From positions 52,787 to 116,786 of the forward strand of contig JAVHQC010000032.1 of assembly GCA_036170915.1 (NCBI GenBank): 64,000 nt of DNA, read 5' to 3'. Position 1 is the first letter of the stretch. Each line of letters starts with the position of its first letter. This DNA is from Cyanobacteria bacterium auto_48_18. Its GTDB lineage: Bacteria > Cyanobacteriota > Vampirovibrionia > Obscuribacterales > Obscuribacteraceae. The notes below the pieces were generated by a model, which was not told where the DNA came from, ran no database searches, and saw only the letters and a program-made list of their open reading frames with translations. Below, piece by piece: positions 1-64,000 of this stretch. The translations under genes and the position numbers were made by a program.

Positions 1-1317
1 CCACAAACTGACGATTCCGAAAGTGGGGCTGAGCTGAGTACTCCACCCGCCAAAATATTGAACAAACCCAGTGACACTGTCACACTCGAGGCTCTGCAGC
101 CGACTGGGCTGGCATCTTCTTTAAAATCGTCACCACAAGAAGATGGGGCTGGCCTGAACAACAAATCAGAACTTTCTGAAGCAAAGAGTACGAATTCATA
201 CAGTTCTGGCCCAGATGCTGGAATAATTGATACGTCTTCGGAAACTACCAGCTTTGAGCCGGAAGACAAGGTGTCTAGTCCTAAACAAGGTTTAGGCAAC
301 CTTCTCAATAATTATGTTGAGGAGCAGCCCGCCGAATCATTAAAGTCTGAACCCGCGCTTGAATCTGAAAGCAAAGTAGAAGCCACCGTGGCCGAAGCGC
401 AGCCAGAACCTGCCGAAGCGGAAAAGGCTACTGAACCAGTAGCACTCGCAGAAAAAAATGAGGAAGCAAGCGATTCAGTACAAGCTGAGCCAACGGTCTC
501 AACAGCCGAAAGCTCGTCTGCAAGTGCTGAGATCATGAAAGAATCTGGTTCTAATGGCTCAGGACTGAGCGGTTCTTTAAAATTAGATGATGCAATTTCA
601 CAACGAGCGGGGGCTACTAACGTGCCGGACTGGACAAAACGATATTTCTCAGATGAAATCGCTAAGCTCAACACTGAGCTCGATGAACTGAATGAACAAG
701 TAAAACTCGCACAACAAAAAATCCGCGACGTCGAAACTCGCGTGGCGTTGACCAAAGGCGTACGCAATACTTTGCTTACCACCACCGGTGATGAACTGGT
801 TGAAGCCTGCGGTAAAGTGCTGAGCTTAATCGGTTGGAAAGTCACAATCGCTGCGGATGATAAACACGAATTGCGTCTTGAAGTCGATGACAAACAGGTT
901 TGCATCGCTCGAGTAATATGGACCACAACGCAAGCCGAACGTTCACACTTAGGGCAACTGTCTATTTCACAGACCCGTTACTGGTGCGAAAAAGGCACCG
1001 AGCCTAAAGGCATTTTGATCGTCAGCAAGATTAGCGATCAACCACCTACAGGTATTGGTTCTTCAACAGAAGAAGCCGAACTGGCCGAATATGCAGCTAA
1101 GAAAAATGTCTGCTTAATGACCACCATGCAACTGCTCTCTCTCTACAAAGAAGTAGCGCTAGACGACGCCAAACCTGATTCATTGCGAACCGCAATTATC
1201 GCGGCAAGCGGCTGGCTATCAGGGCACGACCTTGAACCAGGCAGCAGTGAATCAGTAGAAAAAGATGAGACCAGTTCGAATCAATCGAATAAACTCAGCT
1301 CACTTTTATCTGCCTGA
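1..1317 (+). CDS. 5'-truncated hypothetical protein: acidic low-complexity region, coiled coil and a C-terminal Mrr/restriction-endonuclease-like domain (probably inactive)
   Basis: The frame is open from base 1 with no stop before the TTG at 58, so the true start lies outside the window. E/S/A-rich N-part, coiled coil (IAKLNTELDELNEQVKLAQQKIRDVE), then a globular domain GDELVEACGKVLSLIGWKV...HLGQL...KGILIV...AAKKNVCLMTT. Confidence 0.75.
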   Translation, partial: PQTDDSESGAELSTPPAKILNKPSDTVTLEALQPTGLASSLKSSPQEDGAGLNNKSELSEAKSTNSYSSGPDAGIIDTSSETTSFEPEDKVSSPKQGLGNLLNNYVEEQPAESLKSEPALESESKVEATVAEAQPEPAEAEKATEPVALAEKNEEASDSVQAEPTVSTAESSSASAEIMKESGSNGSGLSGSLKLDDAISQRAGATNVPDWTKRYFSDEIAKLNTELDELNEQVKLAQQKIRDVETRVALTKGVRNTLLTTTGDELVEACGKVLSLIGWKVTIAADDKHELRLEVDDKQVCIARVIWTTTQAERSHLGQLSISQTRYWCEKGTEPKGILIVSKISDQPPTGIGSSTEEAELAEYAAKKNVCLMTTMQLLSLYKEVALDDAKPDSLRTAIIAASGWLSGHDLEPGSSESVEKDETSSNQSNKLSSLLSA

Positions 1318-1350
1318 CGCAGTATAGAAGCCAATTGATGCATCAACTTT

Positions 1351-1388
1351 AAAGAAACCGGTGCTCATTCTGGCGCCGGTTTCTTTTG
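1351..1388 (+). terminator. Rho-independent terminator (bidirectional-looking)
   Basis: AAAGAAACCGGTGC-loop-GCGCCGGTTTCTTTT hairpin 34 nt after the stop codon. Confidence 0.8.
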
Positions 1389-1428
1389 CGTTTATTTTAG
1401 CGACTGTCATTTATAGGTATCCTCAGTC

Positions 1429-2424
1429 TTGCAGCCCGCCAAAATCAATATTATTCTTGGCTTTCTCACCATCTACCTGATTTGGGGCTCCACATACATA
1501 GCAATTAAATTTGCCCTGGAAAGTTTTCCACCTTTTCTGCTTGGCGCCAGCCGCTTCACCATTGCCGGGCTTTTGATGTGCATTTGGATGCTAATGCGCG
1601 GTGCGCCAAGACCGCTAGCCAGTCACATTCTGCCCTCGTTGGTGCTCGGTTTATTGTTACTTGTTTTTGGCAGCATGGGAGTAGTGTTGGCGGAGAAAAC
1701 CGTGCCCTCAGGCATGGTATCGCTTTTGGTGGCAATGGTGCCGGTTGATATTGTACTTCTGCAATGGCTGACAGGCGGGCCGAAACCCACAGCCAAAGTT
1801 ATTGCCGGTTTGATTATTGGTGTCGCCGGCCTAACGGTTTTGCTTGAACCAGCAAAAATCGCTGGCGGAGCCGGTATAGATTTTACTGGAGTGACTTATG
1901 TGCTCCTCGGCTGCCTGGGATCTGCCGCCGGCGCCATTTATTCGAGACGGGCTAACCTTCCGCAATCGCAACAGCTTGCTGCCGGCATGGAAATGTTATT
2001 CGCCGGTTTGATTTTGTTTGCCATCGCAGCTGGTGCCGGTGAGTTTTCGCAGCTCGCTAATATTCACATCTCACTAAAATCTTTTCTCGCCTGGCTTTAT
2101 CTACTTGTTTTTGGTTCCATGCTGGCTTTCTCCGTCTACATCTGGCTTCTGAAGCATGTTAATCCTGCTCACGTTTCGACCTACGCTTATGTTAATCCGG
2201 TGGTGGCAATTTTTCTCGGCTGCACTCTGGCAGATGAAACAATTTCGCCACAGACTTTCATCGGTGCTGCCATCATTCTTCTAGCGGTATGGCTTATTAC
2301 TCAGTCAAATTCCAAAGCGCCAGAACTGGCTCTTCCACTGGCCGGAGACGCGACTGCACTGGAAGCCTGCGCTCTGAGCTCCAGCGATCATCCAGTCAAA
2401 ACCACACAACATAGTGAGGAATAA
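1429..2424 (+). CDS. EamA/DMT family drug/metabolite transporter (YedA-like)
   Basis: About 10 TM helices; IYLIWGSTY, PPFLLGASRF and STYAYVNPVVAIFLG motifs. Confidence 0.9.
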   Translation: MQPAKINIILGFLTIYLIWGSTYIAIKFALESFPPFLLGASRFTIAGLLMCIWMLMRGAPRPLASHILPSLVLGLLLLVFGSMGVVLAEKTVPSGMVSLLVAMVPVDIVLLQWLTGGPKPTAKVIAGLIIGVAGLTVLLEPAKIAGGAGIDFTGVTYVLLGCLGSAAGAIYSRRANLPQSQQLAAGMEMLFAGLILFAIAAGAGEFSQLANIHISLKSFLAWLYLLVFGSMLAFSVYIWLLKHVNPAHVSTYAYVNPVVAIFLGCTLADETISPQTFIGAAIILLAVWLITQSNSKAPELALPLAGDATALEACALSSSDHPVKTTQHSEE

Positions 2425-2445
2425 ACAGAGCTCTGTCCGGTAAGC

Positions 2446-5400
2446 TTACACCGGCTGATCTACTGGTTCAGCCCGTGACTCCCGATTACGCATCAATCTT
2501 GTCTGCAAGCGATCCAGATAAATATAAAACACAGGGGTGATATAGAGCGTCACCACCTGCGATACCAGCAGACCACCCACTACAGTTAAACCTAGAGGCT
2601 GCCTTGACTCCGAACCGGCGCCCAGACCCACGGCAATAGGCACAGCCCCCATCAGGGCCGCCATAGTGGTCATCATAATCGGCCTGAAGCGAGTCAGGCA
2701 GGCTTCATAAATTGCCTGCTCGGGAGGTTTGCCGTGTTCGCGTTCGGCATCGAGGGCAAAGTCAATCATCATAATGGCATTTTTCTTGACGATGCCAATA
2801 AGCATGATCAGGCCGAGAAAACCATAGATATCCAGATCATGGTGCGTCACCATCAGCACAATCAGCGCGCCTAAACCGGCAGACGGCAAACCAGAGAGAA
2901 TCGTAATAGGATGCACAAAGCTTTCATAAAGAATGCCGAGCACAATATAAATTACCAAAATGGCAATCAGAAGCAAAACCCAGAGATTGGCAAATGAGTC
3001 TTCAAAGGCCGCGGCAGTGCCCTGAAAGGCGGTTGTAACAGATTTAGGCACCACTTGAGCGGCTATTTGATTGATGGCAGTGACAGCGTCTCCCAACGAC
3101 GTGCCCTGCTTCAAATTGAAAGAAATAGTGACCGACGAGAATTGCCCCAGATGGTTAACCAAAAGCGGACCTACGCCTGTTTCTATCTGAGCGATGGTAT
3201 CAAGAGGCACTAATTTGCCTGTGCTGGACCGCAAAAACAATTGCTTGAGCACAGCCGGATCTCGATAGAAGCGAGGCATTACCTCAATAATCACCCAGTA
3301 TTGATTTGACGGAGTGTACATGGTTGAAATCTGACGAGTGGCGTAGGCGCTGGAAAGCGCGTCCTCCACTTGTTGCATGGTCAAGCCTAACTCAGAACAC
3401 TTATCGCGATTGACAGTGAGGTGAATTTCTGGATTATCCACCTGCATGTCGCTGGCTACGTCGGCCACTCCCGGCAGCTCTTTCACTTTCTCAAGTAGTG
3501 CTTTGCTGGCTTTGTAGAGTTCTTCACGATTGGGACTCGACAAAGTAAATTGGTACAGCGATTTTGTTACCTGGCCGCCGATTGTGACAGTGGGTGGATT
3601 TTGCAAAAATGAATTGATACCAGGAACGGTGGCTAGCTTATCCGACAGCTCGCCGATTACTTCGTGAATTGACTTCTTGCGCACATCTTTAGGCTTAAGC
3701 ACGATAAGAATGCGCCCCTGATTGAGAGCAATGTTGGGGCTGCCGTTGCCAACTCCTAAACTTGACATATAGCTTTTGACATTGGCATCTTTAGCAATAA
3801 TTTCAGTCAAGCTTTTATGCAGCCTCACCATGGCATCATATGAGGTGCCCTGTTCGGCCTCAGTCATACAAACTATTTGTGAGGTGTCTTCCGTAGGCAT
3901 AAATCCTTTAGGAATAACGACAAACAGATAAGCAGTGGCGACAAACATCATGGTGAAAATAACCATCACCGATGGCTTATTGCTCAAAGCTATAGAAAGC
4001 GACCAATCATATAAAGCCAACCCTCGCTTAAACACGCTCTCTGCGGCGCGTACCAGCAGGCCCTGTTCTTCTTTCTTCTCGGCTTTAAGAAAACGGCTGC
4101 AGAGCATGGGCGTAAGGCTGATGGAAATAAATCCTGAAATCAAAATGGCAATTGAGATAGTTACGGCAAATTCATTGAAAAGACGGCCCACAATGCCGGG
4201 TAAAAGCAAAACCGGAATGAACACCGCCACCAGAGATAGAGTCATAGATAGAATGGTAAAGCCAATTTCTCTTGAGCCATTTAGCGCAGCCTCCATGGGC
4301 GTCTCGCCCAGCTCCAGGTGGCGCACTATGTTTTCCAGCATGACGATGGCATCGTCAACAACAAAACCGACAGAAAGAGACAGGGCCATGAGCGACAAAT
4401 TATCGAGACTGAAACCGAGCAATTTCATCGCCGCAAAAGTACCGACAACAGAAATAGGCAGAGCCAAACTGGGAATAACGGTAGCCGACAGATTGCCGAG
4501 AAAAACGAAAATCACCATGACCACAAGAGCCACGGTCAAAAGCAGCGTAAACTGCACATCTTGAACCGATTCGCGAATAGTCTGCGACTGGTCGTAAAGC
4601 ACATCTAAATGAACAGACTCTGGTGTGATTGATTTAAAGGTGGGCAACAATTTCTGAATGCTGTCTACAACCTGAATCGTATTGGCACCAGGCTGCTTTA
4701 GCACGGCCAAAATTACTGCAGGCTTGCCGTTAAACTCGCCGCCTGATTTATCATTTTGCACACTGTCAATTACACGGCCAAGGTTCGAAAGCCTGATTGG
4801 AGCGTTGTTCTGATAAGCAACAATGACCGGTTTATAAGCCTCGGCATCAAGCAATTGGCCATTTGATTGAATGGTAAAAGCCTGATGCTTACCCCAGAGC
4901 GTGCCGGTGGGCTGGTTTTGATTAGCCGACATCACAGCGCTCATGACGTCATTGATGCCCAGTCCATAAGTGGCGAGCCTCTGTGGATTAACTTGCACAC
5001 GCACAGCGTATGCCTGCGAGCCATTAACTTGTACCTGAGCCACTCCGCTTATGCGGGAGATGCGCTGAGCAATTAAAGTTTCAGCAAAATAATCGACTTT
5101 ATGCAAAGGCAAACTATCAGAACTGACCGCCAGATAAATGACCGGCTGGCTGGCCGGATTGACTTTGGCAAAAGTGGGAGGCATGGTCATCTGCGGCGGC
5201 AACTGTTTAGAAGCGGCTGTGATTGCCGCTTGAACGTCAAGCGAAGCGCCATCCATATCGCGACTGGGATCAAACTGCAAAGTAATTAGTGATTGGCTGA
5301 GCGTGCTGGTGGAAGTCATCTGCGTTAAACCGGCAATGGTGGCAAATTGTTTTTCCAGGGGCATCGATACCGCCGAAGCCATGGTTTCTGCGCTGGCACC

Positions 5401-5556
5401 AGGCAGAGTACCGGTTATCTGCAGGGTGGGAAAATCGACGTTAGGCAAGTCACTAATAGGCAGCGTTCGATAGCCCATCAAACCAAAAAATAGAATTGCC
5501 ACCATCACCAGTGTGGTCATTACCGGCCTTTTGATAAAAATGGCGCTAAGATTCAT
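2446..5556 (-). CDS. RND efflux permease (MdtB/MdtC-like)
   Basis: FIKRPVMTTL start, LP.VDFPT, GFVVDDAIV, GIVKKNAIMMIDFA, RFRPIMMTT. Confidence 0.95.
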   Translation of the reverse strand: MNLSAIFIKRPVMTTLVMVAILFFGLMGYRTLPISDLPNVDFPTLQITGTLPGASAETMASAVSMPLEKQFATIAGLTQMTSTSTLSQSLITLQFDPSRDMDGASLDVQAAITAASKQLPPQMTMPPTFAKVNPASQPVIYLAVSSDSLPLHKVDYFAETLIAQRISRISGVAQVQVNGSQAYAVRVQVNPQRLATYGLGINDVMSAVMSANQNQPTGTLWGKHQAFTIQSNGQLLDAEAYKPVIVAYQNNAPIRLSNLGRVIDSVQNDKSGGEFNGKPAVILAVLKQPGANTIQVVDSIQKLLPTFKSITPESVHLDVLYDQSQTIRESVQDVQFTLLLTVALVVMVIFVFLGNLSATVIPSLALPISVVGTFAAMKLLGFSLDNLSLMALSLSVGFVVDDAIVMLENIVRHLELGETPMEAALNGSREIGFTILSMTLSLVAVFIPVLLLPGIVGRLFNEFAVTISIAILISGFISISLTPMLCSRFLKAEKKEEQGLLVRAAESVFKRGLALYDWSLSIALSNKPSVMVIFTMMFVATAYLFVVIPKGFMPTEDTSQIVCMTEAEQGTSYDAMVRLHKSLTEIIAKDANVKSYMSSLGVGNGSPNIALNQGRILIVLKPKDVRKKSIHEVIGELSDKLATVPGINSFLQNPPTVTIGGQVTKSLYQFTLSSPNREELYKASKALLEKVKELPGVADVASDMQVDNPEIHLTVNRDKCSELGLTMQQVEDALSSAYATRQISTMYTPSNQYWVIIEVMPRFYRDPAVLKQLFLRSSTGKLVPLDTIAQIETGVGPLLVNHLGQFSSVTISFNLKQGTSLGDAVTAINQIAAQVVPKSVTTAFQGTAAAFEDSFANLWVLLLIAILVIYIVLGILYESFVHPITILSGLPSAGLGALIVLMVTHHDLDIYGFLGLIMLIGIVKKNAIMMIDFALDAEREHGKPPEQAIYEACLTRFRPIMMTTMAALMGAVPIAVGLGAGSESRQPLGLTVVGGLLVSQVVTLYITPVFYIYLDRLQTRLMRNRESRAEPVDQPV

Positions 5557-8500
5557 CTGGCTTCCTCAAAATTTTCTTGTTCACTTTCACTGCCGTCGGC
5601 TTTGCGAAACCGGCGCAAGCGTGGCATTCTAAAGGCGGTGCGGCTATTGACAAAGTGCTGAAAGCGGTCCAAATAAATGTAAAACACTGGAGTGATATAA
5701 AGTGTCACCAGCTGCGAAACTAATAATCCGCCCACAATGGTCAAACCTAAAGTTTGCCTAGATTCGGCACCTTCACCAAGGCCGATGGCAATAGGCAGAC
5801 TGCCGAGAATGGCTGCCAGCGTGGTCATCATGATTGGCCTGAACCTAACCAAACAGGCTTCATATATTGCTTCTTCAGCAGTCAAATTGCGCTGACGCTT
5901 AACGTCTATAGCAAAATCAATCATCATGATGGCATTTTTCTTGACGATACCAACCAGTAAAATTAAGCCTAGAAAACCATAAACGTCTAAACTCAAATTG
6001 AAAATCAACAAGATCAAAAGAGCTCCCAGCCCGGCGGAAGGCAGACCCGAGAGAATAGTGAGAGGGTGAATGAAACTCTCATATAAAATTCCCAGCACCA
6101 GATAAATGATGATGATAGAGATCAGCAATAGTATGCCGAGATTTTTTGTTGAACTCTCAAAGGCTTGAGCGGTGCCCTGAAAGCTTCCGGTCACGTCTTC
6201 AGGCAAGCCCTTCGCCACCAGTTCTTTGACGGGCCCCACAGCGTCGCTGAGTGCCACTCCTGGCTTAAGATTGAATGAAACAGTGACCGATGGGAATTGA
6301 CCCAAATGGTTAACCAATAGCGGGCCGGCACCGCGCTCGAGCCTGGCCACAGTATCGAGTGGTATCAATTGACCCGCGGCTGTGCGCACATTAAACCAGT
6401 GCAACATCGAAGGGTCTTCCATGTACCTGGGCTCCACTTCTAGAATTACCCAGTACTGGTTGGTGGGTGTATAAATAACCGAAACCTGTCTGGCGGAATA
6501 GGCGCTATTGAGCGCATCTTGCACCGATTGGACACTGATACCAAGTCTGGCACATTTATCTCTATCGATTTCGACATTGAGCTGCAAATTCTTCACTTGC
6601 AAATCGCTGTTTACGTCTTGCAAGTCAGGCATGGCCTTGAGCTTGGCTTCAAAGTCACGAGCGGCTTTGTAGAGCTCCGGCAACTCAGAACCAGACAAGG
6701 CCACTTGATACTGTGCTTTAGTGAGCTGCCCGCCGATGCGAATGCCCCCCAAATTTTGCATAAATAAACTAATGCCTGGCACATTGGCAGTTTTTTGCCG
6801 CAGCTCTTGAATGACTTGATCGATTGTGGCGTGGCCAGGGCGCTCTGACCTCATTTTTAAGACCATAAAAATGCGGCCTTGATTGACGGCGGCATTGGGG
6901 CCACTTGCCCCCACCGACGACATGGCACCACGCACGCTACCATTTTCTCTGACGATATCGGCAAGCATAATCTGATGGCGCTTCATTTCTTCAAACGACA
7001 CGCCTTCAATAGCCTGAGTCATACCAAATATTTGCCCAGAATCTTCACTGGCCATGAAACCTTTAGGAATCACTGCCAGAAGATAACCGGTGGCACCAAG
7101 CATAACAGCGAAGCTTACCAGCACCATCACCTTGTGCCTTAATGCCGGCTTCAACGTGAAATCATAGAAGCTCAGCAGACGCCCAAAGACTCCCTCAGAA
7201 AAATCGTACAGCCAACCTTTCTTTTCTTGCGGTCGCAGAAACCGGCTACAGAGCATGGGTGTAAGAGAAAGCGAAACAAAACCGGAAATTAAAATAGCCA
7301 CTGAAATAGTGACGGCAAATTCAAAAAACAATCGGCCGATGATACCGCCGAGCAATAATATTGGAATAAATACAGCGATGAGCGATACGGTCATTGATAC
7401 CACTGTAAAACCAATTTCGCGCGAACCATTAACGGCAGCCAATAGTGGCGGCTCGCCGGCTTCGATATGGCGCACTATGTTTTCTAGAACAACAATGGCG
7501 TCATCTACCACAAAGCCCACCGACAGAGTTAGAGCCATGAGCGAAATATTGTTGAGCGTAAAGCCAAACAATTTCATAGCGGCAAAAGTACCGATCAGTG
7601 CGATGGGCAGCGTGACGCTGGCAATGAGAGTGGTTGAGAGACTTCCCAGCGCGAGAATAATCACGAGAATAACGAGAAAAACGGTAATCAAAAGCGTTAG
7701 TTTTACATCGCCTACAGAGCGCCTGATGGACAAACTACGATCATAAAAAACATTGAGATTAACAGCACCAGGCAAAACCGCTCTAAAATTAGGCATCATC
7801 TTTTTGATGGCGTCCACAATCTCTATGGTGTTGGTGCCCGGTTGGCGCTGGACGGCTAAAATAATGGCGCGACTGCCGTTGTACCAGCTGGCCACTTTGT
7901 CGGTCTGCACGCTATCAATGACGGTGCCCACATCTCTTATGCGCACCGGGGCACCATTTTTATGGGTGATAATCAAGGGCATAAAAGCAGCTGCATTGTA
8001 CAGCTGCCCGTTTACCCTGATGTTGTATGCGGTATCAGGTCCCGACAATGTGCCCGTGGGCAAATTGACATTGGCCTGGCGAATGGCCGTGGCTACTTCA
8101 TCAATGCCGATACCGTAAGCTGCAAGTTTTCGCGGGTCTACCTGCACATGCGGGGCATAAATTTGCGAGCCCATCACTTGCACCTGAGCCACCCCACTGG
8201 TCATGGAAATGCGCGGAGCAATGACGTTCTCTGCATACTCATCAACTGTATAAAGTGGAAGAGTGGTGGAATTCAAAGCAATATAAAGAATCGGTGCATC
8301 AGACGGATTGACCTTGCGAAAAGTTGGCGGGCTAGGCATACTGGCCGGCAGCCAGGCCCTTGCGGCAACAATGGCAGCCTGTACATCTTGAGCGGCACCA
8401 TCGATGCTGCGGTCAAGCGCAAACTGTAAAGTGATGGCCGTAGTACCAGTGGCCGAAGTCGAGTTCATTGATTCGAGGCCGGCAATGCCACTGAATTGTT

Positions 8501-8705
8501 TCTCTAAAGGAGTGGCCACAGCAGAAGCCATGGTTTCTGCGTTTGCCCCTGGTAAACCAGCGCTGACACTGATGGTAGGGAAATCTACTGCCGGTAAATC
8601 GTTTACAGGCAATGTGAAATAAGCAATTAGCCCGAATACGATCAGTGCCACCATAGTTAGTGTGGTCATCACCGGACGCATAATAAAGGGCAGAGAAATA
8701 TTCAA
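5553..8705 (-). CDS. RND efflux permease (MdtB/MdtC-like), paralog of the adjacent gene
   Basis: Same RND motifs. Start moved to TTG at 8705 (GAGGA SD upstream; aligns with the MNLS start of the paralog). 4-nt overlap with the next gene. Confidence 0.95.
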   Translation of the reverse strand: MNISLPFIMRPVMTTLTMVALIVFGLIAYFTLPVNDLPAVDFPTISVSAGLPGANAETMASAVATPLEKQFSGIAGLESMNSTSATGTTAITLQFALDRSIDGAAQDVQAAIVAARAWLPASMPSPPTFRKVNPSDAPILYIALNSTTLPLYTVDEYAENVIAPRISMTSGVAQVQVMGSQIYAPHVQVDPRKLAAYGIGIDEVATAIRQANVNLPTGTLSGPDTAYNIRVNGQLYNAAAFMPLIITHKNGAPVRIRDVGTVIDSVQTDKVASWYNGSRAIILAVQRQPGTNTIEIVDAIKKMMPNFRAVLPGAVNLNVFYDRSLSIRRSVGDVKLTLLITVFLVILVIILALGSLSTTLIASVTLPIALIGTFAAMKLFGFTLNNISLMALTLSVGFVVDDAIVVLENIVRHIEAGEPPLLAAVNGSREIGFTVVSMTVSLIAVFIPILLLGGIIGRLFFEFAVTISVAILISGFVSLSLTPMLCSRFLRPQEKKGWLYDFSEGVFGRLLSFYDFTLKPALRHKVMVLVSFAVMLGATGYLLAVIPKGFMASEDSGQIFGMTQAIEGVSFEEMKRHQIMLADIVRENGSVRGAMSSVGASGPNAAVNQGRIFMVLKMRSERPGHATIDQVIQELRQKTANVPGISLFMQNLGGIRIGGQLTKAQYQVALSGSELPELYKAARDFEAKLKAMPDLQDVNSDLQVKNLQLNVEIDRDKCARLGISVQSVQDALNSAYSARQVSVIYTPTNQYWVILEVEPRYMEDPSMLHWFNVRTAAGQLIPLDTVARLERGAGPLLVNHLGQFPSVTVSFNLKPGVALSDAVGPVKELVAKGLPEDVTGSFQGTAQAFESSTKNLGILLLISIIIIYLVLGILYESFIHPLTILSGLPSAGLGALLILLIFNLSLDVYGFLGLILLVGIVKKNAIMMIDFAIDVKRQRNLTAEEAIYEACLVRFRPIMMTTLAAILGSLPIAIGLGEGAESRQTLGLTIVGGLLVSQLVTLYITPVFYIYLDRFQHFVNSRTAFRMPRLRRFRKADGSESEQENFEEAR

Positions 8706-8745
8706 AAACAATTCCTCACCGCACAGCAAAGTTGATTTGATTTAC

Positions 8746-10278
8746 TTAGCGGCGCACTGAATCAGTTACCTTTTGCACTGGGGTCTCTTCTTTAACAGTG
8801 CCGTCACTCTTAATTGACGTTTCCACTTCACTATCGTTATCGGCAGCTCTTTCTTTTTGCACTTTCACTTTTGAGCCGGGGCTGAGTTGCAATTGCCCGT
8901 CAACAACCACGCTCTCGCCAACTTTAATGCCACTGGTGATGGCCACCATTTCTCCAGAACTCTGACCGAGTTTTACTTTAACTAGTTGAACCGTACTATC
9001 TGGCTTTAACACGTAGATAGCGTTGCCCTGCTGCGTTGTTTGCACTGCCCGCGATGGCACTACAACCGACTGCCCTGCGGGAGGCATAGATATTAAGACA
9101 TCCACAAATTGGCCAGGAAAGAGCTTCTGCCCTTCATTGGCAAAACTAGCGCGCAACAAAATCGTGCCTGTATTAGTGTTGACAGTATTTTCCATAAAGG
9201 AAATATGGCCCTTGACCGCTTCAGCCTTGCGCCCTTCAACCAGTGCCTGCAACTTCAATGTGCCGTTTGCCTGCGACCGTCTTAAATCGTTGAGATACTG
9301 CTCAGGCACGGTGACGGTAACGTAAATAGGATTTACTTGAGCGATGGTCACCAGCGGTTGAGTGGAAGTATTCGAAACTACGTTGCCCTCATAGACATTG
9401 AGGCTGCCGGTGCGACCAGTAATTGGAGAATAAATTTTGGTCCAACTAAGTTGCAGGCGAGCTTGATCTACCAGACCCTGATCTGCGCGCAACGTGCCTC
9501 GAGCGGTCTCGATAGCTGCGCGGTCGCCCCTGGTGACCGCTTTAGCATTCTCGATTACTTTCAGGTCGGCTTCAATGGTGGCTTCAGCCTGAGTAGCGCT
9601 GGTCAATACTTGATCGCTTTGTTCTTTAGAAACAGCGCCCTCGCGAACAAGCTCAGCGTAACGTGTCATCTGCGTATCGGTGTATTTAGCCTGCGCTTTG
9701 TCTCTGCGCAAATTAGCGTGATACTGACCGATCATAGCCTGGTCACGAGCCAGGTTGGCTTGGGCTGCCTCGACCTGTGCACGGTCACGAGCCACGTGAC
9801 CTTCTGCTTGAGCTAAGGCTGCCTCATACGATCTCGGATCGATCTGGAAGAGCAAAGCACCCTTTTTCACCGTTTCACCTTGAGTGAAATGCACTTTCAA
9901 AAGCTGACCGCTCACCTGCGGCGTAATATTAACTACTGAAAAAGGCGTGACATTACCGATACTTCTGAGTTCAATGGGCAATGCTTTCTGAGTGGCCACC
10001 GCTACAACCACCGGCACAATTTTGTCTTTGCCACTCTTTTCGCCTTTGCCAGAGGTGCCCTGACCGCCTCTTTCGCCAGCCATCTGTTTATTCTCATGAT
10101 GGCTTAAAGGGCTTAGTGTATAGGCACCATATGCGCCACCGGCCAGCAGCAAAGCAATCAAACCAAATAGAACCACTTTATTTTGTTTAGGCTTAGGTGA
10201 ATCATGACGCGCAGGCACACCCGGAAAATCAGGATTTTCGCGTTTAGTACTGGTACTGGTGTCAAGTTCTTCTTTCAT
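8746..10278 (-). CDS. RND periplasmic adaptor (MdtA-like membrane fusion protein)
   Basis: N-terminal TM anchor, VSGQLLKVHF..G..VKKG.LLFQIDPR lipoyl motif, long alpha-hairpin, I.SPITGR.G. Confidence 0.93.
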   Translation of the reverse strand: MKEELDTSTSTKRENPDFPGVPARHDSPKPKQNKVVLFGLIALLLAGGAYGAYTLSPLSHHENKQMAGERGGQGTSGKGEKSGKDKIVPVVVAVATQKALPIELRSIGNVTPFSVVNITPQVSGQLLKVHFTQGETVKKGALLFQIDPRSYEAALAQAEGHVARDRAQVEAAQANLARDQAMIGQYHANLRRDKAQAKYTDTQMTRYAELVREGAVSKEQSDQVLTSATQAEATIEADLKVIENAKAVTRGDRAAIETARGTLRADQGLVDQARLQLSWTKIYSPITGRTGSLNVYEGNVVSNTSTQPLVTIAQVNPIYVTVTVPEQYLNDLRRSQANGTLKLQALVEGRKAEAVKGHISFMENTVNTNTGTILLRASFANEGQKLFPGQFVDVLISMPPAGQSVVVPSRAVQTTQQGNAIYVLKPDSTVQLVKVKLGQSSGEMVAITSGIKVGESVVVDGQLQLSPGSKVKVQKERAADNDSEVETSIKSDGTVKEETPVQKVTDSVRR

Positions 10279-10297
10279 TTTCTCTGCCTGATGTCAG

Positions 10298-10795
10298 TTA
10301 AATTTTGGCATTCGCTTCGGTAAAAATCCCTTTCAAAAGAGACAAGCTTTCTTCAATTGAGTCTAATTTATCGGCAGGCAATTGATCTATTATGCGGGCG
10401 ATTTCGGCTTGAGCGATGGCGCGGGTTCCCTGCAAGTGGTTGACACCCTCTTCGCTCAGGCTGAGAATAACATTGCGACGACTGGCCGGATCGCTGTTTC
10501 TTAAAACCAGTCCAGCCTTAACAAGCTTTTCCACCATAATCGACGCGGTGGCATTGGCCACACCAATAGACTCTGCCAGACGGCTCAAGCTTGAGCCCGG
10601 ACAATTATTGATGAATGCCATAACGCGCAACTGTGGCAGTGACGCTGGAGTTTCTGCCTGGCGCAAAACATTGCTGCGCAGGTAATACATTATGTATGGA
10701 ACGGTTTCCATGAGCCTGGTAGCTACAAGGTCAGACTTTGCTTTATCAGCCGCAAATTGCGCCTGTGCCCTTTCGGGACGTATTGCTGCTTTCAC
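10298..10795 (-). CDS. MarR family transcriptional regulator
   Basis: wHTH LSRLAESIGVANATASIMVEKLVKAGLV.R..DP..RR; heads the efflux operon; GGAGG SD. Confidence 0.92.
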   Translation of the reverse strand: MKAAIRPERAQAQFAADKAKSDLVATRLMETVPYIMYYLRSNVLRQAETPASLPQLRVMAFINNCPGSSLSRLAESIGVANATASIMVEKLVKAGLVLRNSDPASRRNVILSLSEEGVNHLQGTRAIAQAEIARIIDQLPADKLDSIEESLSLLKGIFTEANAKI

Positions 10796-10816
10796 TCCAC
10801 CCCTCCATATCTATAT

Positions 10817-10845
10817 TTAGTATAGCTAACAATTAGATAGACTAA
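10817..10845. promoter_or_regulatory. Putative tandem MarR operator: two TTAG-N5-CTAA inverted repeats
   Basis: TTAG-tatag-CTAA (10817-10829) and TTAG-ataga-CTAA (10833-10845) lie directly upstream of marR in the divergent intergenic region. Confidence 0.65.
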
Positions 10846-10916
10846 GTGAGTATTAATTGGTTCCAGCTCTTCGGTGGGCCAATCGAGTAAAATTACACAG
10901 CTAAGAGGAATCAGAA

Positions 10917-11891
10917 GTGCACTCTGCACATCGTTTGCTGCCAGTTTTGGGCATTCTCTGTATCACCAGCCTGCCTTGGCTGATAGAAACGCCGGCTCTG
11001 GCCAGCGGTGATATTTTGCCGGCTTTAAAGCCTTCCATTACCCCCAGGCGCTCAAATGCAGCCCCCGCCACTCAACCTGCGCTCACGGCTGAGGGCCTTT
11101 CTGCTGAAGCGCGGAAGCTGGCGCAAGAATTGGGCATCGATGAAAAATTAGCCAGACTGAAGGCCATCCAGTCAGTTCAAAACGACAGCAGTCTGTTGCG
11201 CGCTTTGCTGCTCAAACAATCGCTGACCGAAATCATTGTTTCTGAGAGTTTTGAGGTGCGCAGCTGCCTGAGCAATCTCGAAACAGAAATTGCCCAGGCC
11301 GATGATTTGCAAGCCTTTTTAGAAGAGCGTCGCGACAAGGCTATTCGCCTCAACACCATTGCCAACTTTCTTTCTGGTGGCATAACCGGTATCGTTGGTG
11401 GTGGTCTCAAACTTGGTGGCGCCAACGAGCAAAGCGCCAACGGCATTGATACAGGTGAAGGCATTACTCAGACAACTCTGGCACTGTGGGCCCTTAAGCA
11501 GCAGGCGGGTGAGAAAAAAATTGTCGAAGGAACACCCAACATGTTGGCGAAATTGTTCGATAAAGACGCCGCGCATACAGAGCGCGATTACCCACCTACG
11601 GTCTGGCACTACCTCAATAGCGTGCCTGAGAACAGTCAAACCGGATTGACCAGGCAGCAAGAGCTGCTCAAGCGCTGGTACAAGCTCAAAGTAATCAGCA
11701 ATAAAAAACAAAACGTCAGCAACAAAGAAGTTGTAGGCCACATTACAGGCACCCACCCGCAGACTATCGTTAGCATTGACTTGCTAGACGCCCGCTCGGC
11801 TATGCTGCACGACGTCAGAGCTCTGGTTTCTGAAATGGACCACCCCCTGCTGGAGCTGATGCAGGCCGTCAAACTTACCAGACTGGAATAA
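10917..11891 (+). CDS. Secreted hypothetical protein (signal peptide, coiled coil, glycine-rich hydrophobic hairpin)
   Basis: GTG start with GAGGA SD; signal peptide ending PALA; NFLSGGITGIVGGGL segment. Confidence 0.75.
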   Translation: MHSAHRLLPVLGILCITSLPWLIETPALASGDILPALKPSITPRRSNAAPATQPALTAEGLSAEARKLAQELGIDEKLARLKAIQSVQNDSSLLRALLLKQSLTEIIVSESFEVRSCLSNLETEIAQADDLQAFLEERRDKAIRLNTIANFLSGGITGIVGGGLKLGGANEQSANGIDTGEGITQTTLALWALKQQAGEKKIVEGTPNMLAKLFDKDAAHTERDYPPTVWHYLNSVPENSQTGLTRQQELLKRWYKLKVISNKKQNVSNKEVVGHITGTHPQTIVSIDLLDARSAMLHDVRALVSEMDHPLLELMQAVKLTRLE

Positions 11892-11949
11892 CGGGTTCAA
11901 ATAGATAGCGCCGCCGCCTTCTGGTGCGGGGTGTCAAATTTTGATTATT

Positions 11950-11998
11950 CCGCCATATAACACTGTAATTACGCCGTAATTACATTGTTATATGGCGG
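11950..11998. repeat. 49-bp near-perfect palindrome (24-bp arms, 1 mismatch, 1-nt centre) followed by a T tract; possible terminator
   Basis: CCGCCATATAACACTGTAATTACG-C-CGTAATTACATTGTTATATGGCGG then TTTTT. Confidence 0.85.
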
Positions 11999-12184
11999 TT
12001 TTTCGCAAAAAAAACAATTCGCTCTAGCCGGGGGCCCACCTGTGCATAACTCTATATACGAATGGATATATCAAAGGTGAGCTGATGGTTCACGAGCTTG
12101 GCTACCGCCTTAAATATAAAGAACAGCCCTGAAGTGCAACCTTGAAATTGTCAGCAGATATGCAAAGTATTTTCAACGGGGGAC

Positions 12185-12212
12185 TTCTCAGCGCCGGCAG
12201 TTTCGCTATAAT
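12185..12212 (+). promoter_or_regulatory. Putative sigma70 promoter for the candidate ncRNA
   Basis: Perfect TATAAT at 12207-12212 and TTCTCA (-35-like) at 12185-12190, 16-nt spacer. Confidence 0.55.
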
Positions 12213-12217
12213 TACAT

Positions 12218-12430
12218 GCATAAACGGTGAGCACTCACCAATCAATAAGTTGAGTGCTTTGAGCCGAGGGGTTAAGTGGAAACACCAGGTCTGCGCAGAC
12301 CAGAAACTGTAGCGATAACCCGCTTACTGTGGATTCTGACTTGAAGCAGTGAGAAATATCGAGTCTACGCAATAGACTGTCAGACGATAGTAAAAAGACC
12401 ACCGCAGATTTATCTGGGTGGTCTTTTTAT
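12218..12430 (+). ncRNA. Candidate structured ncRNA or cis-regulatory RNA of unrecognised family
   Basis: No ORF; at least 7 complementary stems including a GAAA tetraloop and a 6-bp loop-bulge pseudoknot; bounded by a TATAAT promoter and an intrinsic terminator. Confidence 0.65.
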
Positions 12431-12432
12431 TT
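12391..12432 (+). terminator. Rho-independent terminator ending the candidate RNA
   Basis: TAAAAAGACCACC-gcagatttatctg-GGTGGTCTTTTTATTT. Confidence 0.85.
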
Positions 12433-12468
12433 TGCAAATTTGGATTTTAAGTAAGCAAGAAAGTATAT

Positions 12469-13086
12469 ATGTTCATCAATTGTAGCGAAACAAAAACCGA
12501 TCAACTTTATCGCCTCTTAATTGGATCTGTGGTGCCACGGCCCATAGCCTGGGTTTCAAGCGTCAATGACGACGGCATCAACAACCTGGCACCATTTTCT
12601 TTTTTCAATATCTTTAGCGTTAGACCACCACTGCTTGGTTTTGCCCCTGGCTACAAAAGACCGGCAGCAGGCTCGTCTCTGCCAGTGGCAAAAGACACTT
12701 TAGTAAACGTGCGCGCCAGCGGAGAATTTGTCGTCAATGTTGTCAGCCAATCACTGGTTGAACAAATGAATCAATCGAGCGGCGAATTTGCAGCAGATGT
12801 GAGCGAATTTGCAGTGACAGGATTGACACCACAGGCCAGCACTATGGTTAGGCCGCCACGCATTGCCGAAGCTCTCATTGCTATGGAATGCAAGGTTTTT
12901 CATATACATGAACTCGGTGGCTCAGCTCTGGTACTGGGCGAAATTCTTTGTTTGCATTATGCCGATGGTGTGATTGGAACGGACGGCTTAGTTGATCTCG
13001 ACGTGCTGCAGCCAATCGGAAGATTGGGCGGCATATCTTATAGCACTGTGAAAGATCGATTTGATATCGAGCGACCTGAAATCTAG
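12469..13086 (+). CDS. Flavin reductase-like FMN-binding protein (DIM6/NTAB family)
   Basis: VVPRPIAWVSS, NLAPFSFFN, KDT..N....GEFVVN, PIGRLGG..Y. Confidence 0.92.
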   Translation: MFINCSETKTDQLYRLLIGSVVPRPIAWVSSVNDDGINNLAPFSFFNIFSVRPPLLGFAPGYKRPAAGSSLPVAKDTLVNVRASGEFVVNVVSQSLVEQMNQSSGEFAADVSEFAVTGLTPQASTMVRPPRIAEALIAMECKVFHIHELGGSALVLGEILCLHYADGVIGTDGLVDLDVLQPIGRLGGISYSTVKDRFDIERPEI

Positions 13087-13093
13087 ATTCGTC

Positions 13094-14533
13094 TTAAACA
13101 GTCTCAGCCTCAATGCGGCCTTCTTTAATAGCCTGCAGAAGCTTACCGTGATCAAGCCGGTTCTGCTCTCTGTAAGAATCGGCAAACTCAGCGATGGCAC
13201 TGGGCAAGACATTGCCCTTGCCAATATAGCCAGCAATCACAGCTGGATCGCCAGAACGAGCATGAGCCCGAGCCAGAGCCCAACCACAGTTGCGGGCGAA
13301 GCCAAGCATATTCTGTGGACTGAAAATCTCAATCATTGGCTTAACTTTGACATCTCGCAGTTGCCTGACATAAAAATGCTTGCCCTTCTCACTAATGTAG
13401 TGACCAAGAAAGACATCGGTGGCAGCTTGCATTAAGCGCTGACCAGTGACAACCCGTTCGCCATTACACTCATGATTGATGAAATGCGAATAGGGCTCAA
13501 GCACTGACTTGCGAGCCTCCTTAACCTGCAAGAAGAGCGGATCATTTTCTGCAGCAAAAAACAAAGCAATACCACAGACGGTGCCAACGCTACCTACTCC
13601 GACTACTTTTAATGCGTTATCTACAAACTCATAGCGATCAAATAATATGCGCCGCTCAACACTGAGAGACTCGCGGTACATCTTAACTGCTTGCATCATG
13701 CGCTCTTTGTATAGCGGATTATCGCTGTTTTCTTCATGAAAAATAAGCGGTGGTTGGTCTTTAATACGGGGAGTGCCTCCAACTACAGTAGCTAATTTGA
13801 CGAAATCTTCGGCATGATCGCGGTCCAATGCCTTCTTCAATACCTTCTTGCGCCTTTTCTTCAGCACTTTATCATCGGTAAGCTCAATCAATTCCTCATA
13901 ATCAAGATACGAATACCAGGAATCCAGACAGGTCATTTTGGAAAGCTCGTACATGCGGTCGCGATAGCATTCCACCACCCGGGCTGCTGCTGCCATACCC
14001 TCTGAACGCTTGTGGCCATTGTGGGCCGAGGCTATGGCAAAGCTGGCCGCGAGTCTTTTTAAATCCCACTCCCACGAGCAAGGGAAAGTTTCATCGAAAT
14101 CATTAATATCAAAAATAATGTTGCGCTCTGGTGTGGCAAAGGCACCAAAGTTGGCGAGGTGGCAGTCACCGCAAGATTGCACGGCATAATCGGTGGCCCT
14201 AGTGACGGACAAATCAGCGGCCATGATTACCGCTGCACCACGATAGAAAGCGAAAGGCGAAGCCACCATACGACCATAGCGCAGGGGCAAAAGACTTTCA
14301 ATGCGCTCGTGACTGGAAGCGATTAATAAATCCATGGGGTCTTCGCGACCCTGTCGGTCAATAACAAACTCAGAGTGGGCTTCACGGGAGCATTTAACCC
14401 TGAGAGCCTGACCAAACTCATAGCGCTCTTTGGTGGTCTGCAAGTGCATAGGCTTGGTTAAATATTCAGCCTCAATAGCCGGCTGTTTGGCTTGCATGAC
14501 AGGGTGCGGAAGACTTTTTGGATTTTTTTTCAT
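13094..14533 (-). CDS. DUF2252 family protein (kinase-like fold)
   Basis: RYGRMVASPFAFYRGAA, CGDCHLANFG, FDINDFDE, WEWDLKRLAAS, KVVGVGSVGT, LARAHARSGD. Confidence 0.92.
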   Translation of the reverse strand: MKKNPKSLPHPVMQAKQPAIEAEYLTKPMHLQTTKERYEFGQALRVKCSREAHSEFVIDRQGREDPMDLLIASSHERIESLLPLRYGRMVASPFAFYRGAAVIMAADLSVTRATDYAVQSCGDCHLANFGAFATPERNIIFDINDFDETFPCSWEWDLKRLAASFAIASAHNGHKRSEGMAAAARVVECYRDRMYELSKMTCLDSWYSYLDYEELIELTDDKVLKKRRKKVLKKALDRDHAEDFVKLATVVGGTPRIKDQPPLIFHEENSDNPLYKERMMQAVKMYRESLSVERRILFDRYEFVDNALKVVGVGSVGTVCGIALFFAAENDPLFLQVKEARKSVLEPYSHFINHECNGERVVTGQRLMQAATDVFLGHYISEKGKHFYVRQLRDVKVKPMIEIFSPQNMLGFARNCGWALARAHARSGDPAVIAGYIGKGNVLPSAIAEFADSYREQNRLDHGKLLQAIKEGRIEAETV

Positions 14534-14579
14534 TGATAATTATGGGTTCTGGAATTCGAAGCGATCACGTTTGACTGTT

Positions 14580-15389
14580 CTAGCGGCTTCTCAATGTATT
14601 CGCGCTGCCTGCATTGGCAACGCTCGGATTCGAAGTGCGAATCCACTTCACATCGTTAGCACTTCCATTTACTTGAACATGGCGTACGGTATCGCAGGTG
14701 ATGTCATTTCCACTACCGTTTAAAATCAGAGCGTTGATTGGACCGGTAAATTTGATATTACAAGAACTCGCGTTAAGAACTACATTGCCACCATTGCATG
14801 CAACGGTTCCGTCAAAGTTACTGTTATCGAGGACAATATCAGCGCCTACGCCGATAGCATCCATTTTTACAGCGGTTCGTGGACCGTTAACTTCAATTGA
14901 AGGCCTCTCTTCAGAGACATGTACAGATTTGACGACTACTGTTTTATCTGTAGATTCGCTCGTGTCAAGGATGTTTGCTAGCTTCGAAACGCGTAGACTG
15001 ATTGATCCGGTTCCCACCGCTCCAATAGTATCTAACTCAAGTTTTTCGACTCTGGTAATAAGTGGAATACTCTGATTCTCTTTACCATACGCTTGTTTTT
15101 CCAGCTTGGCTACACGCTGAGGCAGCGAAAGTCCACTCACCGAATTGGTTCTAACCCGCGTTGAGACAGTGCCATTTTTCTTCGAAGAACGAACATTGAC
15201 GGCTTGATGTGGCTTTCTAACAGAAATTCCGCCCGAGTTGATCTTTACGGTCTCTCCGCCGTGCCTGACATTTATGCCATCACCGCCTATAGTCACCGTG
15301 CCTTCGTCTGTTTGAATATTGAATTGGGCTTGTGAAGCTTGAGCCGATGTCATCATGGCCAGAACCAAAAGCAACTGGTAACTCCTCAT
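14580..15389 (-). CDS. Secreted protein with a C-terminal beta-solenoid (DUF3060-like)
   Basis: Start reassigned to ATG 15389 (GGAGG SD, signal peptide MRSYQLLLVLAMM..AQA); repeated LNGSGN/VNGSAN units. Confidence 0.7.
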   Translation of the reverse strand: MRSYQLLLVLAMMTSAQASQAQFNIQTDEGTVTIGGDGINVRHGGETVKINSGGISVRKPHQAVNVRSSKKNGTVSTRVRTNSVSGLSLPQRVAKLEKQAYGKENQSIPLITRVEKLELDTIGAVGTGSISLRVSKLANILDTSESTDKTVVVKSVHVSEERPSIEVNGPRTAVKMDAIGVGADIVLDNSNFDGTVACNGGNVVLNASSCNIKFTGPINALILNGSGNDITCDTVRHVQVNGSANDVKWIRTSNPSVANAGSANTLRSR

Positions 15390-15544
15390 ACGCACCTCCA
15401 GCAAATATCCGTTTCCGAACCTGCATATGATAGCATCGCCTCGGACCTTAGATTCAGCGAACGGCTCAGCGCTGCCACGTATCCTTGCCGACCTCCTTGT
15501 AATTCCCAGTGATGGTGGCATCGAGCGCAAAACACAAGAACTAA

Positions 15545-16102
15545 TTAACTAGCCTGCCGCAAATCTTCGAAAACTTCAGTGGCCGACTCCGCACCGCTGT
15601 TTTGAATAGCTAAAGCAAATATCGACATCTCGCGGCTCTCTGAAACCAGGTCAACTTTTCCGTAGCGCATCAGGTCTGATAGCGCCTGTAAAAACATAAT
15701 CCGCGATTCTTCTTCGTTCTCATCACTACAATCGGAGCCACCGAGTGCAAACTTTCTAAATTGCACAAATTCGCCTTGTGGGCTGTGAATCTTATAAATA
15801 CGCCCTTCTAGTTTTAACTGTTTCAGCAGAGCATCTTTGGCTCCTGCCAGAGTTGAAATCTGAATCGGCTGCTTCAGCTCAAATAGATCCAAGTACTCAT
15901 TAGTTAGCACAAGCTCGGTAGCGCCCTCTTCTACAAGTGCATCGAGGGCACGCAAATAAAGCACTCTTGTCTCTTCAGGATGGTCGAAGGCATGTTTGCA
16001 CTTCACAAATTCAGTCCCATCAACCTTCACTTTGCTAATCGTGTTCATAGTATTCGATGCTTCACGCAGCAAAGCTATTTTTGTTTGTTCTAGTTGATTC
16101 AT
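15545..16102 (-). CDS. Hypothetical protein made of two internal repeats
   Basis: GAGGT SD; repeats GTEFV...EETRVLYLRALDALVEEG and QGEFV...EESRIMFLQALSDLMRYG. Confidence 0.7.
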   Translation of the reverse strand: MNQLEQTKIALLREASNTMNTISKVKVDGTEFVKCKHAFDHPEETRVLYLRALDALVEEGATELVLTNEYLDLFELKQPIQISTLAGAKDALLKQLKLEGRIYKIHSPQGEFVQFRKFALGGSDCSDENEEESRIMFLQALSDLMRYGKVDLVSESREMSIFALAIQNSGAESATEVFEDLRQAS

Positions 16103-16227
16103 AGCCAGCTACCTCGAGAAACAGCCTTTCAGATAGTCATGACATCTAAAATCGGCTTGAGTTCCATATATTTGACCGGCGAAGTTAAATAGTGCATTCC
16201 CGCGGCCTGTCTACCGGTACCAATATT

Positions 16228-16509
16228 TCAACAGGAGCGATCAATATCTGGACGCGGACCCGAGTAGCTACAAGCGTTGCATTTCACCGTGTTTTCGAAA
16301 ACGGTCCAGTCGCATGCAGAGATACACGTTCTCGACGACCGACGCTTTTCTTCTATTTCAAAAGGCTCTTCGATTACTGTTCGAAAAATTTGTTCGCAGA
16401 ACGAACATCTCATCACCTGGACGTTGCCCTCAACACCGAGCACTGGTCCGTAATGCTTGCTGCCGCACAATTTTAATTCGAAATCATCCATAAGGTCCAC
16501 AGGGTCCAT
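16228..16509 (-). CDS. Small cysteine-rich (zinc-ribbon-like) protein
   Basis: CSFC, CISAC and CNAC motifs in 93 aa. Confidence 0.55.
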   Translation of the reverse strand: MDPVDLMDDFELKLCGSKHYGPVLGVEGNVQVMRCSFCEQIFRTVIEEPFEIEEKRRSSRTCISACDWTVFENTVKCNACSYSGPRPDIDRSC

Positions 16510-16674
16510 AGGTAGGCTTGGATTGTCTCAAGCACAGTTAAAAATTAATTGTATTGGGATAGAGTGGCGAAAGCGATGCTCCGCCGAGTACATCAAGTTT
16601 AACAAGGAAGACAGGGCGGGTAAATATCTCTGGAAAGAGTTGCTGAGCGAAACGACCATTAGGCAAAGAATCCA

Positions 16675-17373
16675 GTGAATATTTTCGGCGAACTATTCGA
16701 CAAAGGCAAGCAATCACCGCCCATCAGCTGGGTCAAGTTTGACAATGGCGACTTCCAACTATTGGTGGATGAGCCTTCTAAGATATTCTGGAAAAACCCG
16801 TCCGGAATAGTTCAATTGATACAGTATGAGGGTAGAGCCGACTGGCTCTTTGACCTGGACGATATGGACGCCGCGCGTCTTTTTTACGGCGATCAATGTA
16901 TTTCGTTCGGTGGCGTCATGCTCTGTCTCGACAAAACAACAATATCCGGTGTCGACATTTTGCACGGCATATTTAAATATCGTGCCGTTGATATGGGCAT
17001 GGCGATGCATTTTATCGGCATTATCTGGATTCCATTTGAGGACCGTATCTGGCAGCTGAATATCGAGTCAATTGAGCATGGCACGACTGGTCTGCGTGAG
17101 GCGCTAGTCTTCAACATGCATCCTGAGCTTGAGCGAGAGGTCAGGCAAATACCTGAAGAAATAAGCAGCAAATTCACGTGCCAGGAAGATGTTCACGCTT
17201 ATATCAAAGCTCAGCCGCTTCATGTTCTGGCCTCTGATGAAGAGCGTTTTGACAGTATCGTGGAGGTGCATCCGCTGACACTTGTGCGCAGACGTCTGCG
17301 CCGAGTGCTTGAGACAATGGAGTTTGCGCCCGAAGTGCCGCAGCTAAAAAAATTCAAAGTACAGAATATGTGA
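16675..17373 (+). CDS. Hypothetical protein
   Basis: 232-aa ORF with normal globular composition; longest ORF in the region. Confidence 0.7.
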   Translation: MNIFGELFDKGKQSPPISWVKFDNGDFQLLVDEPSKIFWKNPSGIVQLIQYEGRADWLFDLDDMDAARLFYGDQCISFGGVMLCLDKTTISGVDILHGIFKYRAVDMGMAMHFIGIIWIPFEDRIWQLNIESIEHGTTGLREALVFNMHPELEREVRQIPEEISSKFTCQEDVHAYIKAQPLHVLASDEERFDSIVEVHPLTLVRRRLRRVLETMEFAPEVPQLKKFKVQNM

Positions 17374-17683
17374 CGACAATTATCAGCTTCGGTTTGACCA
17401 GAACACCACATCTGGTGCCAGTAACCTAGTATTCTCCCCGACAACATTCCGCGCCTACTCCGTCTGCTTCGTCAGTCAAAAGTCACAGCAATGCTGATCC
17501 CGATATTTATTCCGACATTGGCCGGGATTTCGAAGGCAAAACGCATTGACCAACCAGGGCTCTCAGGAAGTTGTTGAACAGCGCGAATGCCCTACAACTA
17601 TTTATCCGCTCAGTCATTTATAATTGAATTTCGCTGCTCTCCTTGTAGCCAAAGCAAATGCAATACTCTGACGAATTTTCTGA

Positions 17684-18628
17684 ATGAATGTTTGGCGGTA
17701 CAATTTAAGAGTATTAGGACCATCGAGTATGTGGCTGGCATTGCTGCTCTTCATTATGAGTTGCGCGGGTTCACACGGTGCTCATTGCAGCGAAGAAGCA
17801 AAAACTAAGCCTTCCCCTGATTCGACAGTGCTCACGGATGTTCTGGTATTCCACCAGGATTCCGGTGCCTTAGGAAAGACCGCTCTTTTCTTAGGCAAAG
17901 ATGGCGGTCGATTTGAAATTCACAATGGCAACATCATAGCCAGTTGCTGCGCGCCAAAATGGGATATCTTCTATTATTCAAAGTCGAAAAAAATGGCGTA
18001 CGTCAAGTCGACGGTAAACCTAAGAGGAGACAGGCTCCAATTCTTCGATACTCCGATCGAGTTGAGTGTTGGAAAGGTTTCAAGAAAAAAGAATCCAACC
18101 CTTCATCTGGATTACAGAGAATTTTTTGTGGATGGATCAAAGATAGCAAATCCAGTGAGCGACCCGGTCTTCTTCCAACAGCGTTCTCGCCGCGTTGTTA
18201 GAGATGTAATTTATGAAGTTGCTGATATTGGCCAAATCAAGCCGGAATTGCAAAATTTCATCTGGTTTGTATTCGGTCATCGAAACTTGCCTGGAGTTCC
18301 GCTAGACCTGAAGATAAGCTTCACCAACAGCAAAATCGATAATTCCTTGAGCACACTTTCTGTGGAGAAAGTGCGCAAGGCGAACTCATTTTTCGCGCCC
18401 CCTAAAGATTTTGGTAGAACCAATGATAAAAAAGAAATTTCATACTCTGACGACTATAAGTCCACAATTGATGACCTTTTTAGTACGTCGGCACCGCTTA
18501 AAATAGTTAGAGATTTACAGCTTACAGTGGGGCTAATTTCGAGATCTAGATGCAGTAGCATACGCTTGGGATGCCCCTGCTGCAGCGCCATAGCCGGCAT
18601 GTGCCAATATCTCGAGCGAAAGATTTGA
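17684..18628 (+). CDS. Hypothetical exported protein (start uncertain)
   Basis: Signal-like WLALLLFIMSC segment and a beta-rich body. The C-terminal ~35 aa look atypical. Confidence 0.6.
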   Translation: MNVWRYNLRVLGPSSMWLALLLFIMSCAGSHGAHCSEEAKTKPSPDSTVLTDVLVFHQDSGALGKTALFLGKDGGRFEIHNGNIIASCCAPKWDIFYYSKSKKMAYVKSTVNLRGDRLQFFDTPIELSVGKVSRKKNPTLHLDYREFFVDGSKIANPVSDPVFFQQRSRRVVRDVIYEVADIGQIKPELQNFIWFVFGHRNLPGVPLDLKISFTNSKIDNSLSTLSVEKVRKANSFFAPPKDFGRTNDKKEISYSDDYKSTIDDLFSTSAPLKIVRDLQLTVGLISRSRCSSIRLGCPCCSAIAGMCQYLERKI

Positions 18629-18672
18629 TCAAAAGCTAACATTGAAAACGAGGGCTTCATAAGGGGCAAATT

Positions 18673-20100
18673 ATGAAAGTAAAGATGATTCTGTCGGCTC
18701 TGACTGAGGCTAAAAGTCCATTTTTTCGGCCAATTAAATATTCGCTTTTCCCACCATTGGGTTTAGCGACCTTGGCTGCTTATTTAAATAACGATGACGA
18801 AATCTCCATCGTCGACGAGCATGTCGAAGAGCTAACTCTAGATGATGAGCCAGATCTTGTGGTGATCCAGGCCTACATTACTTCTGCTTATCGCTCTTAT
18901 CAGATTGCAGATCACTACAGAAAAAAGGGCTGCTACGTAGTGATGGGTGGTTTGCATGTTACATCTTTACCAGATGAAGCGGCGCAGCATGCTGACACCA
19001 TTATTCTCGGACCAGCCGGCGACGCATGGACGCGGTTTCTTACTGACTTTCGCGCAAAGTGCCCGGAGAAGCAATACGTTGCAACAGTGCGTACTTTAGA
19101 TGGCAAACCGCCCATTCGTCGAGACTTAATCAAAAGAGAGCGCTACTTGTGCCCCAATTCAATTGTGGTATCTAGGGGCTGCCCTCATACTTGCGACTTT
19201 TGCTATAAAGAAGCTTTCTACAGCGGTGGCCGCTCATTTTACACTCAGCTAGTTGATGAAGCTCTGGCCGAAATTGATCGGTTGCCTGGCAGACACATCT
19301 ACTTTTTAGATGACCACTTGCTTGGTAATGAACGATTTGCTAACGCACTATTTGACGGCATGATAGGAATGGGAAAAGTGTTTCAGGCGGCATCTACGGT
19401 GCAGGCCATTCTCAAACCCAACTTACTTGAAAAAGCAGCCAGAGCTGGTCTGCGCAGTGTGTTTGTCGGTTTCGAAACTCTCGATTCTACTAATTTAAGC
19501 GACCATGATAAATATCAGAATTTGAATCGTGATTATGGTGTGGCCATCAAACGAGTGCATGATTGTGGCGTCATGGTGAACGGCAGCTTTGTATTTGGCA
19601 TGGATAACGATGATGAAACTGTCTTCGATCGCACCGTCGACTGGGCGGTGGCTAATAGTGTCGAAACCGCTACCTTTCACATAATGACACCTTATCCAAG
19701 CACCGAACTGTATAAGCGTATGGTGGCAGAAAACAGAATGCTGCATCAGCAGTGGGATCTTTATGACACCAGGCACGTTGTTTACAAGCCGGCCAAACTC
19801 ACCGCTGAGACTTTAGAGCGCGGCTACTGGCACGCCTACAAAGAGTTTTACAGCTGGAATAATCTTTTCAAAAGTGCCACCAAGAAAAGCGATGTGCATG
19901 CACAGCTGCGCCATCTATCTTATGCCGGCGGTTGGAAAAAATTCGAGCCTGTCTGGGACCTTTTAATTCGTACGCGTCAAGTTACACGAATGTTGCCCAT
20001 GCTGGAATCGGTGCTGGCAGCCTACGGCCGTTTTCAATCGCCGCAGCATGATAATTCGCCAAAGCGTGCTGAAGTGGTGGCAACCTCAGGAATTCACTGA
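18673..20100 (+). CDS. B12-binding radical SAM enzyme (class B-like)
   Basis: PPLGLATLAA cobalamin-binding domain, VVMGGLH, SRGCPHTCDFC (CxxxCxxC), FLDD, GFET. Confidence 0.93.
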   Translation: MKVKMILSALTEAKSPFFRPIKYSLFPPLGLATLAAYLNNDDEISIVDEHVEELTLDDEPDLVVIQAYITSAYRSYQIADHYRKKGCYVVMGGLHVTSLPDEAAQHADTIILGPAGDAWTRFLTDFRAKCPEKQYVATVRTLDGKPPIRRDLIKRERYLCPNSIVVSRGCPHTCDFCYKEAFYSGGRSFYTQLVDEALAEIDRLPGRHIYFLDDHLLGNERFANALFDGMIGMGKVFQAASTVQAILKPNLLEKAARAGLRSVFVGFETLDSTNLSDHDKYQNLNRDYGVAIKRVHDCGVMVNGSFVFGMDNDDETVFDRTVDWAVANSVETATFHIMTPYPSTELYKRMVAENRMLHQQWDLYDTRHVVYKPAKLTAETLERGYWHAYKEFYSWNNLFKSATKKSDVHAQLRHLSYAGGWKKFEPVWDLLIRTRQVTRMLPMLESVLAAYGRFQSPQHDNSPKRAEVVATSGIH

Positions 20101-20120
20101 GCCAATCAACTCAATTACGC

Positions 20121-20597
20121 TTGGTCGCCGTTGCCAAAGACGCTGAACTCGATAGAAGTGAAATTAGAGCAGGCTTGAAGAGCGGTGATACCAGTATCTA
20201 CGACAAGTTGATGCTTAACAGCCTCGAACTCAACTACGATTTGATTAAAGCCAGTCATGAAGATGGCGCTGAAAAAGCCTGGTTTGGTCAGGAGCCTGAT
20301 CTCGACGTGATTACACGAGGCGATGCTGAAGCGTACTTAGCGAAAAGTGAAGATGAGCGCTTGAATTCGCAGTACCGAGAATTGGTACTGCCATTGATCG
20401 AAGGTATAAACCCACTGGATAAGCAGCTAAGTGTCGATGGCAAAGGCGAGAATTTGTCACTATTTCGGCTTCTTCAATATCAGCAAACCCATCCAGAGGT
20501 TACTCGAAGATCTGAGGCCGTCAAAAACATTCTTGATGCATACTACGATGTAAATCACCCACTGCATCCTGGAATCAGTCGTGTTATCCGTCAGTGA
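20121..20597 (+). CDS. Hypothetical protein, possibly a gene fragment
   Basis: 158-aa ORF, TTG start with no clear SD. Confidence 0.45.
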   Translation: MVAVAKDAELDRSEIRAGLKSGDTSIYDKLMLNSLELNYDLIKASHEDGAEKAWFGQEPDLDVITRGDAEAYLAKSEDERLNSQYRELVLPLIEGINPLDKQLSVDGKGENLSLFRLLQYQQTHPEVTRRSEAVKNILDAYYDVNHPLHPGISRVIRQ

Positions 20598-20677
20598 CAG
20601 ACAAAATCAGTTTGTTTAATTTAGCTTGAACATCTTGAAGCACTGCAAGCCGATATTTGTTGCCGTCAGCGGCAGTT

Positions 20678-21013
20678 TCAAGCTGATGCAGCGGACTCAA
20701 TTACGCTGGCAATCCACTCATTCAGGCTTTTATTTTCAGCTGCTGCTGCAATTACTGCTGCTTCGTGCATCTTGGGATCAAGCCTGACGTTGAAGCGTCC
20801 TGAATATTCACGGAAGGGCTCAATATTTTTTTCTTTGCAGATGTCCAAAAAGACCTTTAATGACTTGCGACCTTCAGTCATCAGCCCGTCAAGACTCGTT
20901 GCATAAAAGTCAGCACCACCAGCTAAACCTAGAAACTCGCCACGAATCATCCCAATTTCTGGGTCGACCGAAAGAACAGCCTTGTGTCCATCAATTTCAA
21001 TCACGTTCTTCAT
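20678..21013 (-). CDS. hicB: HicB family antitoxin
   Basis: RGEFLGLAGGADFYA, EP.R.YSGRFNVRL.P..H, KSLNEW (HicB with a ribbon-helix-helix C-terminus). Confidence 0.93.
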   Translation of the reverse strand: MKNVIEIDGHKAVLSVDPEIGMIRGEFLGLAGGADFYATSLDGLMTEGRKSLKVFLDICKEKNIEPFREYSGRFNVRLDPKMHEAAVIAAAAENKSLNEWIASVIESAASA

Positions 21014-21116
21014 GGCTTAACTCCGTGGCTTTCCAGCCATTTTTTGACCACCGAATTGCTCCGCTTACAGGGCGAGCGAATAATTTGGACAAAGTCGCAT
21101 GGTGCTTTTTGTTCAT
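21010..21116 (-). pseudogene. hicA: HicA toxin pseudogene (internal deletion plus frameshift)
   Basis: ATG 21116 gives MNKKHHATLSKLFARPVSGAIRW; a different frame gives VVKKWLESHGVKP* with ATGA overlap onto hicB. The central part with the HRPHP motif is missing. Confidence 0.85.
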
Positions 21117-21122
21117 TTAACA

Positions 21123-21145
21123 GTAGTACCATTAATTGGTACTAC
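21123..21145. promoter_or_regulatory. Putative HicB operator palindrome
   Basis: GTAGTACCA-ttaat-TGGTACTAC immediately upstream of the hicA start. Confidence 0.75.
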
Positions 21146-21218
21146 CAGCAAACCGCACTTAATGCCGGCGGTTGGACAGATTGAGCCTGGTGGCAACGGC
21201 CGGAACTCACTCTGCCAA

Positions 21219-22616
21219 TCAGGCGTCATTAATATTGGCCATAAACTGCCTTTCCAGTTGATCAAACTTAGATTGGTCCCTGTCAGCTTCAGTCTCATGG
21301 CCTGCACAACGATGCGCTTCTGCGCGCAGTTGATACGAAAATCTGTAATGCGGATCTGCGGCTAGACCAGTGTCGAGACTTGTGATCGCTTGGTCAAATT
21401 GCTCTCTCTTGAAATATACGTTGGCCAGAGCGTACCATGCAAGTGCTTCCAAATCATGCAATTCAGTTGCTTTGACTGCTTCTTCCTTTGCTTCATCAAT
21501 ACGCCCCAGGCCCGCTAGGGCCAGGCTGTGAAGAGCGTGTACGTATGCCGATTTGGGTGACTTTGCAATTTCAGGCTGGGTGCATTCGAGCATCTCTGCA
21601 AACTCTCCAAGGCGAAAGCGGACATACGCTTCAGCCTTGCGAGACGATGATTTATTGCCGAGAACTTGGCCTCGCTTGCATCCAGTGAGAGCTTGATTAA
21701 ACAGCCCGGCATCAGCTAGAACGAGCGCTCTTTCCTTATAGCAGCGCGACTGGTCAGGGAGAATTGCGATCGATCGAGAGATTGATTCGAGTGCCAATGC
21801 CCCTTCATTCAAACGATTATACGATGCTGCCTGCATATTCAAGAACCAATCGGCTGCTCGTTGAGCATCGGGAATCTGGCCACAAATGATCAGAACCTCA
21901 CTAAACTGATTTTGGCTAAACTTAAAGAACGCTAGAGCCGCAGCATCGTTAGAGCCGGGTTCAAAACGTTTGGGAATCCGGTCTATAACTTCTCTGGCCG
22001 CTTGAAAGTTGGCTGCTTCAATGTGCACGCGGCTGCTGAGCATGCGCGATGTGCCACTGGCCTTGCCCAGTTGCTGGAGACGCGCGCAATCTTCGAGACA
22101 GCCCTGCGGATCATCTTTCGATCGAGCAGCTGCGCGCGCCGCTAGGCAATATGAATTGCAAGGCGCAAGTTCCATCGCTTTCGCGGCGCTAGCGGCCGCG
22201 CCCTTGTAATCGTTCATCCACAGGGCCGCTAAAGCGCTGCCATACCACGTTAGCCACACTTTTGGAGCAATCTCTGCTGCCCGGTCTGCACAGGTTTTGG
22301 CTTCCTCGTAACGTTTCAAGGCCATAAGGGCATAATGTTTCTCAAGCAAAATATTGTAATTGCCAGGCATAAGAGCGTGCGCCTGGTCGCAAATAATTAG
22401 CACCTCCTCGTCTTTTTGCCGTGAATGGAAATACCTGGCAAGCAAGACAACAGCTTCGTTTGAAAGACAGAGGAAGGTCATGGCAGTCATGATCAAAGCT
22501 GGCAACACACGCGATGGCAGGTCTATGTTTGGTCCAAAATATGCATAAACTAAGCTCATACTGAGAAATATGGGCCAACGCACCCAGATCGGCAGGTTGA
22601 GGAAAATCTTGATCAC
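21219..22616 (-). CDS. Membrane-anchored TPR repeat protein
   Basis: Two N-terminal TM segments followed by many TPR-like repeats; overlaps the upstream MTase stop. Confidence 0.8.
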   Translation of the reverse strand: MIKIFLNLPIWVRWPIFLSMSLVYAYFGPNIDLPSRVLPALIMTAMTFLCLSNEAVVLLARYFHSRQKDEEVLIICDQAHALMPGNYNILLEKHYALMALKRYEEAKTCADRAAEIAPKVWLTWYGSALAALWMNDYKGAAASAAKAMELAPCNSYCLAARAAARSKDDPQGCLEDCARLQQLGKASGTSRMLSSRVHIEAANFQAAREVIDRIPKRFEPGSNDAAALAFFKFSQNQFSEVLIICGQIPDAQRAADWFLNMQAASYNRLNEGALALESISRSIAILPDQSRCYKERALVLADAGLFNQALTGCKRGQVLGNKSSSRKAEAYVRFRLGEFAEMLECTQPEIAKSPKSAYVHALHSLALAGLGRIDEAKEEAVKATELHDLEALAWYALANVYFKREQFDQAITSLDTGLAADPHYRFSYQLRAEAHRCAGHETEADRDQSKFDQLERQFMANINDA

Positions 22617-24754
22617 AAAACTTCCATTGGACTTGAAGCCATCAAGCTAGACCCGTGTTCCATCTCTATGAAAGCATTATAGGCAAGAAACGGCAGGCGC
22701 TGCTCGAATGGCAATTCTTTGTCCACACGATGAAAACCACGGGCAAAAACGGGCTCACCTTCAGTCAGGCAACCCTTCAATATTTCAGCAAAATCGGCGG
22801 TATCAAGGCTGTACAGTTTTGCCACTAGCGCTTCGAGCATCGGGCGCTTGTTTTGACTAGACGCATGCGGGTTTAGCGAGAGCTGGCCAGAAATTTCACT
22901 AACTAAATCCAGTATACGACATGCTTCTTGTGGCAGGTCTTCAATCCGGCTGCGCACTAGAACTTCAGGAATTAAACATTGATCAAGCAAAAAATAGCTG
23001 AGATTGTTGCCACTAAGTCTGGTGCGTAAAAAATAATCGAAACAAACTGAATTTAAGACGGCCGTTAGAATCGGCGCATAATAATTTGCCCGCTGTCCCG
23101 ACAAAATCATAGTCGGTACAGAATTTCCTGCAGGATATTGAGGCAAAATAGATGCGATCATCGAACGGCAATTACTGGGGCTAGTAACCGATACGAAGCC
23201 TATACGCAATCCAGGACAGACAAAATCTTCAGATCTAACAAGATACTGAGGGCCAATTTCAGCATTACCAATTTCAGCCTGCCGCCACAAAGCTTGACGC
23301 CCGTTTCCAGAAATCCAACGTTTGGCAGTGATCGAATACTGACCCAACATTCGACCTTCGATCAAAGGCAATAAAATTTCTTCTTTATCCGCTGACTTTC
23401 TCAGATAACATCCGCTGCCATCAGGACAAAACCCGTCTACCTTAGCGCTTTCAACTGTAATGAAGCGCTCGCGATCAATAGACATATCAAAGTCACGAGC
23501 AAAGCGAAAACTCCACAGAGAAGTGTCTCTCTCGACTTTTGGCTGCATATGCTTGCCCCGGTCCATCTGTGGCAAACCGTCAGCATGAAGCTGGTGCAAG
23601 CGTGCGTTCTTGCTCACAGCGGCAGCCAAAAAGTCCAATTGTTTTTGACTTTCACAAGGCAACAAAGTAAGCGTAGACGGGCTCAGGCGCTCAATCAATG
23701 CTCGGTCATAGGTGAGCCACTCGCCATCGGCAACTAAATTGCCATCTGCGTTCAAGCCAAAACGGGCTTTGAGACCATCAGCCGGTGAATTTTTCGAAAA
23801 AACTGAAAGCGCATATTCATACTCTGGATGAACAGCAAAAGCTGTATCGTCATTAACGAAACCTTCGAGGCTCTGCCAACAATGCTGCTCTAGCAATAGC
23901 TTTCGCAGTGGGCCAGTACCCTGGTCACAGTAGATACCGGCCGGTGTTAGCGCAGCAGCATGACCACTATCAGCGAGCAATTCACAGGCGCGTTGCACAA
24001 ATAATTTATATGCAGATTCACTCCAGGGTGGATTCATCAACACAAATTGACACGGCTCGATTGCCGCAGTCAGGCCGTCAGCTTGTAAAAAATTACTGGC
24101 CGGCAGCACTCGCACCTCGACTCTACATGCCATAGCCAGTGCGGCTTTGCAAGTGCGAAGAGTGAGCGGGTCAATTTCAATGGCAGAAATATGGGCTTCT
24201 AAAAGTTGCAGTCGAGTACGCTTATCATCATGTTGAACAAACTCTTGTTGAGCTAAATATTCGAGAGCTGCAATTAGTAGTGCACCGCTGCCTGCACAAA
24301 AATCCAGCACACGTAAGCGAGTAAAATCTAAGGCCTGTCCGACAAAAACGCTGCGCACCATGTAATAAGAAAGAGCAGTGGGTGTGTAATACGCGGCGTC
24401 TTTGCGTTTTTTAAAGCCTCTTACCTGGTCTGGCTGATGGCGCACTTTTTCAAAAAGCTGGCAAAAAAAGAAAGCGATCAAACCATCTCTAGTAGCAAAG
24501 TCATAACCAAGTGCGTTAAGCCTTTCGACCTGTTGGTCGGCATAAGCATGGGCAAAATCTACCACCTGCTGCTCTTCGAATGAATCATTACCTGTGGGTC
24601 CAGATATCAAAATCTTCGCTGACTCTTCAATAAATTCCACCAGCTTTGCAGTGCGTGCCGTACCGCTAAATTGAGCCAGATGCCGCGTTAATAACTGACC
24701 TGCCGCCGCCAGTGACGGGTCTGTAGCAGATCTTTTGCGGCGTGGTCTGGCCAT
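22613..24754 (-). CDS. Amino (N6-adenine) DNA methyltransferase, Eco57I/Type IIG-like, with no recognisable nuclease domain
   Basis: YYTP, motif I VLDFCAGSGALL, motif IV MNPPW, TRD-like PLIEGRML.QY and LTAVLNS.CFDYFLR. Confidence 0.8.
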   Translation of the reverse strand: MARPRRKRSATDPSLAAAGQLLTRHLAQFSGTARTAKLVEFIEESAKILISGPTGNDSFEEQQVVDFAHAYADQQVERLNALGYDFATRDGLIAFFFCQLFEKVRHQPDQVRGFKKRKDAAYYTPTALSYYMVRSVFVGQALDFTRLRVLDFCAGSGALLIAALEYLAQQEFVQHDDKRTRLQLLEAHISAIEIDPLTLRTCKAALAMACRVEVRVLPASNFLQADGLTAAIEPCQFVLMNPPWSESAYKLFVQRACELLADSGHAAALTPAGIYCDQGTGPLRKLLLEQHCWQSLEGFVNDDTAFAVHPEYEYALSVFSKNSPADGLKARFGLNADGNLVADGEWLTYDRALIERLSPSTLTLLPCESQKQLDFLAAAVSKNARLHQLHADGLPQMDRGKHMQPKVERDTSLWSFRFARDFDMSIDRERFITVESAKVDGFCPDGSGCYLRKSADKEEILLPLIEGRMLGQYSITAKRWISGNGRQALWRQAEIGNAEIGPQYLVRSEDFVCPGLRIGFVSVTSPSNCRSMIASILPQYPAGNSVPTMILSGQRANYYAPILTAVLNSVCFDYFLRTRLSGNNLSYFLLDQCLIPEVLVRSRIEDLPQEACRILDLVSEISGQLSLNPHASSQNKRPMLEALVAKLYSLDTADFAEILKGCLTEGEPVFARGFHRVDKELPFEQRLPFLAYNAFIEMEHGSSLMASSPMEVL

Positions 24755-24760
24755 ACTTGC

Positions 24761-25042
24761 TTAGCTCTTGCGACTGATTCTCTGAAATAAACGCGCAATC
24801 AAATACATCGCAAAAATAAAGATGGCTGAGCCCACGATGGCCGGAATAAGCGGCACGCCTTCAACACTCGGGCCCACAGGGCCGATAATCATTTCACCGA
24901 TCCAGGCACCGACGATTCCGACTAATGCAGCAGCAAAGAAACCATTGCGTCCAATCCCAGGAACAATGCGCGATGCTAAACCGGCACAGACAGCCGAAAC
25001 CAAAAGGAAAAGAAGGAAGTGAATGATATCGATGACCGTCAC
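24761..25042 (-). CDS. GlsB/YeaQ/YmgE (transglycosylase-associated) membrane protein
   Basis: Three TM helices, GIVGAWIG and AIVGSAI motifs. Confidence 0.85.
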   Translation of the reverse strand: MTVIDIIHFLLFLLVSAVCAGLASRIVPGIGRNGFFAAALVGIVGAWIGEMIIGPVGPSVEGVPLIPAIVGSAIFIFAMYLIARLFQRISRKS

Positions 25043-25188
25043 CCGATTGCGAGCAATAATTATATGCCGCGTCGCTCACAAACTGTAGACCAGCAGAACT
25101 GACATTACAATGATAAATTGAATCAAGAAAGGGAATAGTCGTAACTGTATTACCAGTAAACACGGCATCATCGAGCGAGGCGTCCCTC

Positions 25189-25605
25189 ATGTCTTATAAA
25201 TTATTTTTGACTGGAGCAGCGGTGATTTGCTTGACCGGAAATAATGGGGCTTACGGTAATTCAGGCACACTGATCGCGGCTCAGCCACATGCTCCGGTGG
25301 CGAAAGAATTTAAGGGCAATGTTTCGTGGTATGGCGTACCGTTTCACGGCAGAAAAACAGCCTCGGGCGAAATCTTTAATATGAATAAACTCACTGCTGC
25401 TCATCTGCGCCTGCCATTTAATACTAAAGTGATGGTCGAAGATCCCAAAAGCGGCAAAAGCGTCGTTGTCAAAGTCAACGACCGTGGGCCCTTCCACTGC
25501 AAGCGGGTAATGGACTTATCAAAGCAGGCGGCCACAAATCTCGGCACTATTTCAAGAGGCGTAGCCTATGTGGAATGCACCGTGCTGGATCAAGACGACA
25601 AGTAA
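25189..25605 (+). CDS. rlpA: RlpA family septal ring lytic transglycosylase (DPBB domain)
   Basis: SWYG..FHGRKTASGE.FNM..LTAAH..LPF, VKVNDRGPF, R.MDLS..AA; GAGG SD. Confidence 0.9.
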   Translation: MSYKLFLTGAAVICLTGNNGAYGNSGTLIAAQPHAPVAKEFKGNVSWYGVPFHGRKTASGEIFNMNKLTAAHLRLPFNTKVMVEDPKSGKSVVVKVNDRGPFHCKRVMDLSKQAATNLGTISRGVAYVECTVLDQDDK

Positions 25606-25661
25606 TAACAAGCAGCAAGTCAACTGTATAATGATGCTCTAATCTTCATTTGGTGGAGCAA

Positions 25662-27140
25662 ATGCGTCGTCGGCTCAAAACTTGGTTGTCACTTGCTCTC
25701 CTTGCTCAGTGTGCCGGCGGCATTTTCATTCCATGCGCCAGTGCAGCTGACAACGGGGCCGCTTCGTGGCAAACAAATTTTGCTAGCGGCCAAACCGCTC
25801 TCAATGAGCAGAATCTGCCGGAGGCCGAAAGACTTTTTCGCCTGGCTCTGACCGCCGTGCAAAAACAAAACCACAAGGCCGACGATCTGGCTAAATGTCT
25901 CAATCGTCTGGCCGACACGCTGGCTCTGCGCAATAAAACGGCAGAAGCTCAAAGCATTTATCAAAGAATGCTCTCGGTCCTGGAAGCCAAATATGGCAAA
26001 AATTCGAGTCGCATTGCCCCTGCACTAATTGCTATCGGCTCGGTGCAAGAATCCGAAGGCGATCCGGCGGCTGCCATGCCTTATTATCAGCGGGCCTTTC
26101 AGCTCAATGAAAAAAATTACGGACCGTATAGCCCTGAAATTGTTTCAAGTTTGCATAGACTGGCGCGCTCAACTTATAAAGCCGGATTTCGCGAGCCTGC
26201 GGCAAAACACTACAAGCGCGCCATGTCGATTTTGATGAATGAGCCCAGTCTGGAAGCCAGCAATCAGCTACCAGGGCTAATTGGCGAGTACAAAGATTTG
26301 ATCAAAGGCGAAGATCAATCAAATCAAGAATTGCTCAAAGATTTTCGCCATGACGTAGGTCAGGACAAAATCAAAAGTCCACTTTCTACAAGCGAAACAA
26401 ATCAAACCGCCATTTCGAGCTGGCAGAGTGAAAACACTAATCAACTCAATGCCGGTCACAATAATCGAACTGATCAAGAGCCGCAAATTTTACTGCGTGG
26501 TCTCAATCAAAATTACACGGCGCAAGCTTTGTCGCCAGCCTATAACACTATGAGTGAAGCCATTTTTGATCAAAATCACTATGGCAAGGGCGAAGCTTTC
26601 TATCAGCGAAAAATTGCTGCTGATGTGCAATCACTGGGAAATACTCACCCCTCAGTAGCCAACGATTTGAGTGGCCTCGCTCTCTTTTACATAGCCAATA
26701 AGCGATACGACGATGCCGATGCGCTGCTCACCAGGGCCCTAACAATCTACAAAAACACTTATGGCATGAGCAACATTCTTACCATTCGCACCATGGCCAC
26801 ACTGGCATCGGTCAAGTCGCGTCAGAGCAAGTGGTCGGAAGCAGAAGAGCTATATCGTACGGCCTTGAGCCAGAGCCAAACCGCTCTGGGCCCCAACAAT
26901 ATTGAAACCGCCAGAGTGCTGAACGATCTGGCATTTCTCTATTATTCGCAAGACAAACTGAAAGACGCTCGCACATTTTACAAGTGGGCCGTTGCCAGTA
27001 CTGAAGGCGCTTTGGGTGACCATGATCCACTACTGGCGGCCTGCCTGAAAGACTACGCTCAAGTTCTGCGTAGCCTTGGAGACGAGACCGAATCAAGTGC
27101 CGCGCAAGCGCGAGCAGAGCAAATTTTGACAACAAAGTGA
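25662..27140 (+). CDS. Secreted TPR repeat protein (kinesin-light-chain-type TPRs)
   Basis: Signal peptide from MRRRLKTW; HPSVANDLSGLA and ETARVLNDLA TPR repeats. Confidence 0.85.
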   Translation: MRRRLKTWLSLALLAQCAGGIFIPCASAADNGAASWQTNFASGQTALNEQNLPEAERLFRLALTAVQKQNHKADDLAKCLNRLADTLALRNKTAEAQSIYQRMLSVLEAKYGKNSSRIAPALIAIGSVQESEGDPAAAMPYYQRAFQLNEKNYGPYSPEIVSSLHRLARSTYKAGFREPAAKHYKRAMSILMNEPSLEASNQLPGLIGEYKDLIKGEDQSNQELLKDFRHDVGQDKIKSPLSTSETNQTAISSWQSENTNQLNAGHNNRTDQEPQILLRGLNQNYTAQALSPAYNTMSEAIFDQNHYGKGEAFYQRKIAADVQSLGNTHPSVANDLSGLALFYIANKRYDDADALLTRALTIYKNTYGMSNILTIRTMATLASVKSRQSKWSEAEELYRTALSQSQTALGPNNIETARVLNDLAFLYYSQDKLKDARTFYKWAVASTEGALGDHDPLLAACLKDYAQVLRSLGDETESSAAQARAEQILTTK

Positions 27141-27649
27141 GGAGGTTTCTTTTGCGTTCTTTTCTGGCCATGGCCTTAGTTTTATCGGCACTTTTTTGCC
27201 TGCAACCGGCAATGGCAAAACCACATGCTGGTAAAGCCGCGGCGCCGGCAGAACAGACCCAGACAGCACAACCGGTCGATAGCGAACAACCAGAGTTCAA
27301 TTCAGAAAAATCAGAGTCGAATTCAGAAAAACCAGAGTTGAATTCAGAAAAACCGAGTGGCGATAATTATCCACACAGTCCAGGAACAGTGAGAGTAAAT
27401 AATCTCGCCAATCTTGAAGCCCTTTTAAATATCATCGCCAACGGCGTCGAAATTTTAGGACTGGCATGTGGCATGCCCGCCTGTTTGCTGGTACCGGTGG
27501 GTATCGTGCTTCTCGTTTTTAAAGGCAAAAGAATTTGGGGTTGGGCCATGATTCTAACCGGCCCAATCGTTGTCATCGTAGCCCTGGCTGTGCCGGGAGT
27601 AATCAACTGGCTGGTATCATCTGCCCGTGATGCGGCATTGTTTAATTGA
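27137..27649 (+). CDS. Exported membrane protein with a 7-aa repeat linker and a C-terminal two-TM (pilin-like) domain
   Basis: Signal peptide ending AMA, SEKPELN-type repeats, two hydrophobic helices. Confidence 0.75.
   Translation: MRRFLLRSFLAMALVLSALFCLQPAMAKPHAGKAAAPAEQTQTAQPVDSEQPEFNSEKSESNSEKPELNSEKPSGDNYPHSPGTVRVNNLANLEALLNIIANGVEILGLACGMPACLLVPVGIVLLVFKGKRIWGWAMILTGPIVVIVALAVPGVINWLVSSARDAALFN
27284..27355 (+). repeat. 21-bp coding tandem repeat, about 3.4 copies
   Basis: GAACAACCAGAGTTCAATTCA / GAAAAATCAGAGTCGAATTCA / GAAAAACCAGAGTTGAATTCA / GAAAAACCG. Confidence 0.9.
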
Positions 27650-27703
27650 AAAAAACCTGCGCAGGTTTTTTTCTGAAAAAAATACCTTTAAAGGTATTTT
27701 TTC
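27648..27703. repeat. Two abutting palindromes between convergent genes (probable bidirectional terminator); the second is a dispersed repeat
   Basis: GAAAAAAACCTGC|GCAGGTTTTTTTC (27648-27673) and TGAAAAAAATACCTTTAAAGGTATTTTTTC (27674-27703). Confidence 0.85.
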
Positions 27704-27710
27704 TCAAAAC

Positions 27711-29003
27711 CTACTGCGACATACTGGCCGGAGCTTTGCTATTGAGCGACTGCACCGAGCTTATAGGCTCAGCAATTACTTTTGATTCGTTTTGCAATTC
27801 TTCACTGGCTTTTTGTGCCACCATATCTCCAGCCTGAACATTGCCGAAAATTTCTACGTTGCCATCCATCGTCTGACCCTTGCGCACTGTCACCCATTCC
27901 ACCACGCCGTCCTTAACCTTGCAAACAAAAGTATTGAGCGGAGTTGATACCACTGCTTCAAGCGGTACAAAAAGCGATGTTTGTTTGCGACGGGTGGGCC
28001 AATAAATATTGCAGAACATGCCAGGCAAGACATCAAAATCAGGATTGAAATAGTTGAGTTCAACAGGCATGGTGCGGGTATCTTTGTCGAGATTGTTGCT
28101 GATGCGAGCAACAGTGCCCATAAATTTACGACCAGGAAAAGCCGAGACTGAAAATGCCACCTGCGAACCGACAACGACACCAGCAGTGTCAACTTCGGGC
28201 ACTGGTGCAATTACTCTCAACAAATCCATTTGTTTCACCCGACAAATTGGAGGATAGGCGCCGCTGCCATCAGGACCAACATAACTGCCCACGTGCATTT
28301 TGCGCTCAGTAACATAACCGTTGAACGGGGCGGTGATTTCCAGATAAGAGGCGAAATCAGAATAGTTTTCAAAACCTTTTATGCGTGCGGCCAACTCTTG
28401 TTTGCGCATAGTCACTTCGTGAGCTTTTGCATTGATGCGCTTGATGAAAGTATTGACTTCCTGTCTGTCTGCTTCAACTGACTGCGACCATTGCACAACG
28501 TCATTGTCGGCCACCACTCCTGGTACCAGCGATGCTGCATAAACTCGTTGATAAGTAGATTGATCAGCCAATAAATTGGCCTGGCGTTTTTTCAAGTCGG
28601 CCTGCAGGTCTTGCAAATCTGATTCTTCTGAAGCAACAGCAGCTTTAGCCGCGGCCACGCGAGCCAGGGCTTCGTTGCGCGATGCCAAATATTCAGGCGC
28701 GTACATGGTGGCCATTACTTCGCCTTTTTTAACCACTGAGCCTCGGTCAACGTTAATGGTTTTGATAAATCCTCTAATTTTGGGATAGATGAGCACGTCT
28801 TGATAGGCGTCAATTTCACCTGGTAACTTATCTTCCCTGAAAAGAGTCTTGGCGGTTACCGGCACAGTTGGCACCGAAACCAGCACCGGAGCCGACGGAG
28901 CTTCAACTTTGGCCGGCTGAAAATATTGATAGGCATAGTAGCCGCCGGCAGCTACCACTGCCGCTATCGCCACCGTCAATCCGATTTTCTTTGCCGACGC
29001 CAT
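27711..29003 (-). CDS. RND periplasmic adaptor (membrane fusion protein)
   Basis: N-terminal TM, PKIRGFIK.INVDRGS.VKKG, ITAPFNGYV, TRTMPVE. Confidence 0.9.
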   Translation of the reverse strand: MASAKKIGLTVAIAAVVAAGGYYAYQYFQPAKVEAPSAPVLVSVPTVPVTAKTLFREDKLPGEIDAYQDVLIYPKIRGFIKTINVDRGSVVKKGEVMATMYAPEYLASRNEALARVAAAKAAVASEESDLQDLQADLKKRQANLLADQSTYQRVYAASLVPGVVADNDVVQWSQSVEADRQEVNTFIKRINAKAHEVTMRKQELAARIKGFENYSDFASYLEITAPFNGYVTERKMHVGSYVGPDGSGAYPPICRVKQMDLLRVIAPVPEVDTAGVVVGSQVAFSVSAFPGRKFMGTVARISNNLDKDTRTMPVELNYFNPDFDVLPGMFCNIYWPTRRKQTSLFVPLEAVVSTPLNTFVCKVKDGVVEWVTVRKGQTMDGNVEIFGNVQAGDMVAQKASEELQNESKVIAEPISSVQSLNSKAPASMSQ

Positions 29004-29018
29004 AAGTTTTTTCCTTAG

Positions 29019-32000
29019 TTAATGACCATGATCTTCAGGATGGAGCGAGCGAGTGCCTCTTCTGGCGGTGGCTTGAATAATGCAAAATACCAGGGGCAAA
29101 AGTGTTAGAACAGATGTGGTAGACATCATCAGGCCGCCAATAACAGCGCGACCCAGAGACGCGCTTTGCCCGGTTGAAATGGCCATAGGCACCATGCCTG
29201 CAATCATAGCAATCGACGTCATCAGAATTGGCCGCATACGCATTTGTGCCGCATGCACCGCAGATTCTTCAGCACTCTTGCCCTCTTCTTCGCGAGTTTT
29301 CTCGGCAAAAACCACAAGCAAAATAGCATTGGCGATGCCCACACCAGTAGACATAATGGCACCCATGAATGATTGAATATTCAGAGTGGTGCCGGTCAAG
29401 TGCAGCATGGTCAGCACTCCCAGTAAAATTGCCGGCGTAGTAGACATCACCACAAATACAATGCGAGCGGCCTGGAAGTAGGCCAGCAACATCAGAGCAA
29501 TTACTCCTACTGCCAGCACCAGGCCGCCCAGCAGGTGATTGAAAGTGTCTTTCAGTAGAGGCACCTGACCGGTGACGTCCACAAAAACACCGGCAGGTGG
29601 TTTGCCTGCCCGCGCCACAGCACGCTTAATTTCTTCGCCCACGCTGCCAAGGTCACCACCAGAGACGTTGGCTGTGAGTGAAACCATACGCATCATGTTG
29701 TAGCGATCGAACTCACCATTGGTGACACCATAGCTGACTTTCGCCACATCAGAAATGAGCGGATGTTGTTCTCTGCGCGTTTTACTGCCAGGATAAATCT
29801 TGTCTATCTCAGAATTTTCCAGCAAGTCTTTGACGGCCATCTGGTCTTTCCGTCTGCTGCTCATAGTGGGGAACGTTTCAATGTCTTCTTTTGACCGAAT
29901 TTGATCCTGCGGCACCTGTACCTGCACCTGATAAGAAAAACCGCTTTCAGGGTCGCGCCATAGGCTCAAGTGAACGAATCTACTGGAGAAGAAAGCGGGT
30001 TGCAGTGACATACCGATTTCAGCAGGAGTAATGCCCAGCTGACCAGCGAGCTCGCGATCAATATCAATTTCGCAAGACGGATAATCTAGTGCCTGTCCCC
30101 ATTGTAAATCGCGCAGACTTTTGACTTTAGCCATCTCTTGCAAAACTTTAGCGGCAAAAATTTTATTGGCAATTAAATTGTGACCGGCAACTTGCACGCA
30201 GATTGGTGTCGGCGAACCAAGGTTCATAATCTGGCTAACAAGGTCGCCTGGCTCAAATGAATATTTAGTGTCGGGAACAGCCTTGGCCAGGCGTTTACGC
30301 AAATTGTCTTTGAAGCGCGCCATATTGATGTGCGCACTTTCTTTAAGTTGCACATCCATCACTGCCTGGTGCGGGCCACTGGTCCATAAGAAAGCTGAGC
30401 TGATGGGAAACATCGGCGGCTGCTGACCGGCGTAACCAAGGCTTTTCTCTACATTCTCAGGACCGGCTTCGGCTTTAATCAACTCAAGTGTTTTGAGGAC
30501 ACGCTGTTCCAGTGCCTCAACCCGCATACCGGTCGGCGCCGTAATTCGCATACGAAACTGGCTGCTGCCCGAATCAGGAAACAACTCTTTGCCGATGGTG
30601 CTGTAGAGCACCAGCACAAGCGTTACGCTAGCCGCTAAATAACCGCCGACCACAAGATAACGCAGGGGCATCATCACGTGCAACAAGTCAGCCAGCCGGT
30701 CTTTCATTTTGTCGACAAGATCTGGTTTATGCTCTTTTTTATCTTTGCGGCGGCCAATTTTCTCAGCGTGCTCATCATATTCTTCGTCGCCTTCACCATC
30801 TGCCACTCCTTCATGCTCATCTTTGAGCAACCAGATGGCCATAATCGGCACCAGGGTTGATGCAAGAGTGGTGGAAGCCACCATGGCAAAACCCACAGCT
30901 AGAGACAATGGAATGAACAACTCGCGTGTGATGCCCACCATAAAGAACGATGGAATAAATACTGCCACCACTGAAAGCATGGCGAGCAGTCGAGGCACCA
31001 TTGTCTCCACACAGGCCTGATAAACGGCGCGCGTTTTTTCCACACCATTGGCCAGGTGGGTGTGCATATTCTCAATGCAAACTGTGGCCTCGTCGACGAG
31101 AATGCCGATAGATAGGGCCAAACCGCTAAGAGTTTGAATGTTGATGGTTTGACCAGTGAGCCACAAACCGACGATGGCAGACATTAAGGACAGTGGAATA
31201 GTTGTGACTACAATAGCCGTGCTGCGCAGGTCGCGCAGAAAGAGCAAAATCATCAAACCCGGAAGAATTGTCCCGAGCACGCCCTCGTGAAAGACGTCGG
31301 TAATGGCCTCGCGCACATACTTGCTCTGGTCAAATTCATAGCTGATTTTGACGTCGGCGGGCAAGACAGCCTGCATGCGCGGAAGAGAGGCAGTCAGTGC
31401 GTCAACAACCGATACAGTAGACGCGTCACCCCTCTTTACAGCTGGAATGTAAACAGTGCGGCGGCCTTGATAAAGAGCGTAGCCTGCCAAAATATCTGAG
31501 GCGTCCTCAACTTTGCCTATGTCTTTGACAAAAATTTGAGGGCCGTGACCAGTGCGAATCGGCAAATAATCAAGCTGGTGAATATCAGGCAAATCGGTAT
31601 TAACTGGCGCAATGCGCAAATAATCACCGGTGCGCACGTTACCAGATGGCATGACTTTGTTGCCGGTGGCCAGCGCTTCGACAATTTCATCGCCTGAAAT
31701 GTTGTAGCGCCTCAGCTTATCGGCATCGACACTGAGTACGATAGAGCGAATATTGCCGCCAAAGGGCGGCGGCGCTTCAGCACCAGGAACGGTGGCAAGC
31801 AGTGGTCTTATTCGAGTGTAAGCTAAATCTTCGAGCTCTTTGACGCCCTTGGTCTCTGACGACAAAACCAGCTGCCCCACAGGCAAACTGCCCGCGTCAA
31901 ATCTGAGCACAAAAGGGTTATAGGTGCCGTGCGGCATGAGGCTGGTGGCACGACTGGCCATGGCGACAATGGTAGCCATAGCGCTAGCCATATCTGTGTC

Positions 32001-32291
32001 AGGCTGGAAGAATACTTTAATTACCGAGACGTTTTGAATAGTCTTCGACTCAATGTGCTCGATACCAGGTACGTAGAGAAAATACAATTCATAGGTGGAG
32101 GTGATGTAGCCCTCCATCTGCTCCGGCGACATGCCACCATAACCCTGAATAACATAAATGGCCGGAATTTTTAAATCTGGAAAAATGTCGCGCTTCATTG
32201 AACTGACAGCCAAAAACGCCACGCAGACAATGCTTATCACCGCAGCGATAATAGTAATTGGACGCCTCAGGGCAAAACTAATAATCCACAT
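29019..32291 (-). CDS. RND efflux permease (AcrB/CusA superfamily)
   Basis: Start at MWIISFALRRP (32291); DIFP.L.IP, GILVDEATV, RMRPILMTS. Confidence 0.93.
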   Translation of the reverse strand: MWIISFALRRPITIIAAVISIVCVAFLAVSSMKRDIFPDLKIPAIYVIQGYGGMSPEQMEGYITSTYELYFLYVPGIEHIESKTIQNVSVIKVFFQPDTDMASAMATIVAMASRATSLMPHGTYNPFVLRFDAGSLPVGQLVLSSETKGVKELEDLAYTRIRPLLATVPGAEAPPPFGGNIRSIVLSVDADKLRRYNISGDEIVEALATGNKVMPSGNVRTGDYLRIAPVNTDLPDIHQLDYLPIRTGHGPQIFVKDIGKVEDASDILAGYALYQGRRTVYIPAVKRGDASTVSVVDALTASLPRMQAVLPADVKISYEFDQSKYVREAITDVFHEGVLGTILPGLMILLFLRDLRSTAIVVTTIPLSLMSAIVGLWLTGQTINIQTLSGLALSIGILVDEATVCIENMHTHLANGVEKTRAVYQACVETMVPRLLAMLSVVAVFIPSFFMVGITRELFIPLSLAVGFAMVASTTLASTLVPIMAIWLLKDEHEGVADGEGDEEYDEHAEKIGRRKDKKEHKPDLVDKMKDRLADLLHVMMPLRYLVVGGYLAASVTLVLVLYSTIGKELFPDSGSSQFRMRITAPTGMRVEALEQRVLKTLELIKAEAGPENVEKSLGYAGQQPPMFPISSAFLWTSGPHQAVMDVQLKESAHINMARFKDNLRKRLAKAVPDTKYSFEPGDLVSQIMNLGSPTPICVQVAGHNLIANKIFAAKVLQEMAKVKSLRDLQWGQALDYPSCEIDIDRELAGQLGITPAEIGMSLQPAFFSSRFVHLSLWRDPESGFSYQVQVQVPQDQIRSKEDIETFPTMSSRRKDQMAVKDLLENSEIDKIYPGSKTRREQHPLISDVAKVSYGVTNGEFDRYNMMRMVSLTANVSGGDLGSVGEEIKRAVARAGKPPAGVFVDVTGQVPLLKDTFNHLLGGLVLAVGVIALMLLAYFQAARIVFVVMSTTPAILLGVLTMLHLTGTTLNIQSFMGAIMSTGVGIANAILLVVFAEKTREEEGKSAEESAVHAAQMRMRPILMTSIAMIAGMVPMAISTGQSASLGRAVIGGLMMSTTSVLTLLPLVFCIIQATARRGTRSLHPEDHGH

Positions 32292-32295
32292 ACTA

Positions 32296-33795
32296 TTACC
32301 TGGTTTTCCCCGACTTGCCTTCGACGATATCGACAATTTCAAGGAAAGGTTTTAAATCACCCTGGGCGTAAGATAAAAGTAAAATCGCTCGCCATACTTC
32401 AACCTGCGCCACTGCGTCTTCCACTTCTGCCTCAGCCAGCGCCTTTTCAGCTTGCGCCAGGCTAACCATATCAGTCAGACCTGTGCTGTACCGTTTACTA
32501 ACTTTGAGTTCTCGCACTTTAGCCGCTTCAACAAGAGCAGGAGTTTCGTCAGCTACTTTGCGCGCCTGCCTGAGCATGACGCGGGCTCGTGCATCTTTCT
32601 TTTCTAGAATTTGCATGGCCAGGTCTAAATCAGCTCTGGCCGCCATTTCGTTGTTAACGGCAATGCGCTTCTGGGCCTTTAATGGAAAATATTCCATCAC
32701 TGGAAAACTAAAGGAAGCGCCCACCATATAATTAAACACTTGAGGCAATGCGCCACCACCCACGGGGCGAATCGGATTAACTCCATCGCTGCTGCCTTTG
32801 CCCCAGACCGACGAGTTAAACCACAAGTGTGGTCTGTAGGCTTTATCAAGCACTATTTTCTTTGCTTGCCATCTTTGAATTTCAGCCGACTTGAGTAAAG
32901 CCAGTGGGTGCGACGAAAGATCAATCGGTCGCATTGCTTGAATTTGAGAAGGGCTGCGCACCAGCGGATTGGAAACAATATCAATATCAGTGGTGGCGGT
33001 GCCCATTTTTTCGGCCAGAGCGACCAGTGCCAATTGCGCATTCTTCTCAGATTTAATTACGTTGATTCTGGCTTTTGCTACTTCGTAATCCCAATCAGCT
33101 GCTTCCACACCCGGTTTTAAACCTTCAGCAACAAGTGTTTTGGCTCGCACATTAGCGGCTTTCATATGCGATAACGCAGCTTCTGTGGCGTAAATTATTT
33201 GCTTGGCGGCCACTGCTTCAAGAAAGGCTTCAGCAGCATCATATGCAACATCTAACTGAGTGAGGTTGACGTCGGCACGCGCAGTGCGAGCGTCTGCATA
33301 AGCAAAATTATCGTTGGCGTGGCGCAGGCCAAAATCAACCAGCAGCCAGTTTAAGTTGACACCTTGAAGGTTGTTGACCAGTGGACGCATACTCGATCTT
33401 TGTGACACCGGCCCCGAATCAATTGGCACTGTGTCAAAACCAGACACGTTGTTCATAACCGTGCTGGCCACGCGGTTGCCGGTGATAGCAGACTCTTGAA
33501 TATCGATATTGAGGTTGGGCAAATATTGAGTCTTAGCCAGGGTGACATTGGCCATGGATGCCTTAAGTTTGAATCTTTTTGAAGCTATGCTTGGATAGTT
33601 GCGCACCGCCACATCAACAGCTTCACGAATGGTGATGGCCGATGTCGGACGAATGGGCTGAAATTGAAAATCAATCACGGCAGTTTCGCGGCCGGCGGCC
33701 CAGGCCGCGTTAATACAAAACAACAGGCAAAAAAATGCCAGTGAAATGCAGGTGATTTTCTCGATTACCAGGCTGTTTCTAATCAAAGCTTCCAT
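32296..33795 (-). CDS. TolC family outer membrane efflux protein
   Basis: Signal peptide, EAV..A.RNYP, YLPNL, LNW.L.DFG, RYSTGL helical repeats; first gene of the TolC-RND-MFP operon. Confidence 0.88.
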   Translation of the reverse strand: MEALIRNSLVIEKITCISLAFFCLLFCINAAWAAGRETAVIDFQFQPIRPTSAITIREAVDVAVRNYPSIASKRFKLKASMANVTLAKTQYLPNLNIDIQESAITGNRVASTVMNNVSGFDTVPIDSGPVSQRSSMRPLVNNLQGVNLNWLLVDFGLRHANDNFAYADARTARADVNLTQLDVAYDAAEAFLEAVAAKQIIYATEAALSHMKAANVRAKTLVAEGLKPGVEAADWDYEVAKARINVIKSEKNAQLALVALAEKMGTATTDIDIVSNPLVRSPSQIQAMRPIDLSSHPLALLKSAEIQRWQAKKIVLDKAYRPHLWFNSSVWGKGSSDGVNPIRPVGGGALPQVFNYMVGASFSFPVMEYFPLKAQKRIAVNNEMAARADLDLAMQILEKKDARARVMLRQARKVADETPALVEAAKVRELKVSKRYSTGLTDMVSLAQAEKALAEAEVEDAVAQVEVWRAILLLSYAQGDLKPFLEIVDIVEGKSGKTR

Positions 33796-33916
33796 CGAAT
33801 AAAATTCGCTTTGCCTGCGAAAAAATACAATTAGCCGCAGTCAAAACACTTGACAGGGCCGTGTAAACTGCGAACGTTCTATTCGCAGAAAGAAGTGATA
33901 ACCTGGCAATTATATA

Positions 33917-34684
33917 ATGCTCGAGCTGGTGCCTTATTTGTCAAAACTCTTTGTCTTATTAATCTTATCTGGCTTATTCGCCGCGTCAGGGGCTGGATTT
34001 TCAGCGCCGGCACTGGCACAGAATCAAGATGCTGTAGGCAAAATGTTTGGCGAATTTGACGGCCAAGCTTTTCGCAATTCGTTTTTCTCGCAACATGGGC
34101 GGCCAGACCAGCCTGGCGACGACGAACTTGAGTACGAAGAGCTGAGTAAAAGACGCCTCGAAAGACAGGAGAGAAAAGAGGCAGACGAAATAAATGAAGA
34201 AAAAGATAAGTTAAAAAGACAAGCGCGTTTGAAAGCTATTTCTGATGGCGATTCGCTGCTTTTAGACCATAAATATGTCACGCCACTTTTTGAAAAAGAC
34301 TTCCGCATAAGAGTGTTGCCGCCCGATTTATTCTCCGACGATAGACCACAGTCTGTTTTTGGCTTTGCACAATTAGACTCGCATGACGACGACGACAGTG
34401 ACAAAGGCGACACCTTAGATGACTGGAAGAAAGTACGACGGGCGAGTCCTGGACTCTTCCCCCGGGCCCGTGAGCTCGACGAAAGAGACGACCTCAAACG
34501 CCGAGATCTGGCCAAACTGGCTGGTCCAGTGCGTGAAGTGACCGGTGATTGGGTGCCAAGCAAGTTGGATCCTCTTTCAAACGGCGGCTTCACCATCGCA
34601 CCTGACAACGGCTCACCTGTGCCGTATAAGTTAAATGGTCACGTCGACATTCAAAGGGGCCGCCCCTGGAATGATAATGACTGA
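33917..34684 (+). CDS. Secreted hypothetical protein, charged
   Basis: Signal peptide ending PALA; D/E/R/K-rich body. Confidence 0.65.
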   Translation: MLELVPYLSKLFVLLILSGLFAASGAGFSAPALAQNQDAVGKMFGEFDGQAFRNSFFSQHGRPDQPGDDELEYEELSKRRLERQERKEADEINEEKDKLKRQARLKAISDGDSLLLDHKYVTPLFEKDFRIRVLPPDLFSDDRPQSVFGFAQLDSHDDDDSDKGDTLDDWKKVRRASPGLFPRARELDERDDLKRRDLAKLAGPVREVTGDWVPSKLDPLSNGGFTIAPDNGSPVPYKLNGHVDIQRGRPWNDND

Positions 34685-34699
34685 CAAGTCAGTCGCCAG

Positions 34700-36235
34700 C
34701 TATTTGTAAGTCTGCAGCAATTGCGCCGACAAGGCATCAGCCAGAATGCTCTTAGCTAGAGCCTGCATTCTGTTAGCTTCTTCAACTTTTCCACTGCTGC
34801 GCATCACCTGCAAATAGTCTTGCAAGCACGCAGCAACAAAAACACTTCTGCTGCCGGTGGCATCGTCGGTGCTGGCCAGAGCCCAGGCGTAAGCGGCTCT
34901 GGCATCTTCAAGCTTGCCCTGACAGTAAGACATGAAGGCAAGCTCGTTTAAACGCTGTGCTACTTCAAAAGTTTGAGCTTGCAGTGGAATCTTTGCCGCA
35001 TCGGTAACCAGTGGCGATGCACCACTAGTAGTATCAGCGTTATCGCTAATCAGACGCAAGAGAATTTTCAAATGCTTGATGGAAAGATCGTCGGCGGAAT
35101 AAACTGATTGATAGATGGAAACTGCGCGCTCAAGCAAGGGCCTAGCTTCAGCATAACGGTGTTGTGAGACATAAATCGCTGCCAGACCTTTTAAATCCCG
35201 AGCCACACTAGGATGATTCGGCCCTAGAGTTTTTGTGTCAATGGCGACCATGCGCTCGTAATAATCGATGCCCTCTCCAGGTGCAGCCGATGAAGATGAT
35301 GACCCTGGTGATGACGAATCTACTTTTTCTGACGGCCCCAGAGATGCCAGAAGCTGTGCTGCTGTGGTAAACGTTTCAAAATTGTTGGGCGGTAGAGAAT
35401 TATCTGGGGGAGAAATTCTTTCTAAAGCAGGTGAAGCACCGGCGTTTTGAATGTCACCACTTGCTGTCAAACGCGTTTGCATAGCCTGCTGCCAGGCTGA
35501 TTGAGGCACGGCTCGGGTACGACCTAATAACTGCACTTCGTCTTTAAGCAATTCTTGCTCAAATTTTGAAGCAAGAATTTTAGAGGGCCCATTATACTTG
35601 TGCATCAAATCGAGATAATCGCTTAAAAGCTCAAGCGCCACATCTCGAGATGGCAAATCTTTCTGACCCATCAAAATTGCAAGCGCGCTGCGATAATGCT
35701 CTTCAGCCTCTTTAGCTAAACCCTGGTGAAATTGAGCATGACCCAGCTTGTGCAGAGCAGTTGCCAGCTCCATACTATTCGCGCCTGATTTAGCGTGAGC
35801 AATCGCCTCCGCACGGGCGTAGAACACCCCGGCCTTTTTATATTCACCCTCAATTTCAGTGACACTACCCATGGTGATCAGAACAGGCAGTAACTTAACA
35901 CTTTCCTTTCCATACTGCCGCTCCAGAATCTTCAAAGCTTTTCTATAAAGCGACCAAGATTCTTCTTTGTAATTTTCCAACTGCAACAAATCAGCCAGCG
36001 CGAGTGTGCAGAGCACGAGCTCATCTTCAGTGTGTGCAGAGCGTTTCACCTCTCGAAGAGCTTGCCTGAAAGATACTTCAGCAGCTGTGTACGACTTTGA
36101 GAGAAGCTGGTTTTGGCCCTGGTCATAAAATGTGTGCCAATAATCAGTCGATGCCGCAACAGCAACTAATGGCAGCAATGTCAGACAACAGGCAGCGCTA
36201 AACTTCTGAACGAAATTAAGGCGCACTTTTGGCAT
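34700..36235 (-). CDS. Secreted TPR repeat protein (paralog of 25662-27140)
   Basis: Signal peptide; TPRs GPNHPSVARDL and LNELAF..Y.QGKL; start approximate. Confidence 0.82.
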   Translation of the reverse strand: MPKVRLNFVQKFSAACCLTLLPLVAVAASTDYWHTFYDQGQNQLLSKSYTAAEVSFRQALREVKRSAHTEDELVLCTLALADLLQLENYKEESWSLYRKALKILERQYGKESVKLLPVLITMGSVTEIEGEYKKAGVFYARAEAIAHAKSGANSMELATALHKLGHAQFHQGLAKEAEEHYRSALAILMGQKDLPSRDVALELLSDYLDLMHKYNGPSKILASKFEQELLKDEVQLLGRTRAVPQSAWQQAMQTRLTASGDIQNAGASPALERISPPDNSLPPNNFETFTTAAQLLASLGPSEKVDSSSPGSSSSSAAPGEGIDYYERMVAIDTKTLGPNHPSVARDLKGLAAIYVSQHRYAEARPLLERAVSIYQSVYSADDLSIKHLKILLRLISDNADTTSGASPLVTDAAKIPLQAQTFEVAQRLNELAFMSYCQGKLEDARAAYAWALASTDDATGSRSVFVAACLQDYLQVMRSSGKVEEANRMQALAKSILADALSAQLLQTYK

Positions 36236-37799
36236 TCTCAATTTTTCGAGCCCTGAGATCGAGTAACTTGGCTTCATCTGCCCTGTTCAATGCGCGCAAC
36301 AGAATTGCGTAGTTACGCAATACCGCGCCCACGCTGTCATCATCCGGACCAAAAGTTTTCTCGCGAATCGCCAATGCCTTTTTATAAAGCGGCTCAGCTT
36401 CGGCGTAACGTTTCTGATCCCGGTATATGCGGGCCAAATTATTGAGTGCTGTGGCTAAATCAGCTGAATCAGGTGCTGTTTCCCGAATGCGCACGGCGTC
36501 TTGGAAGTAAGTTAATGCTTGGGCTGATTTACCCTGCTGTTTGTAGAGAATAGCGAGATCTGTTGTGGTGGTGGCCACCGCCGGATTATCTTTACCAAGG
36601 GTAGTCTTGCGAATATCGAGAGCACGAAGCAAAAGGGGTTCGGCCTGCTCAAACTTTTCTTGCTCGCGATAGACTTCTTCTAAGTTTGTCAGCGCCACCG
36701 CCACATCTGGACCATTGGCACCTTGCGCTTTTTCATACAAAGCCAGCGACTCTTTGAAAAGTTTTTCGGCCTCTTCAAACTTTCCTTGCGGCATTAGCGA
36801 CAGCGCAAGATTTTGCATGCGCAAAGCCAGAACAACTGGTTTAGCACCATCCGTGGTTCTAGCGATTGTGAGAGCTTTGCGATATTGCTCTTCGGCTCCA
36901 AGATAATCCCCAGACTCTTTGTTAACCATGGCCAGATTATCCATGGCAATGATTACATCACCGGGCTTGGTATTTTTGTCTTTCGACAATTCAGATACTG
37001 CTTGCTTTAAAAGCGGCTCAGCCTTGTCGAATTGACCCTTTTCTCGATAAGTGCGGGCCAAATTACTTAATGCAGCTGCTTTGTTATGGGCCGCATTCTC
37101 GGTATTTCCGCTACTCTCGCCTGCTAGCTCGGCCACCTGTTTGTAAATCGCTTCAGCTTCTGCTGTTTTGCCTTGCTTGCGCAGAGTCACTGCCAGATTG
37201 TTCATGGCGACAGTCTGTCCATCTTTATTATTGGCCTGTTGCATCAGCGCGACCACACGCTTCAACGCGCTCTCAGCCTCGACAAACTGAGCTTTGTCAG
37301 TAAACAACGAAGCTATGCCGGTAAGAAAAGGGGCAAGACGGGGATCGCTCTGTCCGGATTTCTTTTCAATGATAGCGATGGCTCGCTCGTACTGTACTTG
37401 AGCCTGATCAAATTTACCTTCCCTGCGGTAAAGTGCGGCTAGATTGCCGAGACTCGACGTAAAGCTGACATCCTCTTTATCTACTAGTTTTTCCTTTATG
37501 GCCAGGGCTCGAATCAAGTATGTTTCGGCTTCGGCTAGCTTACCCTGGGCTTCATACACCAGAGCGAGATCGTTATAAGTCTTGGCTAAATACTTGTCTT
37601 CCAGCTTAGAGCTCTGGCACTCTGCGGCAGCTTCGTTGTAAAGCTTAATGGCATCTTCATACTCTTTGCCACGGGCAGCTTCCTGGGCCTTATTTAAAAG
37701 CTTTTCCCAATCGGCGGCGCCAGCTTGAGCCGGCAGACAGCTGCTTGCAAAAACGGCTAAAACGCCCAAAACAGCAATAGAAATTTTACGGCCGCGCAC
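36216..37799 (-). CDS. Secreted TPR repeat protein
   Basis: GAGGAG SD, GTG start, signal peptide AQA, more than 10 regular TPRs (NNLA..Y..QG.Y.EAEPLY..AL.IRE). Confidence 0.9.
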   Translation of the reverse strand: MRGRKISIAVLGVLAVFASSCLPAQAGAADWEKLLNKAQEAARGKEYEDAIKLYNEAAAECQSSKLEDKYLAKTYNDLALVYEAQGKLAEAETYLIRALAIKEKLVDKEDVSFTSSLGNLAALYRREGKFDQAQVQYERAIAIIEKKSGQSDPRLAPFLTGIASLFTDKAQFVEAESALKRVVALMQQANNKDGQTVAMNNLAVTLRKQGKTAEAEAIYKQVAELAGESSGNTENAAHNKAAALSNLARTYREKGQFDKAEPLLKQAVSELSKDKNTKPGDVIIAMDNLAMVNKESGDYLGAEEQYRKALTIARTTDGAKPVVLALRMQNLALSLMPQGKFEEAEKLFKESLALYEKAQGANGPDVAVALTNLEEVYREQEKFEQAEPLLLRALDIRKTTLGKDNPAVATTTTDLAILYKQQGKSAQALTYFQDAVRIRETAPDSADLATALNNLARIYRDQKRYAEAEPLYKKALAIREKTFGPDDDSVGAVLRNYAILLRALNRADEAKLLDLRARKIENAKSAP

Positions 37800-37916
37800 A
37801 GATTGCTCCTCATCAATTGTGACTACTATAGCAGCGCTGCACTTCCAAAATATCTACAAACTTTTATCTAAAAAAGCTATTTGGCACTATGGGCAGTACC
37901 ATTTAACAAAACCGCT

Positions 37917-38726
37917 CTAACGCAACAAAACGGTGCGCACTAATCTAAATACGGCACGATCCGGCAACAATTTTCTTAACGACAACATGGCTTCAGCATT
38001 GATCGGATAACGCATACGAGAAGAGTTATCAGTGGCCGCCTCCCACACAGTATAAGCCACTCCATTGGGGCCGGGTGCGTTATGCCCTTCTTTTTGCATG
38101 TGGGGCAAAGCACGGGCCACAAATGTGTCGTACGCTGCCAGCCCTTCTTTGGTTACCATATCTTGACTGCGGTCGTAAAACGGGGTTCTAATTGGGCCCG
38201 GCTCAATCAGCTTGACTTTGATATTAAATTGGCGCAATTCATACTGCAACGACTCCGAAAAACCCTCAACAGCAAACTTTGTAGCGTGATAAACGCTGTA
38301 AAGAGGAAAAGTAATTCGACCGCCTACAGATGACATATTAATGATTGTGCCAGAGCGGTTTTCTCGCATATGCGGCAAAATTTCACGGGTTACATTCATT
38401 AAGCCAAAAACATTAGTATCGAACTGCCGCTGTACCTTCTCAGGAGTCGTGGCCTCAAAAGCGCCAACCATGCCGTATCCGGCGTTGTTCACCACCGCGT
38501 CAATCACCGAGTGTCGAGTCAGTCCTTCTGCAATGGCCGACCTAATCGAATCGAGGTCTGTGACGTCAAGACGTAAAATCGAGACGCCTGGCAAAGTGGC
38601 CAGATCGCCTGCCTTTTCTGGCGAGCGCATAGTAGCCAGCACATTCCATTTTTTTCGCGAAAAGAGCCGCACGGTTGCTTCGCCAATGCCGCTTGATGCG
38701 CCAGTTACAAGGATAGTTTTAGCCAT
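37917..38726 (-). CDS. Short-chain dehydrogenase/reductase
   Basis: TGASSGIG, NNAG, YHATK (YxxxK). Confidence 0.95.
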   Translation of the reverse strand: MAKTILVTGASSGIGEATVRLFSRKKWNVLATMRSPEKAGDLATLPGVSILRLDVTDLDSIRSAIAEGLTRHSVIDAVVNNAGYGMVGAFEATTPEKVQRQFDTNVFGLMNVTREILPHMRENRSGTIINMSSVGGRITFPLYSVYHATKFAVEGFSESLQYELRQFNIKVKLIEPGPIRTPFYDRSQDMVTKEGLAAYDTFVARALPHMQKEGHNAPGPNGVAYTVWEAATDNSSRMRYPINAEAMLSLRKLLPDRAVFRLVRTVLLR

Positions 38727-38902
38727 TTGTCCGCCTACGTTGTTATCACCACAATATCAAGGACTCCGCTCCCTTGTGAAAGCTCCAATCAATTGCAATC
38801 CATTCCATTAAATTACTGCCCAATGACATAGCAAAAATTAGCATATGTTATCTTTTCAACGACGCGAAGTAGCCGAAGTGCTGCAACCGAACTGGAGGAA
38901 AA

Positions 38903-39391
38903 ATGACTGAAACGAAAGCTGGCGAAGCCGAAATGCTAATCAAACCTGACAAATTTGACCGCGGCAATCATTATAAGGCCGTCCACTGCGGATCGTTTGC
39001 AGAACTGGCGCAATACGAAATGAAACATCCACGTTTTGGCGTGGTCAAACCAGGCAAAGTTTTTCTGCAAGAGCTGGTGAACAGCACCGGTATGGAAGTG
39101 TCTATTAACACTATGCCTCCCGGTAAAGAAGTGCCGTTCAGCCACGCTCACAAAACTAACGAAGAAATGTATATTTTCATCAGCGGTGAAGGCCAAATGG
39201 CTATTGACGGCGAAGTTTTGGTCGTTTCAGAAGGCACCTGCGTACGCCTGGCGCCAGCCGCCGCCCGCTGCGTTAAAAATAGTGGAAGCGAAAATCTTTG
39301 CTTTATCGTTATTCAAGCTAAAGAAAATTCGCTGGGTAAACACACTTTCGATGACGGTATCGAAGTACAGCAAACACTGCGGTGGAAATAA
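38903..39391 (+). CDS. Cupin domain protein
   Basis: GGAGG SD; PF.HAH..NEE.Y.F.SG.G cupin motif. Confidence 0.88.
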   Translation: MTETKAGEAEMLIKPDKFDRGNHYKAVHCGSFAELAQYEMKHPRFGVVKPGKVFLQELVNSTGMEVSINTMPPGKEVPFSHAHKTNEEMYIFISGEGQMAIDGEVLVVSEGTCVRLAPAAARCVKNSGSENLCFIVIQAKENSLGKHTFDDGIEVQQTLRWK

Positions 39392-39392
39392 A

Positions 39393-40808
39393 TTAGTGCG
39401 GCGGCATGCCAATGAAAACAGGCGGCTTTTCGGCAAACTTTAATTTCTTTGATATGGTCGCGTCATCAATATTGTGAGGCTTCAGGTAGACGTAGTAACT
39501 ATCGTTGCGCTCCACCAGGTCATCTTTCGGTTGACTGCTTGCGCTCACCAGCATGTCGTTGCTTATTCGAGCATGCAAATAGTAAGGAATAAGTTGCGTG
39601 TAACCAGGTACGTTAGGCTTAAAGGCATATTTGAGCAGTCGCTCACCAGTCAAAGCCGAAACAACTGCTGGTGAGTTATTGAGCGCCTTGAGGTCAATCT
39701 CCTGCCAACTATTACCCACTTGAATAAAAAGACGCACCACAGGTTTCATTAAAAACATAGCTTTTTCTGGCTTAGTATTTTTGAGAAAAAGAGTTAAAAC
39801 ATATCCACCGTCTGCAGTCATCTCGATATCGCGAACGCCCGCTTTTAAGTCGCTGTTCGCCAGGTCTTCCAGGGCCTGCCGCTGATCGAGCCTGGCATTA
39901 ACAACGCTTTGCTGATAACTTGCTACGGCCAAATTGGCAATATAGAGCAAAGACAGCAGCGGTACCAACAGCAATACCATGCGGCCAACATACTTATCAA
40001 AGCCTATGCCCAGTTTGACATTCTCTTGCGCCGATTGACTAGCAGAAATAGCGAAAATGCTTTTAACTGTGTCGCCGACATCGAGTAGCTGCGGTGATCT
40101 AGTCGAAGTCTCTGTACCTGGCTGTTGCGAATGAGTCAACATTTCAGCTCGACCAGCAGTCATGGTCAAAACCCTGTCGGCTAAAGAGGCAATATCCTGG
40201 TTGTGAGTAACCACAATCAAAGTGAGACTGAAAGCTTTGCGAATATCAACAAGAAGCTGCAATATTTCGCCTTCAGTTTCGCCATCGAGGTCGGCTGTAG
40301 GCTCATCGGCCAATAAAACACTGGGCGAATTGATGAGCGCGCGAGCGATGGCCACACGCCTTTGCTCACCGCCAGACAGCTCACCCGGATAGGAATCAAT
40401 ACGCTCGGCTAAACCAACTCGCACCAGTAATGCTCTGGCTCGAGCATAGGCCTCCTTTTCTGTAAGAGCGCCGCTAACGAGTGCAGGCAAAGCAACATTG
40501 TCTATGGCACGCAAAGCGCTTAGCAAACCAGCAAATTGAAAAACATAACCAATGGTGCCGTTGCGAAAACCAGCCAACTGATTAGCATTTTGTTGCCAAA
40601 CGACCGTATCGCCAATTTGAATGGAGCCGCTACTTGGGCGGCAGATGCCACCAGCCATGGCCAGCAGCGTAGATTTGCCAGACCCGGAGCGCCCCACTAT
40701 TGCTAGAAATTCGCCCGGTTGCGCTTCAAAATTGACATCAATGACAGCATTAACCTGAGCGTGGCCTGAATATTGCTTTGTCAGTTGCGAAACAGAAACT
40801 GTGCTCAT
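39393..40808 (-). CDS. LolD/MacB-type ABC ATPase fused to a TM helix and a C-terminal extracytoplasmic domain
   Basis: Walker A GRSGSGKST, LSGGEQRRV, ADEPT, VTH; then TM MVLLLVPLLSLLYIANLAV and a ~170-aa domain ending GMPPH. Confidence 0.88.
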   Translation of the reverse strand: MSTVSVSQLTKQYSGHAQVNAVIDVNFEAQPGEFLAIVGRSGSGKSTLLAMAGGICRPSSGSIQIGDTVVWQQNANQLAGFRNGTIGYVFQFAGLLSALRAIDNVALPALVSGALTEKEAYARARALLVRVGLAERIDSYPGELSGGEQRRVAIARALINSPSVLLADEPTADLDGETEGEILQLLVDIRKAFSLTLIVVTHNQDIASLADRVLTMTAGRAEMLTHSQQPGTETSTRSPQLLDVGDTVKSIFAISASQSAQENVKLGIGFDKYVGRMVLLLVPLLSLLYIANLAVASYQQSVVNARLDQRQALEDLANSDLKAGVRDIEMTADGGYVLTLFLKNTKPEKAMFLMKPVVRLFIQVGNSWQEIDLKALNNSPAVVSALTGERLLKYAFKPNVPGYTQLIPYYLHARISNDMLVSASSQPKDDLVERNDSYYVYLKPHNIDDATISKKLKFAEKPPVFIGMPPH

Positions 40809-42016
40809 TAACCACCGTCCTGCATCATACGGTAAGGCTCTTCAGCGCTAGCGCGCAAGGCCGGAATCAGAGCGCCCAGCAGTCCGCCGAGCATGGCTAG
40901 CACCGCACAAGCTGCGCCGCCATATGCCATTTCGCTCAGGGCAGGCCAGATAAAATCAATATGCAAAGTTTCGAGGTAATAGACCAGAGAGCGTTGAAAA
41001 ATCAACAGAAGCACCGCACCAAATATGATACCAGCCACACCTCCCAGACCTGTGGTAAAACAGGCCTCGGCTAAAAGCATTTTGACAATATCAGCTTGCT
41101 TTGATCCGATTGCCGAAAGCACGCCTATTTCGCGGCGCCTTTCGCCAATGATGGCAGAAAAAAGCAGACCTACCACAATTAAGGAGCCGAGCAGTATGAG
41201 CGTAGCAAACACAAGCATGGCGCTCAGTAAAGCGCTTGTGGTCTGCCTTGTGGAAGTAACAATAGTAGCACCAGTAATTACTTTCACTCCTGCAATTTGC
41301 GAAATGGCAAAGCGCATCTGCTCTGGAGTGGTGCCAAAAGCTAAGCGCACAAATATGGCCGAACAACGCTGGCGATCAAATGTTGGAATGGTCGAAACGC
41401 CAGCGATTTTTCCTTGCGCCAAATACGCGGCGGTATCATAAGTGGCAAACAAAGAATCATCAAGTGGCCCCACTCCGCTTCTAGCAAGCTTACCGTAAAC
41501 AGTAGCAGTGGTGGCACATGGTTCTAACTCTTCGCCAATGGCTTCATCACGCCGAGCGCCGGCAATCAGGTCTCCCGCTTTCATTACTCTAGGTAATTTT
41601 GTTTGCAGCCACGGCATCACAGTAAAATCGCTGGCCGGGTCAAAAGCAATTAAATTTGCCTTGTGCTCAGGCATGTGCACCATCATCGGTATGCGATAAA
41701 TTGTTTGAGCAGCTATTTTTTCTACTCCATGCAGACTGCCAATCTGCTTCAGTAAATTAGTGCTCAAAGTTGAGTCGGTAGGTTGCACCGTAAGCAATGC
41801 GCTGGTGATATTAACCATAGCATCAGCCGGCACCACTACCAGATCTGCACCCATCTGCGCAAAGCTGCGCTCCATGCTGGCTTGAATGCCGCGGCCAACA
41901 ATAAACGAGGCAAAGATAGCGCCGCTGACTAAAGCCACAGCCAAAATTAGCATTAGTGTGCGCGTTGGCCTGCGCAAAATATTCTGGCAGGCCAGGCGCA
42001 AGAAAATACTGATCAT
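40808..42016 (-). CDS. MacB/FtsX-type ABC permease
   Basis: NILRRPTRT N-terminus, MGADLVVVP, large periplasmic loop, ERRREIGVL.AIG, three C-terminal TMs. Confidence 0.9.
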   Translation of the reverse strand: MISIFLRLACQNILRRPTRTLMLILAVALVSGAIFASFIVGRGIQASMERSFAQMGADLVVVPADAMVNITSALLTVQPTDSTLSTNLLKQIGSLHGVEKIAAQTIYRIPMMVHMPEHKANLIAFDPASDFTVMPWLQTKLPRVMKAGDLIAGARRDEAIGEELEPCATTATVYGKLARSGVGPLDDSLFATYDTAAYLAQGKIAGVSTIPTFDRQRCSAIFVRLAFGTTPEQMRFAISQIAGVKVITGATIVTSTRQTTSALLSAMLVFATLILLGSLIVVGLLFSAIIGERRREIGVLSAIGSKQADIVKMLLAEACFTTGLGGVAGIIFGAVLLLIFQRSLVYYLETLHIDFIWPALSEMAYGGAACAVLAMLGGLLGALIPALRASAEEPYRMMQDGG

Positions 42017-42017
42017 A

Positions 42018-43796
42018 TTAGAGGGTAGTGCAACGACTATTTCTTAAGTGTTCTTTCTTGGTCGGGATAATCACGCAGTCATGGTGCCCACCATAATTGG
42101 GCAGGTATCCCAGCGGACGAAGTGAATCATCTTGGGTAAAGATAAAAGCACCACTCTCCTGTCGTTGAAAACCACTAAAGATTTGAACAACAAATTTGCC
42201 ATCATAAGAAACCGCCATGGTCTGGCAATCAACACCAATGTTTTTAAATTTCTTGATAATCTTCCATGTCTTCGTATCAACCACACAGCACCCGCTTTTG
42301 GCAGGCTTTGCATTCATCACCGAAACAAACATTTTGCTGCCGTCCATAGAGAAGCAGAGATGGAACGGGCTGGGAAAGTCGCCTACCCATTCTGGATCTT
42401 TCACATAAGTAATCTTTTTCCAATTGCGCGGATCAGCATCAGTTGTGTCAAACACAGCCATATTATTCTGTTCGATATTATTCATCATGGTGAAGAATTT
42501 GCCGTCTGGCGAAAAACCGGCTTCATGGCCGACGCATTTAACGTCTTCAAAATCAATTTCCCATGTATTAGGATTCTCGTGCAACTTAGTAACCGCCAGA
42601 TTACCAGGCGATCCTTCCGGATTATGCAGGCAGGCTACAGGCTCCCACGTCTCGCGATCGACAATGACTGCACAAGAAAGCATGCGAATAATTAGAGCAG
42701 AATATTTGTTTCCCGGATGATGCACCACCGCATCTAGACCAGAGAGCCCCTTCATATTGTCTCCCGGTATTTCACCGTTCGAAACACGATTCTCGGCCAT
42801 CGGAACCATTTCCCAGTCGATCTTATTGCCCTTAGTGCCTTGCAAATCATACTTGCCGATTTCTGGGGAAATTCTCAATTCTTCTATTCGCAGCTTGCCA
42901 CCTTTGCGCCAGTTATCTTTCAAATTCTTATCCGGCTCTCGACCAATCCAATCGGCGCGGAAAGCCTTAAGCGCCGTCGTCTTAGCCGTGCCCGAAACAC
43001 GATTGAAAAATGCAGCAATATCTTTTTGACCATCAGCGGCAGCAAAGCCATTAGCATCAGGGAAGATTGTGATGTGTACGCCCAAACCGATACCGGTTGT
43101 CTCTGCCACATCCTCCATTTTGTTCATTTCGGTGCCATCAAATTCAACTCTGTAAATATGATTACCCTGACCCCACTTACCAAGCATGCCGTGGTCTTCT
43201 ATTGAAGTAGGTAAACCATAAAGTGAAACGTTCCTGCCACCCTGGGTGGAATTGACGAATTCGAAGCCCTTGCGCGGATTAGCTGAGGGGTATGCTGCCA
43301 GGTGATGTGAAATCGGGCAGGAATCGCCCCAGGCCCAGTAAGGAATGGACGACAATGTTGTACCGTGCTTTAAATCAACCACATGAGTACCGCCGCCCAA
43401 CTTTTGCGGCGTCAAATACAAATAATCGCCCAGCTCTTCTGTCGACTGATCAAATCTCGATGCGTCCACAACTTCAACTTTCGGTGAAACTAAATCGGGC
43501 ATTTTTACTTTGCCAACCATAGCAAAGAGATTAGCTGAAGCGAAACCGGCGGCCCCTGCGGCTCCAGCGAAAAGCATCTCTCTGCGCGTGAACCCTGGCA
43601 CGAAAATTTCTTGCATCATCTGACGCAAATCAAATTTGCGACGAGGCTCATCGCCAGCGCCATACTCAGCCAGCCACTGAAAAAGAGTAGCTTCGTTAAT
43701 ATCGTGCTTGATGCACAATTCATTAATGTCAGGGCTGCTATTGGCTTCGCGCAGAATAAATTTTATCTGCTCCTTGGTAAATTGCTTCTCTTCCAT
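42018..43796 (-). CDS. Thiocyanate dehydrogenase (TcDH)-like copper beta-propeller with a Tat signal and an N-terminal IS3-transposase-type HTH
   Basis: Colinear matches to TcDH as I recall it: WGDSCPISHHLAAYPS, NSTQGG, GLGVH, DGQKD, YDLQGTKGNKIDWE, GHEAGFSPDG, PFH, YDGKFVV, GHHDCVIIP...SRCTT. FTRREML twin arginine; ATG 43796 with GGAGAG SD. Confidence 0.85.
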   Translation of the reverse strand: MEEKQFTKEQIKFILREANSSPDINELCIKHDINEATLFQWLAEYGAGDEPRRKFDLRQMMQEIFVPGFTRREMLFAGAAGAAGFASANLFAMVGKVKMPDLVSPKVEVVDASRFDQSTEELGDYLYLTPQKLGGGTHVVDLKHGTTLSSIPYWAWGDSCPISHHLAAYPSANPRKGFEFVNSTQGGRNVSLYGLPTSIEDHGMLGKWGQGNHIYRVEFDGTEMNKMEDVAETTGIGLGVHITIFPDANGFAAADGQKDIAAFFNRVSGTAKTTALKAFRADWIGREPDKNLKDNWRKGGKLRIEELRISPEIGKYDLQGTKGNKIDWEMVPMAENRVSNGEIPGDNMKGLSGLDAVVHHPGNKYSALIIRMLSCAVIVDRETWEPVACLHNPEGSPGNLAVTKLHENPNTWEIDFEDVKCVGHEAGFSPDGKFFTMMNNIEQNNMAVFDTTDADPRNWKKITYVKDPEWVGDFPSPFHLCFSMDGSKMFVSVMNAKPAKSGCCVVDTKTWKIIKKFKNIGVDCQTMAVSYDGKFVVQIFSGFQRQESGAFIFTQDDSLRPLGYLPNYGGHHDCVIIPTKKEHLRNSRCTTL

Positions 43797-43944
43797 GCTT
43801 CTCTCCAATCTGTTTAAACTGACAGCTGATCAAGAGGTTCCCTGTAAAACAGCGAGCAGAATAAAATTTATCGCTAATAAATCGACATGTAGTATTGCAC
43901 ATTTATGGCGCTATACTGCTTTCAAGACATGCAGGTACCCTTCC

Positions 43945-44964
43945 ATGGCAGTCAGTGCAGTTATTGATAACGTGGCCTCTCATCCAATTTTGAGCACAGC
44001 AGCGCGAGTTGCAGCTAAGTCTAAACATGTGCGATTAAATAAAGACGCTCTCGACGATATCAGCAAGACATTAAGCCGGCCAGAACTTGATAACGCGCCG
44101 CACCACTGGCTAAGCAGTGCGCCAGAACCGGCCAAAATTTATTTTGATAGCCTTAGTTTAGATCAACGCATTCTCTTTTTAGTCGTTTTTCATACCATCG
44201 GTTTTTGCTATTGGGGTGACCCCAAATGGCGAATCTTTAGCCCCACTGCTGATACCACATTTAATGGCGCGCGGGCACTTTTAATTAGCCTTAGCGCTGA
44301 GCCAAACTTCCTCAATCTCTCGCATTTGTCAGAGCTTACCGAGCTACAGTTTAAGGCCATGCTGGCCGGCTTTAAAAGTCAAAATATAGATTCGCTGCTA
44401 TTAATGAGCGAGCGTCACTCCTTTCTTTCTGCGTTAGCAACTCGACTTGGCAAAGACAAGAATTTTCTAAAAGAATTGATTGATCCAAATCAAAATGCTC
44501 TCAATGCAGCCCTAGCAATTTCACAACAATTGCCTGGTTACCGTGATGTGGCAGAATATGCTGGAGAACCAGTTATCTTTTTGAAAAAGGCCCAGCTGCT
44601 GGTGGCTGATATCAACCATGCATTAGTACGCTCAGGCAATGCCGGATTTTCATGTATGCATGAGCTCACAGGCTTTGCTGATTACAAATTGCCACAGCTC
44701 TTAAGGCACCAGGGCATCATTGACTACGACAATATGCTGACAGAAAAAATAGATCAGGGTCGCGAACTAACACCAGGTAGCGAAGAAGAAATTGAAATTC
44801 GCGCTGCTACACTTATTGCCATCGAATACATCAAACGTTCGCTGGCCAAGGTCAATATTCTTACTACCGCTGCCGAAATTGATGCCAAGTTGTGGATGCT
44901 GGCGCAAGATCTAAACCCGGCTGAAGTCAAGCCGTATCACCGCTGCCGCACGGTTTTTTACTAA
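43945..44964 (+). CDS. Queuosine salvage protein (DUF2419/Qng1-like queuosine-nucleotide hydrolase)
   Basis: GFCYW, FLKKAQLLVAD, LTGFADYKLPQ.L, EEIEIRA, ID..LW, PYHRCRTVFY C-terminus. Start moved to ATG 43945. Confidence 0.88.
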   Translation: MAVSAVIDNVASHPILSTAARVAAKSKHVRLNKDALDDISKTLSRPELDNAPHHWLSSAPEPAKIYFDSLSLDQRILFLVVFHTIGFCYWGDPKWRIFSPTADTTFNGARALLISLSAEPNFLNLSHLSELTELQFKAMLAGFKSQNIDSLLLMSERHSFLSALATRLGKDKNFLKELIDPNQNALNAALAISQQLPGYRDVAEYAGEPVIFLKKAQLLVADINHALVRSGNAGFSCMHELTGFADYKLPQLLRHQGIIDYDNMLTEKIDQGRELTPGSEEEIEIRAATLIAIEYIKRSLAKVNILTTAAEIDAKLWMLAQDLNPAEVKPYHRCRTVFY

Positions 44965-44998
44965 TTTACTGACAGCTCTACTGATACTAAATGCGGTG

Positions 44999-46732
44999 CT
45001 ACGCTGGTTTGCCCCACAGCCAACCTTGACCAAAAGGCACACCCATTTCAACTAGAAGATCGAGCTCTTCACGGCATTCAATGCCTTCAGCTACAAGCTC
45101 AGCACCAAGCGAATTGACGACCTTGACCAGTCGTTTAAGCAAACGAGCTTTGGCTGGTTCTTCTGAAATTCCAGAAACATATTTTCTATCAATTTTGACA
45201 ATATCAGGTTCGAGAATAATCAAACTTTCAAGCGAACTGCGACCGAAGCCTACATCATCTACAGCTACCAGCAAGCCTCTTTCTTTCAAGGCTTGCACAT
45301 GGTCGCGCAGATAAGCGGGGTCACCGATAAACTGCTGTTCGCTGATTTCAATGACGTAATTGCCGTCAGTTTTATTGGCAGGAAACAGCGTCATCAGGCG
45401 CTCAATGGGTGTATCCATAATTGTGGATGGGAACAAGTTGACGTGGAAACGCGCTTTTTGATCAAATTTAGGGTCTACACATGCGGAAAGACAAGTTTTC
45501 AGGCAGCGCAAATCGACAATGGTGAGCAAATTGTGCTCAACCGAGACTCGGAAAAGATCATCAGGCATTTCAAAAGCGCCTGCTGGGCCGCGACTGAGAA
45601 TTTCATAGGCAACAACTTTTTCATCGCTGAGATGGAAGATCGGCATGGAGACAGCTCTAAAGCAATCGCCACGACGCAATTTTTCTGTCAGTTCTTCGAG
45701 AGCAGCTATATCAGTGGCACCGCTCGAGGCGCCATTACCCGAGTTAGCTGAGCCACCTTTGTCGGGGGCTTTGTGCTTCTCACCAGATGACACTCGGTTT
45801 TTTCCGAGCATTTTTGATTCTCGCACAGCCAATCTTGCCAGTGAAAGCACTTCTTCGATAGAACAAAATTCGTAAGGCAAAGCAAGCACGCCCAGGCTGG
45901 CAGTTACGCGAACAGTTTCAGAAGCCAGGCGCAATGGGCTTTCAGCAACAGAGAGGCGAATCTTTTCGGCCACCAGCATGCCTTCAGCAATACGTGTATC
46001 AGGCAAAATCAATAGAAATTCGTCGCCGCCAAGGCGAGCCAGGTGGTCGGTGGGTCTAACCGTTTCGCGCACGCGGTCAGCAATTTCGTGCAGCACCACA
46101 TCACCCACAGCATGCCCGAATTGTTGATTGATTCGATCAAAATCGTCGCAATCAATCAGCACCGTGACTAAATTCCAACCGCCCCGTTGTGAGCGCACAT
46201 ACTCGGCGGCCAGCGCCTTAGCCAAACCAGCGCGGCTCAGAGCTTTTGTGGCCGCATCAACATTAGCGATAGTATCTAACTGTTGATTGGCTTCCAGAAT
46301 ACGTTGATTAGCTTCTTTCAACTCTTCTTGCAGCTGCTTTACTTGCATTGCATGGCGTATAGATTGAAGCAAGGCCCGGGCATCAACTTCATCTTTAACC
46401 AAAAATTCGGGGGCACCATTACCAAGTGCTTCATTGGCAATGTGATCTTTGCTGTTGTTTCCGACAACCACAACGGGCACGCTAGCATCTTGAGCGCGCA
46501 ACTGGCGAAATTGATCGACGCCACTGGCTCCGCCTTCTCGAGAAAGGTCCAGCAAAACAACATCAACGCCGCCTTCTCCCAGGCGTTTCAAACCTTTGGT
46601 AATGTTTTCGGTGAATTCCATGGATATTTCCATGGACGCATCAGGACCTGATACCTTGCTGAGCACCTCCTTAAGAGCAAACGTGCCCCCAGGAGTGTCG
46701 ATTAACAATACTTTGGTCTTCCTGGCTTCCAT
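44999..46732 (-). CDS. REC-GGDEF-EAL diguanylate cyclase/phosphodiesterase
   Basis: Receiver (VVLLDL), DCDDFD.IN..FGH.VGD, RLGGDEF, YEILSR, DDVGFG, VKID, VAEGIE, GQGW. Confidence 0.93.
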   Translation of the reverse strand: MEARKTKVLLIDTPGGTFALKEVLSKVSGPDASMEISMEFTENITKGLKRLGEGGVDVVLLDLSREGGASGVDQFRQLRAQDASVPVVVVGNNSKDHIANEALGNGAPEFLVKDEVDARALLQSIRHAMQVKQLQEELKEANQRILEANQQLDTIANVDAATKALSRAGLAKALAAEYVRSQRGGWNLVTVLIDCDDFDRINQQFGHAVGDVVLHEIADRVRETVRPTDHLARLGGDEFLLILPDTRIAEGMLVAEKIRLSVAESPLRLASETVRVTASLGVLALPYEFCSIEEVLSLARLAVRESKMLGKNRVSSGEKHKAPDKGGSANSGNGASSGATDIAALEELTEKLRRGDCFRAVSMPIFHLSDEKVVAYEILSRGPAGAFEMPDDLFRVSVEHNLLTIVDLRCLKTCLSACVDPKFDQKARFHVNLFPSTIMDTPIERLMTLFPANKTDGNYVIEISEQQFIGDPAYLRDHVQALKERGLLVAVDDVGFGRSSLESLIILEPDIVKIDRKYVSGISEEPAKARLLKRLVKVVNSLGAELVAEGIECREELDLLVEMGVPFGQGWLWGKPA

Positions 46733-47052
46733 TACTTCACCGAACTATATAGGTTTCCTATCTCGGCCCGAGAATAATATTTCAAGAGCGAGACCTCCTA
46801 ATTAAACATCAAAACAACGCTACAAGCACTCAAATCACGACCTAAAAGTCTCAAAATTCGCCTCAATCGTGCTTGACATGGCTTGCGCCTGCAAAAAGTG
46901 ACTACGGTTTATCGACGGATTAGCGCCCCTTTCTCTATTGTGCCCGTCTCAACACAGAATTAGCCACATTTGCTCAATCAAAATAATTTGACCGCAGTTT
47001 TGTCTAGTACCATGTGTGAGCACATCATTCGAAAGCGGTTATAGAACCAGTT

Positions 47053-48072
47053 ATGCAGCCACCAGCTGAAAAGATTTCAAGACCGAGCAATGCCCTTAAA
47101 CAGATACTGGCGGCGGCATTTGCCATATTGCTGCTCTGGCTTGCCTTTCGCGGCACCAACATGGCTGAGTTGTGGCGTTATTCGCAAAATATCAAACCAC
47201 TTCCCGTTCTCTTGATCTTTGTCTCCGGCCTCTTAGGCACGTTTCTTCGTTCTTACCGCTGGACAATTTTGCTCAGACCTTTATCAGACAAAAAAATCAG
47301 CCAATTCAACTCTTTTTATGCGGTCTTAATCGGCTATGCAGTCAACGTAGCAATCCCCCGCGGTGGTGAAGTGGCCCGCTTGCTATCAATTTGCAAATCT
47401 GAAAATCTACCCTGGGCCGGCGTACTTTCAACCATGCTTATCGACCGCATGCTTGATATCGCCTTACTGGTTCTATTGCTCGGCTGCACCCTGGTAATTT
47501 TGCCCCCAGACCTGCTCGCTTCCATTCCCGGGCTGAAACAGGGGGGCCTGGTGCTGCTTGTCGGCGTGGTGGTGGGCTTGATTGTGCTGCCCAATGCCGG
47601 CCGAATTCTCAAGAAAATCCTCACACTTGATCTGGTTAAAACTCGCCTGCCCGAAAATTTGGCGCTTAAACTGGCTCAATTGGCAGAACAATTTGATACT
47701 GGTACAACGGCGCTCAAAAGTCTCGTGCTTTATCCATTTATCGCACTGCTCAGCGTGGCCATCTGGTTTACCTACTGGCTCAACTTCTATTTAATGGTTT
47801 TCGCTTTTGGCCTGGAAGACAAAATCGACGCAGCCAAGTGCCTGATAATATTTACCATCGGCTCAGTGGGCGTACTGATTCCCACACCCGGATCCGTAGG
47901 CAGCTTCCACTATCTGGTTAAAATTGCTACCGTTGCTACCGCCCACATTCCCGAAGACCAAGCTCTAGCTTTTGCTACTGTTTTGCACTTCATGACCTTT
48001 GTCGTGGTTACATGCGTACCCGCAGCCATTTTATTTCTCTACAAGCGCTTCTCAAACTCAAACAAAGAATAA
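47053..48072 (+). CDS. Lysylphosphatidylglycerol synthase TM / flippase-like membrane protein (UPF0104)
   Basis: LRSYRW..LL, GY..N..IPRGGEVAR, IPTPGSVG.FH. Confidence 0.88.
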   Translation: MQPPAEKISRPSNALKQILAAAFAILLLWLAFRGTNMAELWRYSQNIKPLPVLLIFVSGLLGTFLRSYRWTILLRPLSDKKISQFNSFYAVLIGYAVNVAIPRGGEVARLLSICKSENLPWAGVLSTMLIDRMLDIALLVLLLGCTLVILPPDLLASIPGLKQGGLVLLVGVVVGLIVLPNAGRILKKILTLDLVKTRLPENLALKLAQLAEQFDTGTTALKSLVLYPFIALLSVAIWFTYWLNFYLMVFAFGLEDKIDAAKCLIIFTIGSVGVLIPTPGSVGSFHYLVKIATVATAHIPEDQALAFATVLHFMTFVVVTCVPAAILFLYKRFSNSNKE

Positions 48073-48079
48073 ATTCAAA

Positions 48080-48820
48080 ATGGATCCCCTAAAATTTGCC
48101 GCCCGCATCACGTCATCTTTTGCGCTCAGCCATTTGAAGGCGCAAGCCTCGGTACTTGATGCCGGTTGTGGCGAAGGCGAAATAGCCGCATCTATGCAGA
48201 AAGGTGGCCTCAAGGTTACTGCCATTGATAAAAAGGCAGAGGCCGTGGCCAAAACCCAGGCCCTCGGTATTGCCTGCAGCCTGAATGATTTGCAAAGTTT
48301 CGAACATGCGGCTTTTGACGCCATTTTGTGCAGCTGTGCCCTGCACCATATGGACCCACTCGATAAGGCGCTCGCCAATGCTTCTCGACTACTAAAAGAC
48401 GATGGAGTTTTATTGATTGAAGATTTTGGTTACGAAAGAGTCGATCAAAAAACTGTGGTGTGGCTCTTTAATCTGGCGCAATTAATTGCTAGTGGCGGCG
48501 ACCGTCATCGATGGCTCCTGGCAGAACGAAAAAGCACTAACCGTGCCCTTGAAGCCATGACCATCTGGCGCAAACACAATGAAATTGATCACCATGTTAT
48601 TCCTTTTGAACGCGTAAAGAACGTCTTGCTCGATCACTTCGAAATTATTAGCGAACAGAACGTTCCTTACCTATTTCGTTATCTCTGCGGCTTATTACCT
48701 GCCACCAAAGCTGGTGCCGAACAAGCTGAGCAAATTTATCAGTGGGAGAGAGAACAAGCGGAGGCCGGCGGCATAGTAATGTGCGGGGCCAGAATTCTTG
48801 CGCGAAAAAAACGAGTTTGA
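48080..48820 (+). CDS. Class I SAM-dependent methyltransferase
   Basis: VLDAGCGEG, FDAI, ALHH, LLKDDGVL. Start at ATG 48080. Confidence 0.88.
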   Translation: MDPLKFAARITSSFALSHLKAQASVLDAGCGEGEIAASMQKGGLKVTAIDKKAEAVAKTQALGIACSLNDLQSFEHAAFDAILCSCALHHMDPLDKALANASRLLKDDGVLLIEDFGYERVDQKTVVWLFNLAQLIASGGDRHRWLLAERKSTNRALEAMTIWRKHNEIDHHVIPFERVKNVLLDHFEIISEQNVPYLFRYLCGLLPATKAGAEQAEQIYQWEREQAEAGGIVMCGARILARKKRV

Positions 48821-48832
48821 TTCAACGGTTAG

Positions 48833-49645
48833 TTAAGCCCGTAAATAAGTGGCCGGAAGAATATCATGCACGTACGGATGACTATTGCTTAAGAGTTTGA
48901 AGCGTACGGCTTCGAGTTTTGCCGAGCCAGCCTCCGTAAGCTTGCCTACGGCGGCAAGAGCCTGAACATAGACGTCATAGCAGTCGGCCAGTCGACCATA
49001 GTTGTGACGCTGTCGAAAGACTCCTATCGCTTGGGAAATTTGCTCTATCGCTTGGTCATGCTTACTCTGCTGCAAGCAAGCGACTGCAACCTGATAGCGA
49101 AACTCTTCCGCCGGGCCAAGAGGCGTTTCTACGAACTTCATAGATTTCAAAAGTAATGCCTCGCTTTCTGCTGGCCGCTTCAACTGCAAAAACGTGGCGG
49201 CGAGTTTTAGAACGCAGCGCAAAGTTGAGCGATGCTCATTTGCTAACGTCTTTTCATTGATTTCGAGGGCACGCTTAAGGAATGGCTCGGCTTCGGCCCA
49301 CTGCCCTTGAGCAATCAAACAATCAGCGCTATGTTCAAGTACTGGAGCGAGGCTAGCATGTCCGACGTAAAAAGCTTTTTCTAAAAGAGTACGGGCCGAA
49401 GCAAAGGTCGAGGCAGCAAGCTCTAGCTGATTTAAAAATTGATAGGTCTGCCCCAACTTATCGAGAATGACACCGCTGCTTGAATCAGCGTTACCTAAAG
49501 CTTGCTGTCGCTTCTCTAGAGCATCGATCAAAAGTCGCTCGCACAGATGCCACTGCTCTTTATCAAAAGCCTTATTGGCCAGACACTCTTGTGCTTGAGA
49601 CCAATACAAGGCCGAAACTTTATCGTGCGGGTGTTTGTCATTCAT
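48833..49645 (-). CDS. TPR repeat protein
   Basis: QGQWAEAEPFLKRALEINEKTL-type repeats; co-oriented and tightly linked to the receiver genes. Confidence 0.8.
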   Translation of the reverse strand: MNDKHPHDKVSALYWSQAQECLANKAFDKEQWHLCERLLIDALEKRQQALGNADSSSGVILDKLGQTYQFLNQLELAASTFASARTLLEKAFYVGHASLAPVLEHSADCLIAQGQWAEAEPFLKRALEINEKTLANEHRSTLRCVLKLAATFLQLKRPAESEALLLKSMKFVETPLGPAEEFRYQVAVACLQQSKHDQAIEQISQAIGVFRQRHNYGRLADCYDVYVQALAAVGKLTEAGSAKLEAVRFKLLSNSHPYVHDILPATYLRA

Positions 49646-49647
49646 AA

Positions 49648-50184
49648 CTACGCAATATTGTTATCTGCTTTGTGGTCTATACCCTTGCCGTCATGGTCTA
49701 TACCCTTGCCGTCATGGTCGATTCCATTGCCATCATGTTCAATCATCGGGGGCGCAATCTTAGAATAATAGTTACCTACGCGATCCCGCGGCAGCAGCCA
49801 CTCAATCTCGTTGCGAAATAGAACGGCATCAAATTTTTCCATGGTGATATATCGGGCAGCGCCCAGAGCTCTAGCGGCTGTACGCACACCGTCAGAAAGA
49901 TACTTCGCTACCTCAACAGGCTCGTTGCTGAAGCAAACGAATGGAATGCCTTGCATGTGCGGATCGCCACGAACCCAGCGCATAAAGTCGAAAATACTGC
50001 CACCGTTCTGCAAGTGCACATCACCGATAATCAAATCAACTTCGCGTTGCTTCAATATATTCATAGCAGTGGCAAAATCATGCGCTTTAAATACTTTATG
50101 ACCAAAGCTTTCAAGGCTGTCAGTCACCTGTTTCATTGGTCCGACATGCTCCAATAGAGCGAGTATTTGAGCTTCCATAATCAA
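49648..50184 (-). CDS. Single-domain (atypical) response regulator with a C-terminal repeat tail
   Basis: DLIIGDVHL, IPFVCFS, LGAARYI receiver pattern; (IDHDGKG)n tail. Confidence 0.82.
   Translation of the reverse strand: MIMEAQILALLEHVGPMKQVTDSLESFGHKVFKAHDFATAMNILKQREVDLIIGDVHLQNGGSIFDFMRWVRGDPHMQGIPFVCFSNEPVEVAKYLSDGVRTAARALGAARYITMEKFDAVLFRNEIEWLLPRDRVGNYYSKIAPPMIEHDGNGIDHDGKGIDHDGKGIDHKADNNIA
49673..49743 (-). repeat. 21-bp coding tandem repeat (IDHDGKG), about 3.4 copies
   Basis: TGGTCTATACCCTTGCCGTCA x2, TGGTCGATTCCATTGCCATCA and a partial copy. Confidence 0.9.
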
Positions 50185-50194
50185 CTACCTATTT

Positions 50195-50650
50195 TTATTT
50201 TGCGTTCGGCGGTAAGTTTGGCTTGGTGGACACGGGCAATTCAGCTTTAATGGTTCCAGATGTTTTTGGCAAAAAGCGCAATAATTCTGTTCTGAGCATC
50301 AGAGGATCAAACTCTTCCATGACAATATACTGAGCAGCACCTAAATGGCGAGCAGTAATGCGAACACCATCACTGAGATACTTGGCTATAACAGTGGGTT
50401 CAAGACTAAGCAATACAAAAGGAATACCGCTCAGCAGCGGATCATTTTTTACCCACTGAAGAAAATCAAATACACTTCCGCCATTTTCTAAATGCACATC
50501 GCTAATGATCAGGTCGCAACGATAATCGTGCAAAATCTCTTGTGCTTGCGAAAATTTATTAACCAAATGAACGTTGTGACCCACGGCATTAAGACATGCC
50601 ACCAGCTTCTCAGCATGGTCTTTATTCTCGATTAATGCCACTACACCCAT
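50195..50650 (-). CDS. Single-domain (atypical) response regulator, paralog of the adjacent gene
   Basis: DLIISDVHLENGGSVFDFL, IPFVLLS, AKYLSDGVR, LGAAQYI. Confidence 0.85.
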   Translation of the reverse strand: MGVVALIENKDHAEKLVACLNAVGHNVHLVNKFSQAQEILHDYRCDLIISDVHLENGGSVFDFLQWVKNDPLLSGIPFVLLSLEPTVIAKYLSDGVRITARHLGAAQYIVMEEFDPLMLRTELLRFLPKTSGTIKAELPVSTKPNLPPNAK

Positions 50651-50769
50651 ATCACCTGCCTGTGTGGTTACCAGACAAGGTTAAAGAGGCAGTCACTCGA
50701 CGACTCTGTTTTAAGCGGCGTTTAGCCCTAATCTCCTTTCATTGTATGTCAGTAATGGCGCTAAAAATG

Positions 50770-50800
<31 letters not shown>

Positions 50801-50944
50801 CGCGCACCACCAACAATACCTGTAGACCACTGCCCCATGACGAATAGGAGATAAGTTAAATCGAAACCATTTATTGTACCGTTAAGCACATATGTTCAGT
50901 GGGCAACACACTGGGGTTTTGGCACATTATGCAAATTTGCGTTG

Positions 50945-51793
50945 TCACTTTTTCGCTCCCAAGGAAGACTGACAGCGAGGGCAAAAATGACTGGAACGCC
51001 CATTTAGCTTGATTCTTTCGACTAGTGTTTTACACTTTCGGCATGGCTTGCCTTCTCGACCGTAGACCCATGATTGATTCTGATATCTGCCGTTGACACC
51101 GCTACTATCTGTATAGTCACGCAGTGATGAGCCACCAGATATGATGGCTTTGTTAAGTACCAGACGTATATTTTCTACTAAAGCTTTGAGCTTCGCAGCT
51201 GTCAGTGTTGAAGCAGCCGCTGTAGGGTGTATACCAGAGAGAAACAGTGACTCATCAGCATAAATATTGCCCACACCAGCGAGAATATGCTGGTCGAGCA
51301 GAGCCGTTTTAACGGCTTGTTTTTTTCCTTTAAACGCATCCGACAGATGCTTACTGTTTAGCTCATCTAAAGGCTCAGCACCTAGCTTTAGCAAGGTTGG
51401 AATTATATCTTCAAAAGTCTTGCCTTTAGGCTTAAACCACAGCCTGCCGAAGACTCTCATGTCTTCAAAATGCAATTCGCGGCCACTGGCAAGCAAAAAG
51501 CGCACTCGCAAAAATCTCGGTTCCGCTTTTGACTTCTCCTCGCGGATCAGTAGCCGCCCTGACATCCGTAGATGGCAGGCCAAACCCACTCCACCGTCCA
51601 GTTCAATCAACAAATATTTTCCGCGTCTGATTACAGTCTTAAATTTATGACCAGGCAGTGAGCTGACAAATTTTTCCACACTCGGAAAAGCAATCGATTG
51701 CTCTCGCAATACCTCAACTCCAACGATGGCATCGTTTTTAAGAGCTTTTGTCAGGCCCCGTTTTATAGTTTCGACTTCAGGCAGCTCAGGCAT
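50945..51793 (-). CDS. mutM: Formamidopyrimidine-DNA glycosylase
   Basis: MPELPEVET, RRGKYL, HLRMSG, GVGNIYADESLF, C-terminal zinc finger. Confidence 0.97.
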   Translation of the reverse strand: MPELPEVETIKRGLTKALKNDAIVGVEVLREQSIAFPSVEKFVSSLPGHKFKTVIRRGKYLLIELDGGVGLACHLRMSGRLLIREEKSKAEPRFLRVRFLLASGRELHFEDMRVFGRLWFKPKGKTFEDIIPTLLKLGAEPLDELNSKHLSDAFKGKKQAVKTALLDQHILAGVGNIYADESLFLSGIHPTAAASTLTAAKLKALVENIRLVLNKAIISGGSSLRDYTDSSGVNGRYQNQSWVYGREGKPCRKCKTLVERIKLNGRSSHFCPRCQSSLGAKK

Positions 51794-51795
51794 AT

Positions 51796-52866
51796 CTAAG
51801 AGAAGAAGAAGGCAGCGCCAAGAATAGCGTAGATAGCCAGTAGTTGCACTCCTTCAAGCCAGTTGCACTCACCATCGGTGGCAACGAATGACAAAATGAT
51901 CACTGATACTACAATAGACAAAATTTCTAAAGAAGAGAAACAAAGGTCCATGGGCTTGCCGATAAAGTGACCAGTAAAAACAATCACCGGCGCCACGAAA
52001 AGTGCGATCTGCGCACCTGACCCCAGAGCAATATTCATGGCCAAATCCATTTTATTTTTCATAGCCATCAAGACAGCTGTGCTGTGCTCTGCGGCGTTGC
52101 CAACAATAGCCACCAAAATTACACCGATAAAAATGTGGTTGAGACCGAGAGTAGCTGCCGCTTCCTCAACAGCGTGTACCAGATATTCACTCAATATTGC
52201 CACGCCCACCGTTGCGACCAACAGAATCCCAAGCGCCATACGTGGGCTCCAGTGACCAACTCCAAGATCGTGTCCCTTATCTTCGTCACTGCCTTGATAA
52301 AGCTGCTTGTGAGTCTTCAGGGCAAAAATCAGACTCAAAATATAGACGACGAATTGCACCCCAGAAATCCACATAGCCAGGTTGTAATCGCCTTCTTTCG
52401 AACGATGTTGATTAGCCATCTGACAAACAGCCGGCACAGTCAAGCTTATAGCTGCCAGGGCGAGCAGAGTGGCAGATGTGGATGCGGCAGTACGATTAAA
52501 GTACTGAGTGCGAAATTTTACGCCGCCGGCAAAAATAGCCGCACCCAGCACCAACAAGACGTTACCAATAATCGAGCCGGTAATGGACGCCTCTACAACA
52601 TCAATCAAACCGGCGCGAAGGGCCGATAAAGCGATAATCAATTCGCAGGCGTTGCCGAAGGTGGCATTAAGCAGCGCACCAGCTCCAGAGCCGACGCGGT
52701 CGGCCAATATTTCTGTGGCTTTTCCCATAATTCCTGCCAACGGCACGATGCCAAGACAGGCAGTAAAGAAGATGATGTAAGCAGGCCAATGAAGATACGT
52801 GCCGATTACAGGCAGAGGAATAAAAACAAGGAAAATATTGAGAATGTTCTCAAAGGAAAATTTCAT
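51796..52866 (-). CDS. cax: Ca2+/H+ antiporter (CaCA family)
   Basis: LLNATFGNACE, GSIIGN.LLVLG, AIVGNAAEH. Confidence 0.93.
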   Translation of the reverse strand: MKFSFENILNIFLVFIPLPVIGTYLHWPAYIIFFTACLGIVPLAGIMGKATEILADRVGSGAGALLNATFGNACELIIALSALRAGLIDVVEASITGSIIGNVLLVLGAAIFAGGVKFRTQYFNRTAASTSATLLALAAISLTVPAVCQMANQHRSKEGDYNLAMWISGVQFVVYILSLIFALKTHKQLYQGSDEDKGHDLGVGHWSPRMALGILLVATVGVAILSEYLVHAVEEAAATLGLNHIFIGVILVAIVGNAAEHSTAVLMAMKNKMDLAMNIALGSGAQIALFVAPVIVFTGHFIGKPMDLCFSSLEILSIVVSVIILSFVATDGECNWLEGVQLLAIYAILGAAFFFS

Positions 52867-53190
52867 TTATTCCGGCACCGCATTTGACACCACAACTCGC
52901 AATCAGGCCAGAAAAAACAGAAACTCAATTTCTCACTTACCCAATCTTTTACTAAATTCACTATTCGCTAAATACACTATAGGAATGGAAACCTGATTAA
53001 AAGAGCAGCCGTAAATATTCCAGCCCAGATTCGCTCTGAGAAAAAATTAAGTGGCCTCGACCCCTGGCAAAAGACCATATCCTTTACATATCGGAGTTAA
53101 CATATTGCAATGACAAATTTAAAAACTGCAATTTTTAACGGCACGGCAACGATGGGTCACAAGCCTGTCACAACATTAGGGGGTAGCTCG

Positions 53191-54474
53191 ATGGTAGCGG
53201 TTAAGTCGGCATATGTGCCGACAATGGAATGTGAAACCGAACACTTTTTGATGGCCCAGAGACAACTTGACGAAATCGCCGAGGAGATGGGTCTCGACAA
53301 AGAACTGCACGAGCGTCTGAGATATCCCAAACGAGCCTTAATAGTGACAGTGCCGGTGCGTATGGACGACGGCTCCGTCAAATCATTTACCGGCTACAGA
53401 GTGCATCATGACGTCACACTGGGGCCCGCTAAAGGTGGCATTCGCTTCCATCCGGAAGTCAACCTGGGCGAGGTTTCATGCCTGGCTATGCTCATGACCT
53501 GGAAATGCGCGCTAATGGGCTTGCCTTACGGCGGTGCTAAGGGCGGCATTCGCTGTGAACCATGGAAACTTTCTCTCGGCGAAAACGAACGTCTAACCAG
53601 ACGCTACACTTCAGAAATCATCACCCTGCTGGGCCCAGACAAAGACATTCCTGCTCCTGACATGTACACCAATGAGCAAACAATGGCCTGGATCATGGAT
53701 ACCTACAGCATCAACGTTGGCCACACAGTGCCTTCGGTAGTGACAGGCAAGCCTGTTTCTATTGGCGGCTCGTATGGTCGTACGGAGGCCACTGGCCGGG
53801 GTGTTGCATATTGCGCCAGACGCGCAGTTAATCACTATGGCATTAAGTCCGACTCACCCACTGTTGTAGTTCAAGGTTTTGGCAACGTGGGCTCAATCGC
53901 CGCCAAACTACTGCACCAGGCTGGCTATAAAATTGTCGGCGTCTCCGATGTTCACGGCGGCATTTACAACCCAAAAGGCATAGACATTCCTCGACTGTTT
54001 GCCTATCTCAGTGAGATGGGCAAGGTTGAAGGTTTCACCGGCTCAACACCAGTGAACAATCAAGATTTGCTTGAATTGGAATGCGACATTTTGATTCCAG
54101 CAGCTTTGGGCGGACAAATCACTGAGGCCAATGCCCATAAACTGCAATGCAAAATTGTGGTGGAAGGTGCTAACGGACCGACAACACCAGAAGCCGATTT
54201 GATTTTGCATGACCGCGGTATTTTTGTCATACCTGACATTCTGGCTAACGCCGGGGGCGTCACTGTGAGCTATTTCGAATGGGTGCAAGGCATGATGCAT
54301 CTGTTCTGGAGTGAAGAAGAAGTGAATCAGCGCCTGGAACAAATCATGGGCCGAGCCTGCGATCAAGTTCTGGAACTGGCCACCAAAAACAAACTGAGCG
54401 CACGCATGGCAGCACTGCGCATCGGTGTTTCGCGAATTGCCGAAGCCAAGCGCCTGCGCGGACTTTACCCATAA
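53191..54474 (+). CDS. gdhA: Glu/Leu/Phe/Val dehydrogenase (glutamate dehydrogenase)
   Basis: GPAKGGIRFHP, MTWKCA, GGAKGG, DIPAPD, VTGKP, QGFGNVG, EGANGP, ANAGGVTVSYFEW. Start at ATG 53191 (AGGGGG SD). Confidence 0.95.
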   Translation: MVAVKSAYVPTMECETEHFLMAQRQLDEIAEEMGLDKELHERLRYPKRALIVTVPVRMDDGSVKSFTGYRVHHDVTLGPAKGGIRFHPEVNLGEVSCLAMLMTWKCALMGLPYGGAKGGIRCEPWKLSLGENERLTRRYTSEIITLLGPDKDIPAPDMYTNEQTMAWIMDTYSINVGHTVPSVVTGKPVSIGGSYGRTEATGRGVAYCARRAVNHYGIKSDSPTVVVQGFGNVGSIAAKLLHQAGYKIVGVSDVHGGIYNPKGIDIPRLFAYLSEMGKVEGFTGSTPVNNQDLLELECDILIPAALGGQITEANAHKLQCKIVVEGANGPTTPEADLILHDRGIFVIPDILANAGGVTVSYFEWVQGMMHLFWSEEEVNQRLEQIMGRACDQVLELATKNKLSARMAALRIGVSRIAEAKRLRGLYP

Positions 54475-54505
54475 GTTAGAACCCGATTGCGGCTTAGCGA
54501 CTGAT

Positions 54506-54545
54506 AAAGGCACTGGTTCATTACGGGAGCCAGTGCCTCTTTTTT
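54506..54545 (+). terminator. Rho-independent terminator after gdh
   Basis: AGGCACTGGTTC-loop-GAGCCAGTGCCT followed by a T tract. Confidence 0.8.
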
Positions 54546-54631
54546 AGGCATTTTTGATTTGTCGAGGCAAATATGTGGCACAGAGATGATACGCATTGCC
54601 CGCAATGCTCGGGTCAGTCTATGGTAAGCAC

Positions 54632-56263
54632 ATGTTTTCATCGCGTTCATCTGCCGGTAAACAGAACACTCCAGCACCGCGTAGTTTTCGCTTGCCTAAG
54701 CAATCGATTGTGCCTAACTACACCGATGTGCAGTTTCTAGCGGCAGAAGCCAACAAGCAACAGGGCCGCCAGGTGGAACTGCCGTTTTCGGTGACTGAGG
54801 GCTCACAAGAATTTGTCGTAACGGTAAAAGTCGATCACAACGTTTCTTTGGATCCGGTCTGGACTCTAACAGCGGTCACCGCTCAAGGTCACCAGGTAAT
54901 TTTCCAACATCCAGAACCCGATTTAAGCATGGTGACAAACCTGATTATGAGCGGCTGCGGATGCGATCTGTTTTCAGATGACCTGGCCTCTGAAGCAATG
55001 ATGGGTCGCGACACGCTTTCCAATTTAAACCCTGTTGCTACCGGTGAAGCCCCTCCGGTAGAAAGCAAAATGACTGGCAGCCACGCAGTTACCGACTCTA
55101 ATGCCGCGGTCTTTGATGCTCCGAAGCCTGGTGTTAAAGCCACTCTTGAAGGTGACCTGACAAAAATGCAGGCACCTAACTTACTGCAATCTCTAAACAT
55201 GGCCAAAATGACCGGCCGCCTCGATGTTAAAGACAAAAATGAAGAGGCGCGGGTCTTTTTCCTCGACGGCAATATAGTGCATGCCGAGATGAAAGAGACA
55301 CTGGGCGATGAGGCACTAATTGAGCTGGTCACCTGGACAGCAGGCGAATTTCGATTTTGGCCCGATGAGACCACCGGCCAAAAAACAGTAAAAAAACGGC
55401 TTGATGCCATGCTTATGGAAGGCGTAACTCTTCTTGACCAGAGCCAATATTTAGAATCGGCCGGTTTAAAAATGGAATCATGCCTGGTCAAACGCAATGC
55501 CATTATTTCTGAGCAGGAATTTACTGCACGCTTACAGAAAGGCGCACCAATAGGCCTTCAGCCGCAAATTGATTTTTACGAATTGATTGACAATCACAGC
55601 CAATTTTTCGACATTTTAGCCAAGCGCCCGATGCGCAAAACAGAATATGTGCCAATTTTATTCAATCTAATTAGTTGCGGATTGATTCAAGTCACTGATC
55701 AACAGGCGCGCTCAGCTGGTCGCGGACTGGGCATTGATGAAGGCACACTGCAAAGTGTAAGCAAAGCATTGATTCGCCAGGAAACAGGAATTTTGACCTA
55801 TCCTGCCTTTCTGTATTTCTTACAACAAGAATATTTGCGGTACGAATATTTCAACTTTCCATTTTCAATTATTGTTTTCAGCCTTGGTCATCGTAAGGGT
55901 GGCGCCACAGGGCCGGTTGAATCATTACAGATATTGGCGGTCAAACGCGCCATGCAACGCATTAGCCTGGTTAAAAGGCCTATCGACATGCTCGGACACT
56001 ACGAGACTTTTGACTACAGTCTGATTTTGCCCAACTCAAACGCAAAAGCGGCGGCTGCACTTGCTCACCGCATAGTGGACGTTTTAAGAGAAGCTCCGCT
56101 GACAGCAGACATGGATCCGCGAGGAATGGTTTTTGCATTCGGCGTAGCCGGCGTACCTGAAGATGGCCAGGAGCTGGACAAGCTCTTGTCTGTGGCTAAA
56201 GGCGCACGCGACATGTCTAAATCGACGCAACGCATTGTGCTTGCCCGCGAAGTAATTCCTTAG
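54632..56263 (+). CDS. DUF4388 (PatA_N-like) domain protein with a degenerate GGDEF domain
   Basis: LEGDL....PNLLQSL...KMTGRL, FF.DG.IVHA, ALIEL..W..G.F.F; GGDEF-fold C-terminus with GHYETFDY at the active site. Confidence 0.8.
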   Translation: MFSSRSSAGKQNTPAPRSFRLPKQSIVPNYTDVQFLAAEANKQQGRQVELPFSVTEGSQEFVVTVKVDHNVSLDPVWTLTAVTAQGHQVIFQHPEPDLSMVTNLIMSGCGCDLFSDDLASEAMMGRDTLSNLNPVATGEAPPVESKMTGSHAVTDSNAAVFDAPKPGVKATLEGDLTKMQAPNLLQSLNMAKMTGRLDVKDKNEEARVFFLDGNIVHAEMKETLGDEALIELVTWTAGEFRFWPDETTGQKTVKKRLDAMLMEGVTLLDQSQYLESAGLKMESCLVKRNAIISEQEFTARLQKGAPIGLQPQIDFYELIDNHSQFFDILAKRPMRKTEYVPILFNLISCGLIQVTDQQARSAGRGLGIDEGTLQSVSKALIRQETGILTYPAFLYFLQQEYLRYEYFNFPFSIIVFSLGHRKGGATGPVESLQILAVKRAMQRISLVKRPIDMLGHYETFDYSLILPNSNAKAAAALAHRIVDVLREAPLTADMDPRGMVFAFGVAGVPEDGQELDKLLSVAKGARDMSKSTQRIVLAREVIP

Positions 56264-56447
56264 AGATGGATTTTTTTAAATGCCAACTGGTGCGGATCAA
56301 TAAGAATTAGCTGGTATAGATTAGATCTAGCCGATATCGCTTGACATCACATGTGCATTCGCTAATATAGAGACCTCGCTCGTCATAGCGATTTTTTCTT
56401 ACCTTTTCTTTTATGGCTTGGCAAATATACGACGAACAGGTGAGTGT

Positions 56448-57218
56448 ATGCGGCACTTCGGTGATTCCGCGCAATCTTATAATTCTGGCGCAGAGAATCT
56501 CGCCACAGACGGACGCTTCGCTCCGCCCTTGTCTAAGCACGAGAAGAGCGGCAACCTGGCACAGTTCATCCACGATCAGTTTAGCCCCGCTAATCAATAT
56601 GATCAGAAAAGCTTGCGCTCGATTTTGCCTCCACTCGCACTGCGTTCTGATGTTCCAGCAGCGCTTCCAGAGGCCATTGCGACACCATCCGTAAGAACCG
56701 ATTTCTCGATCACTAAGCAAGAACAGTCAGCTGTTCATCCACTTCTCGCCCATCTGCGCAAAGTTGAATCGCCTAAGCCTGAAGCGATAATTTCCATGGA
56801 CTTCCGCAATCCGCTCTACAAATCAAATGACGTAACTCGCAACAATGATAAAGCCGATGCCTTCAGCGCCGACAACTGCTATCAAACTATTTCCATCAAT
56901 CCACAAGATGGAACTACGAAAACTATCACTACGTTGCCTGACTTATCGTCCACTAAAATTCATACCAAAAACGCCGACGGCTCATCAATCGCCTACACCG
57001 ATGGGCTGGGCCGCACCGTAAGCGAAAATCGCTATAACGCCGAAGGCAAACTAATGATTTCAACCAGCACCGAATATGGCAACGGTGAACACTCGGCAAT
57101 ACCATCGCGCAAAGTAATAAAGACAGCCAGTGAAACAATAGAACTAACAATGGACAGCACCGGTGCTGTCCTGCAAAAAGTCGCGGTACCTTACTCTGAC
57201 TTGAGCAGAAATGCCTGA
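56448..57218 (+). CDS. Hypothetical protein with a C-terminal beta-rich (YD-like) region
   Basis: AGGTGA SD before ATG 56448; YTDGLGRTVSENRYNAEGKL; overlaps the next gene. Confidence 0.6.
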   Translation: MRHFGDSAQSYNSGAENLATDGRFAPPLSKHEKSGNLAQFIHDQFSPANQYDQKSLRSILPPLALRSDVPAALPEAIATPSVRTDFSITKQEQSAVHPLLAHLRKVESPKPEAIISMDFRNPLYKSNDVTRNNDKADAFSADNCYQTISINPQDGTTKTITTLPDLSSTKIHTKNADGSSIAYTDGLGRTVSENRYNAEGKLMISTSTEYGNGEHSAIPSRKVIKTASETIELTMDSTGAVLQKVAVPYSDLSRNA

Positions 57219-57771
57219 TTTTGCCAGAACGATAAGACAAACCACTGTTGCTGTTACTCAGGGTGACATCACCAGGCAAGATGTCACAGCCATAGTTAAC
57301 GCCGCCAACTCTTCACTTATGGGTGGAGGCGGAGTTGATGGTGCGATTCACCGAGCTGGTGGCCCTGCGATTTTAGAAGAGTGCAAACAAATCAGAGCCA
57401 TACAAGGGCAGTGCGCGCCTGGAGAAGCTGTCATCACATGTGGTGGCAATTTAAAGGCCAAATATGTGATTCATACAGTAGGGCCAATCTGGAGAGGTGG
57501 AAGTACGAACGAATCTACTGTGCTTAAAAGTGCCTATCAAAACTCGCTACAGCTGGGTGTCGACAACGAGGTCAGCACAATCGCTTTTCCGTCAATCAGT
57601 ACTGGCGCTTACGGCTACCCCTTGCAAGAGGCAGCTCAAATTGCCACCACCACAGTGAGCGATTTCATTGCCAATATGGCAGGGCAAGAAACTTTGCAAG
57701 AAATTCGCTTTGTGCTTTTTGACACCCGCACTTTTGATGCTTACAAAGATGCACTGGAAAGTCTCAACTAG
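57211..57771 (+). CDS. Macrodomain O-acetyl-ADP-ribose deacetylase (YmdB-like)
   Basis: QGDIT, AIVNAANSSLMGGGGVDGAIHRAGG, VIHTVGP, AFPSISTGAYGYP. Confidence 0.95.
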   Translation: MPDFARTIRQTTVAVTQGDITRQDVTAIVNAANSSLMGGGGVDGAIHRAGGPAILEECKQIRAIQGQCAPGEAVITCGGNLKAKYVIHTVGPIWRGGSTNESTVLKSAYQNSLQLGVDNEVSTIAFPSISTGAYGYPLQEAAQIATTTVSDFIANMAGQETLQEIRFVLFDTRTFDAYKDALESLN

Positions 57772-57773
57772 CG

Positions 57774-58739
57774 CTATTGATCTAAATTGCCCTGAATTTT
57801 GTTTTTCTCTAGATACTCTTTAGCTCCGTCAGAGAGCAAATCGCGGTGCATGCGCCAGGGATCTTGAAAAAATTCCACCGCAATTTTTCTATCTAATATA
57901 TGGGTGAGAAGCAGATCTATGGCTTGCTGCTCTTCACTGAGACCTTCAGCCACAATAATTCTGTCGCCTTCTTGGGGCTGATTCAATAATTTAGAAAAAT
58001 ACTGAAATGACAGTAACTGCTGCCTTGGCATATGGCCCGTCATAATCACGACATATAGATTTTTCCACTCGTCCGCCGTCATTGCCTTATGCCATTTTGT
58101 CACTGCTTCGTCCATGGCGGCAATCTGTGTACCGGCCGCTTCGTAGGCATTGTGCATGTCAGGCGAAGCACACGAGCGCACATACTTTTGCAAATCGGCA
58201 TGTGAAACTCGCTTTGCGTCAATTACATTGCCCAGAAAAGTCAGTGTCTTATCGATTAGTTCTTTCTGTGTAGGATTATCAGCTGGTGCTAAACCCTCAT
58301 TTTTCTCCAGGCCACTTGCGGCTTGTTCAATGCCGGTCTTGTAAGTTTTCAGCTTGTCAATTTGTGTGGTGCTTAAATCATCGTCTGTATGATTGGTAAG
58401 TAAAACGAAGGTGCCAAGCGTGATATGCGCCACTTCTTTAAGGCCTGTATAGCGAGGCTTTATGACCACCACCGACGCGATATTTTTTCCTTTGTGCAGA
58501 GCGATAGTATTGCCAGAGCAAACAATAATAGGTCCGAGGCCAGCACGTATTTCATCTTTAGCGAGAGTGTAGTTTTTAAGCAGCTGCTCGTTAACCGCGC
58601 TAAACGCCAGTGGTTTTTCGGTGACCGCGGGCTTGTCACTCGGTTGTGCTCCCATCGACTCACACAAAGCGGGAGCCGCGTACAAATAAATTGCTGACAA
58701 GGCCAGCAATAACGAACACGTCGATTTAAAAGATTTCAA
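57774..58739 (-). CDS. Secreted hypothetical protein
   Basis: Start reassigned to TTG 58739 (GGGAGAG SD; signal peptide ...LLLALSAIYLYAAPALC); LKEVAHITLG, GHMPR and MHRDLL motifs. ATG 58766 is an alternative. Confidence 0.75.
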   Translation of the reverse strand: MKSFKSTCSLLLALSAIYLYAAPALCESMGAQPSDKPAVTEKPLAFSAVNEQLLKNYTLAKDEIRAGLGPIIVCSGNTIALHKGKNIASVVVIKPRYTGLKEVAHITLGTFVLLTNHTDDDLSTTQIDKLKTYKTGIEQAASGLEKNEGLAPADNPTQKELIDKTLTFLGNVIDAKRVSHADLQKYVRSCASPDMHNAYEAAGTQIAAMDEAVTKWHKAMTADEWKNLYVVIMTGHMPRQQLLSFQYFSKLLNQPQEGDRIIVAEGLSEEQQAIDLLLTHILDRKIAVEFFQDPWRMHRDLLSDGAKEYLEKNKIQGNLDQ

Positions 58740-58787
58740 AGTCTCTCCCAATTTCTCAGTTTGCATCAGACAGGGAACAAGTTTAGT

Positions 58788-58817
58788 TGAAAAAAATACC
58801 TTTAAAGGTATTTTTTC
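58788..58817. repeat. 30-bp palindromic dispersed repeat, identical to 27674-27703
   Basis: TGAAAAAAATACCTTTAAAGGTATTTTTTC, 41 nt after the stop of the giant gene. Confidence 0.92.
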
Positions 58818-58857
58818 AAGAATCAATAACCTAACTCCAACTGCCCAAAATTCAGAT

Positions 58858-61800
58858 CTATTCGTCAAAGCCACGCTTAAAGTCACGCTTTCCGCCACGC
58901 TGTGGCTTATCGCGTTTGCTTCCTTTATAGTCGCCGCCCCAATCATCATCTTCATCAACTGGCTGGCGACCGCGTTTCTGTCTATTACCTTTGCCACCAT
59001 TTTTTCCTGATGCGGCATCTTCAACGGTGTAGATTTGCGGCTGGTGCGGCTTCTCTGTGCCACCTGATTTGTCAGGCTGAACAACTTCAACAGGCTCAAC
59101 TACGTCGCGAGCAACTACAGTTTGTTTAACAACAGGTTCCGGTGCAACAACTTCAGCCACAGGCTGATCGACCACAGCGGCCTTCTCTGCCCCTTGTCTA
59201 AGCAGGTCGGCCAGGCCTTGAGAAATTTGGCTATTGCTGTTATCTAAGACCACAGCCTCTTCATGCACAGGCAAGGCCACTTCTACAGGTTTGGTGTTTA
59301 ACTCGCCTTCAAATTGCGTCCGAACTTGCTCACTTGTGAGTTGCTGCTCTGGCTGTACTGGTTTTGGTTTGAAATTGTTCGCTTCTTCGCCGCGCAGAGG
59401 CTGTTCTACTCTTGGTCTTTCTTGCGGGCTATCTTGACCACGACGCTGGAAAGGTGGGCGATTGCCCTGCTGGCCAGGACGCTGGAAACCACCACCGGCG
59501 CCACCAGGCCCACCAAAGCCGCCTTCAGGACGTGGGTCGCGAATCTTGCCGCTAATTATATTCGAGACAATTTGTTGAGCTCTGCTCCAACCGGGATCGC
59601 TCTGCGGAATCAATCGATTAACCACAGACAGCGCAAAGGCTTCGTTTACTTCGCGGTTAGTATCATGGAAGCTGGCGTCTTTTCCCGTATCTCTTGCTTT
59701 ACTGGCGTTCTGGTTTGACTTATTGCCAAATTGAATGGCATCCATCATGCCTGTAACATCAGCCAGAGAGCTTGTGCGTGGCGCAACCAAATTGAGCAAT
59801 TCAGTGTATTCAGGAGCAGACTTTGTTGGGTCAAGTTTCTCTAAAACCATCTTCAAAGCATAGTGATTTTGTGTGCCCAAATCTAAAAGTTTATTGACCA
59901 ACGCAGGATTACCAGAAGCATTCTGCATGTCAATCGCTAAATCTAGCACATTCAAGCGATCTGAAAGTTGGTTGGTATTGGTGCGCGGTGGACGATACTT
60001 AGGATGTTTCATATCCACTATCCGCGCCGCTTCCAGCCAGTTGGCTAAATTCTGATCGAAACCGGCAGGGTACTCATAGGCACCACTACCGTCTTCAGCT
60101 GGTTTCGAAAACCGTTCGCGCAAACTCTTCAAATAATTGTTGGGCAGTGCTTCTCGTAAAACTGCCATGTTATCCACAGGCTGGCCTGCAGTCTCAGGAT
60201 TCATGTCGTTCTTAGTTTGCAGACGTTCGTAGGCGAGCTGAATGCGATGACCAATATTTGTCAGCTCGGCTTCAGAAAGTACACCTGGTTCCATTTTTTC
60301 AGGCGCAGACAAAAACTTGCGCAATGTCGGAATGTCTATCTTGGCATTATCCGGATTGCTCAGCGCGTCACGCACTTCGCCACGATTGAGCACGCGGCCG
60401 TTGCCAATCTGCATCGTCGCCAAATTATTGACGTCAGGATGCATGCCAGGCTGATTGGCTGGCTTGTAGGCATGAGTGAGCCAATCGGCAAAATCAGCAT
60501 CTGACATTTTGCCGAAGAATTCACTGAGAATGGTGCCTTTAACTGTTTTAGCAGTGCCTTGAGCTTGTTGAAACTCTTTAATAAGGGTTTCAGGCGTGAT
60601 TACAGCCCGGCCGTCCATGTGCGAGATTCCGGTCTGGTCGCCATTTTGCGCAGCTACGCGCTCGGCCAGTACCCGGGCAGCTTCGATGCGCTGAGATGCC
60701 ACAACGTCAGCGTCAAACACTTTAGGCTCTTGTGCTTGATGAATTGTCTCAGCGTCAGCGCGAACCGGAGCTTCTTTGAAAATGGTCAACGGTGAGTCGG
60801 TATCAACCGCGGCGACCTCGGTGTCATCGAGCGAACGACGTTGAGTAGCGGCCTGTAGCTCTTCGAAAAGGTTCGGAGTCGTCACGCTGCGCTCAGGGAA
60901 GCGACTGAGTATATTAGTGCCCAATAGATTGTCGATGACTGCGGCGTGCACACCGTTTTTAGTTTGGTTACCGTACTTATTCATCAAATCGACAAAGTCA
61001 GGATTATCACGCACCCACTGTTTAGCGCTTTCTCTGAACTGCATATGCTCGGCGGCGTTAGTGATAGGCATCCTCATAATGTCGCGGAACGATTCTTTAA
61101 CTGCTGGTGGAATCGGCTCACTTACTGAATCTATGCGCTGAATAACGCGCGTGAGATTATTTGCACCAGCATAAGCTTCTTGCACGATGCGATTAATCGA
61201 ACTGTCGCCCGTGAGCTCTGCCACCATGCGCAGTGGCACCTCGGCACCGCGACCCTGACCATACGCATAGTCAAGCAGTTTATAAACATCCACAGGGCTG
61301 GCATCATTTTTAGCCGCTGCCTGCGCCAGTTCAACACCTTCTTTAAGAGTGGCGATTGTCTCAGGGCGCGTATTGTACGCCTCTTTAATCAGCTTCTCCA
61401 TAGGAATATTGGCAAATTCTTTAGCCTGTTTTGCCAAACTTTCCATCGGTGTACGCACAGAGCGTCCTTCACCGGCCGCATACTCGAAGAACGCAACCAC
61501 GTCTTCAGGCGTGGCTTTGCCGTCAACAGCTTTAACTGCCAAACCAGATGCCTTCTTAAAATGGCCTTGCAGCGATTCGTGCACAGGATGCAACTGTGTT
61601 TCTAGTGCTTTCTCTGGTTTAACTGAAAGCTCTGCCAACTCATCAGGCACGACTTTTTTGACCACAGGCTGCACCAGATCGGCTGGTGCATCTACTATTA
61701 CTTCAGGTGAACCATCATCAATTTTTTCAGCGCCGGTTTTCTCAGCGCCAGTTTTTTCAACAGCTTTGCCTGAGTTTGCAGGTGGTAATTCTTCGCCGGC

Positions 61801-62913
61801 AAAGGCACGCGATTCTCTAGCCGGAGCCAGGTTCTGCGCGGCATCCATAGGACGAACTCTAGTTAAATGCACAGCACTGGCACCGGTGCCACCCGCCGCA
61901 CCATCAGTGATGGCTTGCAGGGCACCACGTTTAAGCATACGGGCAATATCGAAGCCCTCGCCAACATCTTTCTGCCTCATGAACTCGCCAGTGGCGCCAG
62001 CACTGAAACCGAAGGTTGCGCCCATGCCCATATTAGGCAGAAGCTGGCTTTCACGCGCAAACTTGCCAACGCTGCTGCTGGCTAAGTTTTCGGCAATCGA
62101 AGTGCCCGAGAGCATGCGGCCGCCCACTTTGGTCAGGCCGGTGAAAGCACCATGAGCGCCCATGAACAGACCGGCATCCATCACCATTGCTTGTGCATCA
62201 AAGGCGGAGCTGAAAGTTCTGCCTACACCACCACCAAAGCTATCAAGGGAAAGTTTACCGTCTTCACCAACGTAAGTTGAACTGGTCAGGCCGGTTTCGA
62301 ATACTCTTGAGGCCGTGCCTAAGGTAGTCCCCTTTAAACCAATGCTCAAATATTTGGAAGTGGTTGAGACGGCCTGGCCTTCTGCCGCCATACTGAATGA
62401 TTTGGCCCCGACAAAATCAAAAGTTTTCTTGAGGGCAAAACCTTTCGTGCCGCCCATGACTAAATTAGTGGCCGCTTCGCCTAAAGTGTCTTTTTCGCGC
62501 ACAGCGTCGAGGCCATAAGCGGTAATCGAACCAGCCATCATCATGCGCGACTTGGCGCCGGCAAACAGAGGTACGGCTTTGACGAAGGTTCCAGCGTAAA
62601 AATTGACTTCGTTTTGGCCTTTAACCGCCTCGCGATCGTTTTGAATGGCTAACTTAATTTCGTCGCGCATGCTGGCCACTGCCGGGGCTCCACCCTTGGC
62701 CGCGCGCTCTTGCGCTTCTTGCTTGAGCTTAGTGAGCTGTTCTAAAGTGTCGTCATCTTTGTGGTAAACCAGTTGCACGAGCTTATCGAGCACTGACTTG
62801 TTCTGGTCAGCTTGCTTGTGCATTTCGATTTGCTTACCAAGCGAGGCCAGAGAGCCATCGCCGGGACCAGCCTTGTCGAATTTTGAATTTAAGGTCTCTG
62901 GATTTTCAGGCAT
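58858..62913 (-). CDS. Giant hypothetical protein (1351 aa) with a Gly/Ala-rich hydrophobic N-terminal region and a disordered C-terminus
   Basis: Long ORF with no signal peptide; GxxxG-rich helices in the first ~350 aa; internal repeats; RG/Q-rich tail. Confidence 0.85.
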   Translation of the reverse strand: MPENPETLNSKFDKAGPGDGSLASLGKQIEMHKQADQNKSVLDKLVQLVYHKDDDTLEQLTKLKQEAQERAAKGGAPAVASMRDEIKLAIQNDREAVKGQNEVNFYAGTFVKAVPLFAGAKSRMMMAGSITAYGLDAVREKDTLGEAATNLVMGGTKGFALKKTFDFVGAKSFSMAAEGQAVSTTSKYLSIGLKGTTLGTASRVFETGLTSSTYVGEDGKLSLDSFGGGVGRTFSSAFDAQAMVMDAGLFMGAHGAFTGLTKVGGRMLSGTSIAENLASSSVGKFARESQLLPNMGMGATFGFSAGATGEFMRQKDVGEGFDIARMLKRGALQAITDGAAGGTGASAVHLTRVRPMDAAQNLAPARESRAFAGEELPPANSGKAVEKTGAEKTGAEKIDDGSPEVIVDAPADLVQPVVKKVVPDELAELSVKPEKALETQLHPVHESLQGHFKKASGLAVKAVDGKATPEDVVAFFEYAAGEGRSVRTPMESLAKQAKEFANIPMEKLIKEAYNTRPETIATLKEGVELAQAAAKNDASPVDVYKLLDYAYGQGRGAEVPLRMVAELTGDSSINRIVQEAYAGANNLTRVIQRIDSVSEPIPPAVKESFRDIMRMPITNAAEHMQFRESAKQWVRDNPDFVDLMNKYGNQTKNGVHAAVIDNLLGTNILSRFPERSVTTPNLFEELQAATQRRSLDDTEVAAVDTDSPLTIFKEAPVRADAETIHQAQEPKVFDADVVASQRIEAARVLAERVAAQNGDQTGISHMDGRAVITPETLIKEFQQAQGTAKTVKGTILSEFFGKMSDADFADWLTHAYKPANQPGMHPDVNNLATMQIGNGRVLNRGEVRDALSNPDNAKIDIPTLRKFLSAPEKMEPGVLSEAELTNIGHRIQLAYERLQTKNDMNPETAGQPVDNMAVLREALPNNYLKSLRERFSKPAEDGSGAYEYPAGFDQNLANWLEAARIVDMKHPKYRPPRTNTNQLSDRLNVLDLAIDMQNASGNPALVNKLLDLGTQNHYALKMVLEKLDPTKSAPEYTELLNLVAPRTSSLADVTGMMDAIQFGNKSNQNASKARDTGKDASFHDTNREVNEAFALSVVNRLIPQSDPGWSRAQQIVSNIISGKIRDPRPEGGFGGPGGAGGGFQRPGQQGNRPPFQRRGQDSPQERPRVEQPLRGEEANNFKPKPVQPEQQLTSEQVRTQFEGELNTKPVEVALPVHEEAVVLDNSNSQISQGLADLLRQGAEKAAVVDQPVAEVVAPEPVVKQTVVARDVVEPVEVVQPDKSGGTEKPHQPQIYTVEDAASGKNGGKGNRQKRGRQPVDEDDDWGGDYKGSKRDKPQRGGKRDFKRGFDE

Positions 62914-63115
62914 GCCCGTGGGTTCAGTGTACGCTCAACCTGCAAAGAGTACGTTTTTCAGTGAACGACAACAATGGGGAAGCTCCCATTGCACGCAAAG
63001 CCGAGCTTATACTCTTCCTTCCTTATGTACCCTTACATTAGAACGTTAAATCTACGGCTGAGCCGGGCATAGATAGCCCTGAAAGCCTTTCATTGCTGAG
63101 ATGTGATACGCCAAA

Positions 63116-63793
63116 ATGGCAAAAATTTTGCTGGTTGAAGACGAACCTGATTTTTCACTGCTCATCTCTCACCTGCTCGCTTCTGAACACCATACGGTGG
63201 AAGTTGCTAACAGCGGTGAGGCGGCGCTTGACCTTCTCGGGGTGTATCACTTTGACTGCCTGATACTAGACTGGAATCTCCCGGGCATAAGCGGCCTTGA
63301 AGTTTGCCAGAAGTTTCGGGCCAACAAAGGCGTCACACCAATTTTAATGTTGACCGCCCGTCAGCATGTAGATGACAAATCTGCCGGCCTCGATTCAGGA
63401 GCGGATGATTATCTGACAAAACCGTTCGAACTAAAAGAATTGTCTTCTCGCGTTCGCGCATTACTCAGGCGCCCCACGGCTTTTCAGAGCACAAATCTGC
63501 AAGTCGGCCTGTTTGAAATGGACGTCAACAATTTTAAGCTCACCCGTCAAGGCGAAGAAGTGACTTTGCTGCCCAAAGAATTTGCTTTGCTCGAATTTTT
63601 CATGCGCCACCCCAATCAAGTATTCAGCCCAGAAACATTAATCGACCGAGTGTGGGCGTCTGACCACGAAGCGTCACCCGAAACCATTCGCACCTATATA
63701 AAGCGACTGCGCAAAAAACTCGACCTTGAAGGCAAACCGTCAGCTCTGTCTACGGTTCACGGCGTCGGGTACAAATTTGATGCTTTTGGCTGA
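63116..63793 (+). CDS. OmpR/PhoB family response regulator
   Basis: ILLVEDE, ILDWNLPG, ILMLTA, GADDYLTKPF, wHTH KEFALLEF...YIKRLRKKL...TVHGVGY. Confidence 0.96.
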   Translation: MAKILLVEDEPDFSLLISHLLASEHHTVEVANSGEAALDLLGVYHFDCLILDWNLPGISGLEVCQKFRANKGVTPILMLTARQHVDDKSAGLDSGADDYLTKPFELKELSSRVRALLRRPTAFQSTNLQVGLFEMDVNNFKLTRQGEEVTLLPKEFALLEFFMRHPNQVFSPETLIDRVWASDHEASPETIRTYIKRLRKKLDLEGKPSALSTVHGVGYKFDAFG

Positions 63794-63874
63794 CTTTACT
63801 AAGAAGCAAAAATCGATCTAGCCCTTCCACGACTTTGCCACGTTTGCCCCCTAAACTGTTCTCATCGAACAAAA

Positions 63875-64000
63875 ATGGCGTTCAGCAAGGCGGCGATTAT
63901 GGCAAGAGTTGATGTTGTAGATTTGAAGTCATTTCAAAAGATCAGTCTGAGTGAAGTGCGTTATCTCAGCGAAGTTGAAATTGATACTAAGAAAAACCAA
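63875..64000 (+). CDS. 3'-truncated hypothetical ORF
   Basis: ATG 63875 (or 63899) is open to the window end: MAFSKAAIMARVDVVDLKSFQKISLSEVRYLSEVEIDTKKNQ. Confidence 0.45.
   Translation, partial: MAFSKAAIMARVDVVDLKSFQKISLSEVRYLSEVEIDTKKNQ

Follow-up and report, generated by a model that had tools for sequence, protein, structure and literature searches.

The window analysed here, a 64,000-nucleotide stretch of an Obscuribacterales genome (the source genome), carries on its minus strand a single open frame, 43796-42018, that encodes 592 amino acids with zero internal stops. The frame joins a helix-turn-helix (HTH), a linker, an internal twin-arginine translocation (Tat) signal, and an enzyme domain resembling thiocyanate dehydrogenase (TcDH), and it is the first gene of a conserved three-gene unit. 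The features, with the main evidence for each, are as follows.

43801 to 43806, minus strand: Shine-Dalgarno-like GGAGAG, 4 nt 5' of the start ATG.
43659 to 43796, minus strand: three-helix HTH domain derived from IS3 OrfA, aa 1-46, acidic, with the basic DNA-facing residues replaced (Pfam, model, omega, and charge table).
43593 to 43658, minus strand: linker with a predicted amphipathic helix (aa 57-64), in place of the OrfA leucine zipper (model; omega of 0.115).
43512 to 43592, minus strand: internal Tat-type signal, T-R-R-E-M-L plus 22 uncharged residues, aa 69-95 (RR invariance, fit to Z-R-R-X-phi-phi, and omega of 0.024).
42018 to 43457, minus strand: TcDH-like beta-propeller, aa 114-592 (PDB matches, fold, and active-site residues).
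40808 to 42016, minus strand: MacB/FtsX-type ABC permease, gene 2 of the conserved unit (Pfam FtsX and MacB_PCD; synteny).
39393 to 40808, minus strand: LolD-like ABC ATPase with a membrane helix and a C-terminal domain with a Met-Pro-Pro-His tail, gene 3 of the unit (domain matches and synteny).

This layout bears out a first-pass annotation of the same DNA, which had reported an uninterrupted frame with a good Shine-Dalgarno (SD) sequence at ATG 43796, an N terminus of the IS3 OrfA pattern, a twin-arginine pair at 43581-43586, and an internal ATGATG lacking an SD. Pfam HTH_Tnp_1 (PF01527) covers residues 2-64 at 38.5 bits in the full protein (cut-off of 24.1, E value of 1.3e-9) and scores 41.8 bits with aa 1-59 by itself. 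AlphaFold predicts HTH helices at residues 8-20, 24-30, and 35-45 with a pLDDT of about 76, and the full-protein model has a mean pLDDT of 73. The RR pair is residues 71-72 (43586-43581), within T-R-R-E-M-L at aa 70-75, and the 16 nt preceding the internal ATGs at 43619 and 43616 contain no SD-like word.

Among the best 120 of the 596 homologues listed, whole-query homologues fall into 19 other 90% clusters with 67-88% identity, and PF01527 is present in 16 of these 19. Whether the fusion occurs in independent genomes, a point raised by the earlier annotation, was answered in a set of 107 genomes of the Obscuribacterales, non-photosynthetic relatives of cyanobacteria: the fused N terminus is present in 19 of them from 5 genera (14 in the window's genus, including the source genome, 2 in a second genus, and 1 each in three more). 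The TcDH-like enzyme domain occurs in 42 of the 107, 19 of them fused; the other 23 have no visible HTH fusion, some on fragmented contigs. Each of the 19 fused genomes has one TcDH-like copy, split over contig ends in two of them, and because this is the sole enzyme copy, the fused form is taken to be the working enzyme. Since 23 of 42 enzyme-bearing genomes are unfused, and the unfused units inspected keep the same three genes, the HTH is dispensable across the family. Records of fused loci are mostly titled Ca. Obscuribacter, Obscuribacterales, Melainabacteria, or an unspecific cyanobacterium or bacterium. A fused gene 79% identical to the query lies at a locus (L034) titled as a Flavobacterium psychrophilum MAG and groups with the Obscuribacterales rows; an identical locus comes from a genome of the same genus, which makes a mislabelled title probable.

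The start of the domain coincides exactly with the OrfA start. When 22 further genomes matched the N-terminal profile, the matches were limited to its first 50-63 positions, and all 13 loci inspected (11 from those genomes plus two found earlier) encode free OrfA, with OrfB adjoining in 11. Elements of the donor type thus still exist in the same family. Five fused HTHs are 49-67% identical to the nearest free OrfA. The source genome's own OrfA copy scores as an IS3 transposase; its single intact-looking IS3 element (orfA plus orfB, L021:1501-2630, on contig C10 of G000) is 30% identical to the fused HTH. The score for NCBIfam transpos_IS3 here is 12.6 bits against 160, and the OrfB DDE transposase that an IS3 element requires is absent. 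A tblastn search of the 64-kb window with the source genome's IS3 OrfB gave a best E value of 0.88, and a blastn comparison found no likeness between the DNA near the fused gene and the source genome's IS3, and no IS ends, in agreement with the earlier statement that no DDE transposase or IS end lies nearby.

In an enzyme-domain tree (66 rows, IQ-TREE), the fused rows sit among the Obscuribacterales-type rows. The HTH label changes 4 times on this tree (bootstrap range of 3-5), and its well-supported branches force only 1 change. A single clade of all fusions was not rejected by an approximately unbiased (AU) test (P = 0.385; 42 rows left after 24 near-redundant ones were removed for speed), and the RR pair lies at residue 70-76 in 26/26 distinct fused loci. 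The simplest reading is one gain with possible losses or transfers. Homology and shared spacing establish, at the level of sequence, that the HTH came from an IS3 orfA, and we infer a single origin, in which an Obscuribacterales ancestor would have gained the first ~46 codons of an IS3-family orfA, joined in frame at the 5' end of its TcDH-like gene.

Searching 1.84 billion representatives with a profile of the fused HTH brought up, in order, pieces of this same fusion, a small number of proteins with several HTHs, and OrfA-like proteins; no other fusion partner of the HTH appeared among the best 150 of 8,283 matches (the first 53 read by eye). A search by words for the fused N terminus in other proteins, 325-1036 aa long, gave 1 match among 9 candidates, the method being too insensitive for a judgement on other fusions. 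One 258-aa protein (P0122) has five tandem HTH_Tnp_1 repeats and no further domain that we could see; it is possibly another domesticated OrfA derivative.

The earlier annotation had called the HTH domesticated and had asked whether it evolves neutrally; its spread and its substitution pattern uphold the former and speak against neutrality. Across 23 full coding sequences, the maximum likelihood omega was 0.038 for the 45 HTH codons, 0.115 for the linker, and 0.024 for both the RR-plus-h-region and the enzyme, and fixing the HTH omega at 1 was 162 log units worse (2dlnL = 325). Seven disjoint pairs, the safer estimate because deep pairs are saturated at synonymous sites, gave 0.037, 0.117, 0.020, and 0.041, respectively. 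Identity across deep lineages is 55% for the HTH, 80% for the enzyme, and 33% for the linker. Judged from these values, the HTH is translated and under constraint. An assembly artefact or recent IS scar is ruled out by the many-genome spread together with purifying selection. Conservation imposed by an overlapping plus-strand ORF (43708-44964) was also rejected, since the upstream genes differ among fused loci and synonymous change is equal in the HTH (0.33) and the enzyme (0.33).

Constraint of this kind bears on the proposal that the IS fragment is a passive leader, which supplied a ribosome-binding site and start on which expression came to depend, with selection now asking no more of it than to be folded, soluble, and off DNA. 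The domain does begin exactly where OrfA begins, an SD-like word (GGAG, GAGG, or AGGA, read by eye) precedes the equivalent start in 18/26 distinct fused loci, unlike the internal Met, which mostly has none, and 2/26 loci have no internal ATG ahead of the RR at all (also read by eye). Avoidance of DNA tethering would in addition select for loss of basic residues. However, the HTH omega is near that of the enzyme core and one third of that of the linker, surface positions 25 and 29 are hydrophobic in most fused rows rather than drifting to polar residues, and 19 genomes retain the domain at near-fixed length although a short deletion could spare the SD and start. We therefore regard a passive leader as unlikely.

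We compared the residues of 24 fused HTHs with those of 141 OrfA-like domains, a set drawn from 150 listed profile matches by reassigning 4 fused fragments to the fused group and excluding 5 multi-repeat proteins. Net charge over positions 23-46 is -5 to -1 in 24/24 fused domains and +2 to +5 in 141/141 OrfA-like domains, with no overlap; the 24 fused rows are not independent, as they probably have one origin. Free OrfA of the same family has a net charge of +1 to +4 over these positions (13/13). Core residues are kept in the fused HTH (T7, E9, I11, L15, E17, C28, H31, W41, and Y45), while K23 is replaced by D/E, position 40 by E/Q/D, K42 (K/R) by L/H/Q, and K44 by A/E/Q. Position 29 is R in 98% of OrfA-like domains and L/I/V in 87% of fused ones, and positions 13 and 25, small or polar in OrfA-like domains, are large and hydrophobic in most fused rows. 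The loss of several basic HTH residues remarked on in the earlier annotation is thus family-wide and amounts to an inversion of net charge. A new metal site at Cys28/His31 is disfavoured, both residues being ancestral in OrfA (79% and 89%).

In IS2, R50H is reported to abolish transposition and weaken binding and R13H to abolish both, and R37 lies within the HTH consensus (PMC3219604). By motif numbering, and not by alignment, the counterparts of these arginines here are Leu at position 42, Gln at about position 5, and Ile at position 29, respectively. OrfA is laid out, in the account of its domains in PMC2909936, as an HTH followed by a leucine zipper; in the fused protein the zipper is absent and the linker stands there instead, so that the two marks of a functional IS3 OrfA, a basic recognition surface and a downstream leucine zipper, are both lacking. 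A frameshift site and inverted repeats are missing as well. A PDB sequence search with the HTH profile gave 0 matches, a structural search with the N-terminal model (VIA) gave best Z scores of 6.3 for Brinker, 5.7 for CENP-B, and 5.6 for Tc3, which is the generic HTH level only, and an ESM Atlas search with aa 1-100 had an uninformative best value of 0.79. The three-helix fold is kept in the model, and the aligned residues show that the basic DNA-facing surface is now acidic and hydrophobic. The fused HTH has most likely lost DNA binding.

These observations weigh against the first-pass suggestion of a ToxR-like one-component enzyme-sensor, or of an HTH freed when the signal is processed, acting on its own operon through DNA binding. 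In favor of such a regulator are the HTH fold retained in the model, the presence of a sigma-54 regulator in canonical tcdh clusters as they are described in the pertinent parts of PMC6504805 and PMC5328954, the three-gene unit here being without one, and a 20-nt direct repeat (43748-43767 and 43853-43872; 18/20 identical, spacing of 105 bp, AT-rich palindromic core) that flanks the start, with one copy upstream and one within HTH codons 10-16. The repeat also flanks the start in the closest relative (L023; 17/20, identical spacing) but is absent from the other 13 of 15 fused loci tested, and 6/400 random genome windows contain one equally strong. We found no operator-like motif common to the regions upstream of fused genes, a comparison made partly by eye, and unfused units likewise have no regulator. 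With the HTH charge flipped, the basic DNA-facing positions (R29, K42, and K44) replaced, and no leucine zipper, DNA binding and a ToxR-like sensor are improbable. The fallback offered by the same annotation fared differently in its two parts: an interaction module without DNA binding fits best, whereas a translation start alone fails against an omega of 0.038 over 45 codons.

The part of the protein predicted to be exported is a TcDH homologue, and the alignment of the propeller, on which the earlier claim of a motif-by-motif match depended, is strong. Residues 114-591 match TcDH structures with E values of 1.5e-132 (8yu5) and 4.9e-124 (5f75/6i3q), all nine distinct PDB TcDH sequences are matched at E values below 1e-121, and the top 20 Foldseek rows for the predicted fold are all TcDH (E value of 7e-51, TM score of 0.86 on the target). 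Using the 13 TcDH active-site residues named in the Figure 4 legend of PMC6504805 and counting equivalents on the 5f75 alignment, we found that 12 are kept: Lys103, His135, His136, Gln156, His206, and Glu288 (K132, H164, H165, Q185, H241, and E329 here) and Asp314, His381, His437, His528, Asp529, and Arg544 (D355, H424, H479, H572, D573, and R588). All 12 are invariant in 19/19 fusions except H437 (18/19). The motif match breaks down at the thirteenth, His482, which is Gln525 here and Gln in 19/19 fusions and, by motif, in 117/121 proteins. Engineered His-to-Gln variants at this site are in the PDB (6SJI and 8YU5), and in the literature searched, the primary paper excepted, we found no account of their effect on activity. 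The tri-copper mechanism of TcDH is outlined in the relevant part of PMC9456337. The periplasmic domain is predicted to be a copper oxidoreductase of a Gln482 branch of TcDH, and because His482 is naturally Gln, thiocyanate is a candidate substrate, the best guess at roughly even odds.

In fused and unfused Obscuribacterales loci alike, the conserved unit consists of the enzyme, a MacB/FtsX permease, and an ATPase with a membrane helix and a C-terminal domain whose Met-Pro-Pro-His is conserved, and the genes flanking the unit vary between loci. Gene families were clustered and not all named; within the unit we recognised no fccAB, copCD, tatA, or sigma-54 regulator gene and no dedicated chaperone gene. 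Fused-specific sites number 4 in the ATPase (E117, K118, E389, and K454) and 2 in the permease, in a comparison of 11 fused with 12-14 unfused rows that is confounded by kinship; ATPase residues 117-118 are acidic-basic in 11/11 fused loci and variable in 12 unfused ones. Cyanase, FCC flavoprotein, and CopC were not found in the 86%-complete source genome, which does contain c-type cytochrome domains. Elsewhere in the window, a divergent gene for a queuosine salvage protein (about 43960-44964, plus strand; PF10343, 158 bits) shares its linkage to the operon with the closest relative alone. A response-regulator-like ORF (49648-50184, minus strand; family assigned by eye) ends in a 7-residue tandem repeat and adjoins a similar receiver ORF (50195-50650).

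The RR pair is invariant in 19/19 aligned fusions, its motif fits Z-R-R-X-phi-phi, and the source genome encodes TatC. The best 19-residue hydropathy of the signal region is 1.2-1.7. Cleavage by signal peptidase is possible, either at A92, invariant but with a bulky residue at -3, or at residues 86/88, which are mostly small yet lie near the RR. As a rule of thumb, standard Tat signals have their RR nearer the N terminus than 70 residues. This distance favors the view that the HTH blocks Tat recognition and that the enzyme acts in the cytoplasm, but the RR and h-region are as constrained as the enzyme (omega of 0.024), and class V substrates, defined in the pertinent section of PMC13673990 by an internal Tat signal that follows a domain folded in the cytoplasm, as in FecR, tolerate such a domain; the same section gives Z-R-R-X-phi-phi as the general Tat rule. 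A cytoplasmic enzyme is consequently very improbable. Because it precedes the RR motif, the HTH should stay cytoplasmic, and by analogy with class V we infer an N-in/C-out arrangement in which the propeller would be exported by Tat.

A further possibility is built-in Tat proofreading, in which the HTH face, acidic and hydrophobic, would bind the linker (basic and amphipathic) and the RR, keeping the signal hidden until folding or copper loading of the propeller. The charges are complementary (acidic HTH, basic linker helix and RR), the RR position is nearly fixed in all 26 distinct fused loci, and the unit has no dedicated chaperone gene. Set against this, the AlphaFold model of residues 1-100, built from only 14 sequences, has no confident packing of the linker or signal (pLDDT no higher than 50 past residue 50), conservation is lowest in the linker (33% identity), and many unfused Obscuribacterales homologues have the same amphipathic helix ahead of the RR without an HTH. 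A complex prediction of the HTH (residues 1-48) with the linker and signal (49-98) scored 0.01 and was uninformative either way. We rate proofreading as rather unlikely.

N-terminal additions are not limited to the HTH. A ~180-aa helical extension before the RR occurs in 9 of the best 120 of the 596 homologues listed, and the 7 scanned have no Pfam match above the cut-off. This extension is Ala/Glu/Arg-rich and constitutes a second, independent add-on in a separate TcDH-like group (P0075, P0078, P0083, P0093, P0096-P0098, P0102, P0104, and P0109; locus L065, titled Solibacteraceae). The recurrence of such additions in the family, including the amphipathic helix of many unfused Obscuribacterales homologues and the extended N region of canonical TcDH, points to a general anchoring or contact role on the cytoplasmic side that can be filled by different modules.

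We consider it just probable that the HTH is a domesticated, cytoplasmic, non-DNA-binding cap or contact module placed on an internal Tat signal in a FecR-like class V layout. A transposon piece, now a translated host domain under purifying selection, would have kept its fold, lost DNA binding, and gained an acidic-hydrophobic surface. Tat would export the folded propeller and leave the HTH in the cytoplasm as a folded cap and protein-contact module, which may anchor the weakly hydrophobic Gly/Ala signal helix N-in, dock the precursor on a partner, or both; candidate partners are its own dimer mate, the Tat machinery, and the co-encoded ABC ATPase. Against a contact or anchor role stand the 23 of 42 enzyme-bearing genomes without the fusion, an HTH only 55% identical across deep lineages, and possible signal-peptidase cleavage at A92 or residues 86/88. 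More tentatively, the transposase DNA-binding surface may have been rebuilt for protein binding, giving a mobile-element HTH a new use as a trans-membrane checkpoint on a class V Tat substrate of the enzyme type; from the cytoplasm it would link the periplasmic enzyme's export, or its loading with copper, to the ABC machine or Tat. This is conceivable but doubtful.

In the literature searched, which left most subscription papers outside its scope, we found no description of an HTH-TcDH fusion and no link between Obscuribacterales and thiocyanate. The parts are each known; what seems to be undescribed is their combination, along with the change undergone by the HTH surface. It is unusual for a piece of a mobile element to be recycled to serve its host, and this fusion lets the passage of a bacterial insertion-sequence domain into a host enzyme be traced: the family still has IS3 elements of the donor type, there are orthologues both with and without the HTH, and the surface change is readable residue by residue. 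The orthologues also form a natural pair for the effect of an N-terminal domain on Tat export, the fused protein is a candidate for a second kind of class V Tat substrate, an enzyme and not a regulator, and the Gln482 TcDH-like enzyme is common in Obscuribacterales (42/107 genomes).

The fused enzyme is 41-44% identical to the TcDH of Thioalkalivibrio paradoxus (5F75) and Pelomicrobium methylotrophicum (8Q9X), with a shared propeller fold by Foldseek. Canonical TcDH likewise has an extended N region before the RR, which is at residue 34 in T. paradoxus, and ABC genes downstream of tcdh, as described in the relevant part of PMC5328954. The fused enzyme differs in its N-terminal HTH, its Obscuribacterales host, and its Gln in place of His482, as in the engineered 6SJI and 8YU5. 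Membrane-bound regulators of the ToxR/CadC type have the same order of HTH, one membrane segment, and periplasmic domain, but the fused protein has a different HTH class, a Tat-type signal, and an acidic HTH without the OrfA DNA-contact residues. FecR has an anti-sigma role. The fused protein has in common with class V Tat substrates of the FecR kind, as set out in the section cited above (PMC13673990), a folded N-terminal domain, an internal RR signal, and a folded domain behind it. FecR, however, is a signalling protein, whereas here Tat would export a copper enzyme, and the domain left inside would be one that comes from a transposon.
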